DNA of 64,000 nucleotides from Candidatus Latescibacterota bacterium (lineage in GTDB: Bacteria; Latescibacterota; UBA2968; GCA-2709665): NCBI GenBank assembly GCA_965219995.1, contig CBDCOX010000002.1:576001-640000 (forward strand), given 5' to 3'. The position numbers were made by a program, and so were the translations under genes. Positions 1 to 64,000 of this stretch are shown here, piece after piece (the first letter of the stretch is position 1; each line of letters begins with the position of its first letter). The notes below the pieces were generated by a model. The model was not told the DNA's origin, ran no database searches, and saw nothing but the letters and a program-made list of their open reading frames with translations.

Positions 1-632
1 CGACGCTGACCGTTCTCTCAAGGTGCGCCTGGTATGATCCGTACTTGCTGGAGACCGCCTTGCACCCCGTCCTGCTCCCGATCATCGAGGAGGTCGTCGG
101 CGGTGACGTGCGCCTGGAAGAACATCAGTTCCTGATCAACTATCCTGATGAGCCTCCCGCCGACACCGGCACACCGTCATGCAAGGTCGCGGACGAAGGG
201 TGGCACCGGGGTATCGCCCCGAACGTCGGCGGTTTCGAGGCGGATGAGCACTACCACTGTATGTTCAGCAAAGCCTTCATCTACCTGACCGACAACGGCC
301 CGGGAGAGGGCACCTGGGTGGTGCCGGGAAGCCACCGCATGAATTTGCCCATGGCAACGCTTCGCGAATTCATGGACGAAACCCTGGCGCGGCAACTGCA
401 ATCCCGTGCCGGAGACGTGCTCATCCTTAGTGAAACGCTCATCCACGCCGGTCCCCGGCTGGGCGCGGGCGCGCGGCCGCGGTATTCGCTCGTGTACGGA
501 TATACGCCGCCGTTCATGCAGACGTGGAATCGATACGATCCGCCCGCTGATCTGCTCGAACGGGTGACGCCCGAACAACGGCGCCTGCTGACCGGCGAAC
601 TTCGATACGCATTCCGCCGCGGGCAATTCTGA
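1..632 (+). CDS. Phytanoyl-CoA dioxygenase (PhyH)-family Fe(II)/2-oxoglutarate enzyme, 5'-truncated by window edge
   Basis: Frame is open from position 3. It has GTWVVPGSH and AGDVLILSETLIHAG motifs typical of PhyH. The metal-binding motif reads WHRG rather than HxD. Confidence 0.8.
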   Translation, partial: TLTVLSRCAWYDPYLLETALHPVLLPIIEEVVGGDVRLEEHQFLINYPDEPPADTGTPSCKVADEGWHRGIAPNVGGFEADEHYHCMFSKAFIYLTDNGPGEGTWVVPGSHRMNLPMATLREFMDETLARQLQSRAGDVLILSETLIHAGPRLGAGARPRYSLVYGYTPPFMQTWNRYDPPADLLERVTPEQRRLLTGELRYAFRRGQF

Positions 633-764
633 GGATCGGCGTCGCCCCACCTGCAAGATGCGCAGCGACCGCAATAGGGTGCACGTCGGCAATTTGAATC
701 CCATTCTCTTGTAACGAGCCCGCCCGGATCGGGTAACCGGCAACACGAATGGAGGGCAGCACCC

Positions 765-1913
765 ATGGCTGAGGAAAAAGGGACGGCTTTCCGGTCAGAA
801 TACGTTCGCTGGCTCGTCGTTGTTGTTTGTATATACGTACTGCTGGTGGCCGTCGGCCTGATCGGCAAGGGTTTTCGTCTGGAATTCGGCGATGCGGAGG
901 GCATCGGATCCCTGTTCGCACTGGCGACCAATCCGTTCATCGGACTGGTTCTCGGTATCCTCGCGACGGCCTTGCTCCAGTCTTCCAGCACCGTTACTTC
1001 CATCATCGTCGGTCTGGTCGCGGGGGGAATGCCCATTGCGATGGCGATCCCCATGGTAATGGGCGCCAACGTCGGGACGACGATCACGAACACGATTGTC
1101 AGTTTCGGGCACGTGGGCCGGTCGGGCGAGTTCAGAAAAGCATTCGCAGCGGCCACGGTACACGATTTCTTCAATGTCCTGAGCATCGCAATTTTCCTGC
1201 CGCTGGAGCTCGTGTTCGGCTTTCTCGATAAACTGAGCGGCGAGTTGACCCATATCGTTGAAAACATCGGGTCAGTCGACGCGGGCGGGAAGGGAATCTT
1301 CAAGGTCGTCATCGGTTTCGGTACCGGCCTTTTCGAGTCGGCGATATCCTGGCTCCCCGACGTGTGGGCGGGACTGGTCTTGATCATCCTGGGAATCGCG
1401 CTTATTCTGATCTCGATCATGTATCTGGGAAAGGCGCTGAAGAGCGTGTTCGTGGGCAAGGCGCAAAGGTTCCTGCACGCGGCCGTCGGCAAGGGTCCGG
1501 TTACCGGTATCTTCTCCGGTACGGTGGTTACCGTGCTGGTGCAGTCGTCTTCGACCACCACAAGCCTCATCGTGCCCCTGGCCGGGTCGGGCGTGATCGG
1601 GCTTCGTCAAGTCTACCCGTTCACGCTCGGCGCCAACATCGGGACAACCATCACCGCGCTCCTCGCCGCGACCGCAATCACGGGCCCCACCCATGCCGTT
1701 GCGCACCAGATCGCGATTGCGCATTTTCTCTATAATCTGGTGGGTGTCGTCGTCATCTACGGCATCCCCTGGCTGCGGGGGATTCCGATCGTGGGCGCCG
1801 AGTGGCTTGCGCGCCTCGGCAGCGAAAGGAAATGGTTGGCCATCCTGTATATCGTCTTTGCGTTCTTCGGCATCCCGGCGGCGCTCGTGTTTGCCAACGC
1901 GTGGCTGTTCTGA
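765..1913 (+). CDS. Na+/phosphate cotransporter (NptA/SLC34 family)
   Basis: Two copies of the QSSS(T)T ... GAN(V/I)GTT repeat signature; multiple TM helices; GGAGG RBS upstream. Confidence 0.9.
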   Translation: MAEEKGTAFRSEYVRWLVVVVCIYVLLVAVGLIGKGFRLEFGDAEGIGSLFALATNPFIGLVLGILATALLQSSSTVTSIIVGLVAGGMPIAMAIPMVMGANVGTTITNTIVSFGHVGRSGEFRKAFAAATVHDFFNVLSIAIFLPLELVFGFLDKLSGELTHIVENIGSVDAGGKGIFKVVIGFGTGLFESAISWLPDVWAGLVLIILGIALILISIMYLGKALKSVFVGKAQRFLHAAVGKGPVTGIFSGTVVTVLVQSSSTTTSLIVPLAGSGVIGLRQVYPFTLGANIGTTITALLAATAITGPTHAVAHQIAIAHFLYNLVGVVVIYGIPWLRGIPIVGAEWLARLGSERKWLAILYIVFAFFGIPAALVFANAWLF

Positions 1914-1962
1914 ATCGCGGACGCAACGTCCAGCCAATCGCCTGCAATGAGGAACATACCTT

Positions 1963-2991
1963 ATGCCTTTTGGAGTCGCGGTTCTTGGAACCGGCCGCAT
2001 CGGCGGCAGCTATATCGACGTGGTGAAGAAGGCGCGTGGCGCCGATATCAGGGTTGTCGCGGAACCCCGGGACGATGCCGCTGCGCGCTGGCGGAGCCGG
2101 CATCCCGACGTCGATTTCGTCTCCGACTACCGGGAGACCCTGGAGCGCGGCGACGTGGACGTCGTCATCGGGACCCTGCCGCACTGGCTCCATCACCGGG
2201 CCGCGCTGGATGCCGCGGCCGCCGGCAAGCACGTTTACATGGAGAAACCGCTGGCCGCGTGGGCATGGCAGGCGGAGGAGATGCTGGCCGCGGCAGGCGA
2301 GAGCGGCGTCAAACTCATGACCGCACACACCCAGCGCTATTTCCCGGCCGTCAAGGCGATGAAGGGCGTTGTGGACCGTGGCGACCTGGGGTCGTTGATC
2401 ATGGCGTACGACATGTGGCACAAGCCCTATGTACCCTACAACCGGCCGGCGTGGATGCTGGACCGCGAACGGGGAGGCGGCATGGGTCAGATGGACGGCA
2501 CCCACCAGATCGACCGGCTGCTCTGGATCATAGGGAATGACGTTGCGACGGTCTCGGCGCAACAGGGGCAGTTCACCCACCCGAGATCGGATCATCCGAA
2601 AATCGATTGCGATGACACGGGAATGTACTTCTTCCGGTGGAAGAGCGGCGTGGTGGCAACGGTCAGCCGCATCGCGTGGGAGCGCGGGGCCACGGAGTAC
2701 GGCGGCGACTGGTTTTTCACGGATGGTATGGCGCGTTTCCGATTACCGTATGGCGGCGGCGATCCGCCGGGGTTGTTCATCGCTGACACGGGCGACGGGG
2801 TCTGGCGGCGCGAACCCGTTCCGGCTCGCGACAGTCTGCTGGACGAATTCACCGATTTCATCGGATCGCTCGAGCGAGGCGACGAGGATACACCGGTACC
2901 CCAGGTTCACGGACTGAACGTGCTCAGGGTACTGGAAGCCACCGAAGAATCCGCGCGGACCGGGCGTGAAGCGGTCCTGGACCTGGAGTAG
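1963..2991 (+). CDS. Gfo/Idh/MocA family oxidoreductase
   Basis: GTGRIG Rossmann motif, AGKHVYMEKPLA, GGG...DGTHQID. Confidence 0.9.
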   Translation: MPFGVAVLGTGRIGGSYIDVVKKARGADIRVVAEPRDDAAARWRSRHPDVDFVSDYRETLERGDVDVVIGTLPHWLHHRAALDAAAAGKHVYMEKPLAAWAWQAEEMLAAAGESGVKLMTAHTQRYFPAVKAMKGVVDRGDLGSLIMAYDMWHKPYVPYNRPAWMLDRERGGGMGQMDGTHQIDRLLWIIGNDVATVSAQQGQFTHPRSDHPKIDCDDTGMYFFRWKSGVVATVSRIAWERGATEYGGDWFFTDGMARFRLPYGGGDPPGLFIADTGDGVWRREPVPARDSLLDEFTDFIGSLERGDEDTPVPQVHGLNVLRVLEATEESARTGREAVLDLE

Positions 2992-3006
2992 GAAGGAGAG
3001 GGGAAA

Positions 3007-3750
3007 ATGGACGATATGCGGTCATTTTTCGAGGAAAACGGCTACTACCTTGCCAGAGGCGTATTTTCGCCTGGTGAAGTGGGCCGGCTGGAAGACGAAT
3101 TCGATCGAATTGTGCGTCAGATCGGCAGAAACGACAAGAATGGCTCCGCAAACGGCAACGGCGTCATCAGCACCCGCAACGTGCAGCAGTATTCCGGTCT
3201 GTGGATGGCCGCCCTGCTTCAGGATGAATTCCTCGACATTGTCGAACGACTCATCGGTCCGGATATCGTCCTCAATCATTCCACGCTCTTCGAGAAGCGG
3301 ATGACAACCGCAAAAACACCCTTCCACATGCACCAGGACTGGAGCTACCTGCCGACCCGGATGAACACCATGATTGCCGGTATGATCCACGTCAGCGAGG
3401 CCACGGAGGAAATGGGCTGCCTCAGAGTCTATCCCGGCTCCCACAGACACGGCCGGGTGGAAGGCTCTACGGCGACGAATGCGGCGTTCCACGAACAGTT
3501 TCCGTTTGAGGGGTCCACGGCGATTGAAGCACGGCCGGGTGACGTCACGTTTTTCGACTACTTCATTGTTCACGGCTCGCGGTCCAACCGCTCTGAAACG
3601 CCGAGGAAGGTGGTGATCGCGCGGATGTTTTCCGGCAGGGACCGGAAGGAAGACATCCATCAGTTCAGTGAAAATCTGGTGCTGCGCGGTTGGAATTATC
3701 ATACCACCACGGCCACGGCCAGGAAAACCGTTGTGAGGGCGGAAAAGTAA
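3007..3750 (+). CDS. Phytanoyl-CoA dioxygenase (PhyH) family protein
   Basis: FFEENGY start, HQDW (HxD), GCLRVYPGSH, distal HGS..N.SETPR. Confidence 0.9.
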   Translation: MDDMRSFFEENGYYLARGVFSPGEVGRLEDEFDRIVRQIGRNDKNGSANGNGVISTRNVQQYSGLWMAALLQDEFLDIVERLIGPDIVLNHSTLFEKRMTTAKTPFHMHQDWSYLPTRMNTMIAGMIHVSEATEEMGCLRVYPGSHRHGRVEGSTATNAAFHEQFPFEGSTAIEARPGDVTFFDYFIVHGSRSNRSETPRKVVIARMFSGRDRKEDIHQFSENLVLRGWNYHTTTATARKTVVRAEK

Positions 3751-3824
3751 AAGGGCAGGCCCGCGTGAAGACCGGCGCCGCGGGGCGGACTGCCGAATCG
3801 CCGAATGAAATATTAATTATTTAA

Positions 3825-3853
3825 TTGACCGGACGACGACATTTCCATATATT
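3825..3853 (+). promoter_or_regulatory. Candidate sigma70 promoter facing the repeat array
   Basis: TTGACC (3825-3830), 17-nt spacer, TATATT (3848-3853), inside an AT-rich patch (3806-3875) in otherwise GC-rich DNA. Confidence 0.5.
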
Positions 3854-3997
3854 AAATTATTAATGGATATAATGTGACACTGGGGATCAACGTACGGATC
3901 TCGATAGCCCGTACGGCCGCCAGGTCATTCAGAGGCACGTCGAAAAGTCCCGATCGAAACGTGGCCACCGCCTGTGCTGCGTGCGCCGCGCCTGTTA

Positions 3998-5166
3998 AAA
4001 CGTGGTCATTGAGCTTGTCGAAATGCCCGTATATTGGGATCCCGTCGACACTCGCGTAACCTCGGCATGCCCTTCTGGGCGCGGACGTGCCGCCTCTGAG
4101 GCTCGGGACACGTACAATCCATGCACGCGCGAGCCGATGCTGCAGTAGATCCTTCGTCAGCCGGCCAGCCGATGACCCTCTGGCAGGCCGGACCGCTTCC
4201 TCAGGATGACAGTACTTGCAAACGTGTAACATCCACATTTTCCGTTGGTTATTGCAAAACATGTCATTCTGAGCGCAGCGAAGAATCTCCCGTATTCTCG
4301 ATTGTCGGTAACGCTACGACAACGCGGTAAACACATTTGCGCGGACACGTCACCGGTTTGGCGGTTTCTTCTGGATGACGGATTAGGTGCGTGCCGGCAG
4401 ACAGGAATGTCTGCCCCACCCTAAAAGCGGCTTTGTCATCGTCTCCACCTTGCCGTGAATCCCCACGATTATTGTAGGGGCGTCCCTTGTGGGCGCCCGC
4501 CCTCTCGCAACGGAGATGATCGCCAATCTTGTCATTGTGAACTGGTTTTGAAAAGCCCGTATCGAACCGCGGTCATTGAGCTTGTCGAAATGCCCGTATA
4601 TTGGGATTCCGTCGAAACTTGCGCCAACGCGGCATGCCCTTCTGGGCGCGGACGTGCCGCCTCTGAGGCTCGGGACACTTACAATCCATGCACGCGCGAG
4701 CCGATGCTGCAGTAGATCCTTCGTCAGCCGGCCAGCCGATGACCCTCTGGCAGGCCGGACCGCTTCCTCAGGATGACAGTACTTGCAAACGTGTAACATC
4801 CACATTTTCCGTTGGTTATTGCAAAACATGTCATTCTGAGCGCAGCGAAGAATCTCCCGTATTCTCGATTGTCGGTAACGCTACGACAACGCGGTAAACA
4901 CATTTGCGCGGACACGTCACCGGTTTGGCGGTTTCTTCTGGATGACGGATTAGGTGCGTGCCGGCAGACAGGAATGTCTGCCCCACCCTAAAAGCGGCTT
5001 TGTCATCGTCTCCGCCTTGCCGTGAATCCCCACGATTATTGTAGGGGCGTCCCTTGTGGGCGCCCGCCCTCTCGCAACGGAGATGATCGCCAATCTTGTC
5101 ATTGTGAACTGGTTTTGAAAAGCCCGTATCGAAACGTGGTCATTGAGCTTGTCGAAATGCCCGTAT
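3998..5166. repeat. Tandem duplication of a 567-bp mosaic REP-like element (2 full copies plus the start of a third)
   Basis: GGTCATTGAGCTTGTCGAAATGCCCGTAT recurs at 4004, 4571 and 5138 (period 567) and the copies are near-identical. Each unit contains several distinct palindromic modules. Confidence 0.95.
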
Positions 5167-5298
5167 TCAGTCAGTTCCTGAAACCTTCGCCGACCCTTCG
5201 ACAAGCTCAGGGAGCGGCTCAGAGCGCGACAACGCGGTCAACACACTTGCGCGGAGAAATCGTCGTCGGCGAGGCGGCCAGACATAAGGAGGTCCGAA

Positions 5299-6849
5299 GT
5301 GAAATCCATATGGCTCACGCTATTCGCGTTGTCCCTCCCTGGGTCGCTTTCGGCGAAGGCGACGCTGACGATCGACGGCGCGTCCACGGACAGTACGATC
5401 ACCATCAAATATGATGTCCCGGAGAGTTCACACGTCCAGGTGAGGATCGTATCGACCGGTGGCACACTCGCAGCGCCACAATACGGTTTTCAGGCGCCCG
5501 GGAACTATACGATCGTACAGGACAAATCCGGATTTCCCAGGGGTGATTACCATGTGCAGTTGATATTGGATCGTGATCGGGACAAGGTGACCCGGCGTCG
5601 TTTCCTTCACAGCCCTTCGGGAAGGCCGATTGCACGGTCAAGAGAAGAACGAAACCTCTACAATCGATCGTTCATCAGCACCACGTTCGACCCGAAACAG
5701 GCTGTTGAACTTTGGAATGAACTGCTCACCCGGTATCCCGACTATGCAGGCAGGGGTGCGGCAATTCTATATTCGATCCCGGCCAGAATGTCCGCGACAG
5801 ACAGCATTGACGTCCACGCCGCCGCAGACAGTGCTGCAGCGTTGTTCGCATATCCCGCGACTTACGTGACCATCGGTCGTTTCCTTAGCGGCTTGGAAGT
5901 ACCGGCCAGTGTTAAAACGCGGTACCCGGAAACTGCGTTGAGTTATGCGGAAAGGGCCGTATTGCACATCGGCGATGTACCGGAACCCTACCGCAACGAG
6001 GCGCTCTATCGTTGCCAGCATCTCAGGGGTCACTGCCTGCAACTCCTGGGCAGATTCGATGAGGCCGAAAAGGCTTACAAAGAGGCCATTGAGACGCTCG
6101 CGTCGGTGGAGGGCGCCGGCACTTACATGGATTTCCTGCAGGACGTCTGGGCGTACCAGGGGCTCGCGTCGCTCTTCGAACAGCAGGGCAGGCACAGTAA
6201 CGCGGTCGAATTTTACGAAAAGGCAGTCAAGAGCAACCCGAGGAACCCTGAACTTTGGATGGCCTTGCAGCGAAATTTCAACCTCGCTCATGGGTCCGAC
6301 ACGGGATATGAGGCATACAGCCGGAAACTCGAAGCTTCAGTTCGGGGCGACGAGCATGAGAAGAAACACGGCCTACTGGGCAAGCCGCTACCGGGATTTG
6401 TACTGGCGCGATTGGACGGGGGTACGTTGTCGCTAGATCAGATTAAGGGCAACGTGAGCGTCCTGAACTTCTGGGCGTTCTGGTGCGGGCCCTGCATGTA
6501 TGAACTGCCGGTGATTGCCCGACTTGCGCGAGAAAATTCCGGGCGTGGGGTCAAAGTGGTTACCATCCACACGCCTCTGGAGTCCGTTCCCGGCATCACG
6601 AAAGAAGAATACCCGTCTGTCGTTAAGAACGCCGTGAGCAAGTACGAAGGCTCGTTTGAGACCGTCTGGGACAGCAAGGAACAGAACTTCGCGGTACGGT
6701 CCGGGACAAAATCCCTGCCGGTAACGCTGGTTGTGGACAGAGAAGGGATCGTTCGATACCGGATGGTGGGTTTCGATCCGGACAACGCCTACCGGAAACT
6801 CAAGGCGGCTGTGGATGGCTTGCATGTCGCTTCGGCCGAGCCGCGGTAG
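5299..6849 (+). CDS. Exported TPR-containing TlpA-family thiol:disulfide oxidoreductase with N-terminal FlgD-Ig/T9SS-CTD-like domain
   Basis: Signal peptide MKSIWLTLFALSLPGSLSA; TPR helices (LGRFDEAEKAYKEAI; AVEFYEKAVKSNP); VLNFWAFWCGPC redoxin motif; AAGGAGG RBS before the GTG. Confidence 0.8.
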   Translation: MKSIWLTLFALSLPGSLSAKATLTIDGASTDSTITIKYDVPESSHVQVRIVSTGGTLAAPQYGFQAPGNYTIVQDKSGFPRGDYHVQLILDRDRDKVTRRRFLHSPSGRPIARSREERNLYNRSFISTTFDPKQAVELWNELLTRYPDYAGRGAAILYSIPARMSATDSIDVHAAADSAAALFAYPATYVTIGRFLSGLEVPASVKTRYPETALSYAERAVLHIGDVPEPYRNEALYRCQHLRGHCLQLLGRFDEAEKAYKEAIETLASVEGAGTYMDFLQDVWAYQGLASLFEQQGRHSNAVEFYEKAVKSNPRNPELWMALQRNFNLAHGSDTGYEAYSRKLEASVRGDEHEKKHGLLGKPLPGFVLARLDGGTLSLDQIKGNVSVLNFWAFWCGPCMYELPVIARLARENSGRGVKVVTIHTPLESVPGITKEEYPSVVKNAVSKYEGSFETVWDSKEQNFAVRSGTKSLPVTLVVDREGIVRYRMVGFDPDNAYRKLKAAVDGLHVASAEPR

Positions 6850-7047
6850 ACCAGGGCGCCCGGCCTCCCAGGGTACCGGGAACCTTTGCCTCTCCAGTGC
6901 GTCTAATATAAGATGTAAGAATCAGTTACTGCGCCTGCCGTTCGCTCGAAACAAGCGAATAAACGGCGCGCTGGCGCAGCCCGTTCCAAGTGTCCCATCT
7001 TGCGACACTCAGCGCAAATCCGAGGGCCATCACAGAAAGGAGCGCCA

Positions 7048-8766
7048 ATGAGGACGATTCCCAGGATGTTCTGCCTCTGGCTTTTCTGTACCGCATTTAC
7101 AGCGGCCGGAATCGGGGCGGAGACCGCCTCCCCGCTGCTGCAGGCCATGCGGGAGGAAATGTCCCGCTCCATTGACCTGCTCAAACGGCAGCCGGTCCCG
7201 CCCTATTTTCTAAGTTATGAAATCACCGAGACACACGAGGTCCGTGTTGACGCATCGTTCGGCGCGCTGACCCGGAATCGGGAAACGCGCCGGCGTTTGT
7301 TGGACATCGATCTGCGCGCGGGAGACTATGCTTTCGACAATACCCACCCTGTCCGGGGACGAATACCCAGCTGGACCCGTCGGTTTTCAAGGATGGAAAT
7401 CCCCGTTGAGAATGACCCTGACGCGATTCGCAGCGTCCTCTGGTACCACACCGACGAAAAGTACAAGCGCGCACTTGAGCAATTGACAACCGTCACGACA
7501 CACGTCCAGGTCAAAGTGGAAGAGGAGGACCGGTCGGCCGATTTCTCCCGAGAGCCGGTTGTGCAATACGTGGAGGAACCCGCATCCTTCGATATCTCCC
7601 GTGATGAATGGGTGATCAGGCTCAAGAAATACACGGCGCCGTTCGCCAGGCACGGCGACATCTACGACGCTGATGCCAGTCTCACCGCGAATATCTCGAC
7701 TCGCCAGTACGTCAACAGCGAGGGCAGCGAGATCCAGACTTCACAAGTGCTCTACCGGCTCTTCATCTACGCCTTCACCAAGGCAGACGACGGCATGGTC
7801 CTGCCGCGTTACGAGTCCTTTTCCGCCGTCAGCGCGGAAGGCTTGCCCGGCGATGACGAAATCCTTGAGCTTGTCGGTCGCATGATCGCTGATCTCCAGG
7901 CCCTGCGCAACGCTCCGGTGGTGGCTCCCTACACGGGACCCGCCATCCTCTCGGGGCGTGCCAGCGGGGTCCTGTTCCACGAAATCTTCGGGCACCGCAT
8001 CGAGGGCCACCGCCAGAAGCGCGAGGAGGAGGGACAGACCTTTAAGAAGAAGATAGGTGAAAGAATACTCCCCTCGACGTTCTCGGTGTACTTCGATCCC
8101 ACACGAAAAAGCAGCGGAAGCGAAGATCTTGCGGGGGCCTACGCGTACGACAATCAGGGCGTCAGGGCGCGGCGTGTGGCCGTTGTCGAAAACGGTATTT
8201 TCCGACGGTTCCTCATGTCGCGTTCGCCCATCGAGAATTTTCCGAACTCCAACGGACATGGTCGCAAACAGCCGGGCTACAGGCCGGTCGCGCGGCAGTC
8301 CAACCTCATTGTGGAGACCTCGGACCCGCTTACCCGGGACGGGCTCAAGGAATTGCTCATCGAACAGTGCCGCAAGGAGGGTAAGGAATTCGGCCTTTAC
8401 TTCGAGGATATCCAGGGGGGATTCACCATCACCGGCCGTGGGTTTCCCAATGCATTCAACGTGCTTCCCATCATGGTCTACCGGATTTACGCGGACGGTC
8501 GAGAGGAACTTGTGCGTGGCGTCGACCTGATCGGAACACCGCTGACCGCCTTCAGCCGAATCGCCGCCGCCGACGATCGCATTGGTGTATTCAACGGCAT
8601 TTGCGGCGCTGAGTCGGGATGGGTTCCGGTGGCTGCCGTGTCACCGGGTATTTATATCTCTCAGATCGAGGTGCAGAAGAAAACCAAGTCCCAGGAGAGG
8701 CGTCCCATCCTCGACGCGCCGACCTCCGAAACGCCTCAAGACGAAGAAGACGGAGACCTCCTCTGA
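7048..8766 (+). CDS. TldD/PmbA family metalloprotease, catalytic TldD-like subunit, with signal peptide
   Basis: HEIFGH (HExxxH) zinc motif, YDNQG, SNGHGR, RQSNL, CGAESG. Start placed at ATG 7048 after AAAGGAG. Confidence 0.85.
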   Translation: MRTIPRMFCLWLFCTAFTAAGIGAETASPLLQAMREEMSRSIDLLKRQPVPPYFLSYEITETHEVRVDASFGALTRNRETRRRLLDIDLRAGDYAFDNTHPVRGRIPSWTRRFSRMEIPVENDPDAIRSVLWYHTDEKYKRALEQLTTVTTHVQVKVEEEDRSADFSREPVVQYVEEPASFDISRDEWVIRLKKYTAPFARHGDIYDADASLTANISTRQYVNSEGSEIQTSQVLYRLFIYAFTKADDGMVLPRYESFSAVSAEGLPGDDEILELVGRMIADLQALRNAPVVAPYTGPAILSGRASGVLFHEIFGHRIEGHRQKREEEGQTFKKKIGERILPSTFSVYFDPTRKSSGSEDLAGAYAYDNQGVRARRVAVVENGIFRRFLMSRSPIENFPNSNGHGRKQPGYRPVARQSNLIVETSDPLTRDGLKELLIEQCRKEGKEFGLYFEDIQGGFTITGRGFPNAFNVLPIMVYRIYADGREELVRGVDLIGTPLTAFSRIAAADDRIGVFNGICGAESGWVPVAAVSPGIYISQIEVQKKTKSQERRPILDAPTSETPQDEEDGDLL

Positions 8767-8795
8767 TTTCCATTCCAGCCCGCGGGAGCCATCTC

Positions 8796-10583
8796 ATGTA
8801 CAAAGTGACATTGTTCCACCTGGTCCTTGCCGTCAGCCTCCTGACAACTTCAGCGGCGCGTGCGGAAGTCAGCGTTTTACATCGTGCCCTCCGTGACGAA
8901 CTCGCGCGTTCGATGCAGCAACTCCAGCTTCAGGATTTGGATCGTCCGTACTTTGTTTCATATCTCGTACGCGAGATGAAGGCCAAACGTGCCTCGGCAA
9001 CCTTCGGCAGTCTGCTCGAAAGCCGCGAAAACCACTCACGCACGCTGGACGTCGAGGTACGGGTGGGAGACTACGCCCTGGACAATACCAACTTTCGCTC
9101 GTTCACCTTCGGCGGTTCGGGCGTCGTACGGATGCGAGGCGGCCGTGTTGCATTGCCCCTGGAGGACAACTACACTGAGCTGCGGCGCAGAATCTGGCTG
9201 GCCACTGACGCCGCATACAAAACGGCACTGGAAGATCTCGCCAGGAAGCGCGCCGCCCTGCAGAACAAGACGCGCACTGAGGAGATCCCCGACTTCAGCA
9301 GGGAAACGCCGGCAAACGAAGTCCATGAAGTGCGTCGGATCGTCCTGAATCTCGACACATTGGAAGAGCGGGTGCGTCGCCTCTCCGCGCTATTCCGAGA
9401 GTTGCCCGACATCTATACATCACAGGTGCGCATCCGTGGAAATAACACCAGCTTCCATTACCTTAACAGCGAGGGTACCTCGTTTTCGGGCACGAGATCC
9501 GGGATGGCACTTACTGCGGTCGCCGCGACGCAGGCTCCCGACGGCATGCCCCTGGAGGACTTCGTCGCCGCGTACGCCCGGTCACCAGAGACCCTTCCCG
9601 GCGACAGAGAACTCGCGTTAAGGATCGTCGCGATGGGAAGACGCCTGCGCCAACTGCGCCTTGCACCCGTCGTCGAACGTTTCACCGGGCCGGTGATCTT
9701 CGAAGGGCAGGCCGCGACGGAACTGTTCAGCCAGGGGTTCATACCGTACCTGTTGTCGAATCGAAGGGCGATGCACGACAATCCCGAATACGAAGGCTAC
9801 TATCCACAAAAAGCGGAAAACCCTTTCCTTGACAAGATAGGCGTGCGTGTTCTTCCCCCATTCCTGAATGTGCGCGCCGCCCCGAATCTCGAAACCTACC
9901 GGGATCGGCCGTTGTTGGGCGGGTATCGTATTGATGATGAAGGCGTGCGCGCGCGCGAGGTCCAGCTTGTACGGAAGGGTGTTCTCGAAACACTATTAAC
10001 GACTCGTATGCCCGTTCGCGGCATCAACCGCAGTACGGGTCACCGTCGAGGCGCGGGGGTCGCGCCGAGCAATATTCTGATCGAGCCGGAGAAGGGAATG
10101 AGCGAAGAACAGATCCGAAAGGAATTCTTCAAACTCATCAAAAGGCAGAAAAAAGAATACGGCTACATCGTTACACACGTGGCTAATCCGTCTTACAGAA
10201 CGAGCGAATCGCCGGTTGTGTTTACGTCTTCCGGATCAGAAGACTACGTAGCTAAACCGGAAAACCCGATTTTCGTTTACAAAGTCTACCTGGACGGACG
10301 CAGGGAGCTCGTACGTAACGCGCAATTTTCCGGGATCGGCGCCTATACCTTCAAGGACATCGTGCATGTGTCCAGCACGCACGATGTCAACACCGTGATG
10401 TTTCGGTCTGAGGACAACTCCTCACCCTTTTCCGGTGGGGGGCGTGGCCGCCCCGTCTTCACGAGTATCGTTACCCCCCGTATGGTCCTGTTCGAGGACA
10501 TCATGTTGAAGCCGCCCACCGGCGAGATTCCCAAAGCGCCGGTTACCCAACATCCGTACTTCGCAGGTAAGGTCACGCAATAA
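8796..10583 (+). CDS. TldD/PmbA family protein, non-catalytic TldE/PmbA-like subunit, with signal peptide
   Basis: Paralog of the upstream gene (same N-terminal architecture, IDDEGV, STGHRR, PSN). It lacks HExxxH. Signal peptide ends LLTTSAARA. Confidence 0.8.
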   Translation: MYKVTLFHLVLAVSLLTTSAARAEVSVLHRALRDELARSMQQLQLQDLDRPYFVSYLVREMKAKRASATFGSLLESRENHSRTLDVEVRVGDYALDNTNFRSFTFGGSGVVRMRGGRVALPLEDNYTELRRRIWLATDAAYKTALEDLARKRAALQNKTRTEEIPDFSRETPANEVHEVRRIVLNLDTLEERVRRLSALFRELPDIYTSQVRIRGNNTSFHYLNSEGTSFSGTRSGMALTAVAATQAPDGMPLEDFVAAYARSPETLPGDRELALRIVAMGRRLRQLRLAPVVERFTGPVIFEGQAATELFSQGFIPYLLSNRRAMHDNPEYEGYYPQKAENPFLDKIGVRVLPPFLNVRAAPNLETYRDRPLLGGYRIDDEGVRAREVQLVRKGVLETLLTTRMPVRGINRSTGHRRGAGVAPSNILIEPEKGMSEEQIRKEFFKLIKRQKKEYGYIVTHVANPSYRTSESPVVFTSSGSEDYVAKPENPIFVYKVYLDGRRELVRNAQFSGIGAYTFKDIVHVSSTHDVNTVMFRSEDNSSPFSGGGRGRPVFTSIVTPRMVLFEDIMLKPPTGEIPKAPVTQHPYFAGKVTQ

Positions 10584-10613
10584 CACGACGAGGCGCTGGC
10601 CGCCGACGTGCGT

Positions 10614-11618
10614 TCAGACGCCGGTGAACGCTTTGGCCTTGTCCTCAATCCTGGGCGGCCGCGCCGGACGCTCGCCGCGCAACTCGCCCCACAGGGCGAT
10701 TGCGATGCCCGCGAGGATAATGCCGCCACCGATGAGTTGCGCGGGCATGGGCACCTCGCCCAGGATGAGGCCGGCGAAGAGGACGCCGGCCACCGGTGAG
10801 AAGGAAGACGCCGTGGCGATGTCGGCCGGACGCACGCGCTTGATCCCGGCAAACCACGACAGCTGGCCGCAGGCCACCACGACCCCGCCGTAGAGGATCA
10901 TCCAGCCCCACAGTACCGGCGAGAAGATATCGGCGAAGTGCTCGATCCCGAAGAGGTAGAGGCCGATTCCGAGGAAGAAGAGCGCGCCCAGCAGGTTGCG
11001 GTAGACGCTGAAGATGCCCAGCGGGATCGACTGAAGCTGCTTGCGGCCGATTTCTGCGCCGCAAACGAGGAGCACGGTCGCCGCCGCCGCAAAGACCTCG
11101 CCGCTGCCCACCCCGCTTCCCATCCGAGCCGCCGCCATGCTTTCCGGCGAGGCGTCCATCTGCAGGAAGAGCGTTGTCGCCACGCCGGTGACGGCGCACA
11201 AGGCGCCCACGACGGCGGTCCCGCTCGATTTTTCCCGGTAAAATATCCAGGCCAGCAGCAGGACGAGCGGGATTTCTATCGTCTCGATCAGGACGATATT
11301 GGTCACTGAGGTCCGCGAAATGGCCGTGAACATCATGGCCGGCGCAATCGCGCCGGACGTGAGGGCCAGGACGGTCTGGATCAGCCATTGGCGGCGGGAC
11401 AGCCTGCGCAGGCGCGATGGGCGCCACTCCCGCTGAGTGACGGCAAACAGGGTCAGCGCCGCCACCAGGTTGCCCGCGAAGAGCAGGTTGCAGAAGGAGA
11501 TGGGATTGCGGCCGTGGATCAGATGCGCCTGACCGATTTCGACGAGGCGCGCCACGACCGGGGCGGCCGCGGCAAAGATCAGAATCGCAATCCAGAGGTA
11601 GATTCGTCCCCAAGTCAT
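10614..11618 (-). CDS. EamA/DMT family transporter
   Basis: About 10 TM helices, duplicated EamA domain, SFSPVAGVLFAGLILGE motif; start taken at MTWGR. Confidence 0.85.
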   Translation of the reverse strand: MTWGRIYLWIAILIFAAAAPVVARLVEIGQAHLIHGRNPISFCNLLFAGNLVAALTLFAVTQREWRPSRLRRLSRRQWLIQTVLALTSGAIAPAMMFTAISRTSVTNIVLIETIEIPLVLLLAWIFYREKSSGTAVVGALCAVTGVATTLFLQMDASPESMAAARMGSGVGSGEVFAAAATVLLVCGAEIGRKQLQSIPLGIFSVYRNLLGALFFLGIGLYLFGIEHFADIFSPVLWGWMILYGGVVVACGQLSWFAGIKRVRPADIATASSFSPVAGVLFAGLILGEVPMPAQLIGGGIILAGIAIALWGELRGERPARPPRIEDKAKAFTGV

Positions 11619-11822
11619 CGGATATCCAATTGAACGTCGCCCATCACGCACTCGAACTTCAATGGCGGCGTAAGTGCGGCCAATACGCATATTTCAGTGT
11701 GATCTCTGGCTTGACGCGGGCCGCGTCGAACGCTTTATTGTACCCAATCCCATGTTTCCGCGCAAACGTGTACTCCAACCAGCCCTCATGCATTCGCGTG
11801 GCCTCATCCGTAAAGGAGAACA

Positions 11823-12206
11823 ATGGGCCGGAGACCCGCTGCAAAACTGACTGGCATGAGCCCGCAGTTTCTCGTGGCCGATCTGGACCGGTCGATCCGC
11901 TTCTATACCGGGCAGCTCGGATTCGGCCTCGACTTCCGGTACGAGCATTTCTACGCCGGAGTCGTTCGGGACGGTCACTCGATCCACCTGAAACTCGCCC
12001 ACACGCGGCCTGACGAGCGGCAATTCCGGCGGGAAAACGAACACCTGGACATCACGTTCACGGTGGAGGATATCGACGCGACGTACAACGAGGCACAAAA
12101 CCGTTCCGTCCCGGTAACGCAACCTCTGCGGGAGATGCCTTACGGCCGTGAATTTTACGTGTCGGATCCCGATGGGTATATTCTCGCCTTTGTCGAGACG
12201 AAATAA
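11823..12206 (+). CDS. VOC/glyoxalase/bleomycin-resistance family protein
   Basis: VADLDRSIRFY..LGF and MPYGREFYVSDPDGY motifs; AAAGGAG RBS. Confidence 0.9.
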   Translation: MGRRPAAKLTGMSPQFLVADLDRSIRFYTGQLGFGLDFRYEHFYAGVVRDGHSIHLKLAHTRPDERQFRRENEHLDITFTVEDIDATYNEAQNRSVPVTQPLREMPYGREFYVSDPDGYILAFVETK

Positions 12207-12285
12207 CGCGGGCGTAGTGGGACGCATCGGCTGCTGATAGACGAATCCTCCGCGAATCCGGCCTTGACTTCGTCACCGGGATTTG

Positions 12286-12297
12286 TTATACGTATAA
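12286..12297. promoter_or_regulatory. Perfect palindrome TTATACGTATAA, probable TA-operon autoregulatory operator overlapping the -10 region
   Basis: 12-bp perfect palindrome with a further TATACGT half-site at 12298-12304, TTGACT at 12264 and TATAAT at 12293, directly upstream of the antitoxin. Confidence 0.55.
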
Positions 12298-12343
12298 TAT
12301 ACGTGTAGTATCGTCTGGTGTCTTCCCGAACGGAGAATTGCGC

Positions 12344-12574
12344 ATGCGCAAGAAGCTGACCATAACCATCGACGAAGAGGTGTATGAAGGCCTCCATCGG
12401 ACGATCGGCCGCCGGCGCATCAGCCGCTTTGTCGAAACGCTGGTCCGCCCCCATGTGCTTCAACCGGACCTGGAACAGGCTTACGTCGACATGGCGCGGG
12501 ATGAAGAACGGGAAAAAGAAGCAATAGAATGGGCGGAAGACACGTTGGGAGATGGTTTCGATGCGCCGAGGTGA
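12344..12574 (+). CDS. Antitoxin (ribbon-helix-helix-like) of the PemK/MazF module
   Basis: [17 protein letters not shown]-type N-terminus, acidic C-terminus; overlaps the toxin start. Confidence 0.8.
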
Positions 12575-12881
12575 AGTGTGGTGGGTGAATTTCAACCCAT
12601 CCACGGGTGGCGAAATCCGTAAGAGACGCCCCGCGATTATCGTCAGCAACGACGCATCCAACAGACATTTGAATCGCGTTCAGGTCGTGCCGCTGACGAG
12701 CAATCTCGACCGTCTCTACCCGAGTGAAGCCTATGTGACCGTACTGGACGAAAGACGGAAGGCGATGGCCGACCAGTTGGCAACGGTGAGCAAGCGCCGA
12801 TTGAGTGCGCTTCACGGACGCGTCTCCGTATCGGACATGGACCGCGTGGAACGCGCGATCAGGGTGCAGTTGGGCCTGTGA
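12561..12881 (+). CDS. mazF: Type II toxin, PemK/MazF family endoribonuclease
   Basis: [31 protein letters not shown] ... VVPLTS ... [12 protein letters not shown]. Confidence 0.92.
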
Positions 12882-13005
12882 TACCCCAACTGCGGGTTTA
12901 TATTGTACGAGATTTCTGTTCGCGGAAAGGGGCGGACGGCGCACTCGCTCCGGCCGGTGACGGGTGCAATCGAGGGAAACTTCCGAAGGAGGTAAATTAA
13001 AACCG

Positions 13006-14232
13006 ATGGCGACAATCAACTCCAACTACAACAAACTCTCGGCCGGCTATTTGTTCCCGGAAATCGCAAGGCGGACGGGCGCGTTTCTGGATGATCACCC
13101 TGACGTTGAAGTGATGCGTCTCGGCATCGGCAACACCACCGAGCCGTTGCCTCCCAGCGTGATCGAACGCTTGCATCATACGGTGGATAAACTGGCGGTC
13201 GTCGAGACCTATACGGGGTACGCGGACGGAAGCGAAGGGAATCTCGATCTCAGAGAAGCCATCGCGGGCCGTTACGCGGAACGCGGCGTCGTACTGGATA
13301 CGGATGAGATATTCGTCGGCGACGGAGGAAAACCCGATTCGGCGAATATCCAGTCCATCTTCGGCCTGGACAACGTGGTGGCCGTTCAGGACCCCGCCTA
13401 TCCCGTCTACGTGGACAGCAACGTGATCGCCGGTCGCACCGGGACGATGGTCGACGGTCAGTATCAGGGAATCGTCTACATGCCCTGCACGGAGGCGAAC
13501 GGCTTCTTTCCCGCATTGCCCGAGAAAAAAGTGGACCTGATTTACATCTGCAGTCCCAATAACCCGATCGGTTCCGTTGCAACCCGCAGCCAGTTGCAGA
13601 CGTTTGTGGATTACGCCATCCGCAATCGGGCGGTGATCATCTTCGACGCGGCCTACTGTGCGTACATTTCGGATCCGTACCTCCCGCACAGCATCTATGA
13701 GATCGAGGGCGCCGCAACCTGCGCCATCGAAATCAACAGTTTCTCCAAGGATACCGGATTCACCGGCGTACGGCTGGGCTGGACCGTGGTTCCGAACGAC
13801 CTGGTCGTGGAAGACGGCGGGCCGGGTGCTGTGAACGGACTCTGGCGCAGGCGGCAGAATACGATGTTCAACGGCGCCTCCAATATCGTGCAGGGCGGCG
13901 CTCTGGCGGTGTTCACGGACGCGGGGAAGGCGGAGTGCAGTGAAATGGTGGCGTATTATATGGCCAATGCCTCGCGCATCCGCTCCGGGCTCGAGGGCAT
14001 GGGCCTCACCGTCTATGGCGGCGTCCACGCGCCGTATCTCTGGATGAAGACGCCCGGGGGCATGGGTTCCTGGGACTTTTTCGACAAGCTGCTGTCCGAG
14101 GCGCACGTCGTCGGGACGCCGGGCGCGGGATTCGGACCCAGCGGCGAAGGGTTCTTCCGGCTGAGCGCGTTCGGGCACCGCGAGGACATCGAGTCGGCCG
14201 TGGACAGCATCGAGCGGAATCTGAAGATATAG
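13006..14232 (+). CDS. dapL: LL-diaminopimelate aminotransferase
   Basis: [48 protein letters not shown]-lysine motif, GTPGAGFG. Confidence 0.95.
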
Positions 14233-14245
14233 CCTATCTCAATTC

Positions 14246-14474
14246 AAAACCGGAACTCACATGGATAAACAGGATTGACAGGATAAAACCAAAATACCCG
14301 AAAAAACGGACATCGAAAACTACGAAATACACGAAAAAGCGCGAAAAAAACCGATCAGGATTTACAGGATTAAGCAGGATTAGAAACCAGGAGCAGGATG
14401 AAAACCGAAAACCAGAACTCACATGGATGAACAGGATGGACAGGATAAAAGCCAAAGAGCGCGAGAAAACCGGT
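14246..14474. repeat. Purine-rich intergenic repeat cluster (CAGGAT and CACGAAA submotifs)
   Basis: 43-nt direct repeat AAAACC(G/A)GAACTCACATGGAT(A/G)AACAGGAT(T/G)GACAGGATAAAA at 14246 and 14408; CAGGAT repeated every 9-10 nt; ACGAAATACACGAAAA in between. Confidence 0.85.
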
Positions 14475-14494
14475 AACGGCGAGGCACAGGAAGG

Positions 14495-15457
14495 ATGAAG
14501 ATGCGACTGCGGGCCTGTATTTTCGTGATGTCGATGGGGATGGCTGCCGCGGCGGTTTCGGAGGAGAAGAAGCCGGCGCCGAAGCTTGCGGTTGCGTACC
14601 GGTTTGCCGCCGCAATCGGACAGAAAGGAGGCGGGGTGGGGCACTTTCACGAAGCGTCCGCCATCGCCCTCGATACGTTCGGCAATCTGTACGTGGCCGA
14701 TACGGGCAATGACCGCGTCCAGAAGTTCGATCCGGACGGGGCGTATCTGTCTGAGGTGGGCACGTTTGGCTGGGACCCGGGGCAATTCAGCCAGCCGGCG
14801 GGGGTCGCGGTGGGGAAGGCGGGGCTGGAGGTATACGTTTCGGACGGGAGAAACAACCGCATCCAGATTTTCAGCCCTCATTTCCGCCTGTTGGGCGTGG
14901 TTGGAGGACGCGACGTAGACGGGCCCATCCGCCTGGGAAACCTTGGCGGGATTGCGGTTTCGGAAGACGGTGAGCTGTACGTCTGTGACACCGACGCCGA
15001 CCAGGTGGTTCAGATCAGCAGTTACAGCCCTGTCGAGAACCAGTTCGGAGGGTTCGGATACGGAGCCGACCGCATACGGCGTCCGCTGGGACTCGCCGTC
15101 GGACCCAAGAACCAGGTCTACGTCTGCGACAGCGAGAACGACCGCATCGCCGTATTCGACAGATACGGAAACTTCAGCAAGAGCCTGGCGGAAGGGTCGC
15201 TCTCCGAGCCGGCGGGCGTGTGCGTGGGGCCGGAGGACGTGTTGTTTGTCGCGGACAAGGGGCACAACCGTGTGGTGGCGCTGGATCTGAGGACCGGGGA
15301 CGTGGCCGCCCTGATCGGCGGGCCCGGCGCCGGCCGGGGGCCCGGCGCGTTCAAGGCGCCGACCGACGTGGCCTTCGGTCCCGGCAGGGCTCTCTTCGTT
15401 CTGGACGGCGGCAACCATCGCATTCAGAAGTTCGAAATGTTGATCAGCAGGAGATAG
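14495..15457 (+). CDS. Exported NHL-repeat beta-propeller protein
   Basis: Signal peptide; about six NHL repeats (GNLYVADTGNDRVQKFD, VYVSDGRNNRIQIF, VYVCDSENDRIAVFD etc.). Confidence 0.9.
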   Translation: MKMRLRACIFVMSMGMAAAAVSEEKKPAPKLAVAYRFAAAIGQKGGGVGHFHEASAIALDTFGNLYVADTGNDRVQKFDPDGAYLSEVGTFGWDPGQFSQPAGVAVGKAGLEVYVSDGRNNRIQIFSPHFRLLGVVGGRDVDGPIRLGNLGGIAVSEDGELYVCDTDADQVVQISSYSPVENQFGGFGYGADRIRRPLGLAVGPKNQVYVCDSENDRIAVFDRYGNFSKSLAEGSLSEPAGVCVGPEDVLFVADKGHNRVVALDLRTGDVAALIGGPGAGRGPGAFKAPTDVAFGPGRALFVLDGGNHRIQKFEMLISRR

Positions 15458-15566
15458 GCGGCGAAGACGCCACGTCCTGGTCGTCAGAAATACGGGCCGC
15501 GGGTCTCAAAGGCCAGGCGCAGAGCCTGGTTTTTCCGACTCCCGACCCTTTTTTTTGTTCAAGCCC

Positions 15567-18500
15567 ATGCTCATCCGTCAGATCTTCATAATCGTCGCCG
15601 GCCTCTTCACCGCGGCCGGCGCCGCGCCTCCGCCCGGACAGCTGACTGTCTTCGATATGGAGCGGACCATTCGGACGGATGGCAGCCGGGGTCCTTTTCG
15701 CATCTCGGACCGACCGATTCTGGCGGAAAGCGAACGAGTCTGGGTGCGAGACAGCCTGCTCGTCAGGGACCTGGACTACGAAGTGGACTGTGCCGGTGGC
15801 GTGCTGCTGCTGGCGCGGGAACGTCCTCGCGGCACCCGTGTTTTCGTGCGGTTCCGGCAATTGCCTCAGGTTCTACCCGGGGTCTACCGACGGCGTGAGC
15901 GAAACCCGGATCGGCCGCATGTGCGGCTGGCCCCGGTCCGGCGCCGAAGTCGCCGGGCGATCGTGAAAACGCCGGACCCGTACGGCGAGGCGACCTCACG
16001 GCTCGACGTCGGGGGCGCGAAGCGCATACAGGTCACTGTGGGCGGCAATCGCGATCTGGAACTCAGCCAGGCGCTTCGGGTGCAACTATCCGGACAGATG
16101 GCTGACGGCGTGGAAGTGACCGCGATGCTGTCCGACCGGAACCTCCCGTTGGGACTCGAAGGCGGCACACGCAACCTGCAGGAGCTGGACCGCGTGAGGT
16201 TCCAGGTCCGTTCCCGGAAATTTTCGGCTTCGCTCGGCGACCTGGACGTCGAGTTCGACGGGACCACCTTCGGGCGATATCGCAGGCGGTTGCATGGCGC
16301 CCATTTCGCGTTTGCAGCGTCCGGCGCGGACGTGAACCTGTTCGGGGCCGCTGCGAACGGACGCTGGGTCAGCCACCGCCTTCACACCATCGAAGGCTAC
16401 CAGGGCCCATACCGGTTGCCCGGTGACGCTGACGCCCTCGGCGGCGGAATCGTCGCGGGATCCGAAAGGGTCTATCAGGACGGACGTCTGCTACGCGGGG
16501 GCGAGAGCCAGGACTACGTTGTGGACTATGAAATGTCCACCATTACGTTTACCCCGGTCAGACCCGTCACCGGTCAGAGCCGCATCACCGTGGAATACCA
16601 GTTCGAGGCCCCCGGGTCCCGGCGGCGCCTGATGGGCGCGCGGGGCACCCTGGCGCTTGCCGACGACCGGCTCAAGCTGGGCGGGACGTTTATCCGCGAG
16701 GCCGACAGGGCCGGCGGCGTCGCGGGTGTCGGTATCTCCGCGGCGCATTTTCAACCGTTCCGGCAGCAACTGGCCGTGATGGATGCGGCATATGAGCCTG
16801 CAGCGGGCGTCCGCCTGGACGGAGAACTGGCGATGAGCGCGGCGCCCGCGAAGGCGGACACCCGCAGCCAGCGCCGGGGCCGGGCTTTCAGGTTGGGGTT
16901 GGATCTGTGGCCCGGTGCGCTGCGGCTGGGCGGTTACGCTCTCGGGCGGGTTCGCCTGACCGGCTCATACCGGCAGGTGGGCGCACGGTTTCAGGCGATT
17001 GAGAACATCGTACGGGTGACGCGCGAGGGGCGGTGGGGCTGGCAGGCCGATGCGCCGGAGGCTGGAGACCGGATGGGCGAGGTGGCGCTGCAATACGCCA
17101 TCAGGCCCGGCGTCCGGTTCGATGCCGGTTACGGCAGGCGCCAGGGGAACGTGACGGCGGTCCGGCGCGACGTCGGCCTCCGGGTTTCCGATGCGCGGGC
17201 CCCGCGGGTGTTCTATCGCTTCGACGAAGTGTCCCACGGGTCGGGTCAGTTCGCCAGGCATCGGGGCCGAATCCGGGCGCCCATGCGAGGGTTCACGCCG
17301 GGATTGCGTTTTGAGTCGGAAACCGCGACCGGGTCGTCGGTTCCTCATTCGACCCTGTATTATGCCTCGGCGGCCGATACCGCGCACCGTGGAGTCCGTG
17401 TCCGGTCGGGGGCCGTGGACCTGTCAACGCGCGTGTTGGGTGCGCTGGCGTGGACGTCGGAAGTTTCGGTGCGGAGGATCCACCTCCTTGAACGCACATG
17501 GCAGGACAGCCTGCGGGCGTGGACGACAACCCACCGCACATCGATGTCCGGCAGGCGCGGTCTGTCTTTTTCAGGGGAGTACAGCAGGAGCCGGACCCAT
17601 TCCCCGCTGCATCCCGCAAAGGGTCGCATCACGGACCTTGGACGGATCAGGTGGGGGTACACCGTGTTGAAAGGGGCGGTTTCGCACCGGTTTTCCTATC
17701 GCATTTCCAGTACCGGCGCGCCCGACAGACAGCCGGTGTACGTGGTCCTCGGTCCGGGTCGCGGTACGCACGTCTGGGAGGACGTGGATGGCGACGGGCT
17801 CAAGGACCCGGAGGAGTTCGTGGAAGACGTGGAAGGCGAGTACGTGCGTTATATCAGTCCGGCCGCCCGGTATCGCCCCGTGCGCGACGCGGCGCTTGCC
17901 GCCCGGACCGAGCTTGTGCTGAAGCGGCTTCTGCGATCTCCCGAAGGCCGGTGGCTGCGGTTCCTCGCCGGTCTGTCGCTGGACGTGACGCTGGAGGCCG
18001 ACCGGCAGGCGCCGCCTGGCCAGGCCGGCGTGGCGCCCTGGTACATGTACGGTTTCGGCGCAGGCGAGGGGATTCTCCACGGGCGGCGTGAGCTGCGGAC
18101 CCGGCTCTACCTCTTTCGATACGGCCGTCCTGCCACGTTTCGGGTGACGACCCGTCGGGGCACACGCCTCGACCAGGACTTTAGGGATGGCGGTCTGGAG
18201 ACCACGTCACAGGTGTCCGCGCAGGGTCGTGTCGCACTCGGTCGCGGATCGTCGGTGGAGCTGGAACTGCAAGGTGAGGCGCGCGACCGACCCGGCGAAG
18301 GTCCGTTTTTCTACAAAATCCGATCCCGCCGGCTGACCCTGGGGGCCGATCGGCACGCGGCAAGGGCATGGCAGGCGCGGATGGGACTGGCGCTCGGCAC
18401 GGAAAGGGAGGAGAATCGCGCGTTGCACGCCCGTTTTGTTTCGGTTCGCCCGGAGATTCGACGCGCGCTGCCGGGCAGGGGGCGGTTGCGAACTTCCTGG

Positions 18501-18710
18501 GACTGGACCCGTGTCCTCGCCTCCGGAACCATGCCGTTGTTCCTGGGGATGGCAGGCGGGAACCGTAACGGAAACAACGTGGGATGGCGCCTGGGGGTGG
18601 ACTACCGGCTTGGGAGGCACCTGACCGCGATGGTCCTGTACGACGGGCGCAAGCGCCCCGGGAAGCCGGTCCTGCATCTGGGGCACATGGAAATGCGGGC
18701 CTTATTCTGA
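15567..18710 (+). CDS. Large outer-membrane beta-barrel protein with SprA-like N-terminal modules
   Basis: Signal peptide; two 'SERV...L....DY.VD' modules; amphipathic beta-strands; WEDVDGDG Ca-binding-like loop; C-terminal Phe (EMRALF). Confidence 0.6.
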   Translation: MLIRQIFIIVAGLFTAAGAAPPPGQLTVFDMERTIRTDGSRGPFRISDRPILAESERVWVRDSLLVRDLDYEVDCAGGVLLLARERPRGTRVFVRFRQLPQVLPGVYRRRERNPDRPHVRLAPVRRRSRRAIVKTPDPYGEATSRLDVGGAKRIQVTVGGNRDLELSQALRVQLSGQMADGVEVTAMLSDRNLPLGLEGGTRNLQELDRVRFQVRSRKFSASLGDLDVEFDGTTFGRYRRRLHGAHFAFAASGADVNLFGAAANGRWVSHRLHTIEGYQGPYRLPGDADALGGGIVAGSERVYQDGRLLRGGESQDYVVDYEMSTITFTPVRPVTGQSRITVEYQFEAPGSRRRLMGARGTLALADDRLKLGGTFIREADRAGGVAGVGISAAHFQPFRQQLAVMDAAYEPAAGVRLDGELAMSAAPAKADTRSQRRGRAFRLGLDLWPGALRLGGYALGRVRLTGSYRQVGARFQAIENIVRVTREGRWGWQADAPEAGDRMGEVALQYAIRPGVRFDAGYGRRQGNVTAVRRDVGLRVSDARAPRVFYRFDEVSHGSGQFARHRGRIRAPMRGFTPGLRFESETATGSSVPHSTLYYASAADTAHRGVRVRSGAVDLSTRVLGALAWTSEVSVRRIHLLERTWQDSLRAWTTTHRTSMSGRRGLSFSGEYSRSRTHSPLHPAKGRITDLGRIRWGYTVLKGAVSHRFSYRISSTGAPDRQPVYVVLGPGRGTHVWEDVDGDGLKDPEEFVEDVEGEYVRYISPAARYRPVRDAALAARTELVLKRLLRSPEGRWLRFLAGLSLDVTLEADRQAPPGQAGVAPWYMYGFGAGEGILHGRRELRTRLYLFRYGRPATFRVTTRRGTRLDQDFRDGGLETTSQVSAQGRVALGRGSSVELELQGEARDRPGEGPFFYKIRSRRLTLGADRHAARAWQARMGLALGTEREENRALHARFVSVRPEIRRALPGRGRLRTSWDWTRVLASGTMPLFLGMAGGNRNGNNVGWRLGVDYRLGRHLTAMVLYDGRKRPGKPVLHLGHMEMRALF

Positions 18711-18720
18711 GAGGTGCCGT

Positions 18721-20436
18721 GTGTTCAAATATGGACGGTCTTGGCTATATAGTCTCGTGATAACGCTTATGGCGGCGGTTTGTGAGGACGCGTCGGCGGC
18801 CGGTCGCGTCCTCGTACGCAACGTGCGGGTGGACGGGGCCCATCGGATGTCGGAAGATCGTGTTCGGGGCTGGCTGACCACGCGCGCCGGCCTGCCGGTG
18901 GACAGCCTGCTGCTCGCGAACGACATGAGACGAATTCTGAACGGATATCGAAGAGCCGGATACTGGCAGGTATCCGTCGCGTATCCCGTGGTGGACCTGA
19001 ATCGGGGACGTGTGCGTTTTCGCGTCGAGGAGGGGAGACCCACCCTGATCGGTTCGGTCGAGATTTCCGGCAACCGGACCGCGGCGACCGACTCCCTGTT
19101 GGACGCGATGACCGCCCGCGCCGGGCGGCCGCTGGTAACGGAGTCCCTCGATTCGGACCTGGAGGCGCTCGTCCGTTTTTACGAGAACCGCGGGTATCCC
19201 TATTGTTCGCTGGCGCCGGAGGTGCGTGTTCTGCCGGGCAGCGACACGGCGCGGGTCCGGATTGCGGTGGAGGAGGGTCCCCTTGTGCGCGTGGATACGA
19301 TCCGCTTCACGGGCAACCGGATCACCCGTGTCGAGACACTCGTTAGAGAGATGCGGAGTACTCAGGGCAGGCCCTACGATCAGCGCCGGGTCGACCGCGC
19401 GCTGCGTGCGCTCCGACGGCTTCCGTTTCTGCTGGACGTGGATGACCCGGTGTTGGAGGCCGAGCCCGACGGACGTACGGCGCTGGTGGTTTCCGTCCGC
19501 GAAGCGCCGGCGGGGCGGATCGAAGGCGTCGTGGGCGTGGCGCCCCCATCGCGGGATGGCGCGCGGGGACTGACCGGATCGTTCGCCATCGCATTCGCCA
19601 ATCTGATGGGGAGCGGGCGGCAGACCGCCGCCTCGTGGTCGCGCAGGGGGCCCGCGGCGTCCGATCTGGATCTGCTCTATTTCGAACCGTGGATTCTGAG
19701 CCGGCCGTTAGGCCTGGATGCGACGCTTCTGATGCGGCAACGGCCCGGATTCGCCGAAGACCGGGTCGGTCTCGGCGTCAATCTGTCAACGGCCGGCGGC
19801 GTCGAAGTCCGGATCGGTGTTTCCGGGGGCGGCGTCCGACCGGATTCGAGCGGGGCGCCAGGTTTTGTGAAGGGTCGACTGTCATCTCTGGATGGTACGC
19901 TCGAATTCGACCGCAGAGACGATCGGTGGAATCCGATGGCGGGATCGATGTACCGTATCGGCCTCGTCTGGAGCCGCGTGACGCAGAACGACGACGCCGG
20001 CCGCAGGTTGCGCGCGACCGCGGAACTGCATCGAATTCAGGCGCTGGGGCGGCGGACGGCGCTCGCGGCGACCCTGCACGGCGCCGGCGTGGCGGAAAAC
20101 GGGGTCGCGCTCCCGGACGGACCGTTGCGACTTGGGGGCGCGACGACGATTCGAGGGTATCGCGAGGAGGCGTTTCTGGTGAACCGGGCGTTATGGACGA
20201 ATCTGGAGTGGCGGCTTATATTGGGTCGCCGGTCGCGGGCGTTTCTTTTCGTGGACGCCGGCGTTCTGAGGAATGCCGCGGGGGTTGAAGAGAACGGGCT
20301 GCGCTTCCCGCTGGGATTCGGGCTGGGGATGCGTACCGTATCCCGGCTGGGGACCATCGGGCTGGATTACGGTTTGACGAGAACCGACAACCTGGGGCGG
20401 GGAAAGGTGCACGTGCGTATGGTGAATGATTTCTAG
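18721..20436 (+). CDS. Omp85/BamA-TamA family outer-membrane protein with POTRA domains
   Basis: Repeated POTRA motifs (VEEG, IRFTGN), LGGATTIRGY barrel signature, C-terminal Phe. Confidence 0.88.
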   Translation: MFKYGRSWLYSLVITLMAAVCEDASAAGRVLVRNVRVDGAHRMSEDRVRGWLTTRAGLPVDSLLLANDMRRILNGYRRAGYWQVSVAYPVVDLNRGRVRFRVEEGRPTLIGSVEISGNRTAATDSLLDAMTARAGRPLVTESLDSDLEALVRFYENRGYPYCSLAPEVRVLPGSDTARVRIAVEEGPLVRVDTIRFTGNRITRVETLVREMRSTQGRPYDQRRVDRALRALRRLPFLLDVDDPVLEAEPDGRTALVVSVREAPAGRIEGVVGVAPPSRDGARGLTGSFAIAFANLMGSGRQTAASWSRRGPAASDLDLLYFEPWILSRPLGLDATLLMRQRPGFAEDRVGLGVNLSTAGGVEVRIGVSGGGVRPDSSGAPGFVKGRLSSLDGTLEFDRRDDRWNPMAGSMYRIGLVWSRVTQNDDAGRRLRATAELHRIQALGRRTALAATLHGAGVAENGVALPDGPLRLGGATTIRGYREEAFLVNRALWTNLEWRLILGRRSRAFLFVDAGVLRNAAGVEENGLRFPLGFGLGMRTVSRLGTIGLDYGLTRTDNLGRGKVHVRMVNDF

Positions 20437-20450
20437 AAGAAGATCGGATG

Positions 20451-20475
20451 GCAGGGGCAGGCTTCAAACCTGCAC
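20451..20475. repeat. REP-like palindrome (degenerate copy of the 58548 element)
   Basis: GCAGGGGCAGGCTTCAAACCTGCAC between convergent genes. Confidence 0.6.
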
Positions 20476-20512
20476 TTTCCGTGAGCAAACAGGAGATTTC
20501 TGCTCGACTCTT

Positions 20513-21328
20513 TCAAAATGGAAACAGGACGGGGGCATTCCCGGGCGTGAGCGGTGCGCCGTATTCGCAGACCTGAAAGGCTTCGGCGTAACGGACGGCG
20601 CGCCCGCGATGCTCGCCGTATCGGTCGACGAGAAGGGCGCGGTGGCGGTCCGCAACGGCCTTGAATTGCTCGAGCCTGTGTTCCAGCCACTTTCTGCGTT
20701 GGCCGGGCGATTTCGGCACGTCGTCGAGGTGGCCGGCTTTGTACGGCAGCCACTCGTACATCTGCGAAGTGTGGCAGTGCAGCATATCGAGCTTCTTGTC
20801 GACAACGGCGTCGATGTCGATAGCCACCTCGGGCGCAAAGGGCGCGGGAAACCGGAAGTTGTCGCTCAGATAGGCGATCACGGGGTTGTAGGATAGCGCG
20901 GGCACGTCCGTACAGACGTTGGGTACGGTGACCATATAGGCCGCGTCCTGAACCAGGATGGCGGTATACCGATGGTCCGGATGGTAATCGTTGGGCCGAT
21001 GGGTGAGGATGAGGTCCGGCGTATAGGAGCGGATCATGCGGATAACGTTCTTGCGATTCGCCAGCGTGGGTTCCAGTTCGCCGTCGTGGTTGTCCATCAC
21101 GTGGTATTCGATGCCCGCCACGGCGCCGGCGGCTTCGGCTTCCGCCCGCCGCCTGCGCGCGAGCGCGATGCCCCCCGTCTCGTGATGGCCCGCGTCTCCG
21201 TTTGTGATAGAGATGAAACGAACGTCGTGGCCGAGCGCCGCGTAGTGGATGGCAAGGCCGCCGGCCTTGATATCGCAGTCGTCGGGATGCGCCCCGAAGA
21301 CGATGACTCTGAGGGATCGGTTCCGCAC
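20513..21328 (-). CDS. PIG-L/LmbE family N-acetyl deacetylase
   Basis: GAHPDDCD, TNGDAG, DYHPDH, HTSQ, YAEAF motifs; start taken at GTG just after the upstream stop. Confidence 0.9.
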   Translation of the reverse strand: MRNRSLRVIVFGAHPDDCDIKAGGLAIHYAALGHDVRFISITNGDAGHHETGGIALARRRRAEAEAAGAVAGIEYHVMDNHDGELEPTLANRKNVIRMIRSYTPDLILTHRPNDYHPDHRYTAILVQDAAYMVTVPNVCTDVPALSYNPVIAYLSDNFRFPAPFAPEVAIDIDAVVDKKLDMLHCHTSQMYEWLPYKAGHLDDVPKSPGQRRKWLEHRLEQFKAVADRHRALLVDRYGEHRGRAVRYAEAFQVCEYGAPLTPGNAPVLFPF

Positions 21329-21335
21329 GGTCGGC

Positions 21336-23051
21336 TCAGTTCGGGTTCGGGTGGTAGATGGCCTCGATCGAAATCCCGGTCCGGTCCCGGGGCAAGGACG
21401 CAAGGCAGACGGGTTCCCGGTACCGGATTCCCGTATCCGGTCGCACGGCGACACCGTCCACCAGGATCTTATTCATCGCCGCGCCGGCGAATTCCTGTGG
21501 TATCTGGATGCGGAGATCCGGGTGAGGCGAACGGCCCTGAAGGTTGAAGTTCAGTCTTGAACCTTCCCATTTCAGGTGGGTGATTCGCCACGAATCGCGT
21601 GCGCTCCAGAAGGCCGCCCACTGGTCGAACGACCAGATCGGCAGGCCGAATCTGTTCGCCTGGCGCAGCAGTTCCCGGCCCTGGTCCTCGGAAAACCTGA
21701 CCCAGTTTCCCGGGTGGATGCAGGCGCCGTAGGGGGTATGGAACCGGGTCGTGATATCGGTGAAGATACGCTCCAGCATCACTGAGAACACAGGCGGCGA
21801 CAGCTTGTAGGAATAGTCCTGTGGGCCGAACCAGCCGTCGTCGATCACGTGGGTGTGCTGCTGGTAGACGTTGACGAGGCGGCCGTCCGGGTGGCAGAAG
21901 CGCATCGGGAGCGCCGCGCCGAAAGCCGCGTAGGGCGCGCTCTCCCGGTCTCTCATATAGGTTCCTGAAAAGTAGTTGCCGTCCATCTGTATGCCCAGTT
22001 TTTCCATCACGTCCACGAGGTCCAGATATCCCGCCCACGCGGTGCAGTGATTGCGCACGGTACGCGCGGGAATCCGGAACTTCTCCTGGAACATGCGCAC
22101 CTGGCGCTCGAATTCGGCAACGCGTTCCTTTACCGGACGGCCATCCAGCGGGCGAAGGTTCGGGTGCGGCCCGACGTCGTGGGCGCCGGCGTATCTCGCC
22201 ACGTCTTCCGGCGTGGATTTGGTATGGTTGGGGATGATGTACAGGCTCATGCGCCCCCCTGCATCGGAAACGCCCCTGAACTCATCCTCGTTCGAAGCAA
22301 CGTCGGCGTAGTCCTCGTCGCCGGAGTACAGCAGGATGCCCGGCGCGGTGCCGGGAAGGTGGGACAGAAAGGGCGCCGGCGCGGGCAGATACCGGCGGGT
22401 CAGGTCCACGAGCAGCCGGGAGAGCAGGTCGGCATGGGGAATCCAGCCGGCATCGTACGGGCCCACCCGCGCGGCCATGTGCGTTGGCCGTGCGCATCCG
22501 TCGCCGTCGGGAATGCGCTCTGCAAGGCCGGGATCGCCCTGGCGCAGCAAGAGTACGCAACGGGGCAGGTCGAAGGCGAAGGCGACGATTCTCCCGCTGC
22601 CGAGGCGGGTCTCCGAAATGCCGACGGTTTCGCCGTCATAGCGCCCCGGATGAGACAGGAAGGCCAGCGGTTTGGCGGTTTCCGAATGTTCCCACTCGTG
22701 AGTGGACCCCACGACCGGAACGAATTCGCCGGCCAGGCCGCCGGTGGGATACGCGACGTTCCGCAGCCGCTGCGGCGGTTCTTTCGTGCCCCGCACCTTC
22801 AGCCCGGCCGCGCGCGCAAGCGCCCTTCCCGGCAGGAAACAGACAACCGTGCCTCCCCTCCGGGCGTAATCCGTGAGCCTGGCATCGTCCTGATTCGCCG
22901 GACACACAAGAACGGGAATCCCGGCGGGCTGCAGGCTGGGTAACCGGTCGCGGGTAACCGGCGTAACCAGCGGAAGCCCCCAGGACTTGAAGATCTCGTC
23001 GATGTACGCCGAAAGATTGGACCGGCCTGTCAGAATTCCGATCTGCATCAT
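21336..23051 (-). CDS. Hypothetical protein with polysaccharide-deacetylase (NodB)-like C-terminal domain
   Basis: YSGDED, HDVGPHP, RNHC and IHP motifs resemble CE4/NodB-fold proteins; start overlaps the stop of the upstream gene. Confidence 0.5.
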   Translation of the reverse strand: MMQIGILTGRSNLSAYIDEIFKSWGLPLVTPVTRDRLPSLQPAGIPVLVCPANQDDARLTDYARRGGTVVCFLPGRALARAAGLKVRGTKEPPQRLRNVAYPTGGLAGEFVPVVGSTHEWEHSETAKPLAFLSHPGRYDGETVGISETRLGSGRIVAFAFDLPRCVLLLRQGDPGLAERIPDGDGCARPTHMAARVGPYDAGWIPHADLLSRLLVDLTRRYLPAPAPFLSHLPGTAPGILLYSGDEDYADVASNEDEFRGVSDAGGRMSLYIIPNHTKSTPEDVARYAGAHDVGPHPNLRPLDGRPVKERVAEFERQVRMFQEKFRIPARTVRNHCTAWAGYLDLVDVMEKLGIQMDGNYFSGTYMRDRESAPYAAFGAALPMRFCHPDGRLVNVYQQHTHVIDDGWFGPQDYSYKLSPPVFSVMLERIFTDITTRFHTPYGACIHPGNWVRFSEDQGRELLRQANRFGLPIWSFDQWAAFWSARDSWRITHLKWEGSRLNFNLQGRSPHPDLRIQIPQEFAGAAMNKILVDGVAVRPDTGIRYREPVCLASLPRDRTGISIEAIYHPNPN

Positions 23052-24220
23052 CCGGTCCTTTCGGGCATCGTGCCGGAGGGCCTTGCGTTTGCGGGACGGA
23101 AGTCGGGGACGTTCATGGGTTGGGTCCCTCGGTCGATAGACTCCGCCGCCAGGATGGCCGGTGCGGCGGTCTCGATTGCCCGGTACACGTCGAATTCGAG
23201 GGCCTTCCCTTCACGGACGGCGTCCCGGAACGCGGCATGTACGTAGTAGTCGGCGTCGCCGTGGCCGCTTGCCCGCGCTTCGGCGGGTGCGCCGGTGCGC
23301 TCGAAGCGCCAGTCGACTTCGGCCATATCGTGCATCTGGTCGTCGGCCAGCCACATGAGCGGACGCCCTCTCTGCGATCGCTTCCATTCGACGCTGCCCC
23401 TGGTACCGAGCACCTGGTACCAGTGGTGACCCCGGCTGCTGGGTATCTTCTGCGTGAATCCGGCGGCCATCCTCAGGATCGCATCCTTCTCCGTCTTCAT
23501 CAGCGCCACCTGGATATCGGGCTGGCCGATTTCCGGATGGGAATAACTGGGCGCCGCGGTGCTCATGGCCGTCACTTCCACCACGCGGTCGTCCAGTACC
23601 CTGAGCATGGGGCTGAGTTCGTGGGGAAGGTAGTGGATGGGCGGCATTTCGTGGAGCCAGGTCGGTCTGGCGCTTGCGTGCCCGCCCAACTGTTCCACCG
23701 AATGGAATTCTCCGGTGTCCGGGTCCTGAAAGAACTGGCGCGTGCCGTAGTACCCGATATACTGGCCTTCGCAGAAGGTGACCCTGCCCAGCCGTCCACG
23801 CGCCACCAGGTCCCGCCAGGTGTCCACGAAACCCCAGTATCTCGTTTGTTCGGCCAGCTGGTAGACCAGGCCCGTGCGCTCGACCTGCGTGACGATGCGC
23901 CAGCAGTCTTCCAGGGTATGGGCTGCCGGAACCTCGGAGTTCACGTGTTTGCCTGCTTCCAGGGCCATGGCCGCCAGTGCGCCCTGCTCCCTGCAGCGGA
24001 CGCACAGGGCGATGGCGTCCACGTTATTGTCGGCGAGGATGTCATCGTAAACCGCATACGCTCTGGCCGGGTTCTCGACCGCGGACAGCGCCCGTTCGTG
24101 CAGCGCGGCGATCGGGTCGCAAACGGCCGTTATACGGTAACCGCGGAGGCGCTGAAGCAGGCGGAGCCAGTGCAGACCCCGGTGGCCGAGGCCCACGAGG
24201 CCCACGCGAATGTCATCCAT
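23048..24220 (-). CDS. Gfo/Idh/MocA family oxidoreductase
   Basis: GLVGLGHRG, AGKHVNSEVPAA, SGHGDADY. Confidence 0.88.
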   Translation of the reverse strand: MDDIRVGLVGLGHRGLHWLRLLQRLRGYRITAVCDPIAALHERALSAVENPARAYAVYDDILADNNVDAIALCVRCREQGALAAMALEAGKHVNSEVPAAHTLEDCWRIVTQVERTGLVYQLAEQTRYWGFVDTWRDLVARGRLGRVTFCEGQYIGYYGTRQFFQDPDTGEFHSVEQLGGHASARPTWLHEMPPIHYLPHELSPMLRVLDDRVVEVTAMSTAAPSYSHPEIGQPDIQVALMKTEKDAILRMAAGFTQKIPSSRGHHWYQVLGTRGSVEWKRSQRGRPLMWLADDQMHDMAEVDWRFERTGAPAEARASGHGDADYYVHAAFRDAVREGKALEFDVYRAIETAAPAILAAESIDRGTQPMNVPDFRPANARPSGTMPERTG

Positions 24221-24360
24221 TGGGAACCTCGGATCGTTGTCCGGCGAATGGCGGGGATGGAATGCCGGGCCCGCATCAGGCGGCCGTGGCGGGAGCCTTA
24301 CGAATATACGGATCTTTGGCCGTCGCGCAAGCGCATCGATCGACAGCCGCTCTCACGGAG

Positions 24361-25590
24361 TCACTGGACCGTGGGTTTTGGGGGACCGGGATCGGATGCG
24401 CGATGAACGTAGTACAGTCCGATGCCGCAGGCCACCGCCCCCAGTGCGAATACGGTGCCGATGGCGAAGGGCACCGACGTACCCCAGTCGATGAGTTTGC
24501 CGCCGCCCAGGCTGCCGGAGAGCATGCCGGCGCTCCAGGCCACGTGCGCGCTGCCGACCACCCGGCCCTCTTCTCCCTCCCGGGCGGTCAACTGGAGGAT
24601 ACCGGGCATGGTGGTGGAAAGGGACCAGGCGAAAACGGATGCCACGATCCCGAAAATGTACAGGCCGGCGAGCGTGTGTGCTGTAAACGTCAGGCCCACG
24701 GCACTGACGGCCACGAGCGAGGACGAGATGACGACGGGCCTCCAGCGGCCGATGCGATCGACCAGCCGGCCGGTCAGCAACTGGGAGCCGCAGGCTGCGA
24801 CCAGGCTGATGGCGCTGTACGTGGTGACGGACGTGTTGGTTCCGGAGACCCGGAAGATGAGCAATGGGATGAGCAGAGTCACGGCGCCCCAGTAGCTGGT
24901 GGGCAGGTACCGGATGGCCAGCAGCAGACGGACTTCGCGGCGGCGGCACAGGTCGATGAATCCGGCAAGAGACCGGGTGGCCGATCCGCCGGCATTCCGG
25001 GGACGGGGCAGGCTGGGCAACAGGACGAGCGACAGAACGACGATACCCGCGGCGGTGGCGCAGGCCAGAACCCCGAGGCGTTCGTATCCCAGGTTGTCGG
25101 CGATGGGACCGGCCAGCAGGTTGCCCGCGGCGCTGCCGAGCGTGCTGCTCAGGAAATATCCGCCGGCCGCCATGCCCAGGATGCGTGCGGGAACGGCGCC
25201 CAGCAGATAGCTCTGTCCGCCCGTGCTGCTGAATCCGAAGGTCATGCCCAGGCCGATACAAAGGGCGGAAAGGAGGTACGGATCGCCGGTCAGAAAGATG
25301 GCCCCCGCCAGCAGCGGCCCGAACTGGCCCAGAATCAGCACTCGCTTGATGCCGAAGGCGTCGCACAGCATGCCGGCGGGCACGGAGCAGAGGCCTCCCA
25401 GCATGAAGAAGAGGCCGCGCAGACCGGCCGAAAAGAGGGGGGAGCGGGCAAGACCGGCTTCCACGTATACGGGGAGGAGCGAGGAATAGAGAGGACTGGA
25501 GACGAAACTGGCAAGAAAGGAAACGAGGAGCAGGGCGACGAACCGACGGTTCAGCAACGCCTTCAGGCCTGCGGAGGAATATTCGGTCAT
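24361..25590 (-). CDS. Major facilitator superfamily transporter
   Basis: 12 TM helices; GMLCDAFGIKR and GRLVDRIGRWR motif A copies. Confidence 0.9.
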   Translation of the reverse strand: MTEYSSAGLKALLNRRFVALLLVSFLASFVSSPLYSSLLPVYVEAGLARSPLFSAGLRGLFFMLGGLCSVPAGMLCDAFGIKRVLILGQFGPLLAGAIFLTGDPYLLSALCIGLGMTFGFSSTGGQSYLLGAVPARILGMAAGGYFLSSTLGSAAGNLLAGPIADNLGYERLGVLACATAAGIVVLSLVLLPSLPRPRNAGGSATRSLAGFIDLCRRREVRLLLAIRYLPTSYWGAVTLLIPLLIFRVSGTNTSVTTYSAISLVAACGSQLLTGRLVDRIGRWRPVVISSSLVAVSAVGLTFTAHTLAGLYIFGIVASVFAWSLSTTMPGILQLTAREGEEGRVVGSAHVAWSAGMLSGSLGGGKLIDWGTSVPFAIGTVFALGAVACGIGLYYVHRASDPGPPKPTVQ

Positions 25591-25680
25591 TGGTGAACCG
25601 GATTTGGGCGATTCGCGTTCGAAAGCGCTGGACAACGAAATGCGGCGAAATCATATTACGATGTGGCCTGAAACCCGACT

Positions 25681-25709
25681 ATTATGGACGATCGCAGCCG
25701 CAATGTCAA
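25681..25709 (-). promoter_or_regulatory. Sigma70 promoter for the MFS operon
   Basis: Minus strand TTGACA, 17-nt spacer, CATAAT. Confidence 0.55.
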
Positions 25710-25780
25710 CCGAAAAGGGGATTCGCGGGGCGGAAGCGCGCTCGGGGTCATTGGCGGATGTCGGCACAGAGGGGTCTGGT

Positions 25781-26311
25781 ATGGCGACAAAGAAGAAGAA
25801 GGTGATTCCAGGCTGGACCGGGAGGTACTATGAGGATTTCGCCGAGGGCGAAGTCTACCGGAGCCGGTTCGGCCGGACGGTCACGGAGGCCGACAACCAG
25901 CTGTTCACGCACCTGACCCTGAATACCAATCCGCTCCACTTCGACGAGGAGTATGCCCGGCGGACGCGGTGGGGGAAGATCCTGGTGAACAGTACCTTTA
26001 CGCTTTCGCTGGTCGTTGGCATGAGCGTCCCCGACGTGAGCGAGCAGGCAATGGCGAATCTGGGATGGAGCGAGGTCCGGCTGCCCCATCCGGTATTCGT
26101 AGGAGATACGCTCTATTGCGAGACGGAGGTGCTCGCCATGCGTGAGTCCGGGTCGTTCCAGGAAGCGGGCATTGTGACGGTTCGGACGCGGGGCGTGAAT
26201 CAGGACGGCCGGGTCGTTATCGATCTGACTCGCAGCGTAATGGTGTACAAGCGGGCGCATGCGCCGTCGGGAAGCGCCTTTCCCGAGATTCGCGAGGAGA
26301 CGGACGGGTGA
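25781..26311 (+). CDS. MaoC-family (R)-specific acyl-CoA hydratase/dehydratase
   Basis: GRYYEDF, RTVTEADN..FTHLTLNTNPLHFD, PVFVGDTL. Confidence 0.9.
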   Translation: MATKKKKVIPGWTGRYYEDFAEGEVYRSRFGRTVTEADNQLFTHLTLNTNPLHFDEEYARRTRWGKILVNSTFTLSLVVGMSVPDVSEQAMANLGWSEVRLPHPVFVGDTLYCETEVLAMRESGSFQEAGIVTVRTRGVNQDGRVVIDLTRSVMVYKRAHAPSGSAFPEIREETDG

Positions 26312-27156
26312 ATGCGATGCGGTCCTGGCTCTTTGTTCCGGGACACCGGCAGCGGATGATCGACAAGGCGGCCGGATTGCCGGCGGACGTTCTGATTTAC
26401 GATCTGGAGGACGGCGTTCCGGCGGACGCGAAGGACGCCGCCCGCCGGCAGGTCGCCGCCGCGCTGGGTGCGGCGTCCGGTCGCCCGGCGCGGTACGTGC
26501 GCGTCCATCCGGCCGGGTCCGCCGAATGGGACGCCGATCTGGATGCGGTCGCGCGTCCCGGGCTGCAGGGACTCGTGTTGCCCAAGGTGCAGGGGCCTGA
26601 GGACGTACTTCAACTGTGTGGAAGGCTGGACCGGCAAGAGGCGTCGACCGGGATGAAATCAGGCGGTGTCAGGCTGCTGGCAACCATCGAAAGCGCCGCG
26701 GGCCTGGTTCAGGCCCCCTCAATTGCTTCCGCAACGCCCAGGCTGGTGGGGCTTATGTTCGGCGCGGAGGACTTCGCGCTGGATCTGGGCCTCTTGTCGC
26801 GCCCGGGACAGGGGCTTGTCGCCTACGCCCGATCGGCGCTGACGGTGGCCGCGGCGTGCGGTCGAATCCGGGCTGTAGACAAGGTTTATACGGACGTCCG
26901 GGATCCTGACGGATTGGTCATGGAGGCGCGGGAAGCCCGGGGTCTGGGGCTTGCCGGAAAGGCCGTGATACACCCGGGTCAGATCGATGCCGTGAATGAA
27001 ATCTTCAGCCCTTCGGAAGTCGAGGTAAGCCGGGCCCGTCGAATCGTCACGGCATTCGAAGGCCGGCCGGGCGGCGGCGCGGCATCCGTGGACGGAAAGA
27101 TGGTGGACCGGCCGGTTCTGGAGCAGGCGCGAAGAATTCTGGATCGTCTCGAATAG
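26308..27156 (+). CDS. CitE-like acyl-CoA lyase (HpcH/HpaI aldolase/citrate lyase family)
   Basis: RSWLFVPG, YDLEDGV, LPKV, IESA, FGAEDF, GKAVIHPGQI, DGKMVDRP. Confidence 0.9.
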   Translation: MNAMRSWLFVPGHRQRMIDKAAGLPADVLIYDLEDGVPADAKDAARRQVAAALGAASGRPARYVRVHPAGSAEWDADLDAVARPGLQGLVLPKVQGPEDVLQLCGRLDRQEASTGMKSGGVRLLATIESAAGLVQAPSIASATPRLVGLMFGAEDFALDLGLLSRPGQGLVAYARSALTVAAACGRIRAVDKVYTDVRDPDGLVMEAREARGLGLAGKAVIHPGQIDAVNEIFSPSEVEVSRARRIVTAFEGRPGGGAASVDGKMVDRPVLEQARRILDRLE

Positions 27157-27168
27157 CGGGAGAACCCG

Positions 27169-28374
27169 GTGGGAGAACAAAATCAACACCCGCCCCTGGA
27201 AGGAATGAGGATTGTCTCGGTGGAGCAGTTCGGGGCCGGCCCGTGGGGCACGATGATGCTGGCGGACCTGGGGGCGGAAGTCATCAAGGTCGAGAACCCC
27301 GAGACCCGCGGCGACGTCGCGCGTTACGTGCCGCCATATACCGTCGAGCAGGACAGCCTTTACTTCCAGAGTTTCAACCGGAACAAGAAGAGCATCACGC
27401 TGAATCTGCGGCGCCCGGGGGCCACGGAGGTGCTGCACCGGCTGGTCAGCATTTCGGACGGGGTGTTCAACAACCTGCGCGGAGACCTTCCCGCCCGGCT
27501 CGGGCTCGACTATCCGGCTCTGTGCGAGGTCAAGGCTTCGATCGTGTGCTGCTCCCTCTCCGCGTTCGGGCGCGGCGGACCCCGGGCGGAGGAGCCGGGT
27601 TACGACTATCTGATGCAGGGATATGCGGGCTGGATGAGCCTTGCGGGGGAGCCCGGCGGCCCGCCGACCAAAACCGGACTCTCGCTTGTGGACCTCGCCG
27701 CGGGTACCCTGGCGAGCCTGGGCATGGCGAGCGCGATCTTCCGGGCGAGGCGGACGGGACTTGGGTGCGACGTGGACGTGAATCTGTTCGACACGGCGCT
27801 GGCGCATCTGGGGTACGTGGCGGCGTGGTACCTGACGAAGGGGTATCAGGCGCATCGGACGCCCGATTCATCGCACCCCTCGCAGGTCCCGTCGCAGGTG
27901 GTGCCGACCCGCGACGGATGGCTCGTGATCATGTGCGCAAAGGAGAAGTTCTTTCGAAATCTGGTACACGTGCTGGGAGCGCCGGAACTGGCTGAGGACA
28001 GCCGATTTTCATCGTTCGCGGATCGCCTGGAGAACAGGGAGATTCTGGTTCCGATCCTGAAGGACCGATTCCGCACGAAAACAACCGCCGACTGGCTGGC
28101 GCTGCTCAGGGGCAAGGTGCCCTGCGCCCCCGTGAATACGGTTGCGGAGGCCTTTGCCGACCCGCACGTCGCCGAGAACGACATGATCCTGGATTTGCCG
28201 CATCCGCAATTCGGCGCCGCCCGGGTGGTCGCCAGTCCCGTCAAGGTCGGCGGCGCGTCGGTCCAACACCGGCGAGGGCCCTCATTGGGAGAGCATAACG
28301 GCTCGATTCTGGGCGAGTATCTCGGGTATTCCGACCACGAGATCGAGAAGCTCCGCAGCGACGGCGCCATTTGA
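27169..28374 (+). CDS. Family III CoA-transferase (CaiB/BaiF)
   Basis: AGPWGTMMLADLGAEVIKVE, NRNKKSITLNL, PGYD, PSLGEHN. Confidence 0.92.
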   Translation: MGEQNQHPPLEGMRIVSVEQFGAGPWGTMMLADLGAEVIKVENPETRGDVARYVPPYTVEQDSLYFQSFNRNKKSITLNLRRPGATEVLHRLVSISDGVFNNLRGDLPARLGLDYPALCEVKASIVCCSLSAFGRGGPRAEEPGYDYLMQGYAGWMSLAGEPGGPPTKTGLSLVDLAAGTLASLGMASAIFRARRTGLGCDVDVNLFDTALAHLGYVAAWYLTKGYQAHRTPDSSHPSQVPSQVVPTRDGWLVIMCAKEKFFRNLVHVLGAPELAEDSRFSSFADRLENREILVPILKDRFRTKTTADWLALLRGKVPCAPVNTVAEAFADPHVAENDMILDLPHPQFGAARVVASPVKVGGASVQHRRGPSLGEHNGSILGEYLGYSDHEIEKLRSDGAI

Positions 28375-28453
28375 ATGAATGCGACGGGAAGGACAACACG
28401 GCCGAGCCGCGAGCCGACCGCAGCGGATCGGGCGCCACAATAAAGGAGGCCCA

Positions 28454-29299
28454 ATGGGCGAAACGTTAACGCTACCGGCGCACTACTACCGGCAGCACGA
28501 CGCGGACCTGGGCGCGGACATTCCCGGGAGGGGATACGCGGGATGGACCACACGGATGCTGGATGTGCCGCTCGAAAGGACGGCGCTGGTCAGCATGCAT
28601 GCCTGGAATCCCGGTCTGGTCGACGAGATCCCGCCCGGCCCCGGGTCGCCGTACGACGGCTGGTTCCGCATGGTGGAATATCTGCCGAGGGCGATGAAAA
28701 TATCGCAGGACGTGTTTCCGCCGCTGCTGCGGGCGGCGAGAGGAGCCGGATTGCCTGTTATTCACGTTGCATCGAGTGAGAGCTATACTGCGTCTTACGA
28801 CGAATACCAGCGCATCAAGGCGATGGCGGGAGACGCCCCGAACGCGGCCCCGGGCGCCATTGACGATGCATTGAAGAAGCAATGGCAGGCGGAACGGGGC
28901 CGGCAGATGACCGGCGCCCACAACCAGCCGGATATCGCGGCCGGATTCAAGCATATCGACTTTGCGCCGCAGGCGGTTCCGGAAGCCGGAGAGCCCGTGG
29001 TGATCAATTCCCATCAGCTCAACGCGGTATGCCGGGAACGGGAAATCTGGCACCTGATCTATATCGGGTTCGCCATCAACTGGTGCCTTCTCGCCAGTCC
29101 GGGCGGGATGATCGACATGGGGCGGATGGGGTACGTTTGCTCGACGATCCGGCAGGCGACGACGGCGGTGGAGAACGGGGAGAGTTGCTCGGAGGAGTGG
29201 GCCAAGGAGATCGCGCTGTGGCGGGTGGCGCTGATGTTCGGCTACGTGTTCGACGTGGACCCGGTACTCGATGCCCTGGGTCAGCTTTCGGATGATTGA
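28454..29299 (+). CDS. Isochorismatase-like cysteine hydrolase
   Basis: RTALVSMHAWN, AARGAGLPVIHV, LIYIGFAINWCL (nucleophile Cys); AAAGGAGG RBS. Confidence 0.65.
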   Translation: MGETLTLPAHYYRQHDADLGADIPGRGYAGWTTRMLDVPLERTALVSMHAWNPGLVDEIPPGPGSPYDGWFRMVEYLPRAMKISQDVFPPLLRAARGAGLPVIHVASSESYTASYDEYQRIKAMAGDAPNAAPGAIDDALKKQWQAERGRQMTGAHNQPDIAAGFKHIDFAPQAVPEAGEPVVINSHQLNAVCREREIWHLIYIGFAINWCLLASPGGMIDMGRMGYVCSTIRQATTAVENGESCSEEWAKEIALWRVALMFGYVFDVDPVLDALGQLSDD

Positions 29300-29334
29300 C
29301 GGGGCATGGAAATCGCGACCGGGCATGAGACCGC

Positions 29335-29997
29335 CTACAGCGCCGCGACCAGGGCGAACCCTCCGACCACGAGCAGCGAGACGGCCCAGATCAGGTCGAA
29401 GTTGATCCATTTCCGGCGCAGCACCGCGAGTCCCAGTTTGCGGTACACGATCCACGCGACGGCGCCCATAACGAGCCACATGGCGAGCGTATGGATGCCG
29501 ACGGCGAGGAAGACGTTCGCCATGGATTCCGTATTGGAAATCCCGTGGCCGTGGTGGGGGCTCGCCACGCCCAGAAGGGCGGGAATCACCATCAGCCCGG
29601 CGCCGTGCGCGGTGGCCATCAGGAACGACCAGGCGAACAGGTCGCCCGCGCCTACTTTCATGCCCACCCACCTCGGGTGTCTGTAGTAGTTGAACAGCTT
29701 GTAGAACCCGAAGGCGATCAGGACGAGGGCCGTCGTCCACTGCAGTGCGGACTGGGAGATCAGATGGAGGCCTGCCAGCACGAGGGTGGCCGCGAGGGCG
29801 ATCGAGGCGGCGTGGCCGGCGGCGATGGGGAACAGCGACGTCCAGACGGCGCGTCCGCTGTTCTGCTGCAGACCCAGGGACAGCGCGAACAGCCAGCCCA
29901 TCCCCGGATTCAGTCCGTGAAAGGCGCCGAAGCCGATCATCGCCAGCCACGGGCCCAGCCCGTCAGGAAGGGTAGCAGAAAGAGTCGGTAGAGGCAT
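29335..29997 (-). CDS. His-containing membrane protein accompanying SBP56
   Basis: About 6 TM helices with GAFHGLNPGMGW, AGH, TAHGAG, HHGH and IHT motifs; overlaps the 3' end of the SBP56 gene. Confidence 0.75.
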   Translation of the reverse strand: MPLPTLSATLPDGLGPWLAMIGFGAFHGLNPGMGWLFALSLGLQQNSGRAVWTSLFPIAAGHAASIALAATLVLAGLHLISQSALQWTTALVLIAFGFYKLFNYYRHPRWVGMKVGAGDLFAWSFLMATAHGAGLMVIPALLGVASPHHGHGISNTESMANVFLAVGIHTLAMWLVMGAVAWIVYRKLGLAVLRRKWINFDLIWAVSLLVVGGFALVAAL

Positions 29998-31366
29998 CTC
30001 CTCCTTCCAGGCGGACCTGGTGGACGCGTGTTTCGCCGAACTCGACGAAGAACCCGGGGTCCAGTTCCAGGCCTCCGTCCGGGTCGGCGTTCGCTTTGGT
30101 CATCCAGCCGTCCATTCCGTCCGGATAGAACTGGTCGTCCCAGGCGCTGTAGAGGGAATTGGTAAAGTAAATCCTGCGTCCGTCGCGGCTGACCTCCACC
30201 ATCTGAGGTCCGCCCGTCAATGAGCCGTTACGCTTCGCGTGCGGCTCTTTGTTTACGATGCCTCCGATTTCAACCTTGCCGGTCAGAACCGGCCGGAACG
30301 GATCGGAAACGTCGTACTGATGCAGTTCGCCCAGGCCCCAGCACGAGACGTACAGAAATCGGTCGTCCAGCGAGAGATCGATATCGGTGACCAGCGGCGG
30401 CACGGCCTCGAACCCCTTCAGCAGGGGCGGCAGGTCCGCCGCGTCGGCCGGCGCCGCCGGAATCGTGATGACCTTTTGCATCCGCCAATCGCCGTCTTCG
30501 CGGAACCAGGTCCAGATGGACGCGGACAGGTCCGCCGTACTGATCACCGCCCCGGCGAATCCGTGGGTCTTCCGCGGATCGTGCGCCGGCCGGAGCTCCA
30601 GGAGCATCTGGTTCTCGGGTCCGATGTCGACGGACGCGTCGAGCCGGCGCTTTCTGAGGTCCCAGAAATGAAGCCGGTGGCCGTATTTGTTCGCGAGCAG
30701 GTCCTCGGGCACGACCCCGTTCTCGAACTGCTCCGGGGTGCCCCATTCGCTGCTCATGAGCACGTCCTCAGCCAGGTGCCACCAGAAGTCGTAGGCCAAC
30801 TCCTGGGATCCGCGATGGATTTCCCAGGGACCGATTACGTCGAAACTGAAGTGGTCCAGCAGGAAGATGCCTCCCGGACCGTCCGTGCCGTTCGCCGGAC
30901 CCAGCGCGCTGACGTAGATCGCGTCGGGGCCGCAATGTACGGTGTGGGGCCGGCTGTACCCGGACCTTTTCATGAGGTCTTCGGGCTCGATGATCTTGAC
31001 GATGTGCGGCGCGGCGGGGTCCGGCCTGGTATCCACAATGTAAATGCGCGACGAGCGAAGACCCGGCAGGATCAGGTAGCGCCGTTCCAGGTGGGGATGG
31101 GGCGCGTAGGGACACAGCGCCGAACTGCAGGCGTTCCAGCCGAAGTGGTGGAGTTCGTCCCCCACATTGGGCATTTCAAGGGTGTATATCGTCTGGCCGC
31201 AGGTCGAGGATTGCACGTCGAGATCGACAACGCACAGCGCATCCGGCCGATCGTTTACTCCGGTATTGAGCGCCGTCACGTAACCGTACCGTTCGGGCGG
31301 GGCCTGCATGGCCATTTTGGCCGACGGATAGAAGGACGGGTCCGGTTTCCAGAGAGGCATTGTCAT
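29963..31366 (-). CDS. Selenium-binding protein 56 / methanethiol oxidase family beta-propeller
   Basis: GDELHHFGWNACSS, SSRIY, PHTVHC, YDFWWH, GGPQMVEVSRDGRRIYFTNSLYSAWDDQFYP, GGDASTD. Confidence 0.92.
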   Translation of the reverse strand: MTMPLWKPDPSFYPSAKMAMQAPPERYGYVTALNTGVNDRPDALCVVDLDVQSSTCGQTIYTLEMPNVGDELHHFGWNACSSALCPYAPHPHLERRYLILPGLRSSRIYIVDTRPDPAAPHIVKIIEPEDLMKRSGYSRPHTVHCGPDAIYVSALGPANGTDGPGGIFLLDHFSFDVIGPWEIHRGSQELAYDFWWHLAEDVLMSSEWGTPEQFENGVVPEDLLANKYGHRLHFWDLRKRRLDASVDIGPENQMLLELRPAHDPRKTHGFAGAVISTADLSASIWTWFREDGDWRMQKVITIPAAPADAADLPPLLKGFEAVPPLVTDIDLSLDDRFLYVSCWGLGELHQYDVSDPFRPVLTGKVEIGGIVNKEPHAKRNGSLTGGPQMVEVSRDGRRIYFTNSLYSAWDDQFYPDGMDGWMTKANADPDGGLELDPGFFVEFGETRVHQVRLEGGDASTDSFCYPS

Positions 31367-31414
31367 TCGACCTTTTTCTAAAGGGTTATCGGATGCCGAC
31401 CGGGTACGGCGCTC

Positions 31415-33448
31415 TCAGAGCTTGAGATAACCGACGGTCTGAGATTCGGAGACAACGGCGTCTCCACGAACGACGAGCCGGGAGCCGTGTGCCACGAGAC
31501 AGGCATCGACGGTGTCATCCGCGACTCGGACGTGGGCGAACTCGGCGTCGGTTTCGATGCCATCAAAGGCAAACGCGCTGTCCGGCGCGGCGGTAATGAC
31601 CGTGTCGGTCGCTGCGTCGCCCCGGATGCGGATGGCGCATCCGGACGCGTCTCCGGCCGCGTCGATTTCGGGAGGAGACGAGCCGCTGCGGTACGGGACA
31701 AGCGCGACAACGCAGAACAGCGGGTTCCAGAACCAGTCGTAGCGTAACCGGGGATGGTCGTGAAAGACATCCTCCTTCCAGCGGCCCGGCCACGGAGTCG
31801 CGATCCGGACGTCGCACAGGTTTCCGTGTCTTCCGCCCATGATCGTGAAGTGGTCCCGGCCCAGTTCGACGCGGTTTTCCGCGGCCGTGTGCAGCAGCCA
31901 CGACAGGATCGGCCGGTCCGGCATCTCGAAATCCAGACGGTCGACAACGATCACCGCCGCGGGCGCGCCGCCCACATCCGGCAGGCATAGCGCCCGTCGG
32001 ACGAACCGCTGAGCGCAGCCGTAGCTGTCGCCCGCTTCGCCCTCGACATAGGGAAACGGGCCGTGGAGATCCGCACGGACGATGCCGTCGTTTCGTGCGG
32101 GGCCGCGGCGCTGCATTTCGCCCATCACCAGGGGCAGATTGTGGGCTTCGCCAAGGGCGCCCAGGCGAAGAACTTCGGTTGTGTCCGGGAGCCTCTCGAG
32201 CGCGTAACCGGAATCGCAGGCAAAGGTCTCTCCGAGGGCGTGCAGCGAAAACTGGTTGCGGTCGGCCTGCCGGTGCCCGCCCGCCGGGAACACGTCACAC
32301 AGAAACGAAAGAAAGAAATCGTCGGATTTCCATCCCGACCGGACGTCCACAAGCCCCCGGTTTCGGAAGTGTTTCGCGGCCGGCAGATTCAGGCCGTCGG
32401 GGGGAACGGCCGCCACGGACGGGTCGATATACAGGAGGTACCGGTTGACCGTATCGCTCCAGAAGTTGTCCGGCGGCCTCCAGGTTCCGCCGTCGTCCGG
32501 CGGTTTGTCGATACTCTTCCAGAGCCACTGGGCGAGCCCGTTGTTCTGCTGTGCGGCCACGAGGGACAGCCACTCGACGTGGAACTGGTCGCCGCAGTCG
32601 TTGAGCGGATTGGGCCTTCCCGTGGCCGGTATGAGTTCGTACGCCAGACCCTCCGCGATCCTCGCCCATCCGCCGTGGTCCACGAGGTCCCTGTCTCCGC
32701 AGACGGCCAACGCCAGCGCGAACGGTGCGAGAAACTGCAACGTGGCACTGCCGTACGCGGGGCCTTCGTAGAAAGCGCCCTGGCCGTCGTGTCCCTTTTC
32801 GAGAAAGAGCAAGCACCGCTTCTTGCCGGCCTCGAGCGCCCGGTTGAAACGGGATTCGTCCAGTACGCCGTAATTCCGCAATACCATTCCGAGCAGGCCC
32901 AGACCGATGAGTCCGATCGCGGCCATGTTCCAGTCGGGCCGCGTCTCCTCCGGGTCCGGCGGTGTCTCGAGCAGGTAGTCGATAAACGGCAGGCAATAGG
33001 CCCCGATTTCCCGGCGTTCCGCGTCGGTCAGCTCGCTGTGGAGAAGGTCCATGCCGATGGCGAGCATCGTGGAGCTGGCGCCGGCATCCAGACAATTGTC
33101 CCGCCATGTCCGGTACGGCCGCCCGTAGTTGGTGCCGCCGCAGTTTTCGACGATGCGGTGTTTCACGATGGTCCGAAGGATGTCGCAGGCGGTCGCCGCG
33201 TATTTCCTGTCCAGTACGACGCCGCCGACAGCCAGATTTTCAATCGATTTGGGAAGCAGGCGGCCGCCGGGCCGGGTCAACCAGAAGTCCGAACGGCGTT
33301 CCTTATAGTCGATAAATCCCGGCGAATCCGGTTTCACGCAGTCTTCGCAGGTCTGTCGGAGGTTTCGTTTCAACGAGCGGACGACGGGGCTCGCGTCAAC
33401 GCGGCGGTTCTCCAGGATGGGCCGAAAAAGTGATTCCGGTAACTTCAT
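31415..33448 (-). CDS. Heparinase II/III-like protein (alpha/alpha-toroid plus beta-sandwich lyase-like)
   Basis: FYEGPAYG, RSGWKSDD, GHRQADRNQF, DSGY, AHN motifs. Confidence 0.75.
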   Translation of the reverse strand: MKLPESLFRPILENRRVDASPVVRSLKRNLRQTCEDCVKPDSPGFIDYKERRSDFWLTRPGGRLLPKSIENLAVGGVVLDRKYAATACDILRTIVKHRIVENCGGTNYGRPYRTWRDNCLDAGASSTMLAIGMDLLHSELTDAERREIGAYCLPFIDYLLETPPDPEETRPDWNMAAIGLIGLGLLGMVLRNYGVLDESRFNRALEAGKKRCLLFLEKGHDGQGAFYEGPAYGSATLQFLAPFALALAVCGDRDLVDHGGWARIAEGLAYELIPATGRPNPLNDCGDQFHVEWLSLVAAQQNNGLAQWLWKSIDKPPDDGGTWRPPDNFWSDTVNRYLLYIDPSVAAVPPDGLNLPAAKHFRNRGLVDVRSGWKSDDFFLSFLCDVFPAGGHRQADRNQFSLHALGETFACDSGYALERLPDTTEVLRLGALGEAHNLPLVMGEMQRRGPARNDGIVRADLHGPFPYVEGEAGDSYGCAQRFVRRALCLPDVGGAPAAVIVVDRLDFEMPDRPILSWLLHTAAENRVELGRDHFTIMGGRHGNLCDVRIATPWPGRWKEDVFHDHPRLRYDWFWNPLFCVVALVPYRSGSSPPEIDAAGDASGCAIRIRGDAATDTVITAAPDSAFAFDGIETDAEFAHVRVADDTVDACLVAHGSRLVVRGDAVVSESQTVGYLKL

Positions 33449-33494
33449 AGCTGTTTCTCTCAGCGTTCGGAACGCCGTTATTCAGGCGCCGGGA

Positions 33495-34259
33495 TCAGGT
33501 CCCTTCCAGTTCGGGCGGCATGAAGATTTCCCTTCGCCTGCCGTCGCTGTACCCTTCCACGTCGCTGAGGACCACGCCCGGGCTCGCGAGCGCCGCCCTG
33601 ACGATCTGGCGGTTGAAGGTATGTACGTAGTCTGACGACAGGTATTCTTCAACGGGCATCCAGAGACATTCTTCGATTTCTTCGGGTTGAAGGACAATGT
33701 CGTACGTGAGCGGCTTGAGGCGGCAGACGAAATAGATGTCGGACTTGTCGTGGCGGTAGCCGTGCCAGTGGCGGAAACAGACCATGGCTTCGAATGTCGT
33801 CCGGACACCGGTCTCTTCCAGGATTTCACGGACGACGGCCTCGGCCAGGTGTTCGCCCGGATGCAGCGCGCCCCCGGGCAGCTTGTAGTAAGGCCTGCTG
33901 CTCCCGCGGTGTTTTTCGCAGACGACGAGGACCTCATCGTCTTCGCTGACCACCACCCCGCCCGCGCCTATATAGTGGGTGGCGAAACCGGGGATGAACG
34001 CGTCCTCGACCAGCGGGCGGGTCAACATGAGATAGGTCTCGCCGCTGTGGTGAAACGAGAATCCCGCCTGCACCGCGACGGGAATGAACTCCGATCTGCT
34101 TATGGGAACCTCCAGCCACACAAGCTGGTGACCTCTCTTCTTCCAGATTTCCAGGGACATTGAGAGGCGATGACTGAACGTCTTCCCGGCTGAGGGAAGG
34201 CTTTCAGGGTTGATGACAATGCCGTTGAAGGCATTGGTGGTATGTTCGAGGAGTTCCAT
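33495..34259 (-). CDS. Nudix hydrolase (NUDT6/plant NUDX-like, with N-terminal extension domain)
   Basis: Nudix box GGALHPGEHLAEAVVREILEETGV; LVWLEVPI...AGFSFHH and KSDIYFVC. Confidence 0.88.
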   Translation of the reverse strand: MELLEHTTNAFNGIVINPESLPSAGKTFSHRLSMSLEIWKKRGHQLVWLEVPISRSEFIPVAVQAGFSFHHSGETYLMLTRPLVEDAFIPGFATHYIGAGGVVVSEDDEVLVVCEKHRGSSRPYYKLPGGALHPGEHLAEAVVREILEETGVRTTFEAMVCFRHWHGYRHDKSDIYFVCRLKPLTYDIVLQPEEIEECLWMPVEEYLSSDYVHTFNRQIVRAALASPGVVLSDVEGYSDGRRREIFMPPELEGT

Positions 34260-34474
34260 CGTAGGGATCCCCCGGATCCTTGCTGGCGCGGTTGGCGGCG
34301 ACCTGAATGTAAACAGCCCGTCGCCGGTTTACAAGTGGTTTTGATACGGAGAGGTTTTGGCTTGACAGGGTGTGGACGTCGGTTGATATTGACGGGCCTT
34401 TCGGGTTGCGGAAGCGGGATTGCGTTCGCATTTTCGCGTTTGGGTGTGCCGGATCAGCCTCCAGGAGGTGGTGG

Positions 34475-35674
34475 ATGAGCAGCGTCTATGAACGCCTGGG
34501 AATTCGTACCATCATCAACGCGTCCGGGCCGTCCACCCGGTTGAGCGGGTCGATCCTCCCCGCACAGGTGGCGCAGGCCATGGCGGACGCCTCTCAACAC
34601 TGCGTGGATATCGCGGAACTGCAGGCCTGGGCGGGCCGGGCCATTGCCGACATCACGGGCGCCGAGTCCGGATACGTCACGTCGGGCGCCGCAGCGGGCA
34701 TTATGCTGGGCGTGGCGGCGTGTGTGACCGGGCTGGATCCGGGCAGGATGAACCGGCTGCCGGACACCGAGGGCATGAAGGACGAGGTGATCATTCCGCG
34801 CAGCCACCGGAATTTTTATGACCACGCCATCCGGGCGGTGGGCGTGAAGCTTGTCGAGGTGGGAATTTCCGACCGTTATAGCGGCGCGGGGGTCCGGGAT
34901 ACGGAGGCCTGGGAGATCGCCGACGCGATTACCGACCGGACCGCGGCGGTTGCATATGTGATGAACGCGCGGGCGCGCCCGGACCTGGCGGACGTCGTGA
35001 AAGCAGCCCACGACCGGGGTGTGCCGGTCGTGGTGGACGCCGCCGGACAGCTTCCGCCGCAGTCGAACCTCCAGCGCTTTGTCGATGCCGGGGCGGACGT
35101 GGTCTGTTTCAGCGGGGGAAAGACCATCCGCGGGCCGCAGAGTTCGGGGATTCTATGCGGACGGAAAGACGTCGTATCGGCTGTCGCGTTGCAGCACCTG
35201 GACCAGGACGTGTTTTACGACCTCTGGAATCCGCCTCCCTCGCTGATCGATAAGAGCCGCCTGCCGGGCGCGCCCCAGCACGGGCTCGGGCGACCGTGCA
35301 AGGTGGGCAAGGAGGAGATCGTGGGGCTCATAACGGCGCTCAGGCTGTTCGTCGACGAGGGAGACGAGGCGCGCCACGCCCGATGGTCGGCCGTAATACG
35401 AAGCCTCGCGCATGCACTGGAAACATTGCCGAATGTACGGGTAACCGCGACAATCGATTCCGGCCGGCCGGTGCCCGGCTTGCGGCTTGAGATCGACGAA
35501 GCGGCCGCAGGTATTTCCGGTCTGGAACTTGCACGGCGCCTGATCGAGGGCGAGCCGGGCATTCACTGCAATACGGCTGAAGTGTACGAGGGTGTGTTGG
35601 GGTTCGGTCCCATGTGTCTGCGGGAAGGCGACGTCGAGGCCATCGGCAAGAGACTCGGAGAATTGCTGGCCTGA
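34475..35674 (+). CDS. SelA/DgaE-like PLP-dependent enzyme
   Basis: IINASG..TRLSGS, VTSGAAAG, VVDAA, FSGGKTIRGPQSSG, GRPCKVGKEEI; AGGAGG RBS. Confidence 0.85.
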   Translation: MSSVYERLGIRTIINASGPSTRLSGSILPAQVAQAMADASQHCVDIAELQAWAGRAIADITGAESGYVTSGAAAGIMLGVAACVTGLDPGRMNRLPDTEGMKDEVIIPRSHRNFYDHAIRAVGVKLVEVGISDRYSGAGVRDTEAWEIADAITDRTAAVAYVMNARARPDLADVVKAAHDRGVPVVVDAAGQLPPQSNLQRFVDAGADVVCFSGGKTIRGPQSSGILCGRKDVVSAVALQHLDQDVFYDLWNPPPSLIDKSRLPGAPQHGLGRPCKVGKEEIVGLITALRLFVDEGDEARHARWSAVIRSLAHALETLPNVRVTATIDSGRPVPGLRLEIDEAAAGISGLELARRLIEGEPGIHCNTAEVYEGVLGFGPMCLREGDVEAIGKRLGELLA

Positions 35675-35779
35675 TCGGGCGACGGGCCGGGTGTCGGACG
35701 CGGATTCACGCGCCGGCGCGCGCAATGACGGGCGATCGGGCCGATTGGCGGATTCAGACCAATTTCGGGAGATTCGGCG

Positions 35780-37126
35780 ATGAACGTGGTTTGGGATGCA
35801 TCGGGGCGGGAGGCGGTGGGCTGGCTTCGCAGGCTGCTCAGATTCGACACCACGAACCCGCCGGGAAACGAACTGCCCCTGGTGCGGGACATTGCCGGAG
35901 CGCTGGCCGCTGAGGGGCTCGCGCCGTGTGTCCTGGAATCGGCGCCGGGGCGGGGGAACCTGGTCGTACGTCTGGAGGGCGATGGATCCGAACGCCCGCT
36001 GTTGCTGCTTTCACATATCGACGTGGTTCCCGCGGAGCCTGCGAAATGGACACGGGACCCGTTCGGCGGTACGGTGGATGCGGGCTATGTGTGGGGACGC
36101 GGTGCGATCGATTCCAAGCTGACGACGGCCGTGGGACTGCAGGTCCTCCTGATGTGCCGGCGCCTGGGTCTCGCGCTGAAGCGGGACCTGGTTCTGGTGG
36201 CGGCCGCGGACGAGGAACTCGGGGGGGTGCACGGGGTACGCTGGCTTGCGGCAAACCACCCGGAGGTGTTCGACGCCGAGTACGGCATCAACGAGGGCGG
36301 CGGATTCGCGCTGATGATCGACGGGCGGCCGGTTTATACGTGTCAGGTGGCCGAAAAAGGAAGCGCCGAGGTGAATCTGGTGGCGCGCGGGCAGCCGGGA
36401 CACAGTTCCGTGCCTCACGGCGACAACTCGGTTTTCCATTTGGCCGGGGCCCTCGAGAGAATGCGCGGCGAGAAGATGCCGCACCGGGTAACGGCCGGGG
36501 TCCGGGCGTTCTTCGAAGGCGCCGCAGCCGCGCAGGTCCGGAGCGAGGTCGCGGACCTGCTTCTGGACGTGCTGGATCCTGAGCGCTGCGACAGGGCGTT
36601 GTCAGCCTTGCCGGTTGACGAGCCCACCCGGTTGATGTTCGACGCCATGGTGCGCAATACGTGCGCGCCGACCATTCTCGAGGCCGGCGTGAAACGCAAC
36701 GTGATTCCCTCCGAAGCCGTCGCGCGGTTGAGCGGCAGGCCGCTGCCGGGTGTGGACAAGGCGGAATTTGACCGTGAAGTTCGCGCCCTTGCGGGCGAGG
36801 GCGTCGCGTTCGAGTTGGAAAAAACCTTCAGGCCCGGCACGGAATTCGACCATCGCACACCCCTTCTGAACGCCATCGAGGCGTCGGTCGCCCGGTTCGA
36901 TCCCGATGCAGCCGTGGTCCCCTACATGCAGACGGGCGGAACGGACGCTCGGTTTCTTCGGGACCGCGACATCCACATCTACGGATTCATACCCATGCGG
37001 CACGAAGCCGGCGAGGCCTATTTCGAACTGTGCCACGGCCACGACGAACGGGTCTCCGTCGCGAATGTGCAGTTCGGGGTGCAGGTGCTGTTCGACGTCG
37101 TGTGCAGGTTGAACGGAATCGCATAG
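35780..37126 (+). CDS. M20/M25/M40 family metallopeptidase
   Basis: SHIDVVP, WGRGAIDSK, ADEE, NEGG, GHSS, GGTD, HGHDER. Confidence 0.92.
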   Translation: MNVVWDASGREAVGWLRRLLRFDTTNPPGNELPLVRDIAGALAAEGLAPCVLESAPGRGNLVVRLEGDGSERPLLLLSHIDVVPAEPAKWTRDPFGGTVDAGYVWGRGAIDSKLTTAVGLQVLLMCRRLGLALKRDLVLVAAADEELGGVHGVRWLAANHPEVFDAEYGINEGGGFALMIDGRPVYTCQVAEKGSAEVNLVARGQPGHSSVPHGDNSVFHLAGALERMRGEKMPHRVTAGVRAFFEGAAAAQVRSEVADLLLDVLDPERCDRALSALPVDEPTRLMFDAMVRNTCAPTILEAGVKRNVIPSEAVARLSGRPLPGVDKAEFDREVRALAGEGVAFELEKTFRPGTEFDHRTPLLNAIEASVARFDPDAAVVPYMQTGGTDARFLRDRDIHIYGFIPMRHEAGEAYFELCHGHDERVSVANVQFGVQVLFDVVCRLNGIA

Positions 37127-37150
37127 CGGGCGGTTGTTGTCACGCCCGGT

Positions 37151-38047
37151 CTACCGTGCCAGTACGTGCCGAAGCGCGCCGTGCAGTTCGGGATGCTGGA
37201 ATTCATACCCCGATTCCTGAAGCCTGGCGGGCAACACGCGGGTGCTCGACAGCAGCAGGGCATCCGCCATTTCCCCGAAAGCCAGCCGGGCGGCGAAGGC
37301 CGGCATGGGGAAGAGCGTCGGGCGGGAGAGGGCGCTGCCCAGCGTCCTGGTGAATTCCCTGTTGGTGACCGGCGCGGGCGACACCGCATTCACGGGCCCC
37401 TGGAGCGATTCCGCGTTGAGCGCGTGGTTGACGATTCTTACCAGATCGCTCAGCGTAATCCAGCTCATATACTGATCTCCGCTGCCGATCACGCCTCCTG
37501 CGCCCATTTTGAACGGGAACAGCATTTTGGCCAGCGCGCCGCCGTCGGCGCTGAGCACGATTCCGATGCGCAGGTACACCGTACGTATGCCCGCGTCCGC
37601 CGCGGGCCGCGCGGCCTGCTCCCAGGCGAGGCACGTCTCCGCCAGGAAGTCGTCGCCCGGCGCACTCTCCTCGTTGAGGATCTCTTCGCCGCGGTTTCCG
37701 TAGTAACCGACGGCCGACGCGCAGATCAGCACGCCGGGAGGCGTCTGAAGTTCCGCAAGGCCTTGCGCCAGAAGCCGTGTGCCATCCTCCCGGCTGCTGT
37801 GGATTCTGTCTTTCTTTGCGTCGTTCCACCGGCCCGAGGCGATGTTTTCGCCGGCAAGATGAACGACGGCCTGAACGCCTTCGAGGTGGGCGGCGTCGAG
37901 TTCTCCCCTTTCCGGATCCCACCGACGCTCCGTGTCGCCTTGCGGGCTTCCGCGAACCAGCCTGAAGACGCGGTGGCCGCCGGCGTCGAGGTTGGGAATG
38001 AGTGCTGAGCCGACCAGCCCGGACGAACCCGTTACGAGTACGGTCAT
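37151..38047 (-). CDS. TIGR01777-family NAD-dependent epimerase (YfcH-like)
   Basis: VTGSSGLVG, HLAGENI, ASAVGYYG, LRIGIVL, GSGDQYMSWI, GPVNAVSP. Confidence 0.92.
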   Translation of the reverse strand: MTVLVTGSSGLVGSALIPNLDAGGHRVFRLVRGSPQGDTERRWDPERGELDAAHLEGVQAVVHLAGENIASGRWNDAKKDRIHSSREDGTRLLAQGLAELQTPPGVLICASAVGYYGNRGEEILNEESAPGDDFLAETCLAWEQAARPAADAGIRTVYLRIGIVLSADGGALAKMLFPFKMGAGGVIGSGDQYMSWITLSDLVRIVNHALNAESLQGPVNAVSPAPVTNREFTRTLGSALSRPTLFPMPAFAARLAFGEMADALLLSSTRVLPARLQESGYEFQHPELHGALRHVLAR

Positions 38048-38071
38048 GGGATGCCTCCTTGTCTCTTACAG

Positions 38072-38485
38072 TTACAGTCGGTAAAGCATAACATAGATGA
38101 ACACGCCGCTGATGCACACGAACATCCAGACCGGCCACACCCACCGTGCGAGGCGCCGGTGGGCCCTGAACCGCCCGCGCAGCGCAAGCCATACGACCGC
38201 GAGGACAAGCGGCGCGTTCAGACCCGCCAGGACAACGTGCGGAATCAGAATGGCGAAATAGATGCCGCGGGTCCAGTCGTGGTGCGGATAGGGCACCGAA
38301 CCGACCTGGATGTGATAGACAAGGTACGACGTCAGAAACAGCCCCGAGCAGACCAGGGCGAAGAGCATCATCCGCCGGTGCAGCCGGACGTTGGCGCGCC
38401 TGATCTGCACGTAACCCAGCAGCAGAAAGCATGCGCTGACCGCATTGAATATCGCATTGAGGGTTGGCAGATCCTCTACGGCCAT
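38072..38485 (-). CDS. DUF420 family membrane protein
   Basis: LPTLNAIFN, HRRMM, FLTSYL.YH, HRRLARW.WP.W..V..SG. Confidence 0.85.
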   Translation of the reverse strand: MAVEDLPTLNAIFNAVSACFLLLGYVQIRRANVRLHRRMMLFALVCSGLFLTSYLVYHIQVGSVPYPHHDWTRGIYFAILIPHVVLAGLNAPLVLAVVWLALRGRFRAHRRLARWVWPVWMFVCISGVFIYVMLYRL

Positions 38486-38873
38486 CCAGACCACTTATGC
38501 GGGGATGCGCAACGGAGTTGACGTTCTGTCCCGAATCCAGGCAACCGGTTATCGGGACAGGAGACTAAGTGTACTCATTTTTGCCGTTCCTGGCAACCGG
38601 GCGGACAACTGCGGTCGGAGACGCGGCGGTTGTAGCGCCAACGTGGGTCGACGGATCGGGTTGAATGCCTTCCCCTCGCCGGCGCGAATGCACCGGCGCG
38701 AAAGGAAACGCCGCGGGCGGGCTCCCGGAATCGACGGGGACGCCATGAAACGTCGCGGCCCCCGATTCCGGCGATGAGCAGGCCGTCATAACGGGTTGAC
38801 ACAGGGTCGGATTTCGTTTATTTTCGGTTTACACGAACAGAATTAAGCCTGTTTAAAACAGGAGGATAGCGGA

Positions 38874-39077
38874 ATGTCTGCAACGGGCGGCCTGTGGATG
38901 ACACCCGGAGAAATCGAACAGTCCCTGGGGCGCCGGAAATCCAGAGAAGTGTTTGAAGACCTCATCTACGACAGGCGCAAGCGACGAGAGATCCTGGACC
39001 TCCTGATCGAGGCCACGGGCTGCAACGAGTTTTCGGCGGAGGATTTCCTCAGGGAGATCGTCAAAACGCGCCAGTAA
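38874..39077 (+). CDS. Small hypothetical protein (67 aa)
   Basis: Strong AGGAGG RBS; TTGACA-17-TATTTT promoter at 38796-38824; helical, charged composition. Confidence 0.65.
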   Translation: MSATGGLWMTPGEIEQSLGRRKSREVFEDLIYDRRKRREILDLLIEATGCNEFSAEDFLREIVKTRQ

Positions 39078-39211
39078 CGCCGGTTCGAACCCCGAGCCGG
39101 CCGGAAGACGCCATCCGATGAAACGAGTGGACGGCTTGCCGTGTTCCGGAATTGTGATCTGTTGCGGTCCGTTCGCGGCCGTGTCGAATTTTTCGGAAGG
39201 GAATAGCGTCC

Positions 39212-40867
39212 GTGCCCGACGTCATGGAATCCGATTATCTGGTCATTGGCAGCGGTATCGCCGGTCTGTCTTTCGCATTGCGGGCGGCGGAGTCCGCCTC
39301 CGTCGCCGTGATCACGAAGAAGGAGTCCCAGGAGTCGAATACCAATTACGCCCAGGGCGGTATTGCCGCCGTCTTCGATTCGGACGATTCCTTCGCCCAC
39401 CACGCTCGGGATACGCTCGCCGCCGGGGCCGGGCTCTGCCGCAGGGACGTGGTGGAACTCGTGGTTGGACAGGGGCCCCGTATGGTCAGGGAACTGATTG
39501 CCTGGGGCGCCGCGTTTACGATGCAGCAGGGCGGCCGCCGCCTGTCGCTCGGACGGGAGGGAGGGCACGCCAGGCACCGCATTGTCCACGCGGCCGACCT
39601 GACTGGCAGGGAAATCGAGAGAGCGCTCACCGAGGCGGTTGAAACCCATCCGAACATCACGCGTTTCGAACACCATATGGCGGTCGATCTGATTACGGAA
39701 CACCACCTCATCGGCGCCAAAACGGAACCGCGCGGGAGGATTCATTGCTGGGGCGCTTACGTCCTGGATGCGGCGTCGGGCCGGGTCAGGCGGTTTCTGG
39801 CGCGGGTCACGCTGCTGTGTTCAGGGGGCGCCGGACAGGTCTACACGCACACCACCAATCCGGGCATCGCAACCGGCGACGGGATCGCCATGGCGTACAG
39901 GGCGGGCGCGCCGGTAGCGAATCTGGAATTCATGCAGTTCCACCCCACCACACTCTACCATCCGGAGGGTGACTCGTTCCTGATTTCCGAGGCGGTGCGC
40001 GGTCACGGGGGCGTGCTGGTTGACCGGAACGGGCGTTCTTTCATGGATGGATATCACGAGATGGGCGCGCTCGCGCCGCGCGACATCGTTGCCAGGGCGA
40101 TCGACAACGAATTGAAGAAGAGCGGAGCACCCTGCGTGTATCTCGACGTCACCCACGTGCCCGACTCCGAGATTCAGGAGCGTTTTCCCAACATCCACCG
40201 GCGGTGTCTCGCGCTCAATATCGATATCACCCGGCATCCCATCCCGGTTGTGCCCGCGGCCCACTATATGTGTGGAGGCGTGTCCACGGACCTGTGGGGG
40301 CGCACGGGGATCGAAGGGCTCTATGCCTCCGGGGAGGTGGCGCACACGGGCCTGCATGGGGCCAATCGCCTCGCCAGCAACTCCCTTCTCGAAGCACTTG
40401 TGTTTTCGGACCGCGCCCATCAACATGCGTCACGGCGCCTGGACAGAGCAACCGGCTTTCCCGATGTGCCGGACTGGCGTGAAGACGACGTGTTCAACGC
40501 CGAGGAGTGGGTGCTGCTGGCCCACGATCGTTTGGAGGTCCGGCGGCTGATGTGGGACTACGTCGGCATTGTGCGTTCCGACTTCAGGCTCAAGCGGGCG
40601 GCGAGGCGCATCGGCGTCATCGCCCGGGAGGTGGAGGATTTTTACAAGCGGACCAAGGTAACGGAAGCGCTTCTGGAGTTGAGAAACATCACGACCGTGG
40701 CCGCGCTCGCGGTTCGCTGCGCGCTGGAGCGGCGCGAGAGCAGGGGGCTCCATTACAACGTGGACCGCCCCGCGGAAGGCTCGGCACCACCGAAAGATAC
40801 GGTTCTGTCCGTCCGCGAGACCTGGCATGCGTCGGAAATCGACTGGCAGGCGGCCATGAATGTCTAG
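39212..40867 (+). CDS. nadB: L-aspartate oxidase
   Basis: GSGIAG, AQGGIA, REGGH, QFHPT, LISEAVRG, HYMCGG, LHGANRLASNSLLE, RESRGLH. Confidence 0.95.
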   Translation: MPDVMESDYLVIGSGIAGLSFALRAAESASVAVITKKESQESNTNYAQGGIAAVFDSDDSFAHHARDTLAAGAGLCRRDVVELVVGQGPRMVRELIAWGAAFTMQQGGRRLSLGREGGHARHRIVHAADLTGREIERALTEAVETHPNITRFEHHMAVDLITEHHLIGAKTEPRGRIHCWGAYVLDAASGRVRRFLARVTLLCSGGAGQVYTHTTNPGIATGDGIAMAYRAGAPVANLEFMQFHPTTLYHPEGDSFLISEAVRGHGGVLVDRNGRSFMDGYHEMGALAPRDIVARAIDNELKKSGAPCVYLDVTHVPDSEIQERFPNIHRRCLALNIDITRHPIPVVPAAHYMCGGVSTDLWGRTGIEGLYASGEVAHTGLHGANRLASNSLLEALVFSDRAHQHASRRLDRATGFPDVPDWREDDVFNAEEWVLLAHDRLEVRRLMWDYVGIVRSDFRLKRAARRIGVIAREVEDFYKRTKVTEALLELRNITTVAALAVRCALERRESRGLHYNVDRPAEGSAPPKDTVLSVRETWHASEIDWQAAMNV

Positions 40868-40948
40868 TGCCCGTCCCGAAAGCATCTCACCGTTCAGCCG
40901 GCAGATCACCGCGACGGAACGTTCCAGCCGGGCCGAAGAGGAGTATGC

Positions 40949-42748
40949 ATGCAAAACGGCATCGCCGTTCTGGATTTCGGGGGGCAATACGCCCATCTGA
41001 TCGCCAATCGGATCCGCCGGTTGCAGGTCTATTCGGAAGTCTTCCGGCCCGACGTGGACACGTCCGCGGTCGACGGGTTCGCGGGTCTGATTCTGTCGGG
41101 GGGCCCCGCCAGTGTCTACGATCCGGACCAGCCGGCGTTCAATTCCGCTCACCTGCGTTCCGGGCTGCCCGTCCTCGGGCTCTGTTACGGCCACCAGTTG
41201 GTCTGCCAGGAACTGGGCGGCGAAGTTGTCCGCGGAAAGATCCGCGAGTACGGTTCGGCGGAACTGCGCATTCGATCAAGCACCGGACTCTTTGCGGGCA
41301 TGACGCCGTCCCAGGTGGTGTGGATGAGCCACGGTGACGCGGCCAGCCGCCTGCCCGAGGGGTTCGAGGTGCTGGGTTCCACGGACGACTGTGCAACGGC
41401 CGCTGTCGGCGACGTTCGGCGAAACCTGTACGGACTGCAATTCCACCCTGAGGTTGCGCACACGGTCCGCGGAATGGATATCCTGGACAATTTCCTGGAT
41501 ATCTGCGCCGCGCCGCGTACCTGGACCATGGCCGGCTACGCGGAAACGGCGATGGGAGAGATTCGGGAACAGGTTGGGCGAAAACGCGTATTTCTGCTGG
41601 TTTCGGGTGGGGTGGACTCGAGTGTGGCTTTCGCGTTGTTCAACCGCGCTCTCGGTCCGGAACGGGTGCTGGGGCTGCATATCAACAACGGTTTCATGAG
41701 GAGGGAAGAGTCCGCCCGCGTGGCCTGCGCGCTGCGGGATGAGGGATTCGAAAACCTGATTGTGGAGGATGCTTCGGAGGATTTTCTGCTCAGTGTTGAG
41801 GGGTTGGTGGAGCCGGAGCAGAAACGGCTGGCCGTTGGCCGGGCCTTTCTCAACGTCAAGGATCGCGTGCTGGACCGGATGGACCTGGATTCGGATGGCT
41901 GGCTGCTGGGGCAGGGAACGCTCTATCCGGATACGATCGAGTCCGGCGGTACGGAACATTCAACGGTGATCAAAACGCACCACAACCGGGTGGACGTGGT
42001 GGAGGAACTGATCGCCCGCGGACTGGTCATTGAGCCGCTGGCGCATCTGTACAAAGACGAGGTGCGCGAACTCGGGGTCGCCCTCGGGCTGTCGCCGTAC
42101 CTGGTCTGGCGCCAGCCATTTCCCGGTCCCGGACTGTCTGTGCGCTGCCTCTGCTCCCGGGGCGACAGCGCCGGTACGCCGAACGCCCGCGTCGAGAAAG
42201 CCGCCCGCGAAATCGCCGCCCGCGCCGGATTCGGGCTTCGCGTCCTCCCGCTCCGGAGCGTGGGCGTCCAGGGAGACTTCCGTACCTATGCGCACCCGGC
42301 GGTTGTCTGGGGAGGTGCGGATTGGGGGACATTGGAGGAAGTATCCACCCGCATCACGAATTCCATCCAGGAGATCAACCGGGTGGTCTATCTGCTGGCG
42401 CCATCGTCGCTTCCCGAACTGAAGCTGAAACGGGCTTTCCTGACGCGGTCCCGCCTGGATCTGCTCCGAGACGTGGATGCGCTCGCGATGGCTGCGCTCG
42501 AGCGCGCGGACCTGTCGAAAACGGTGTCTCAGATGCCCACCGTCCTGTTGCCGCTGACGTCCGACGGCTTCGCGGAAACCGTGGTCTTGAGACCCGTGGA
42601 GACGCCGGACTTCATGACGGCCCGGTTCTGCGCGCTTCCCTTCGATTTCGTACGAAGACTCGCGGGTGAGATTCTGTCTGAAGAAGGTATCGAGGCGGTA
42701 TTTTACGATGTGACGCACAAACCCCCGGGTACGGTCGAGTGGGAGTAG
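40949..42748 (+). CDS. guaA: GMP synthase (glutamine-hydrolysing), long form
   Basis: LDFGGQY, GLCYGHQ, QFHPEV, SGGVDS, QGTLYPDTIES, IKTHHN, RQPFPGPGL, KPPGTVEWE. Confidence 0.95.
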   Translation: MQNGIAVLDFGGQYAHLIANRIRRLQVYSEVFRPDVDTSAVDGFAGLILSGGPASVYDPDQPAFNSAHLRSGLPVLGLCYGHQLVCQELGGEVVRGKIREYGSAELRIRSSTGLFAGMTPSQVVWMSHGDAASRLPEGFEVLGSTDDCATAAVGDVRRNLYGLQFHPEVAHTVRGMDILDNFLDICAAPRTWTMAGYAETAMGEIREQVGRKRVFLLVSGGVDSSVAFALFNRALGPERVLGLHINNGFMRREESARVACALRDEGFENLIVEDASEDFLLSVEGLVEPEQKRLAVGRAFLNVKDRVLDRMDLDSDGWLLGQGTLYPDTIESGGTEHSTVIKTHHNRVDVVEELIARGLVIEPLAHLYKDEVRELGVALGLSPYLVWRQPFPGPGLSVRCLCSRGDSAGTPNARVEKAAREIAARAGFGLRVLPLRSVGVQGDFRTYAHPAVVWGGADWGTLEEVSTRITNSIQEINRVVYLLAPSSLPELKLKRAFLTRSRLDLLRDVDALAMAALERADLSKTVSQMPTVLLPLTSDGFAETVVLRPVETPDFMTARFCALPFDFVRRLAGEILSEEGIEAVFYDVTHKPPGTVEWE

Positions 42749-42851
42749 AAACGAAATCCCGCAGCGACGGTCCCCGGACGACGTATCCAACTGTCGCCGC
42801 GTCCGGGTCTGTTGCGGGGCGGCAGTTCAATCCGACGTGGAGGAGGAAACC

Positions 42852-43289
42852 ATGCACGAGGTGAATTATCTTGCTGTGTTGATTGCCGGTATCGTCCCGA
42901 TGGTTGTCGGCGCCATCTGGTACGGGCCGTTGTTCGGAAAGCGCTGGCTCGTATACATGGAGACCACCGAAGAGGAGATACGCAGGGATTTCAATCCCCT
43001 GAAGACGTACGGGGCGAGTTTTGTGCTTGCGTTGCTCACCGCGTTCATTCTGGCACAGCTGATCGCCGGCATGGGCGGTCCGAAGGACGTATCCTCTCTC
43101 CCGGGGAGCGGGGGCGATTCAATGGTCGGGGTCCACATGGCGCTGATGGCGCTGATCGCCTTCGTGCTCCCGGTCGCCTACCAGTCGGTGGCCTTCGAGG
43201 GGCGGAAGGCGGGTCTGTTCTGGCTCAGCCTGGGATACAACGGAGTGGCGCTGATCGGGCAGGGCATCGTAATTGCGCTCTGGCGGTGA
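42852..43289 (+). CDS. DUF1761 family membrane protein
   Basis: VNYLAVL.A....VGAIWYGPLFGKRW; 4 TM helices; GGAGG RBS. Confidence 0.8.
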   Translation: MHEVNYLAVLIAGIVPMVVGAIWYGPLFGKRWLVYMETTEEEIRRDFNPLKTYGASFVLALLTAFILAQLIAGMGGPKDVSSLPGSGGDSMVGVHMALMALIAFVLPVAYQSVAFEGRKAGLFWLSLGYNGVALIGQGIVIALWR

Positions 43290-43337
43290 CGCGCGTGGCC
43301 GCGTACGCGCCATTCCGGAATTCGGATCTGCAAACGG

Positions 43338-44027
43338 TCAGTCGGAGGCGACGGCCGTTTTTTCGTCCATAGCGAGGCCGTCCAGGGTATAGCGTTCGAC
43401 CGGGACGGACTGTTGAACAAGCCTGTGGCGGGCGGCAAATGCGGATTTGACCCGTGAACCGAGGAGAACGCAGATGAAGAACACGGCCCCACCGGCGAGC
43501 ATGAGGTGGGTGAGATTCAGGAGGTTTCCGATCAGAACAAAGAGCAGGTACCGGGGAAATCGTCCGAAGAACACGGCGACCACGTATCGATGGAGCGGAT
43601 AGCCGCTGGCGGGACTGAGGATCCGGAAAATGTAGAACGGGATGAACGGGACCAGCGCCGCGAACCAGATCGCAAAGAAGGGCGCTTTCAAGAAATAATA
43701 CACCGCGCCTTTGTAGACGTCGCTCTCGCGGGTCCGCCTGATCCTGGCGTTGCGAAACGCGAAGTTAACGGCCCGGTAATCCACGAAGCATGCGATCATC
43801 GTTCCGGCGACGGCGGCAAGAGCGGCCACTGCGGGATGGTATGAACGGCCGAAATAAACCAGCGCGGGTTCGTGCGGGAACGGAATGAACGAGTTGGAGG
43901 GAATGCTGTAGAAGAAGAGAAGCGAAAGGTCGCGATAGTCCGGCAACAGGAACCCGGCAACGCCCGCTGCTGAAAACACACCGGCCGCCGCGCAGAGAAA
44001 CCGTTTCCAGCCTTTGCTCATCTCCAT
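43338..44027 (-). CDS. VTT/DedA (SNARE-associated) family membrane protein
   Basis: PFPHEP re-entrant motif, PFIPF, FFGRFPRY. Confidence 0.7.
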   Translation of the reverse strand: MEMSKGWKRFLCAAAGVFSAAGVAGFLLPDYRDLSLLFFYSIPSNSFIPFPHEPALVYFGRSYHPAVAALAAVAGTMIACFVDYRAVNFAFRNARIRRTRESDVYKGAVYYFLKAPFFAIWFAALVPFIPFYIFRILSPASGYPLHRYVVAVFFGRFPRYLLFVLIGNLLNLTHLMLAGGAVFFICVLLGSRVKSAFAARHRLVQQSVPVERYTLDGLAMDEKTAVASD

Positions 44028-44068
44028 TACCGGAAAACCCCTGTTTCGGTGGGAAGTTCTTTCGCGAA

Positions 44069-44114
44069 AATATAAGTGAAGCTTTTAATTTTGTCAACTC
44101 ATTTTCAGTTGACA
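44069..44114 (-). promoter_or_regulatory. Sigma70 promoter with an overlapping inverted-repeat operator
   Basis: Minus-strand TTGACA (44097-44092), 17 nt, TATATT (44074-44069); perfect inverted repeat TGTCAACT-N7-AGTTGACA at 44092-44114. Confidence 0.6.
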
Positions 44115-44171
44115 TTCTGGAATTCGCCCCACTTCAGTTTTTGAAATGTTTCCTTGCAGCGGATAGGTTTT

Positions 44172-45524
44172 CTAAAACGTGCTCTCCGACGTTGTTCCCG
44201 GACACCAGCGGGCCGTGGCCAACGCCGGGATGAGGGCATTCAACGCCGCGGGCGTGCCGATGCGTCTGAGCGCTTCGGCCGCGTTGCCCCGTGCGTAACG
44301 GTTGCCGTCCGCCAGCCCGTCACGCAGTTCGGGAACGGCGGATTCGGCCGCCGGTCCCAGTTTCGCCAGGGCGAGTGCGGCTGTGCGGCGCACGTCCCCG
44401 TCGGTATCCTTCATCTGTTTCTTCAATCCTGAGACCGCCGCCGGTTCCGCACGGGCGATATTTCCGAGGGCTTCCGCGGACCAACGGCGGATCTCGGCGT
44501 CTTCGTGTCTGAGCGTTTCGACCAGACACGGGACGGCCGCCTCGGCGCCCCTGCCGATATCCGCCAGGAGCTCAACCGCCATGGCCGTGTCTCGGCCAAG
44601 CCCGTCGATGATGCTCGGCACCGCGGACGCGCCTACGGCGCTGAGGGCATAGGCCGCGTTGCGCCGAACGGATTCGGACCCGCCGACCACACGTTTCATG
44701 AGGGTGGGAACAGCAGTTTCTCCCGTCGCGGCGAGGCGATAGGCGGCATTCAGTGCGGTGTCTTCGTCGGCGTGCTCCAGGTCCCGTGCGAGATCGTCGA
44801 TCGGCGTGTTGCCGCCGTTTGCGGACGAACGTCCCCTATGCCACTGCCACAGGTGGTCCCAGAGCGGCGTTCGTATCTCCGCGTCGTCCCAGGCTGCCGG
44901 CCCCGGTTGTCCCGACGGAGCATGCTTCCAGCTTGCCTCATCGGGTTCCTGCATCCGTGCGAACAGGAACTTCATCATATAGCGAGACCGTTCGGTGGAA
45001 TTGGGCATGGCGCGGTGCCACAGGTCGTAATGGACGATTGTAACGTCGCCGGCATCTCCGCAAAGCGCCAGTTCTCTTCCGTCTTCCGCGTCATACGTAT
45101 TGTTGAAGTGACTTCCCGGCACGACGCCGGTCGGCCCGAGGCGCAATGGCGTGGGCTGGGGATAATAGAAGGCCATGGCCCATCGCGTGTGGTGGTGACG
45201 CCGGTTCCAGCCGTCCATGTGCATACGCTGACCGGTGCTTCCCGGCGGGTTGCAATGGCAGTGGCGGTGAGGATGCATGTAATAGTCAGCGCCAAGCAGT
45301 CCGGTAAGTGCGCCTGCCACGTTGGGATCGTCGAAGACCCGCCTGATTTCCGGCAGCCGAGGCAGAAGGTTGTTCCCGGGATTGCCCTCTTTCTCGAATA
45401 TGGCATCGGTACGTTCGTAGACGTCACGATGGAATTCCGGCGGAAGCGCCGTCTTGACGGTAATGAACCCGTTGACGACGTAGAACCGCATCTGTTCGTC
45501 CGTAAGGAGCTTGACGTCAGACAT
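44172..45524 (-). CDS. PhyH-family dioxygenase fused to C-terminal HEAT repeats
   Basis: HMDG (HxD), GPTGVVPGSH, HYDLWHRA; VRRNAAYAL, IRRWSAEALG, VRRTAALAL, ARGNAAEAL repeats. Confidence 0.88.
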   Translation of the reverse strand: MSDVKLLTDEQMRFYVVNGFITVKTALPPEFHRDVYERTDAIFEKEGNPGNNLLPRLPEIRRVFDDPNVAGALTGLLGADYYMHPHRHCHCNPPGSTGQRMHMDGWNRRHHHTRWAMAFYYPQPTPLRLGPTGVVPGSHFNNTYDAEDGRELALCGDAGDVTIVHYDLWHRAMPNSTERSRYMMKFLFARMQEPDEASWKHAPSGQPGPAAWDDAEIRTPLWDHLWQWHRGRSSANGGNTPIDDLARDLEHADEDTALNAAYRLAATGETAVPTLMKRVVGGSESVRRNAAYALSAVGASAVPSIIDGLGRDTAMAVELLADIGRGAEAAVPCLVETLRHEDAEIRRWSAEALGNIARAEPAAVSGLKKQMKDTDGDVRRTAALALAKLGPAAESAVPELRDGLADGNRYARGNAAEALRRIGTPAALNALIPALATARWCPGTTSESTF

Positions 45525-45538
45525 GGGAGAACCTCCGA

Positions 45539-46726
<1,188 letters not shown>

Positions 46727-46791
46727 TTTGCGTGTCCCTTTCCGGGAATCCGGGATTCCGCGCAGCCCGGCCCGAACCTGAAGAAATAAAG

Positions 46792-46822
46792 AAACAGGGG
46801 GCGTTGATCCGTCCCCCTGTTT
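46792..46822 (-). terminator. Intrinsic terminator downstream of glnA
   Basis: AAACAGGGGGCG-ttgatc-CGTCCCCCTGTTT hairpin followed on the minus strand by a U-rich tract (CTTTATTTCTT). Confidence 0.65.
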
Positions 46823-46852
46823 GCGAACCGCGTTTTTTCCAGGCGTATGGGT

Positions 46853-48271
46853 TTACGCGTCGAAATACAGCGCGAATTCATAAGGATGCGGCCTCAATCG
46901 CATCTCGTCGATCTCGTTCTTTCGCTTGTAGTCGATCCAGTGGTCGACCACGTCCTGGGTGAAGACGTTGCCCTTGAGGAGGAATTCGTGATCGGCCTCG
47001 AGCGCGTTGATGGCTTCTTCCAGCGATCCGGGGGTCTGAGGGACGCTGGCCAGTTCTTCCGGTTCCAGTTCGTAGAGGTCCTTGTCCAGGGGTTCACCCG
47101 GATCGATCTGGTTCTCGATCCCGTCCAGGCCGGCCATGAGCATGGCGGCAAAGGCCAGGTACGGATTGCATGACGGGTCGGGGCAGCGGAACTCGATCCG
47201 CTTGGCCCTCGGGCTGGGCGAATACATCGGGATCCGGATGCAGGCGCTGCGGTTGCGCCGGGAATAGGCCAGGTTTACCGGGGCCTCGTATCCGGGCACC
47301 AGGCGTTTGTAGGAGTTGGTGGTGGGCGCGACGAAAGCCAGCAGCGCGTGCGCGTGCTTGAGGATTCCGCCGGCATAGTGCAGCGCCATGTCGCTCAGAC
47401 CGGCGTACTCGGAACCCGCGAAGAGGGGTTCGCCGTTTTTCCACAGGCTCTGGTGTACGTGCATTCCCGTACCGTTGTCTTCGAAAAGTGGCTTGGGCAT
47501 GAAGGTAGCGGTCTTGCCGTGTTTCCTTGCGGTGTTTTTTACGATATACTTGTAGAGAATCAGCTGATCGGCGCACGCCAGCATCGGCGCGAACCGGAAG
47601 TCGATTTCTCCCTGGCCGCCGGTCGCCACCTCGTGATGGTGGGCTTCGACATTGATTCCGCAGTTGAGCATATGCAGGACCATCTCACTCCGGATATCCT
47701 GGAGGCTGTCGGTGGGCGGCACCGGGAAATACCCCTCCTTGTAGCGGGGCTTGTAACCCAGGTTCGGCTGCTCGTCGCGGCCGGTGTTCCAGCGGCCTTC
47801 AATCGAATCGACGTAATAATAACCCGAACTATTCGTCTGGTCGAAGCGGATATCGTCGAAAACGAAGAACTCCGCCTCCGGGCCGAACGTGGCCTCGTCG
47901 GCGATCCCCGAGGATTTGAGATAATTTTCGGCCTTTCGCGCGACGGTTCTCGGGTCCCGGGTATAAAGGTCTCTCGTGATCGGGTCTTCGATTTCGCAGA
48001 ACAAGACGAGCGTGGAAACCTCGAGGAAGGGATCGACAAACGCCGTATCCGCGTCGGGCATCACGAGCAGGTCGCTCTCGTCGATGGATTGCCAGCCGCG
48101 CATGCTGGACCCGTCGAAGCCGAGTCCGTCTTCGAAGGTGTCCGCTTCGACCTCGTTCGCGGGCACGGAAAAGTGCTGCCAGAGACCCGGATAGTCCGTA
48201 AACCGGAAATCCACGATCTTTACGTCATTATCCTTGATCATATCAAGGACGTCTTGAGGCGTTTTGCCCAT
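46853..48271 (-). CDS. glnA: Glutamine synthetase type I
   Basis: FDGSS, GPEAEFF, HHEVA, ATFMPKP...[33 protein letters not shown] adenylylation-site loop. Confidence 0.97.
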
Positions 48272-48507
48272 GCTGCCGCTCCTTTCGGGTGTGGGTCGTT
48301 GAATGTCTCCACAAGTGTCAAAACGGATTTCGAATGGCGCAAATATACGGGCGATATGTTTCGGATAGATTTCAAATAGGTTAAATATATATTAATAGCG
48401 TTGTCGGTCCGCAAGGGCGCGTACCTGCGAACGGTGCGATATCATCGTTGTTTCAATACCGGCACGGAGGCGGGGATCACGGCCGCCCCGGTTATGCGGC
48501 AAAGGGC

Positions 48508-48536
48508 TTGACAATGCAATTGCGTTCGCTTATCAT
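48508..48536 (+). promoter_or_regulatory. Sigma70 promoter of the hrcA-grpE-dnaJ operon
   Basis: TTGACA (48508-48513), 17 nt, TATCAT (48531-48536). Confidence 0.65.
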
Positions 48537-48790
48537 TTCTGGGTAGTTCCGGACTGCCGGTTTCGAAGCTCGAAACTGCCCCCCCATCGGGGTGGCGTTG
48601 TCGCATGGCATTCAATGAACGACGCCTTTCAAGTTGTCCTTTCTCCCCCGGAAGAAGCCGTCTGAAGACGCGGGCTGATCGTTTGTCACTCACCACGCAT
48701 CTCCTCCGGCCCCGCGGTCATTTGCTGACGCCTTGTGTTCTGTCCCGGTATCCATTTGCAGGACGGGACACGCAAAAAGGGGTGGGTCGT

Positions 48791-49822
48791 ATGTTCCAGT
48801 TACAGCAGCGGGAAGCAGCCATACTGAATATCCTCATCAGTACCCATGTCAATACCGGCGAGCCGGTCGGTTCGCGCGCCATCGCCAGGTCGGGGCTGGG
48901 TCTCAGTCCCGCCACGGTGCGCAACTCGATGGCCGATCTGGAGGAGAAGGGCCTGCTGACCCATCCGCACACGTCGGCCGGTCGCGTGCCTACCGATAAG
49001 GGCTACCGCTATTACGTCGACAGGGTGATGCCCAGACAGACGCTTGAGGAGGAGGAACGCGAACAGATCCGCGAGCGGGTACGGGCATACGTACGGGAGG
49101 GCGACGTCGAGGTTCTGCTTGAGCAGATGTCGAGACTGATCGCCGATCTTTCGATGAATCTCGGAATGGTACTCTCGCCCAGGTTCGAGCAGGGGGTATT
49201 CGACAGGCTGGAAATGGTCCATCTGTCGGAGGGCAGGCTGCTGCTGGTGCTTGCAATCAAATCGGGCCTTGTGAAGACAATGGTCATGGAGGTGGACTCG
49301 GCGATCACGCCCGGCGAACTCGACGAGACGTCACGGGCGGTGAACGAACGCCTTTCCGGGCTCAGCGTGGCGGACATCAGGGATTCTGTCGCCGAGCGGC
49401 TCCGTGAGGTCTCGAGCGGGTCTCCCAGACTGCTTCGTGTGCTGTGCGACAGCGCGTCCAACCTCTTCCGGTTCCAGAGCGGCACGGACCTGCATTTCGG
49501 CGGGGCCGGCAACTTTATCATGCAGCCGGAATTCAACCGAAAGCAAAACGACCTGGCCGCCCTCATGGAATTGCTGGAAGCCCGGGAACCGATGATTACC
49601 ATCCTGGACGAACGGACCGAACGGGACGGGATTTCCGTCACGATCGGCACGGAAAACGGTCCGCCGCAACTTCGGGGCTGCAGCGTGCTGACGTCGCGAT
49701 ACCGGGTTGGCGCCATTTCCGGGGTAATCGGGTTGATCGGCCCGACCCGGATTCCGTACGCAAGGCTGATTCCATTAACCCGTTACATGGCGGCGCTGGC
49801 CGAGGAAATGCTGGATCATTAG
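48791..49822 (+). CDS. hrcA: Heat-inducible transcriptional repressor
   Basis: GEPVGSR, SPATVRNSMADLEE.G, HTSAGRVPTDKGYRYYVD, IGPTRIPY. Confidence 0.95.
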   Translation: MFQLQQREAAILNILISTHVNTGEPVGSRAIARSGLGLSPATVRNSMADLEEKGLLTHPHTSAGRVPTDKGYRYYVDRVMPRQTLEEEEREQIRERVRAYVREGDVEVLLEQMSRLIADLSMNLGMVLSPRFEQGVFDRLEMVHLSEGRLLLVLAIKSGLVKTMVMEVDSAITPGELDETSRAVNERLSGLSVADIRDSVAERLREVSSGSPRLLRVLCDSASNLFRFQSGTDLHFGGAGNFIMQPEFNRKQNDLAALMELLEAREPMITILDERTERDGISVTIGTENGPPQLRGCSVLTSRYRVGAISGVIGLIGPTRIPYARLIPLTRYMAALAEEMLDH

Positions 49823-49843
49823 CAGGAGGACAACCACGCACAT

Positions 49844-50461
49844 ATGGCGGAATCTGACGAAGTCAACGGCAAGGAAGGCTGCGAGGAAACCAGCGAAGCG
49901 GAAGTTCGCGAGGACGGGGAAGCGTCCGGGGAAGAAGACGCGCCGGACCCGCTCGAGGAAGCGCTCCGGGAGTCTGAAGAGTACAGGGATCGGTGGATGC
50001 GGCTGGCGGCGGAGTTCGAGAATTACAAGAAACGGAGGTCGAGGGAATTCGATGCCCTGGTTCATTCGGCCAGCGAAAACCTCATTCGGGAACTGCTGCC
50101 GGTCCTCGACTCGGTTGCGCGAGCGCTGGAACACCGCGACGACGGCGAGGAAGAGTCCGACGGTTTCAAACAGGGCGTCACCATGATCATGGAGCAATTT
50201 CCCAAGGTCCTCGAGCGCCGGGGCCTTTCCGAGATCGACGCTCTTGGCCGGCCGTTCGACCCCAACTATCATGAAGCGTTGATGCAGATGTCTTCAGACG
50301 AACACGCGGAGGGGCTGGTGATGGGCGTGGTGGATCGGGGGTACCGCCTGGGAGACAAGGTGATCCGGCCTGCAAAGGTCGTTGTGAGCGGCGGGAGTGC
50401 GGCAAAGGAACCCGATAGCGAAGAAGACGCCGGGAAAGAGTCTGAAGCGCGGGAATCCTGA
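49844..50461 (+). CDS. grpE: Nucleotide exchange factor GrpE
   Basis: [42 protein letters not shown]. Confidence 0.95.
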
Positions 50462-50474
50462 GCAGGAACGGAAA

Positions 50475-51632
50475 ATGTCCAAACGCGACTATTATGAGGT
50501 CCTCGGACTGCAACGGGAAGCATCCGAGAACGAGATCAAAAAAGCCTATCGCAAACAGGCGATGAAATTTCACCCCGATCGGAACGCCGGCGATGAGGAG
50601 GCCGCGGCCAGTTTCAAGGAGGCCGCCGAGGCGTACGAGGTCCTGAGCGATGCCCAGAAACGCCGGGTGTACGACCAGTATGGGCATGCGGGCCTGGGCG
50701 GCCCGTTCCAGGGCGGTGGATTTCAATGGTCCGACTTCACGCATGCGACCGACTTCGAGGATATTTTCTCCAACCTCGACGACGTGTTCGGAGGCGGGAT
50801 TCTGGGCGATCTGTTCGGCCGTCGCGGCGGCCGGCGGGGCCCTCAGCGCGGGGAAGACCTCCGCATTCCGCTCCGGCTGACCCTCGAGGAGATTGCGTCC
50901 GGCGTCCAGAAGAAGATCCGGTTCGCCCGGATGGACCGGTGCGACACATGCGGTGGAACCGGGGCCCGGTCCGGGTCGGCCGCCACTACCTGCAGCGTCT
51001 GCAACGGCATGGGGCAGGTGCGCCAGGCCACGCGTTCGCTTTTCGGGCAGTTTGTGAACGTCACCACGTGCCCTCAGTGCAACGGAGAGGGCAGGGTGAT
51101 CGGCGACCGTTGCTTCGACTGCGGGGGCGACGGCAGGGCGAAGAAGACCGTCAGTCTGTCCGTGAACATACCGGCGGGCGTCACCGACGGAAACTATATC
51201 CCGTTGCGGGGCCAGGGCAGCGTCGGGCCGCGGGACGGCGAAGCCGGCGACTGCATGGTGCTGATCGAAGAGGAGGAGCACGAGTATTTCGAACGGCATG
51301 GCAACGATATTCTCTATGAGTTGCCGATCAGTTTCAGCCAGGCGGCGCTCGGCGCCGAGGTCACTGTGCCCACGTTGAGCAGCAGGGCGGAAATGAAGAT
51401 ACCTCCGGGAACGCAGTCCGGGCAGGTCTTTCGTCTGAAGGGCAAGGGGATCCCCGAGTTGAACGGGTATCGGACCGGAGACCAGCTCGTACGCGTGATG
51501 GTCTGGACCCCCGCCCGTCTCAATGAGGAAGAGAAGACGTTGTTCAGGCAACTCGCCGAACTCGAGAATATCCAGCCGCCCGAGGGCGGCAAGGGGATAT
51601 TCGAACGCATGAAGGAGGCGTTTGGCGGGTAA
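50475..51632 (+). CDS. dnaJ: Chaperone DnaJ
   Basis: J-domain with HPD, G/F region, four CxxCxGxG zinc repeats. Confidence 0.97.
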
Positions 51633-51707
51633 GGCAAGGTTCGCGCGGGCGCCGGACTCTGCAGCCGGGGACGTCGGACCCGCTGTCATTGGATCGTCGA
51701 ATCTACT

Positions 51708-53144
51708 TCAGGTCAGCCCTGGAAACAGGGGCTGGCCTTTTCTGATCTCAACCCTCGAGAAACCGGTTTCGATTCGTTCAGCCGTGCCCGGGAGAAAGGG
51801 TCTCAGGACCCATGAAATGGCGCGGACCGATCCCACCCAGGCCGAGAGGTGTTGTTCGAGCTTCCCGGCCCTTTGCCCTTTCAGAAGTTCCCATGGGCGT
51901 ACCGCGTCGATTTCACGGTTCATGTCGTCCACGCGCCCCCAGACTGTCTTGAGGGCCCCGGCAAAGTCGAAACGGTCCAGCGCGTCCGTCACGTCCGGCG
52001 GAACCCGGAATTCGGGCGTTGCCGCCCGACCGTAACCGCACCTTTCGCAGAGAGATTCGAGCCGTCGCACGAGATTGCCCAGGCCGTTCGCCAGGTCGGT
52101 TCTGTAGATTTGCCGAAGTCCGGCTTCGGAGACGTCACTGTCTCCTCCGGAACGGACGGCGCGCAGGAGGTAGTAGCGGACGGCGTCAGGGCCGTATCGC
52201 CGGATCAGCGGGAATGGATCCACGGCGTTGTCCAGCGACTTGCCGATCTTGCGGCCTTCAACGGTCAGATGGCCGTGGACGAAGACGGCCCGGGGCAGCG
52301 GCAGGCCGGCTGAGAGCAGCATGGCGGGCCAGTAGACGGCGTGGAATTTGAGGATGTCCTTTCCGATGACGTGGACCTTGTCGGGACAGTCACGCCAGTA
52401 GCGTCCGAAATCTCCACTGTCCGAGCCGTAGCCGAGTCCCGTGAGGTAGTTGGTCAGAGCGTCGAACCAGACGTATACGACCTGGGTCGGATCGCCGGGC
52501 ACGGGCACGCCCCAGCCACCGGACCGATTCCGATTGCGGGAAACGCTGAAGTCCCGCAGGCCCTGCCTGATGAACCCCAGCGCTTCGTTTCTCCGCGTTT
52601 CCGGGAGTATCCGAAGCTCCCCGGATGTGATAAGGTCTTCCAGCGCCTCTTGATAGGAGGACAGGCGGAAGAAATAGTTCGTTTCTTCGACGGTCTCGGG
52701 TTCGACACCGTGAACAGGACACCGACCGTCCGAAAGGTCCCGTTCCAGGTAGAAGTCCTCGCATCCCACGCAATACAGACCGCGGTACTGTTTGAGGAAG
52801 ACGTCCTCCTGCCGGCAGGCCGACCAGAATCGGGATGCGCCGAGGACGTGGGTGTCCGTCGAGGAGCGAATGAAGCGGTCGAACGAGATGTCGAGGGCTT
52901 CGGCGAGGTTTTTGAAGACAGCGGCATTCCGCTCGCAGAGTTGACGCGGCTTCAGGCCTTCCCTGGCGGCGGCCTGCACGTTTTTGAATGCATTTTCGTC
53001 GGTCCCGGTCAGGAAGAACGTGTCGTGGCCCAGAAGCCGGCGCCACCTGGCGATCACGTCGGCCTGTACCAGCTCCAGTGCGAAGCCCAGATGGGGGCGG
53101 GCGTTGACGTAAGGGATGGAAGTCGACACATAGGAAGTCTCCAT
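51708..53144 (-). CDS. metG: Methionine--tRNA ligase, short MetRS1-type with divergent motifs (possible second copy)
   Basis: IPYVNARPHLGF (HIGH), TGTDE, CVGC...CPVH knuckle, YVWFDAL, GKDILKFH, KIGKS (KMSKS), LANGLGNL..R; no C-terminal dimerisation/tRNA-binding appendix. Confidence 0.92.
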   Translation of the reverse strand: METSYVSTSIPYVNARPHLGFALELVQADVIARWRRLLGHDTFFLTGTDENAFKNVQAAAREGLKPRQLCERNAAVFKNLAEALDISFDRFIRSSTDTHVLGASRFWSACRQEDVFLKQYRGLYCVGCEDFYLERDLSDGRCPVHGVEPETVEETNYFFRLSSYQEALEDLITSGELRILPETRRNEALGFIRQGLRDFSVSRNRNRSGGWGVPVPGDPTQVVYVWFDALTNYLTGLGYGSDSGDFGRYWRDCPDKVHVIGKDILKFHAVYWPAMLLSAGLPLPRAVFVHGHLTVEGRKIGKSLDNAVDPFPLIRRYGPDAVRYYLLRAVRSGGDSDVSEAGLRQIYRTDLANGLGNLVRRLESLCERCGYGRAATPEFRVPPDVTDALDRFDFAGALKTVWGRVDDMNREIDAVRPWELLKGQRAGKLEQHLSAWVGSVRAISWVLRPFLPGTAERIETGFSRVEIRKGQPLFPGLT

Positions 53145-53164
53145 GGCATGTCCTTTCCAATTGC

Positions 53165-53201
53165 AAAAAAAACCCACCGCCGATGAATCGGCGGTGGGTT
53201 T
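53165..53201 (-). terminator. Intrinsic terminator (attenuator 3:4 helix) in the metG leader
   Basis: mRNA AAACCCACCGCCGA-UUCA-UCGGCGGUGGG-UUUUUUUU ending about 20 nt before the metG start codon. Confidence 0.88.
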
Positions 53202-53229
53202 GTCGGTTCGAATCTACGTGTGATTCAGT

Positions 53230-53388
53230 TCAGGTCAGGGGATGTTTCGCCGCCGAAGTTCCGGAAGTAAAGGTGGCCATCATGTACATGGGAATATCGA
53301 CGGCGCCAGTCCGCGTCGCGTCGTTCGGTACGGCTGAGGATCGCCGGGGTTTTGGCGATCCGTCATTTGAGAATTGAACAGACGTCAT
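53230..53388 (-). CDS. Putative metG attenuator leader peptide (52 aa, internal MYMM)
   Basis: AGGAG RBS, then MTSVQFSNDGSPKPRRSSAVPNDATRTGAVDIPMYMMATFTSGTSAAKHPLT*, between the promoter and the terminator; below the ORF-track cutoff. Confidence 0.72.
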   Translation of the reverse strand: MTSVQFSNDGSPKPRRSSAVPNDATRTGAVDIPMYMMATFTSGTSAAKHPLT

Positions 53389-53415
53389 TCCAGTCTCCTG
53401 TATTCGGTACGAGAG

Positions 53416-53444
53416 AATATAGAATGCGGGCCACGAATTGTCAA
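53416..53444 (-). promoter_or_regulatory. Sigma70 promoter of leader-metG
   Basis: Minus strand TTGACA (53444-53439), 17 nt, TATATT (53421-53416). Confidence 0.75.
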
Positions 53445-53484
53445 GTCCAGTGGGTTTTGTTGTACAGTCATTCTAGGCGACGTC

Positions 53485-53878
53485 AAAAAGCACCTATCGA
53501 AACGTGGTCATTGAGCTTGTCGAAATGCCCGTATTCCGGAATTCCGTCGACACACACGCCGTCTCGTCATGCCCTTCTGGCCGCAAACGTGCCGCCTTCC
53601 AGGCTCGCGATACGTACCAATCACGCAGCCATCAACCGATGCCGCAGTAGATCCTTCGTCGGCCGGCCTGCCAATAATTCTCTGGCAGGCCGGCTTCCTC
53701 AGGATGACAGTTTTGGCAAACGTGTGACTGAACCGTCTCGCTTTATGGATATTGCAAAACCTGTCATTCTGAGCGCAGCGAAGAATCTCCCGTCTTCTCA
53801 ATCGTCCCGGACACAGCAACGCGGGAAACACATTGGCGCGGACACATCACCGGTTTGACGGCCTCCTCATGATGGCAG
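53485..53878. repeat. Diverged dispersed copy of the mosaic REP-like element at 3998-5166
   Basis: Same module order: ATCGAAACGTGGTCATTGAGCTTGTCGAAATGCCCGTAT ... GTAGATCCTTCGTC ... CTCAGGATGACAG ... TGTCATTCTGAGCGCAGCGAAGAATCTCCCGT ... GCGCGGACAC.TCACCGGTTTG. Confidence 0.9.
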
Positions 53879-54041
53879 TCAGATTGCCGATTCTGCATCT
53901 TACCCTTGTCCTTTTCTCGGTATGGGCTTACATTGACGCAGACGGGAAAACCGGCGGCCGGCATCACGGTTTCCCGATTTCGCGCCTCTACAGGGCGTAG
54001 AATTACTCGTGCGAACACCTTGAAGGAATAGGGGACCGCTT

Positions 54042-55091
54042 GTGCTTTATTGGCTGGGAGAACGATTTGCCGATGTGTACGGGCCCTTACGGCTCTTGAC
54101 GTCCTATCTGTTTCTGGCCGTTCTGGGCACGGCGCTGGCGGGGCTTTTTACATGGCGTCTGCTTCCGAGGCTGTGGATGCGGCTGCCCAAAGACCGGGGC
54201 CGCGCGTACGCCGTCGAGAACGAGCAGAGCCACGGCAAGCCCGTTGGCGCGGGCGTGATCTTCATCCCCATCTATCTGGTCGTGTGTTTGCTGATTCTGC
54301 CGCCGGGTTCCCAGTACTGGCAGATTCTGGGCTGTCTGTTTCTCGCCATGCTGGCCGGTTTCCTTGACGATCGAAGTCCGGGAGGATGGGGCGAGTACCG
54401 CGTGGGAGCCATCGACCTGGGCATTTCCCTGCTTGGCGCAATGGTTATCTGCCAGCTGGAGTCCGTCGAGCTCTGGCTGCCGCTGATGAAGACGCCGGTT
54501 CTGGTTCATCCGTGGATATTCGTGCCCGGAGCCGCGCTATTGATCTGGGTTTCAATCAATGCCACCAACTGTACGGATGGCGTGGACGGGCTGTCGGGCA
54601 GCCTGAGCGTCCTCGCCTTTATCTATCTGGGCGTCATTCTATACGGGATTGTGGGGCACACGGACATTGCCAGGTACCTTCTCGTGCCGCACTATCCCGA
54701 TGGCGCGGTGTGGGCGCTGTTCGCATTTGTCATGGCCGGGTGCCTGGCCGGATATCTGTGGTACAACGCCTATCCCAGCGCCGTGATGATGGGAGACGCG
54801 GGGTCCCGGCCGATGGGTTTCCTGCTCGGTATACTCGTTCTTGCGTGCGGCAATCCGTTTCTGATCGTCGTCGTCGCCAGCGTGGTCCTGGTGAACGGGG
54901 CCACGGGATTGTTGAAAGTGGCGCTGCTCCGGTTTCTGAAGATCGGGATCTTCCAGACGGTTCGATATCCGCTTCACGATCACTTCCGGCACAAGAACGG
55001 CTGGTCGAATACGCACGTACTCGTGCGTTTCATTCTGCTCCAGGCGTTCGTGACGCCGATTCTGCTGGTGCTGCTGGTTAAGATACGATAG
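54042..55091 (+). CDS. mraY: Phospho-N-acetylmuramoyl-pentapeptide transferase (divergent, outside a dcw cluster)
   Basis: MLYWL N-terminus, GFLDD, NATNCTDGVDGL, WYNAYPSAVMMGDAGS, PLHDHF; about 10 TM helices. Confidence 0.85.
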   Translation: MLYWLGERFADVYGPLRLLTSYLFLAVLGTALAGLFTWRLLPRLWMRLPKDRGRAYAVENEQSHGKPVGAGVIFIPIYLVVCLLILPPGSQYWQILGCLFLAMLAGFLDDRSPGGWGEYRVGAIDLGISLLGAMVICQLESVELWLPLMKTPVLVHPWIFVPGAALLIWVSINATNCTDGVDGLSGSLSVLAFIYLGVILYGIVGHTDIARYLLVPHYPDGAVWALFAFVMAGCLAGYLWYNAYPSAVMMGDAGSRPMGFLLGILVLACGNPFLIVVVASVVLVNGATGLLKVALLRFLKIGIFQTVRYPLHDHFRHKNGWSNTHVLVRFILLQAFVTPILLVLLVKIR

Positions 55092-55250
55092 TGACGGGTC
55101 CCCGAAGAGTGTAGGTGTCAGGCATCTAAAAGTCGGGGAGACGTTAGACGTAAGAGGGGAGAGGAAATGAGTGCCCTATGGTTTTTCTGGTCGTTACGAT
55201 AGCGGTAAATTAGCAGGCACGGTTTATGTGACAAACATTGCTGTAAATGT

Positions 55251-55499
55251 CTTCATCTACCCTCTACCCTCTACGTCTCACCGGTTTTATTGCCCCGTCC
55301 AGTTTCATTTTGTGCTGGAGGCATAAAAGTAGAACCAATCGGGCAAGGACGTCATCTAACGTCTTGCGTCTCACGTCTCACCGGTTTTATTGCCCCGTCC
55401 AGTTTCAATTTGTGCTGGAGCCATAAAGGAAAAACCAAACGGGCAAGGACGTCATCTACCGTCTACCCTCTTACGTCTAACCGCTTTTATCTCCCGTCC
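55251..55499. repeat. 100-bp tandem repeat (about 2.5 copies) with internal hairpin and heptamer microrepeats
   Basis: CCG(G/C)TTTTAT recurs at 55281, 55381 and 55481; internal TTTTATTGCC..TCCAG/CTGGAGGCATAAAA inverted repeat; heptamers TCTACCC and ACGTCTC. Confidence 0.88.
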
Positions 55500-55527
55500 C
55501 CGCCATTTGGCGAACCGCGAGGAGTAT

Positions 55528-56898
55528 ATGAACGAAAAAGAGACGCTGAAGCGAAATATCTGTGAGGCGATCGACCGCCGGCGCGGGCAGATCGAGCGGA
55601 TCGGGGACCACATCATGGCCCACCCCGAGACGGGATTCAAGGAAGTAGAAACGTCCAGGCTGGCCGCGAACACGATGGAGGAGTTCGGCATTTCGCATGA
55701 AACCGGACTGGGGATCACGGGCGTAAAGGGGATCCTGCGCGGAGCGAAGCCGGGACCGACCGTTGCCCTGATTGGTGAACTGGACTCGCTGGTGGTGCCG
55801 GACCATCCCATGGCGGATCCGGACACCGGCGCCGCACACGCCTGCGGGCACAACGCGCAGATGGCCGGGCTGCTGGGCGCGATGATGGGGATCGTCGATG
55901 CCGGTGCGGCCGGGCATCTGGCCGGGAACATCGTGTTCTTCGCGGTGCCCGCGGAAGAGTACATCGAAGTCGAGTACCGGATGGGGTTGGTCAGGGAAGG
56001 GAAGCTGGAGTTTCTCGGCGGGAAACCCGAACTCGTCCGGCTCGGTCAGTTCGACGACGTTGACATCGCGGCCATGATCCACACACACAGCGACCCCAAC
56101 ATGAAAAAGGCGGCGGTTTCCGAATCGTGCAACGGGTGTCTGGTGAAAATGGTCCACTTCATCGGCCGGGCCGCGCACGCCGGAGGGGCGCCCCACCGGG
56201 GAATCAACGCCTTGAACGCCGCTCAGATCGCGTTGGCGGCGATTCATGCACAGCGGGAGACGTTCCGGGACAACGACTCGATCCGGGTGCACCCGATCAT
56301 CACAAAGGGCGGAGATATCGTGAACGTGGTGCCCGCGGAGGTCAGGATGGAGACCTACGTACGCGGCAAGACGAACGAAGCGATGCTGGACGCCAACGAA
56401 AAGGTCGACCGGGCGATCCGCGCCGGCGCGATGGCGGTGGGCGCACGGGTGGAGATCGAGACGCTTCCGGGGTACCTGCCTCTTCGGAACGATCCGGCGT
56501 TGAGCGCGATTTTCGAAGCGAATTCGAAGGCGCTGTTCGGCGCGGAGGAAGTACGCGAGGTCTCACATCGAACGGGATCCACGGATATGGGGGATCTTTC
56601 CCATATCATGCCGGCGATCCATCCGTACATGTCCGGAGCGGACGGCGTGGGCCACAGCGCGGACTGGCATATTTCGGACAGGGAGATGGGGTATATCGCG
56701 CCCGCGAAATCGCTGGCGCTGCTGGCCGTGGACCTTCTGCACGGCGACGGCGAGGCGGCGACGGGCCTGCTCCGGGAATTCGAGCCGGCGATGACGAAGG
56801 ACGAATACCTGACGTTTCAGCGGGCGCTGTTCAAGACGGAGAACTTCGACGGGGCGCACGGGGGGAAACCGGAGAGTCAGAATGTCACATCCGAATGA
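55528..56898 (+). CDS. M20D-family amidohydrolase (AbgB-like)
   Basis: HPETGFKE, GELDSL, HACGHN, PAEE, GRAAHAG, GSTDMGDLS; GAGGAG RBS. Confidence 0.9.
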   Translation: MNEKETLKRNICEAIDRRRGQIERIGDHIMAHPETGFKEVETSRLAANTMEEFGISHETGLGITGVKGILRGAKPGPTVALIGELDSLVVPDHPMADPDTGAAHACGHNAQMAGLLGAMMGIVDAGAAGHLAGNIVFFAVPAEEYIEVEYRMGLVREGKLEFLGGKPELVRLGQFDDVDIAAMIHTHSDPNMKKAAVSESCNGCLVKMVHFIGRAAHAGGAPHRGINALNAAQIALAAIHAQRETFRDNDSIRVHPIITKGGDIVNVVPAEVRMETYVRGKTNEAMLDANEKVDRAIRAGAMAVGARVEIETLPGYLPLRNDPALSAIFEANSKALFGAEEVREVSHRTGSTDMGDLSHIMPAIHPYMSGADGVGHSADWHISDREMGYIAPAKSLALLAVDLLHGDGEAATGLLREFEPAMTKDEYLTFQRALFKTENFDGAHGGKPESQNVTSE

Positions 56899-58510
56899 CG
56901 GAAAAATCGGCTGGAACGCGGTGAGCGGGACCGGCGCGGTCGCCGCCGGGGGCGCTGGCGCCGTGGCGGCCGGTATCGAGATTCTCGAACGGGGCGGGAA
57001 TGCGGCCGACGCGGCGGCGGGCACGATTCTCGCGCTGAACGTGACGGACCACGGCGCGTGTTCGATTGGCGGCGAGGTGCCGGTGATCGTCTACGACGCC
57101 CGCAAGAAGGAAGTCAAAACGCTATCGGGGCAGGGCCGGGCGCCGCTTTGCACCGAAGCGATCTCGTGGTACATGAAAAACGGCATTCCTGACAAAGACA
57201 TGAAGATGGCGCCGGTCCCCTCGGTCGTGGACCTGTGCACGACGCTGCTCCGGCAATACGGCACCCTGACGTTCGAGGAGATTGTTGCGCCCACGCTGTC
57301 CATCCTGGACGCCGGCGGGGAACCCTGGCACCCCAGGCTGGCCGTGACGCTGCGAAGACTGGTCGAGGCGGAGCAGGGCGCGCGCGGAAGCCGGGAGGAG
57401 AAGGTGGCCGCCGCGAGCGACCGCTTCTACGGCCGGAACGGGGCCGTGCAGGACGTCGCCGATGATCTGGAAGCGGACTACGTGGAAAAGGGCGGTTTCC
57501 TGCGCAAGGCGGACCTGGCCGCTCACCGGACGCTGATCGAAGACCCCGTTGCGGTCAACTACCGGGGGTACGAGGTGTACAAATGCGGCCCGTGGACGCA
57601 GGGGCCCTATCTTTGCCAGGCGTTGCGTCTGCTGGAGGGATTCGACCTGCAATCCATGGGCCATCTATCCGCGGATTACGTGCACGTGGCAGTTGAAGCG
57701 CTGAAGCTGGCGATGGCCGACAGGGACGCGTATTACGCCGACCCTGACTTCGCCGCCGTTCCGATGGCCGAATTGCTGTCCGACGAATATACCGAAATCC
57801 GCCGTCCGCTGATCGAGTTGGACAATGCGTCTCACGAAGCCCGTCCCGGAGATCCGTATGCGCTGAAACCGCTGCGCGGAAACGGCGTGTTCGAACCGGG
57901 TATCGGGGGAACGACCACCTGCGTGGTCGCGGACCGCTGGGGGAACGTCGTCTCGGCCACCCCCAGCGCGAACGTCTACAGAGGCGAAACCCCTCTCGGC
58001 GGTCGTACCGGGGTGTCGTACGGCAACCGTCTGAGAAGCCTGAATACCACGCCGGGTCATCCCAACTGCATCCAGCCGGGGAAGCGACCGCGCATCACGC
58101 TCACTCCGACGCTCGTGTTGAAGGACGACCGGCCCGTGCTGGCGATCAGCGTCGCCGGCGGCGACCTGCAGGACCAGGCGACGCTCAACCTGCTCCTGGA
58201 CTTCATCGAGTTCGACATGCTGCCCGAGACCGCCGTCCGGGCGCCGCGCTTCGCCACCGCGCATCACGAGGACTCGTTCGATCCGAATCCCGACCGGCCG
58301 GCCACGTTCAAAAGCGTCGGTTCGCTGTCGATCAGCGACCGGGTGAGCCCCGACGTCCGTAACGAACTCGCCCGTCGCGGCCATCGCGTCGAACCGTCAG
58401 GCGGCCCGATTGCGACGCCCGTCATGCTTTTCATCGATCAGGAAAGCGGGCGTTTCCACGCCGCCGGCGACCCCGACGCCGGACGTCACGCAGCGGGATT
58501 GGGAGAATAG
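56882..58510 (+). CDS. Gamma-glutamyltransferase family (Ntn hydrolase)
   Basis: GGNAADAA, SIGGE, GTTTCVVADRWGN (autocleavage Thr), PGKRPRITLTP, AGGDLQDQ. Confidence 0.9.
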   Translation: MSHPNDGKIGWNAVSGTGAVAAGGAGAVAAGIEILERGGNAADAAAGTILALNVTDHGACSIGGEVPVIVYDARKKEVKTLSGQGRAPLCTEAISWYMKNGIPDKDMKMAPVPSVVDLCTTLLRQYGTLTFEEIVAPTLSILDAGGEPWHPRLAVTLRRLVEAEQGARGSREEKVAAASDRFYGRNGAVQDVADDLEADYVEKGGFLRKADLAAHRTLIEDPVAVNYRGYEVYKCGPWTQGPYLCQALRLLEGFDLQSMGHLSADYVHVAVEALKLAMADRDAYYADPDFAAVPMAELLSDEYTEIRRPLIELDNASHEARPGDPYALKPLRGNGVFEPGIGGTTTCVVADRWGNVVSATPSANVYRGETPLGGRTGVSYGNRLRSLNTTPGHPNCIQPGKRPRITLTPTLVLKDDRPVLAISVAGGDLQDQATLNLLLDFIEFDMLPETAVRAPRFATAHHEDSFDPNPDRPATFKSVGSLSISDRVSPDVRNELARRGHRVEPSGGPIATPVMLFIDQESGRFHAAGDPDAGRHAAGLGE

Positions 58511-58547
58511 GACGTCAAGGAAAAATCGCCGTCGCGCGAGCACCAGC

Positions 58548-58574
58548 GTAGGGGCAGGTTTCAAACCTGCCCCT
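58548..58574. repeat. GTAG-type REP palindrome
   Basis: GTAGGGGCAGGTTTCAAACCTGCCCCT: GTAG foot plus hairpin, downstream of the GGT gene. Confidence 0.75.
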
Positions 58575-59066
58575 GTTTTCGTTTGTCCGCAGACTCCGTG
58601 TCCGGCTTGCAGAAGCAGGTTCTTGCGGCCAATCCGCGCTTTCGGACCCCGCTTCTTCCCATGGGCCTTGCTGATAAAATGTCAGCAGGGCTTTTTTTTG
58701 CGTGATTTGGCGAACTCCCACCGGCTGAGACAGAGCCCAAGCAGCAATTCATACTCATGTGCGGTCAATTCCACGCGGCTGCGTGACCTCGCCTCTATGT
58801 AACACCCCTGACGTGAAGTCATCTCAATGAACCTCCGTTAGTACACCGTCGCGTTTTGGTCAGAGGCTGACGCACCCTTCCTGCGCAGGTCTGTAGAACG
58901 ACCTCGCCGGGAATTTTTATTGTTTGACCGAAAAATCACGATAAAGTCACTATATTATGGTCCGGTAGTCACTAAAAAGACATTTCAATGTTGTATATTC
59001 TCATAATAATTATACACCAAATGCGGCTCAAGGGAAACCGGAGACCATCTCGACGGAAGGGATCTT

Positions 59067-62000
59067 GTGTCTACTGATCATCGCAGACGATTCAGGGCGT
59101 GTTATTCCACCTGCAGGTTGTTGTGCAGCGTCGCGTACCGCGGTGTCGTGCGACCCGGCAGATGGATGTTCGTTCCGATGGGCTGGTTGTTTCTTGCCAC
59201 GTCGGTATACGCACAGGCCGGCAGTGGCCCGACCAACCTGAGGGTTTCGCTGGTTGGGCAGAACAGGTTGGAACTGACGTGGGACGCGCCGGCAGTGGAT
59301 GTGGCGAGTGTGAGCCATTACAACATCCGGTACAATGAACAGACCGGAGATTTGCGGGCATGGGGAAACGGCACCTATGGCGCCCTGGGCACTGCGACCC
59401 GCGCGGAGGTGGTATTGGGCAACCGGTCGAGGGCACGGTATTATACGTATCGAATGCATGCCGTGCGCAATGGCGTGGAGAGCGAATGGTCGAACAGCGT
59501 TACGTATGATGCGGACGGGGATACGGTGGTGGAGCTGCCCGTGGCGCCCGGCAGGTTGACGGCCCTTCCGCGAGACGGTGAGGTCGGATTGTCGTGGGAC
59601 GATCCGTCTGACGCCACGATCGTCGTCTACCAGTTACGCTTCACCCCCGGCGGCGTGTCTGCCCCACCGGATTGGACGCACGTCGTGTGGAGCGATATAG
59701 CCGGCAGTGACGCGGTTACGACCGTTCACGCCGTTGCGGAGCTGACCGACGGAACCGAGTATACGTTCGAGGTGCGCGCCAGGAATGCCGCCGGCGTGGG
59801 CGATTCGAGCGTGGTGACGGCCACGCCGGGTCTGCCTTCGCCGCCCGTCAATCTGTCCGCAACTCCCGGCGACGCATCGGTGCGGTTGACGTGGGACAAT
59901 CCGGGCGACGTTACGATCACGGGATATCAGGTCAGGTACAGCGATGCGACGGGTCTCGTACAGGACTGGACGGATATCAGTCTGAGCGATCAATACACGA
60001 CGGGTCACGAGGTGACGGGCCTGACGAACTGGACGGAATATACGTTCGAGTTACGGGCGGTGAACGGTGCGGGTCCCGGTGGTTCGTCGCACGTGGTAGA
60101 GACGCCCGGTTTGCCTCCCGGCGCGCCGTCGGGCCTGACGTGGACGCCCGGCGACGCGTCGGTGAATCTGTCGTGGGACGATCCTGCTGACGACTCGATC
60201 GAGAAATATCAGCTCAAGTACGGCGATGCGACGGGGCTGATACAGGACTGGACGGATATCAGTTTGAGCGATCAATACACGACGGATCACGAGGTGACGG
60301 GTCTGACGAACGGGACGGAGTATACCGTCGAGGTTCGTGCGGTCAACGCGGCCGGCGACGGCCAATCGTCGAGCGTGACCGCGATGCCCGGCCCGCCGCT
60401 GGCGCCGGCCAACCTGACGTCGTCGGTAGGCGGATCGTGGGTGATGCTGACGTGGGACGATCCGATGAACCCGAGTATTACCGGCTATGAAGTACGCCAT
60501 GGTGACGGGCACGAGTGGGAGCAGGACTGGATGGAGATCGTCTTGAGCGATGCGAACACGACGGAACATACCGTCGGAGACCTGGAACTCGAGCGGGAAT
60601 ACGTCTTCCAGGTGCGCGCGGTAAACGCTGCCGGCGCGGGTGAGGCGTCCGAGGTGACGGGAAAGCCTCAGGTTCCGCCGTCGGCGCCGTCGGGCCTGAC
60701 CGCGATTTCCGGCGACGGTTTCGTGACGCTGTCGTGGGACGATCCGGCCTATCCCGGCCTGATCGGGTATCAGGTGCGTTACGTGGAAGGCACGATGCCG
60801 CTTCCGGAAACGTGGGAAGACATCGAGGGCAGTCACGCGAGTACGACGTCGCACACGGTCGGGAATCTGACGAACGGCAGGAGCTACAGGTTCGAGGTGC
60901 GCGGGGTTAACGAGGCGGGGCCCGGGGAATCGGCCGGCGTTACGGGCAGACCCGGTGGCCCGCAGGCGCCCGCAGGCCTTTCTGCATCGGCGGGCGAGGC
61001 GGCGGTGACGCTGTCGTGGGAAGATCCCGACGATGGGACGATCACCGTCTATGAGGTGCGATACGATGAGCGCGCTTCGGGGCTGCCGGGAGTATGGGAA
61101 GGCATCTCGCACAGCGACAGCAGTACGACCCGTCACGAGGTGACGGGCCTGACGAACGGCACGAGGTACACGTTCGAGGTGCGGGCGGTCAATGCCGTGG
61201 GTCCGGGGGCGTCGTCCGGCCTGACGGCTGCCCCCGGCGCGCCGGGGGCCCCGGAGGGCCTTGGCTGGTCGCAAGCCCACGGGTTGGTGACGCTGACGTG
61301 GGACGATCCTGACAACGCCGCGGTCGCCGGTTATCAGATCCGGTATCGGGAGGGCGCGACGGGTAATCCGAGCTGGACGGATATCAGAGGGAGCAACGCG
61401 AACACGACCCGCCACGAGGTGTCAGGGTTGACAAACGTCACGTCGTATACCTTCGAGCTGCGCGCGTTCAGCGATGCCGGTTTCGGTCCGACGGCCAGCG
61501 TGATGCCGATGACGCCGAAGACGCCTGCCGGCCTGCGGGCGACGGCGGGGGTGAACGAGGTGACGTTGACGTGGACGGATGCCGATGACGCGTCGATATC
61601 GGGATATGAGATCCGATACGGCGACGGCGTGACGTGGGACCCGGACTGGACGGAGATCGATCCGAGCAACGCGAACACGACCCGCCACGAGGTGACGGGG
61701 CTGACGAACGGGGAGGCATACGCGTTTGAGTTGCGCGCGCTCAACTCCGCCGGACCCGGCCCGGCGGCGAGTGCTGCGGCCACGCCGATGCCTGCGGCGC
61801 CTGCGAACCTGGCGGCGGAGGCGGGCGTCAATCAGGTGACACTGACGTGGAGCGACCCGGGAGACGCGGCCGTCACCGTGTACCAGCTCATCTACTATAG
61901 CGGCAGCCGCCCTTCGCAACCGGTTTGGAATGACCTTTCCGGAACGGTCAGCCACGCGGTCATGGGCCTGAAGAACGGGACGGAGTATACGTTCGAATTG

Positions 62001-64000
62001 CGCGCGAAAGCGACGGCCACCCCCGGCGATTCGTCGGTGGCGATGGCCGCGCCAAAACCTGCGGCGCCTGCGAATCTGGAAGCGGCGGCGGGCGTCAATC
62101 AGGTAACGCTGGCGTGGGACGACCCCGGCGACGCCGAAATCACGATGTATCAGATCCGGTATGCGGAAACGAATGCTTCGCTGCCGGCGTGGAGCGATGT
62201 ACCGGGCAGCCGCGCCGGCACGGCGGACTACACGGTGACGGGCCTGAAAAACGGGACGGAATATACGTTCGAGCTGCGCGCGAAAGCGACGGCCACCCCC
62301 GGTGACTCGTCGGTGGCGACGGGCACGCCCGTGCCTGACGCGCCAGCGAATCTGCAGGCGGCGGCGGGCGTCAATCAGGTGACGCTGGCATGGACCGACC
62401 CGGGGGACGCCGAGATCACCATCTACCAGCTCAAGTATGGTCACGGGACGACCGTCGATCTGGACTGGAGCGATATTGTAGGGACTGGCGCAACCACGAC
62501 GCAGACCACGGTGACGGGACTGACGAACGGGACGGTGTATACGTTCGAATTGCGGGCGAAAGCAACGGCCACCACCGGCGATTCGGCGGTGGCGATGGCC
62601 GCGCCGAAACCCGCGGCGCCTGCCAACCTGAATGCGACGGGCGGTGACGGGAAGGTCACGCTGACGTGGGACGATCCGCAGGATGCGGCGATCACGAAGT
62701 ATCAGATCCGGTATGCGGAAACGAACGCGTCGCTGCCGGCGTGGAGCGATATATCGGAAAGCGGCGCGGCCACAACGACCGAGCACGTGATGAACCTGAC
62801 GAACGATACGGAATATACCTTCGAATTGCGCGCGAAGGCGACGGACACCCCCGGCGAATCGTCCGTCGTGAATGGGACGCCGCGGTCGTGTCCGACGTTG
62901 ACAATTGCATCGATTGCAGACGTGGCGAAGGCCGTGGGATCGTCAATCTCGATCACGGCGACTGCTACGGGGGGATGCGGCACGAAGACATTCTCGAAGA
63001 AGCCGGACGGCAATACGCCGTCGTGGATCAGCGTCACCTCCGGCGGCAGCATCACGGGCACGGTACCGAGTTCGGCTGCCTGCAATACCCACAACGTAAC
63101 GGTAAGGGTCACCGACGAGAGAGGAACGACCGACGAGGAATCGTTCAGGATCACCGTGGGGGCCGCTTCGAGACTGGCCATCAGATCGATAGCAGACGTG
63201 ACGAAGGCGGTGAGATCGTCGATCTCGATCACGGCCACCACGTCGGGGGGATGCGGTACGAAGACGTTTTCGAAGAAGCCGGACGGCAATACGCCGTCGT
63301 GGATCAGCGTCACCTCCGGCGGCAGCATCACGGGCACGGTACCGAGCGCGGCTGCCTGCAATACGCACAGCGTAACGGTCCAGGTCACGGATGGAAGAGG
63401 AACGACCGACGAGGAGTCGTTCAAGATCACCGTTCCTGGTGAGGCGCTGACGATTTCGTGTCCGACGGACCAGACCGCGACGAAGGGCACGCCTATCTCC
63501 GCGGTTAGGCCGACCGTCGGCGGAGGATGCCCTGATTATGAGTATTCGATGACGGGAGCGCCGTCGGGAGTCTCGATCAACTCATCGAACGGGAACATTA
63601 GCGGGACGCCCACGGAGACAGGCACATTTAGTTTGACGGTGGCGGTAGAAGATGAGGAAGGTACGACGGATAGTTGTTCGTTTACGATGACCGTCAATGC
63701 ACCTTCGCTGACGATTTCGTGTCCGGCGGATCAGACGGCGACGAAGTGCACGGCCATCACCGAGGTCACGGCGACCGTCGGTGGAGGATGCCCTGACTAT
63801 ACGTTTTCGATGACGGGAGCGCCGGCTGGTATGGAAATCGACGAAGGCACGGGAGAGATCAGCGGCAAACCCACGGAAACGGGTACGTTCAACGCTAACG
63901 TGACCGTAACCGATGCCGAGGAAAACACGGCATCGTGTAATTTCGCGATCACGGTCTCGTGTCCGACGATCACGGTGGGAGGTTTGTCGGATGTGATAGG
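59067..64000 (+). CDS. Giant secreted fibronectin type III / putative-Ig repeat surface protein (runs off the window, about 1,640 aa or more)
   Basis: Absent from the ORF track because it has no stop in the window. The frame (codon starts divisible by 3) was open wherever checked. Signal-like WLFLATSVYAQA; 13 FN3 repeats (L[T/S/A]W..P..I..YQ.RY ... GL.NGTEYTFE.RA) to about 62885, then Cys-containing He_PIG-like Ig repeats (PSWISV, YSMTGAPSG.SI...G.ISGTPT). Start is GTG 59067 or ATG 59166. Confidence 0.88.
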   Translation, partial: MSTDHRRRFRACYSTCRLLCSVAYRGVVRPGRWMFVPMGWLFLATSVYAQAGSGPTNLRVSLVGQNRLELTWDAPAVDVASVSHYNIRYNEQTGDLRAWGNGTYGALGTATRAEVVLGNRSRARYYTYRMHAVRNGVESEWSNSVTYDADGDTVVELPVAPGRLTALPRDGEVGLSWDDPSDATIVVYQLRFTPGGVSAPPDWTHVVWSDIAGSDAVTTVHAVAELTDGTEYTFEVRARNAAGVGDSSVVTATPGLPSPPVNLSATPGDASVRLTWDNPGDVTITGYQVRYSDATGLVQDWTDISLSDQYTTGHEVTGLTNWTEYTFELRAVNGAGPGGSSHVVETPGLPPGAPSGLTWTPGDASVNLSWDDPADDSIEKYQLKYGDATGLIQDWTDISLSDQYTTDHEVTGLTNGTEYTVEVRAVNAAGDGQSSSVTAMPGPPLAPANLTSSVGGSWVMLTWDDPMNPSITGYEVRHGDGHEWEQDWMEIVLSDANTTEHTVGDLELEREYVFQVRAVNAAGAGEASEVTGKPQVPPSAPSGLTAISGDGFVTLSWDDPAYPGLIGYQVRYVEGTMPLPETWEDIEGSHASTTSHTVGNLTNGRSYRFEVRGVNEAGPGESAGVTGRPGGPQAPAGLSASAGEAAVTLSWEDPDDGTITVYEVRYDERASGLPGVWEGISHSDSSTTRHEVTGLTNGTRYTFEVRAVNAVGPGASSGLTAAPGAPGAPEGLGWSQAHGLVTLTWDDPDNAAVAGYQIRYREGATGNPSWTDIRGSNANTTRHEVSGLTNVTSYTFELRAFSDAGFGPTASVMPMTPKTPAGLRATAGVNEVTLTWTDADDASISGYEIRYGDGVTWDPDWTEIDPSNANTTRHEVTGLTNGEAYAFELRALNSAGPGPAASAAATPMPAAPANLAAEAGVNQVTLTWSDPGDAAVTVYQLIYYSGSRPSQPVWNDLSGTVSHAVMGLKNGTEYTFELRAKATATPGDSSVAMAAPKPAAPANLEAAAGVNQVTLAWDDPGDAEITMYQIRYAETNASLPAWSDVPGSRAGTADYTVTGLKNGTEYTFELRAKATATPGDSSVATGTPVPDAPANLQAAAGVNQVTLAWTDPGDAEITIYQLKYGHGTTVDLDWSDIVGTGATTTQTTVTGLTNGTVYTFELRAKATATTGDSAVAMAAPKPAAPANLNATGGDGKVTLTWDDPQDAAITKYQIRYAETNASLPAWSDISESGAATTTEHVMNLTNDTEYTFELRAKATDTPGESSVVNGTPRSCPTLTIASIADVAKAVGSSISITATATGGCGTKTFSKKPDGNTPSWISVTSGGSITGTVPSSAACNTHNVTVRVTDERGTTDEESFRITVGAASRLAIRSIADVTKAVRSSISITATTSGGCGTKTFSKKPDGNTPSWISVTSGGSITGTVPSAAACNTHSVTVQVTDGRGTTDEESFKITVPGEALTISCPTDQTATKGTPISAVRPTVGGGCPDYEYSMTGAPSGVSINSSNGNISGTPTETGTFSLTVAVEDEEGTTDSCSFTMTVNAPSLTISCPADQTATKCTAITEVTATVGGGCPDYTFSMTGAPAGMEIDEGTGEISGKPTETGTFNANVTVTDAEENTASCNFAITVSCPTITVGGLSDVI

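Follow-up and report, generated by a model that had tools for sequence, protein, structure and literature searches.

According to our analysis, metG2 in this Candidatus Latescibacterota genome is probably controlled by a ribosome-mediated transcription attenuator of the trp/his/pheST type, in which the regulatory codons are methionine codons. The element lies within the window, by which we mean the whole 64,000-nucleotide stretch of DNA that was analyzed, and its parts, their conservation, the selection on its open frame, and its alternative pairings were established from sequence and computation. No published description of a Met-codon leader-peptide attenuator was found in the literature, in keeping with the earlier note on this DNA, which had called such a variant rarely if ever described. 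Its Met specificity is most likely an addition to the known type of leader attenuator.

The metG2 locus

The components of the locus are listed in Table 1. The earlier note had described a TTGACA-17-TATATT promoter (53444-53416), an AGGAG ribosome-binding site, a 52-codon open reading frame (ORF) (53388-53230) with an ATG-TAC-ATG-ATG cluster (53289-53278), a segment 1 CGCCGTCGA (53305-53297), a segment 2 TCGGCGGCG (53256-53248), and a 14-bp terminator with U8 ending about 20 nt before metG, and all of these were located at the positions given, with 20 nt separating the terminator U run from the metG2 ATG (53144). The terminator stem (53201-53170) contains 14 pairs, 9 of them G-C, and its U run reaches 53165. 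The leader promoter matches at 11 of the 12 hexamer positions; among the 14 aligned leaders, the sixth base of the -35 hexamer is A in 10 and T in the rest. Between 52500 and 54500, two promoter-like sites were found over both strands, where shuffled sequence predicts 0.6, and the leader promoter is the sole such site on the minus strand. A promoter downstream of the hairpin, a possibility raised in the earlier note, was not detected between the hairpin and metG2, where 20 nt leaves no room for one.

Table 1. Features of the metG2 leader and gene (positions in the window)
Feature	Position	Strand	Remarks
-35 hexamer TTGACA	53439..53444	-	First 5 bases invariant in 14 aligned leaders
-10 hexamer TATATT	53416..53421	-	17-nt spacer from -35; TATCTT in most relatives
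Shine-Dalgarno AGGAG of leader ORF	53395..53399	-	6 nt 5' of ATG; GG core invariant in 14 leaders
Leader ORF MTSVQFS...IPMYMMATFTSGTSAAKHPLT	53230..53388	-	52 codons plus stop
Putative regulatory codon cluster ATG-TAC-ATG-ATG (Met34, Tyr35, Met36, Met37)	53278..53289	-	Codon conservation in 14 leaders
Segment 1 CGCCGUCGA	53297..53305	-	Partner of segment 2; predicted to lie under a ribosome that stalls on the Met codons
Segment 2 UCGGCGGCG, codons S45-A46-A47	53248..53256	-	Partner of segment 1 or segment 3
Segment 3 CCGCCGA	53188..53194	-	Upper 5' arm of terminator; antiterminator partner of segment 2
Intrinsic terminator (segments 3 and 4), U8	53165..53201	-	14-bp stem, 4-nt loop, -25.2 kcal/mol
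Shine-Dalgarno GGAAAGGA of metG2	53151..53158	-	Conserved in orthologs
metG2, short MetRS paralog, 478 aa	51708..53144	-	Profile matches and motifs

The gene that the earlier note called metG does encode a methionyl-tRNA synthetase (MetRS), according to its matches to PF09334 (E 6e-94) and TIGR00398 (395 bits, cut-off 336), but it is a second paralog and not the only metG of the genome. A canonical MetRS of 634 aa, here called metG1, is encoded elsewhere; metG2 is 41% identical to it, carries class I motifs that read HLGF and KIGKS, and has no C-terminal tRNA-binding domain. The H-x-G-F form of the first motif occurs in 59 of the 97 family rows examined. We looked for a Met leader upstream of metG1 and found none.

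The organism is known solely as a metagenome-assembled genome. Over the whole window, no match reached the Rfam gathering thresholds, the models for the His, Leu, Thr, and Trp leaders, the T-box, and the SAM riboswitches included. Sub-threshold Rfam matches between 52900 and 54200 (mir-4041, NsiR1, rnk_leader, and others, with E up to 10) were dismissed as chance hits driven by hairpins. The minus-strand ORF at 53508-53831 and the spacer at 53445-53890, which have no Pfam match and are poorly conserved in relatives, were set aside as parts of the element, and an ARAGORN 'tRNA-???' at 27983-28068, with no Rfam tRNA match at gathering score, is probably a false call.

Distribution of Met-codon leaders

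Conservation of the leader in orthologous loci, proposed as a check in the earlier note, was found throughout the genus: the leader ORF and its Met cluster are kept beside metG2, once per genome, in 14 of the 15 genomes searched (G000 and 13 others), where a covariance model built from the leader gave a single strong match per genome (E 1e-28 to 1e-39). G001 alone gave no leader match with this model; it also lacks metG2, its best MetRS match being of the metG1 type only. No further copies of the leader were found elsewhere in the G000 genome. A genome-wide scan of G000 yielded 1585 terminator-like sites, 684 of them with a long ORF downstream, and only two sites in the genome are preceded by a small ORF with at least three Met in five codons. 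The second of these resembles the C-terminus of a real protein, and the metG2 leader is the only real Met-cluster small ORF beside a terminator in the G000 genome.

Met clusters also recur outside the set of aligned leaders. Upstream of the metG2 of G016 lies an unlike leader (..SSMGMPMSMRD..) with its own terminator. When Met-cluster upstream ORFs (uORFs) were defined as small sense-strand uORFs with at least three Met in six codons, 14 of the 68 short-MetRS loci outside Latescibacterota had one, compared with 2 on the antisense strand, 0 for Trp clusters, and a mean of 0.17 (maximum 2) in shuffles. Met clusters are thus about 80-fold enriched over shuffles before homologous MetRS genes, whereas Trp clusters are not enriched. 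A strong terminator lies directly 5' of metG in 8 of these 14 loci. What the leaders of G016 and the other phyla have in common is the Met cluster and the terminator; their peptides and sequences are unrelated.

Leaders with cognate codons accompany other synthetase genes of the lineage as well. The trpS gene of G000 is preceded by a WWW leader and a terminator, and in genomes of the same class an Ile-rich leader lies upstream of ileS and Thr-rich leaders upstream of thrS. No cognate leader was found in G000 before three tRNA-synt_1 (PF00133) and three tRNA-synt_2b (PF00587) genes, which we take to be ileS, valS, leuS, proS, serS, and hisS. Some relatives have a second ('type-2') Met uORF, with a predicted hairpin that hides the Shine-Dalgarno (SD) sequence and AUG of metG2; this type-2 uORF is absent from the window.

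On balance we lean toward regarding the leader as one member of a broad class, for which no published account was found, of Met-codon attenuators placed on auxiliary short MetRS genes of the H-x-G-F form; together these would constitute a conserved 'back-up MetRS on demand' circuit. Some Latescibacterota would have this circuit in doubled form, a transcriptional Met attenuator being followed by a uORF whose Met codons pair with the SD and AUG of metG2, that is, by translational attenuation. The phyla that pair a short with a canonical MetRS are, as labelled in database records, Latescibacterota, Planctomycetota, Chloroflexota, Verrucomicrobiota, Myxococcota, Gammaproteobacteria, and Actinomycetota.

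The leader reading frame

The SD, the ATG, and the open frame are conserved across the leaders. Over the 52 codons of the 14 orthologous leaders, frames 0, +1, and +2 contain 1, 46, and 10 stops, respectively; the leader frame is open in 13 of them, and the remaining one stops two codons early. The ORF has 52 codons in 13 of the 14, and codons 1-44 are free of indels. Pairwise identity in codons 2-31 is 0.65/0.63/0.61 at positions 1/2/3, which amounts to no codon periodicity, as compared with 0.87/0.91/0.69 in the metG2 coding sequence. Since the frame is kept open in a stretch lacking such periodicity, the frame matters and the N-terminal residues do not; selection maintains an open leader frame without constraining the first 31 residues. 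Within the cluster, ATG is kept without exception at codons 34 and 36 (Met34 and Met36) and, at codon 37, in 13 of the 14 leaders, while codon 35 encodes Y, C, or R and varies at all three positions; leader G010 has two cluster Met codons rather than three. The GCGGCG of segment 2 is invariant in all 14 leaders, synonymous third codon positions included. For its class the leader is long, with 52 codons and just three Met codons.

Nascent-peptide arrest, known from TnaC with Trp and from plant CGS1 with SAM, offers another explanation, in which the conserved C-terminal stretch (..I-S-M-C-M-M-S-S-F-S..G.PAAEHP..) would sense free Met or SAM and stall the ribosome; the element would still be a ribosome-dependent attenuator. 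Such a role would fit the greater conservation of codons 32-52 over codons 2-31, the conservative nature of some replacements there (S/A, S/T, F/I), and a leader much longer than the usual codon-counting ones. However, identity in codons 32-52 is 0.72/0.85/0.78 at positions 1/2/3, and third positions as conserved as the first point to constraint at the RNA level; the conserved stretch also overlaps the paired segments. Moreover, it is the Met cluster and terminator, not the peptide, that the leaders of G016 and other phyla share, and codon sensing is favoured by the cognate-codon leaders that the lineage has at trpS, ileS, and thrS. We deem peptide arrest improbable, while the conserved last 20 residues of the leader may have a role at the peptide level.

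A slightly lower probability is assigned to the unit being a separate small gene, for a 52-aa protein or a small RNA (sRNA), with metG2 depending on constitutive leakage past the terminator or on a promoter that went unrecognised. The unit does have its own strong promoter and strong terminator, the length of the ORF is conserved, and there are weak sub-threshold Rfam matches to terminator-bearing sRNAs (NsiR1, E 0.09), to the hairpin alone. A protein-coding gene is, however, at odds with the missing codon periodicity of the first 31 codons and with a peptide that has no Pfam match, and an independent unit would hardly be expected only beside metG2, missing where metG2 is missing, and with just 20 nt between its terminator and the metG2 ATG. 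The recurrence of the Met cluster in unrelated leaders before homologous genes likewise speaks for an attenuator of metG2.

Alternative pairings and proposed mechanism

The minimum-free-energy fold of the leader (-88 kcal/mol, z -4.6) contains both the segment 1:segment 2 helix and the terminator. The 1:2 duplex (-17.8 kcal/mol) was equalled by 45 of 2000 shuffles and the 2:3 duplex (-14.7 kcal/mol) by 13 of 2000. Regarding the first, the pairing put forward in the earlier note is present in this fold, but most relatives use a register shifted by 3 nt, together with an inner helix that contains the Met codons; when free, the 1:2 region of the leaders folds at -18 to -29 kcal/mol. The RNAalifold consensus shows a different 1:2-type helix, in which the Met codons and the SS codons pair with the GGAGCAUC tract, and this is an alternative register, not a contradiction. 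The terminator is conserved in all 14 leaders, with 97.8% of cells paired. As for covarying helices, for which the earlier note had suggested looking, the helices are conserved but their covariation is weak: both partners differ in three pairs, a count attained in 48 of 500 shuffles. The helices are backed mostly by conservation among close kin, so that 14 of 14 leaders does not amount to 14 independent tests.

Segment 1 ends 7 nt 5' of the first Met codon, and segment 2 starts 22 nt past the last one in 13 of the 14 leaders and 21 nt past it in one, so that, given the known size of the ribosome footprint, a ribosome stalled on the cluster would cover segment 1 and not segment 2. When whole leaders were folded under a ribosome mask, the long-range partners of segment 3 were inconsistent in several relatives; these global folds were replaced with local ones, limited to the RNA that lies 3' of a ribosome set on the Met cluster, with segment 4 not yet transcribed. 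In these stall folds all 14 leaders form the antiterminator that the earlier note had drawn between segment 2 and segment 3 (CCGCCGA). Mutually exclusive 1:2, 2:3, and 3:4 pairings, by which an attenuator is recognised, were thus found computationally. At equilibrium, the terminator (-25 kcal/mol) still beats the antiterminator (-14.7 kcal/mol) even when the ribosome mask is applied, and read-through must therefore be kinetic.

The Met-sensing attenuator proposed in the earlier note is supported by the conserved ORF, Met cluster, segment 2, and terminator, by the open frame, by the 2:3 folds, and by the unrelated Met-cluster leaders. From these we infer leader translation, stalling, a kinetic competition, and a physiological signal, as follows. 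Transcription would start at about 53409 from the sigma-70-like promoter, and a ribosome would translate the 52-codon leader. With charged elongator Met-tRNA plentiful, the ribosome would pass M34-Y-M36-M37 and reach the stop codon, segments 1 and 2 would pair, the 3:4 terminator would form, and the transcript would end 20 nt before metG2. With Met-tRNA(Met) scarce, through Met limitation or a failing MetRS1, it would stall on the Met cluster and cover segment 1; segment 2, 22 nt past the stall, would stay free and pair with segment 3 once this is transcribed and before segment 4 exists, thereby blocking the terminator and allowing transcription of metG2. One argument against this mechanism is that initiation, which uses fMet-tRNA, should likewise slow down when Met-tRNA is short, and this would favour termination.

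Least probable of all is that leader translation reports a general slowdown of translation (as in ermC or cat leaders) or shields the transcript from Rho and that the Met codons are incidental. A ribosome halted around codons 34-37 for whatever reason would leave segment 2 free, and the models are blind to the cause; yet the ATG codons are invariant while the neighbouring codon drifts, the roughly 80-fold excess before homologous MetRS genes concerns Met and not Trp clusters, and the match of Met with MetRS repeats that of Trp with trpS, Ile with ileS, and Thr with thrS.

Relation to known systems and significance

Leader-peptide attenuation is textbook knowledge for Trp, His, Leu, Thr, Ile/Val, and Phe, and methionine control is usually ascribed to SAM riboswitches, T-boxes, or MetJ/MetR. 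With the attenuators of the trp/his/leu/thr/ilv/pheA type in Proteobacteria and Actinobacteria, of which we know of none described for methionine, the metG2 leader shares the four-segment logic and regulatory codons beside or inside segment 1, whereas those attenuators govern biosynthetic operons. A parallel in gene context is E. coli pheM-pheST, where a short translated leader of 14 codons, rich in Phe codons, and an intrinsic terminator directly precede the synthetase gene. Both have a cognate-codon leader and terminator before a synthetase gene, 1:2, 2:3, and 3:4 alternatives, and the sensing of charged tRNA through ribosome speed, which for metG2 is our proposal. The metG2 leader differs in its Met instead of Phe codons, its 52 instead of 14 codons, its placement on an auxiliary paralog instead of the housekeeping enzyme, and its phylum, and no similarity to pheM-pheST was found by sequence or Rfam model.

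T-boxes control back-up synthetases, such as thrZ and tyrZ of B. subtilis and the inducible IleRS2 of Bacilli. The arrangement proposed here is alike in that a drop in charging of the cognate tRNA would induce a second copy; unlike T-box systems, in which uncharged tRNA binds the RNA, metG2 has no T-box match and its sensor would be the translating ribosome. The type-2 Met uORF of the relatives resembles translational attenuation of the ermC type in that a stalled ribosome would melt the hairpin over the SD and AUG, except that stalling would be triggered by Met codons and not by an antibiotic.

A comparative-genomics study predicted His-codon leader peptides before duplicated hisS paralogs in Bacilli (Naville and Gautheret 2010, PMC2965389). 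As far as the passages cited here go, these resemble the metG2 leader as cognate-codon leaders on a duplicated aminoacyl-tRNA synthetase (aaRS) paralog outside Proteobacteria and Actinobacteria (PMC2965389), and they differ in amino acid (His versus Met), in phylum (Firmicutes versus Latescibacterota), and in their unrelated sequences. A study of Actinobacteria reported attenuators of the classical kind upstream of aaRS genes, along with regulatory elements for the genes of Trp, Cys, and the branched-chain amino acids, and in the portion that concerns us it saw no conserved RNA structure at methionine operons (PMC1262725).

A Met-reading attenuator would add an amino acid specificity to leader-peptide attenuation, and it raises the question of how a leader whose initiation depends on fMet-tRNA reports a shortage of Met-tRNA. 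It also means that in Latescibacterota, an uncultured phylum, cognate-codon leaders occur at several synthetase genes (metG2, trpS, ileS, and thrS). The recurrence of a regulated two-MetRS arrangement across phyla suggests that the short MetRS serves under particular conditions, for example, as a back-up when Met is limiting or when inhibition or damage affects the main enzyme.

Anatomy of the metG2 leader

Our analysis supports the earlier note's reading of this element as a Met-sensing attenuator: judging from the sequence and from modeled RNA folds, it is quite probably a ribosome-mediated, Met-codon-sensing transcription attenuator of the auxiliary MetRS gene metG2. The promoter, AGGAG motif, 52-codon ORF, Met cluster, RNA segments, hairpin, and metG start that the note had described were all recovered at the coordinates it claimed, including the 14-bp terminator with its U run before metG. 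The promoter matches the consensus at 11 of 12 positions and is the sole promoter-like site that a consensus scan detected on the minus strand between 52500 and 54500. For the free leader, the predicted fold has an energy of -88 kcal/mol (z -4.6) and contains both the seg1:seg2 helix and the terminator.

Upstream of the leader promoter, approximately 600 nt (53445-54041) extend to the divergent glycosyltransferase family 4 (GT4) gene without any Pfam-matching ORF; this stretch is poorly conserved in relatives, except for about 150 nt beside the GT4 gene. Elsewhere in the window, ARAGORN reports a "tRNA-???" of 86 nt, its anticodon only two bases long, at 27983-28068 (+); this is probably a false call, as nothing there matches an Rfam tRNA model at the gathering score.

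Features of the metG2 leader in the window and of related leaders in this and other genomes (G, genome; L, locus; G000, genome containing the window)
Feature	Position	Strand	Basis or remark
-35 TTGACA	53444-53439	-	Read in sequence
-10 TATATT, after a 17-nt spacer	53421-53416	-	Read in sequence
Leader SD AGGAG	53399-53395	-	Read in sequence
Leader ORF, 52 codons	ATG at 53388, TGA at 53232-53230	-	ORF list
seg1 CGCCGTCGA	53305-53297	-	
Met cluster ATG-TAC-ATG-ATG	53289-53278	-	
seg2 TCGGCGGCG	53256-53248	-	
Terminator hairpin	53201-53170, U run to 53165	-	14-pair terminator in consensus scan
metG2 SD GGAAAGGA	53158-53151	-	
metG2 ATG	53144	-	
GT4 gene	54042-55091	divergent from leader promoter	PF00953
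Type-2 uORF	about 135 nt before metG2 start		L006, L007, L021, L018, L019
G016 leader	about -315 to -105 before metG2 (L020)		Own terminator GGGCCCGCTG...CAGCGGGCC and U run, about 100 nt before metG2
Trp leader ..GCWWWH.., 25 codons	L162:1182-1259 = G000:C2:3706281-3706358	-	Directly before trpS (TIGR00233)
His-rich leader ..AHTAHHHTHH.., 47 codons	L163:93-236 = G000:C2:3794292-3794435	+	Before methyltransferase-like gene
Ile-rich leader ..SIIIEIIAAIIAI.. and terminator	before ileS		Same-class genomes, L134 (G141), L135 (G092), L136 (G084)
Thr-rich leaders ..TTWTTTTPPTGT.. and ..PTTATTPTT.. and terminator	before thrS		Same-class genomes, L134-L136

Pairing and energetics of the predicted switch

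Both of the alternative pairings of seg2 that the earlier note proposed are supported by the computed energies. With seg1 it forms, in the free-leader fold, a helix of 9 pairs with a duplex energy of -17.8 kcal/mol (reached by 45 of 2,000 shuffles), while with CCGCCGA in the 5' arm of the terminator (seg3) it reaches -14.7 kcal/mol (13 of 2,000 shuffles); the terminator itself stands at -25.2 kcal/mol. When the RNA 3' of a ribosome on the Met cluster was folded locally up to the terminator loop, with seg4 not yet made, seg2 paired with seg3 in all 14 leaders of the genus. A gap of 7 nt separates the end of seg1 from the first Met codon, and seg2 starts 22 nt after the last one in the window and in 13 of the 14 leaders, the distance being 21 nt in one.

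Given the usual ribosome footprint, a ribosome stalled at the Met cluster hides seg1 and leaves seg2 free, and this is the state that we propose would arise on stalling. At equilibrium the terminator wins even under the ribosome mask, so that antitermination would have to be kinetic, as it is in classical attenuators. The leader stop codon lies 15 nt past seg2; a ribosome that has completed the leader would free seg2 to re-pair with seg1, and termination would then be favored.

The outer 1:2 helix of most relatives pairs 3 nt out of the window's register (CGCCGCG:CGCGGCG), and an inner helix, GAUGUCC:GGACAUC, includes the last Met codons. The check for covarying helices that the earlier note had suggested showed conserved pairing but weak covariation: 91.8% of alignment cells are paired in the terminated structure versus at most 51% with the partners slid, and only 3 pairs are altered on both sides, a number reached by 48 of 500 shuffles in an alignment of 14 sequences that are close kin. 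Support for the structure thus comes from conservation and energetics rather than from strong covariation.

Conservation of the leader within the genus and phylum

Of the 14 other genomes in this genus, 13 carry a metG2 ortholog with 60 to 90% identity, and such orthologs also extend to three further genera of the family. Comparison of the regions upstream of the 14 genus copies, that of G000 included, showed that promoter, SD, 52-codon frame, Met cluster, and terminator are all kept, with a terminator-to-metG2 gap longer by 110 to 330 nt in three leaders (G010, G013, and G012). A covariance model built on the 3' 146 nt of the leader and searched in 151 genomes of the phylum returned one strong match per genome, always adjoining metG2, in G000 and 13 of the 14 genus genomes; it gave no strong match in G001, whose only MetRS is of the canonical metG1 type, and no further leader copy anywhere else in G000.

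Over 14 x 52 codons, frame 0 contains a single stop, versus 46 and 10 in the other frames, and codons 1 to 44 of the 14 aligned leaders are free of indels. Pairwise identity at positions 1/2/3 of codons 2 to 31 is 0.65/0.63/0.61, versus 0.87/0.91/0.69 in the metG2 CDS, and in two relatives the N-terminal leader peptide is wholly different at the same length; the first 31 codons show no protein-type selection. From codon 32, all three positions are conserved (0.72/0.85/0.78). ATG34 and ATG36 of the Met cluster are invariant and ATG37 is kept in 13 of 14 leaders, while the codon between drifts (Y, C, or R), and seg2 keeps GCG-GCG unchanged in all 14, even at third positions. Such a pattern is what one expects of a translated leader in which the Met codons and RNA segments, not the peptide, matter.

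metG2 and the second MetRS

Located at 51708-53144 on the minus strand, metG2 encodes a product (478 aa in the ORF list) that matches PF09334 with an E value of 6e-94 and passes the NCBIfam metG model at 395 bits versus a cut-off of 336. Two MetRS genes are carried by the 5.4-Mb genome G000, short metG2 and metG1 (634 aa), which are 41% identical. metG1 has a C-terminal tRNA-binding domain (TIGR00399) and sits after a 365-aa ORF; a Met-rich leader was looked for before it and none was found. The HIGH and KMSKS motifs of metG2 read HLGF and KIGKS, respectively; since H-x-G-F was seen in 59 of the 97 short-MetRS family rows tabulated, spread over many phyla, we regard it as a trait of the family rather than a lesion.

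At 52390-53166 (-), an alternative frame of 258 codons runs open through the metG2 start; the type-2 uORF of relatives enters this very frame, which is probably a side effect of coding sequence rich in G+C. In G012, the metG2 match (L021, G012:C5:1245474-1246908) is split, with residues 1-137 in one frame and 137-478 in another, behind an intact leader; the break is a frameshift or an assembly error.

Met-codon leaders in other lineages

The Met-rich leader of G016, ..SSMGMPMSMRD.., is a different one, with 4 Met in 7 codons, and its terminator differs too; the metG2 of this genome is 60% identical. The survey upstream of homologous short metG genes that the earlier note had recommended started from 80 loci of species-representative genomes, of which we kept the 68 outside Latescibacterota with at least 300 nt upstream, leaving out 9 Latescibacterota loci, those with shorter flanks, and L083, which begins at a contig end. 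At 14 of these 68 loci, a small uORF on the sense strand carries 3 or more Met within 6 codons. In 200 mononucleotide shuffles of the upstream regions, such loci numbered 0.17 on average and at most 2; controls at the same loci gave 2 for antisense and 0 for Trp clusters. By record title, the 14 loci belong to Planctomycetota, Chloroflexota, Myxococcota, Verrucomicrobiota, Gammaproteobacteria, and Actinomycetota, and 8 of them have a strong hairpin with a U run directly before metG. A canonical full-length MetRS is also encoded in all five genomes checked, where the putatively leader-controlled short MetRS is again the second copy.

A second Met-codon uORF in relatives

A second small frame, ..SHS.GGI.YM[RC]MS.., with its own SD and start codon, sits between terminator and metG2 in G010 and G013 and follows a longer gap in G012, standing in tandem with the transcriptional attenuator in three genomes; in G017 and G015, from other genera, it is present without the first leader. 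The window lacks this type-2 uORF; there, the terminator directly adjoins the metG2 SD. Its Met codons and the codons following them pair with the metG2 SD and AUG in five of five MFE folds, and the frame crosses the metG2 start out of register for more than 100 nt. By analogy with ermC, in the pairing of its Met codons with the SD/AUG, it looks like a candidate translational attenuator read by Met codons.

Cognate-codon leaders of other synthetases

We scanned G000 for small ORFs that contain an amino-acid cluster and end at a terminator followed by a long ORF (1,585 terminator-like sites, 684 with a downstream ORF), and the sole convincing Met case was the metG2 leader. The scan also returned the ..GCWWWH.. 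leader, which comes with a TTGACA-type promoter and an intrinsic terminator of its own, a unit that we interpret as a Trp leader-peptide attenuator of the synthetase gene trpS. It likewise returned a His-type leader, which stands before a non-his gene, with a terminator of -22.7 kcal/mol and a 240-aa SAM-methyltransferase-like product (PF13649) encoded next. No cognate leader was seen before six other synthetase genes of G000 (PF00133, PF00587), which we take to be ileS, valS, leuS, proS, serS, and hisS. Weak covariance-model matches in another family of the class proved to be different leaders, one Ile-rich and two Thr-rich, whose terminators have, like that of metG2, a 5' arm of the CCCAC[CT]G[CT]CG type.

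Relation to published attenuators

Full-text searches, in a literature set covering a minority of subscription journals, turned up no account of a leader attenuator reading Met codons, nor of metG being controlled by a leader peptide. Passages of PMC1262725 report classical attenuators before some aaRS genes and no conserved RNA structure in methionine operons of Actinobacteria, and the excerpts of PMC4833913 leave methionine unmentioned. The closest published parallel found is in PMC2965389, which describes leader peptides of the His type upstream of hisS paralogs of Bacilli. The proposed mechanism is classical; the Met specificity, the back-up MetRS paralog as target, the phylum, and the long neutral N terminus of the leader are not.
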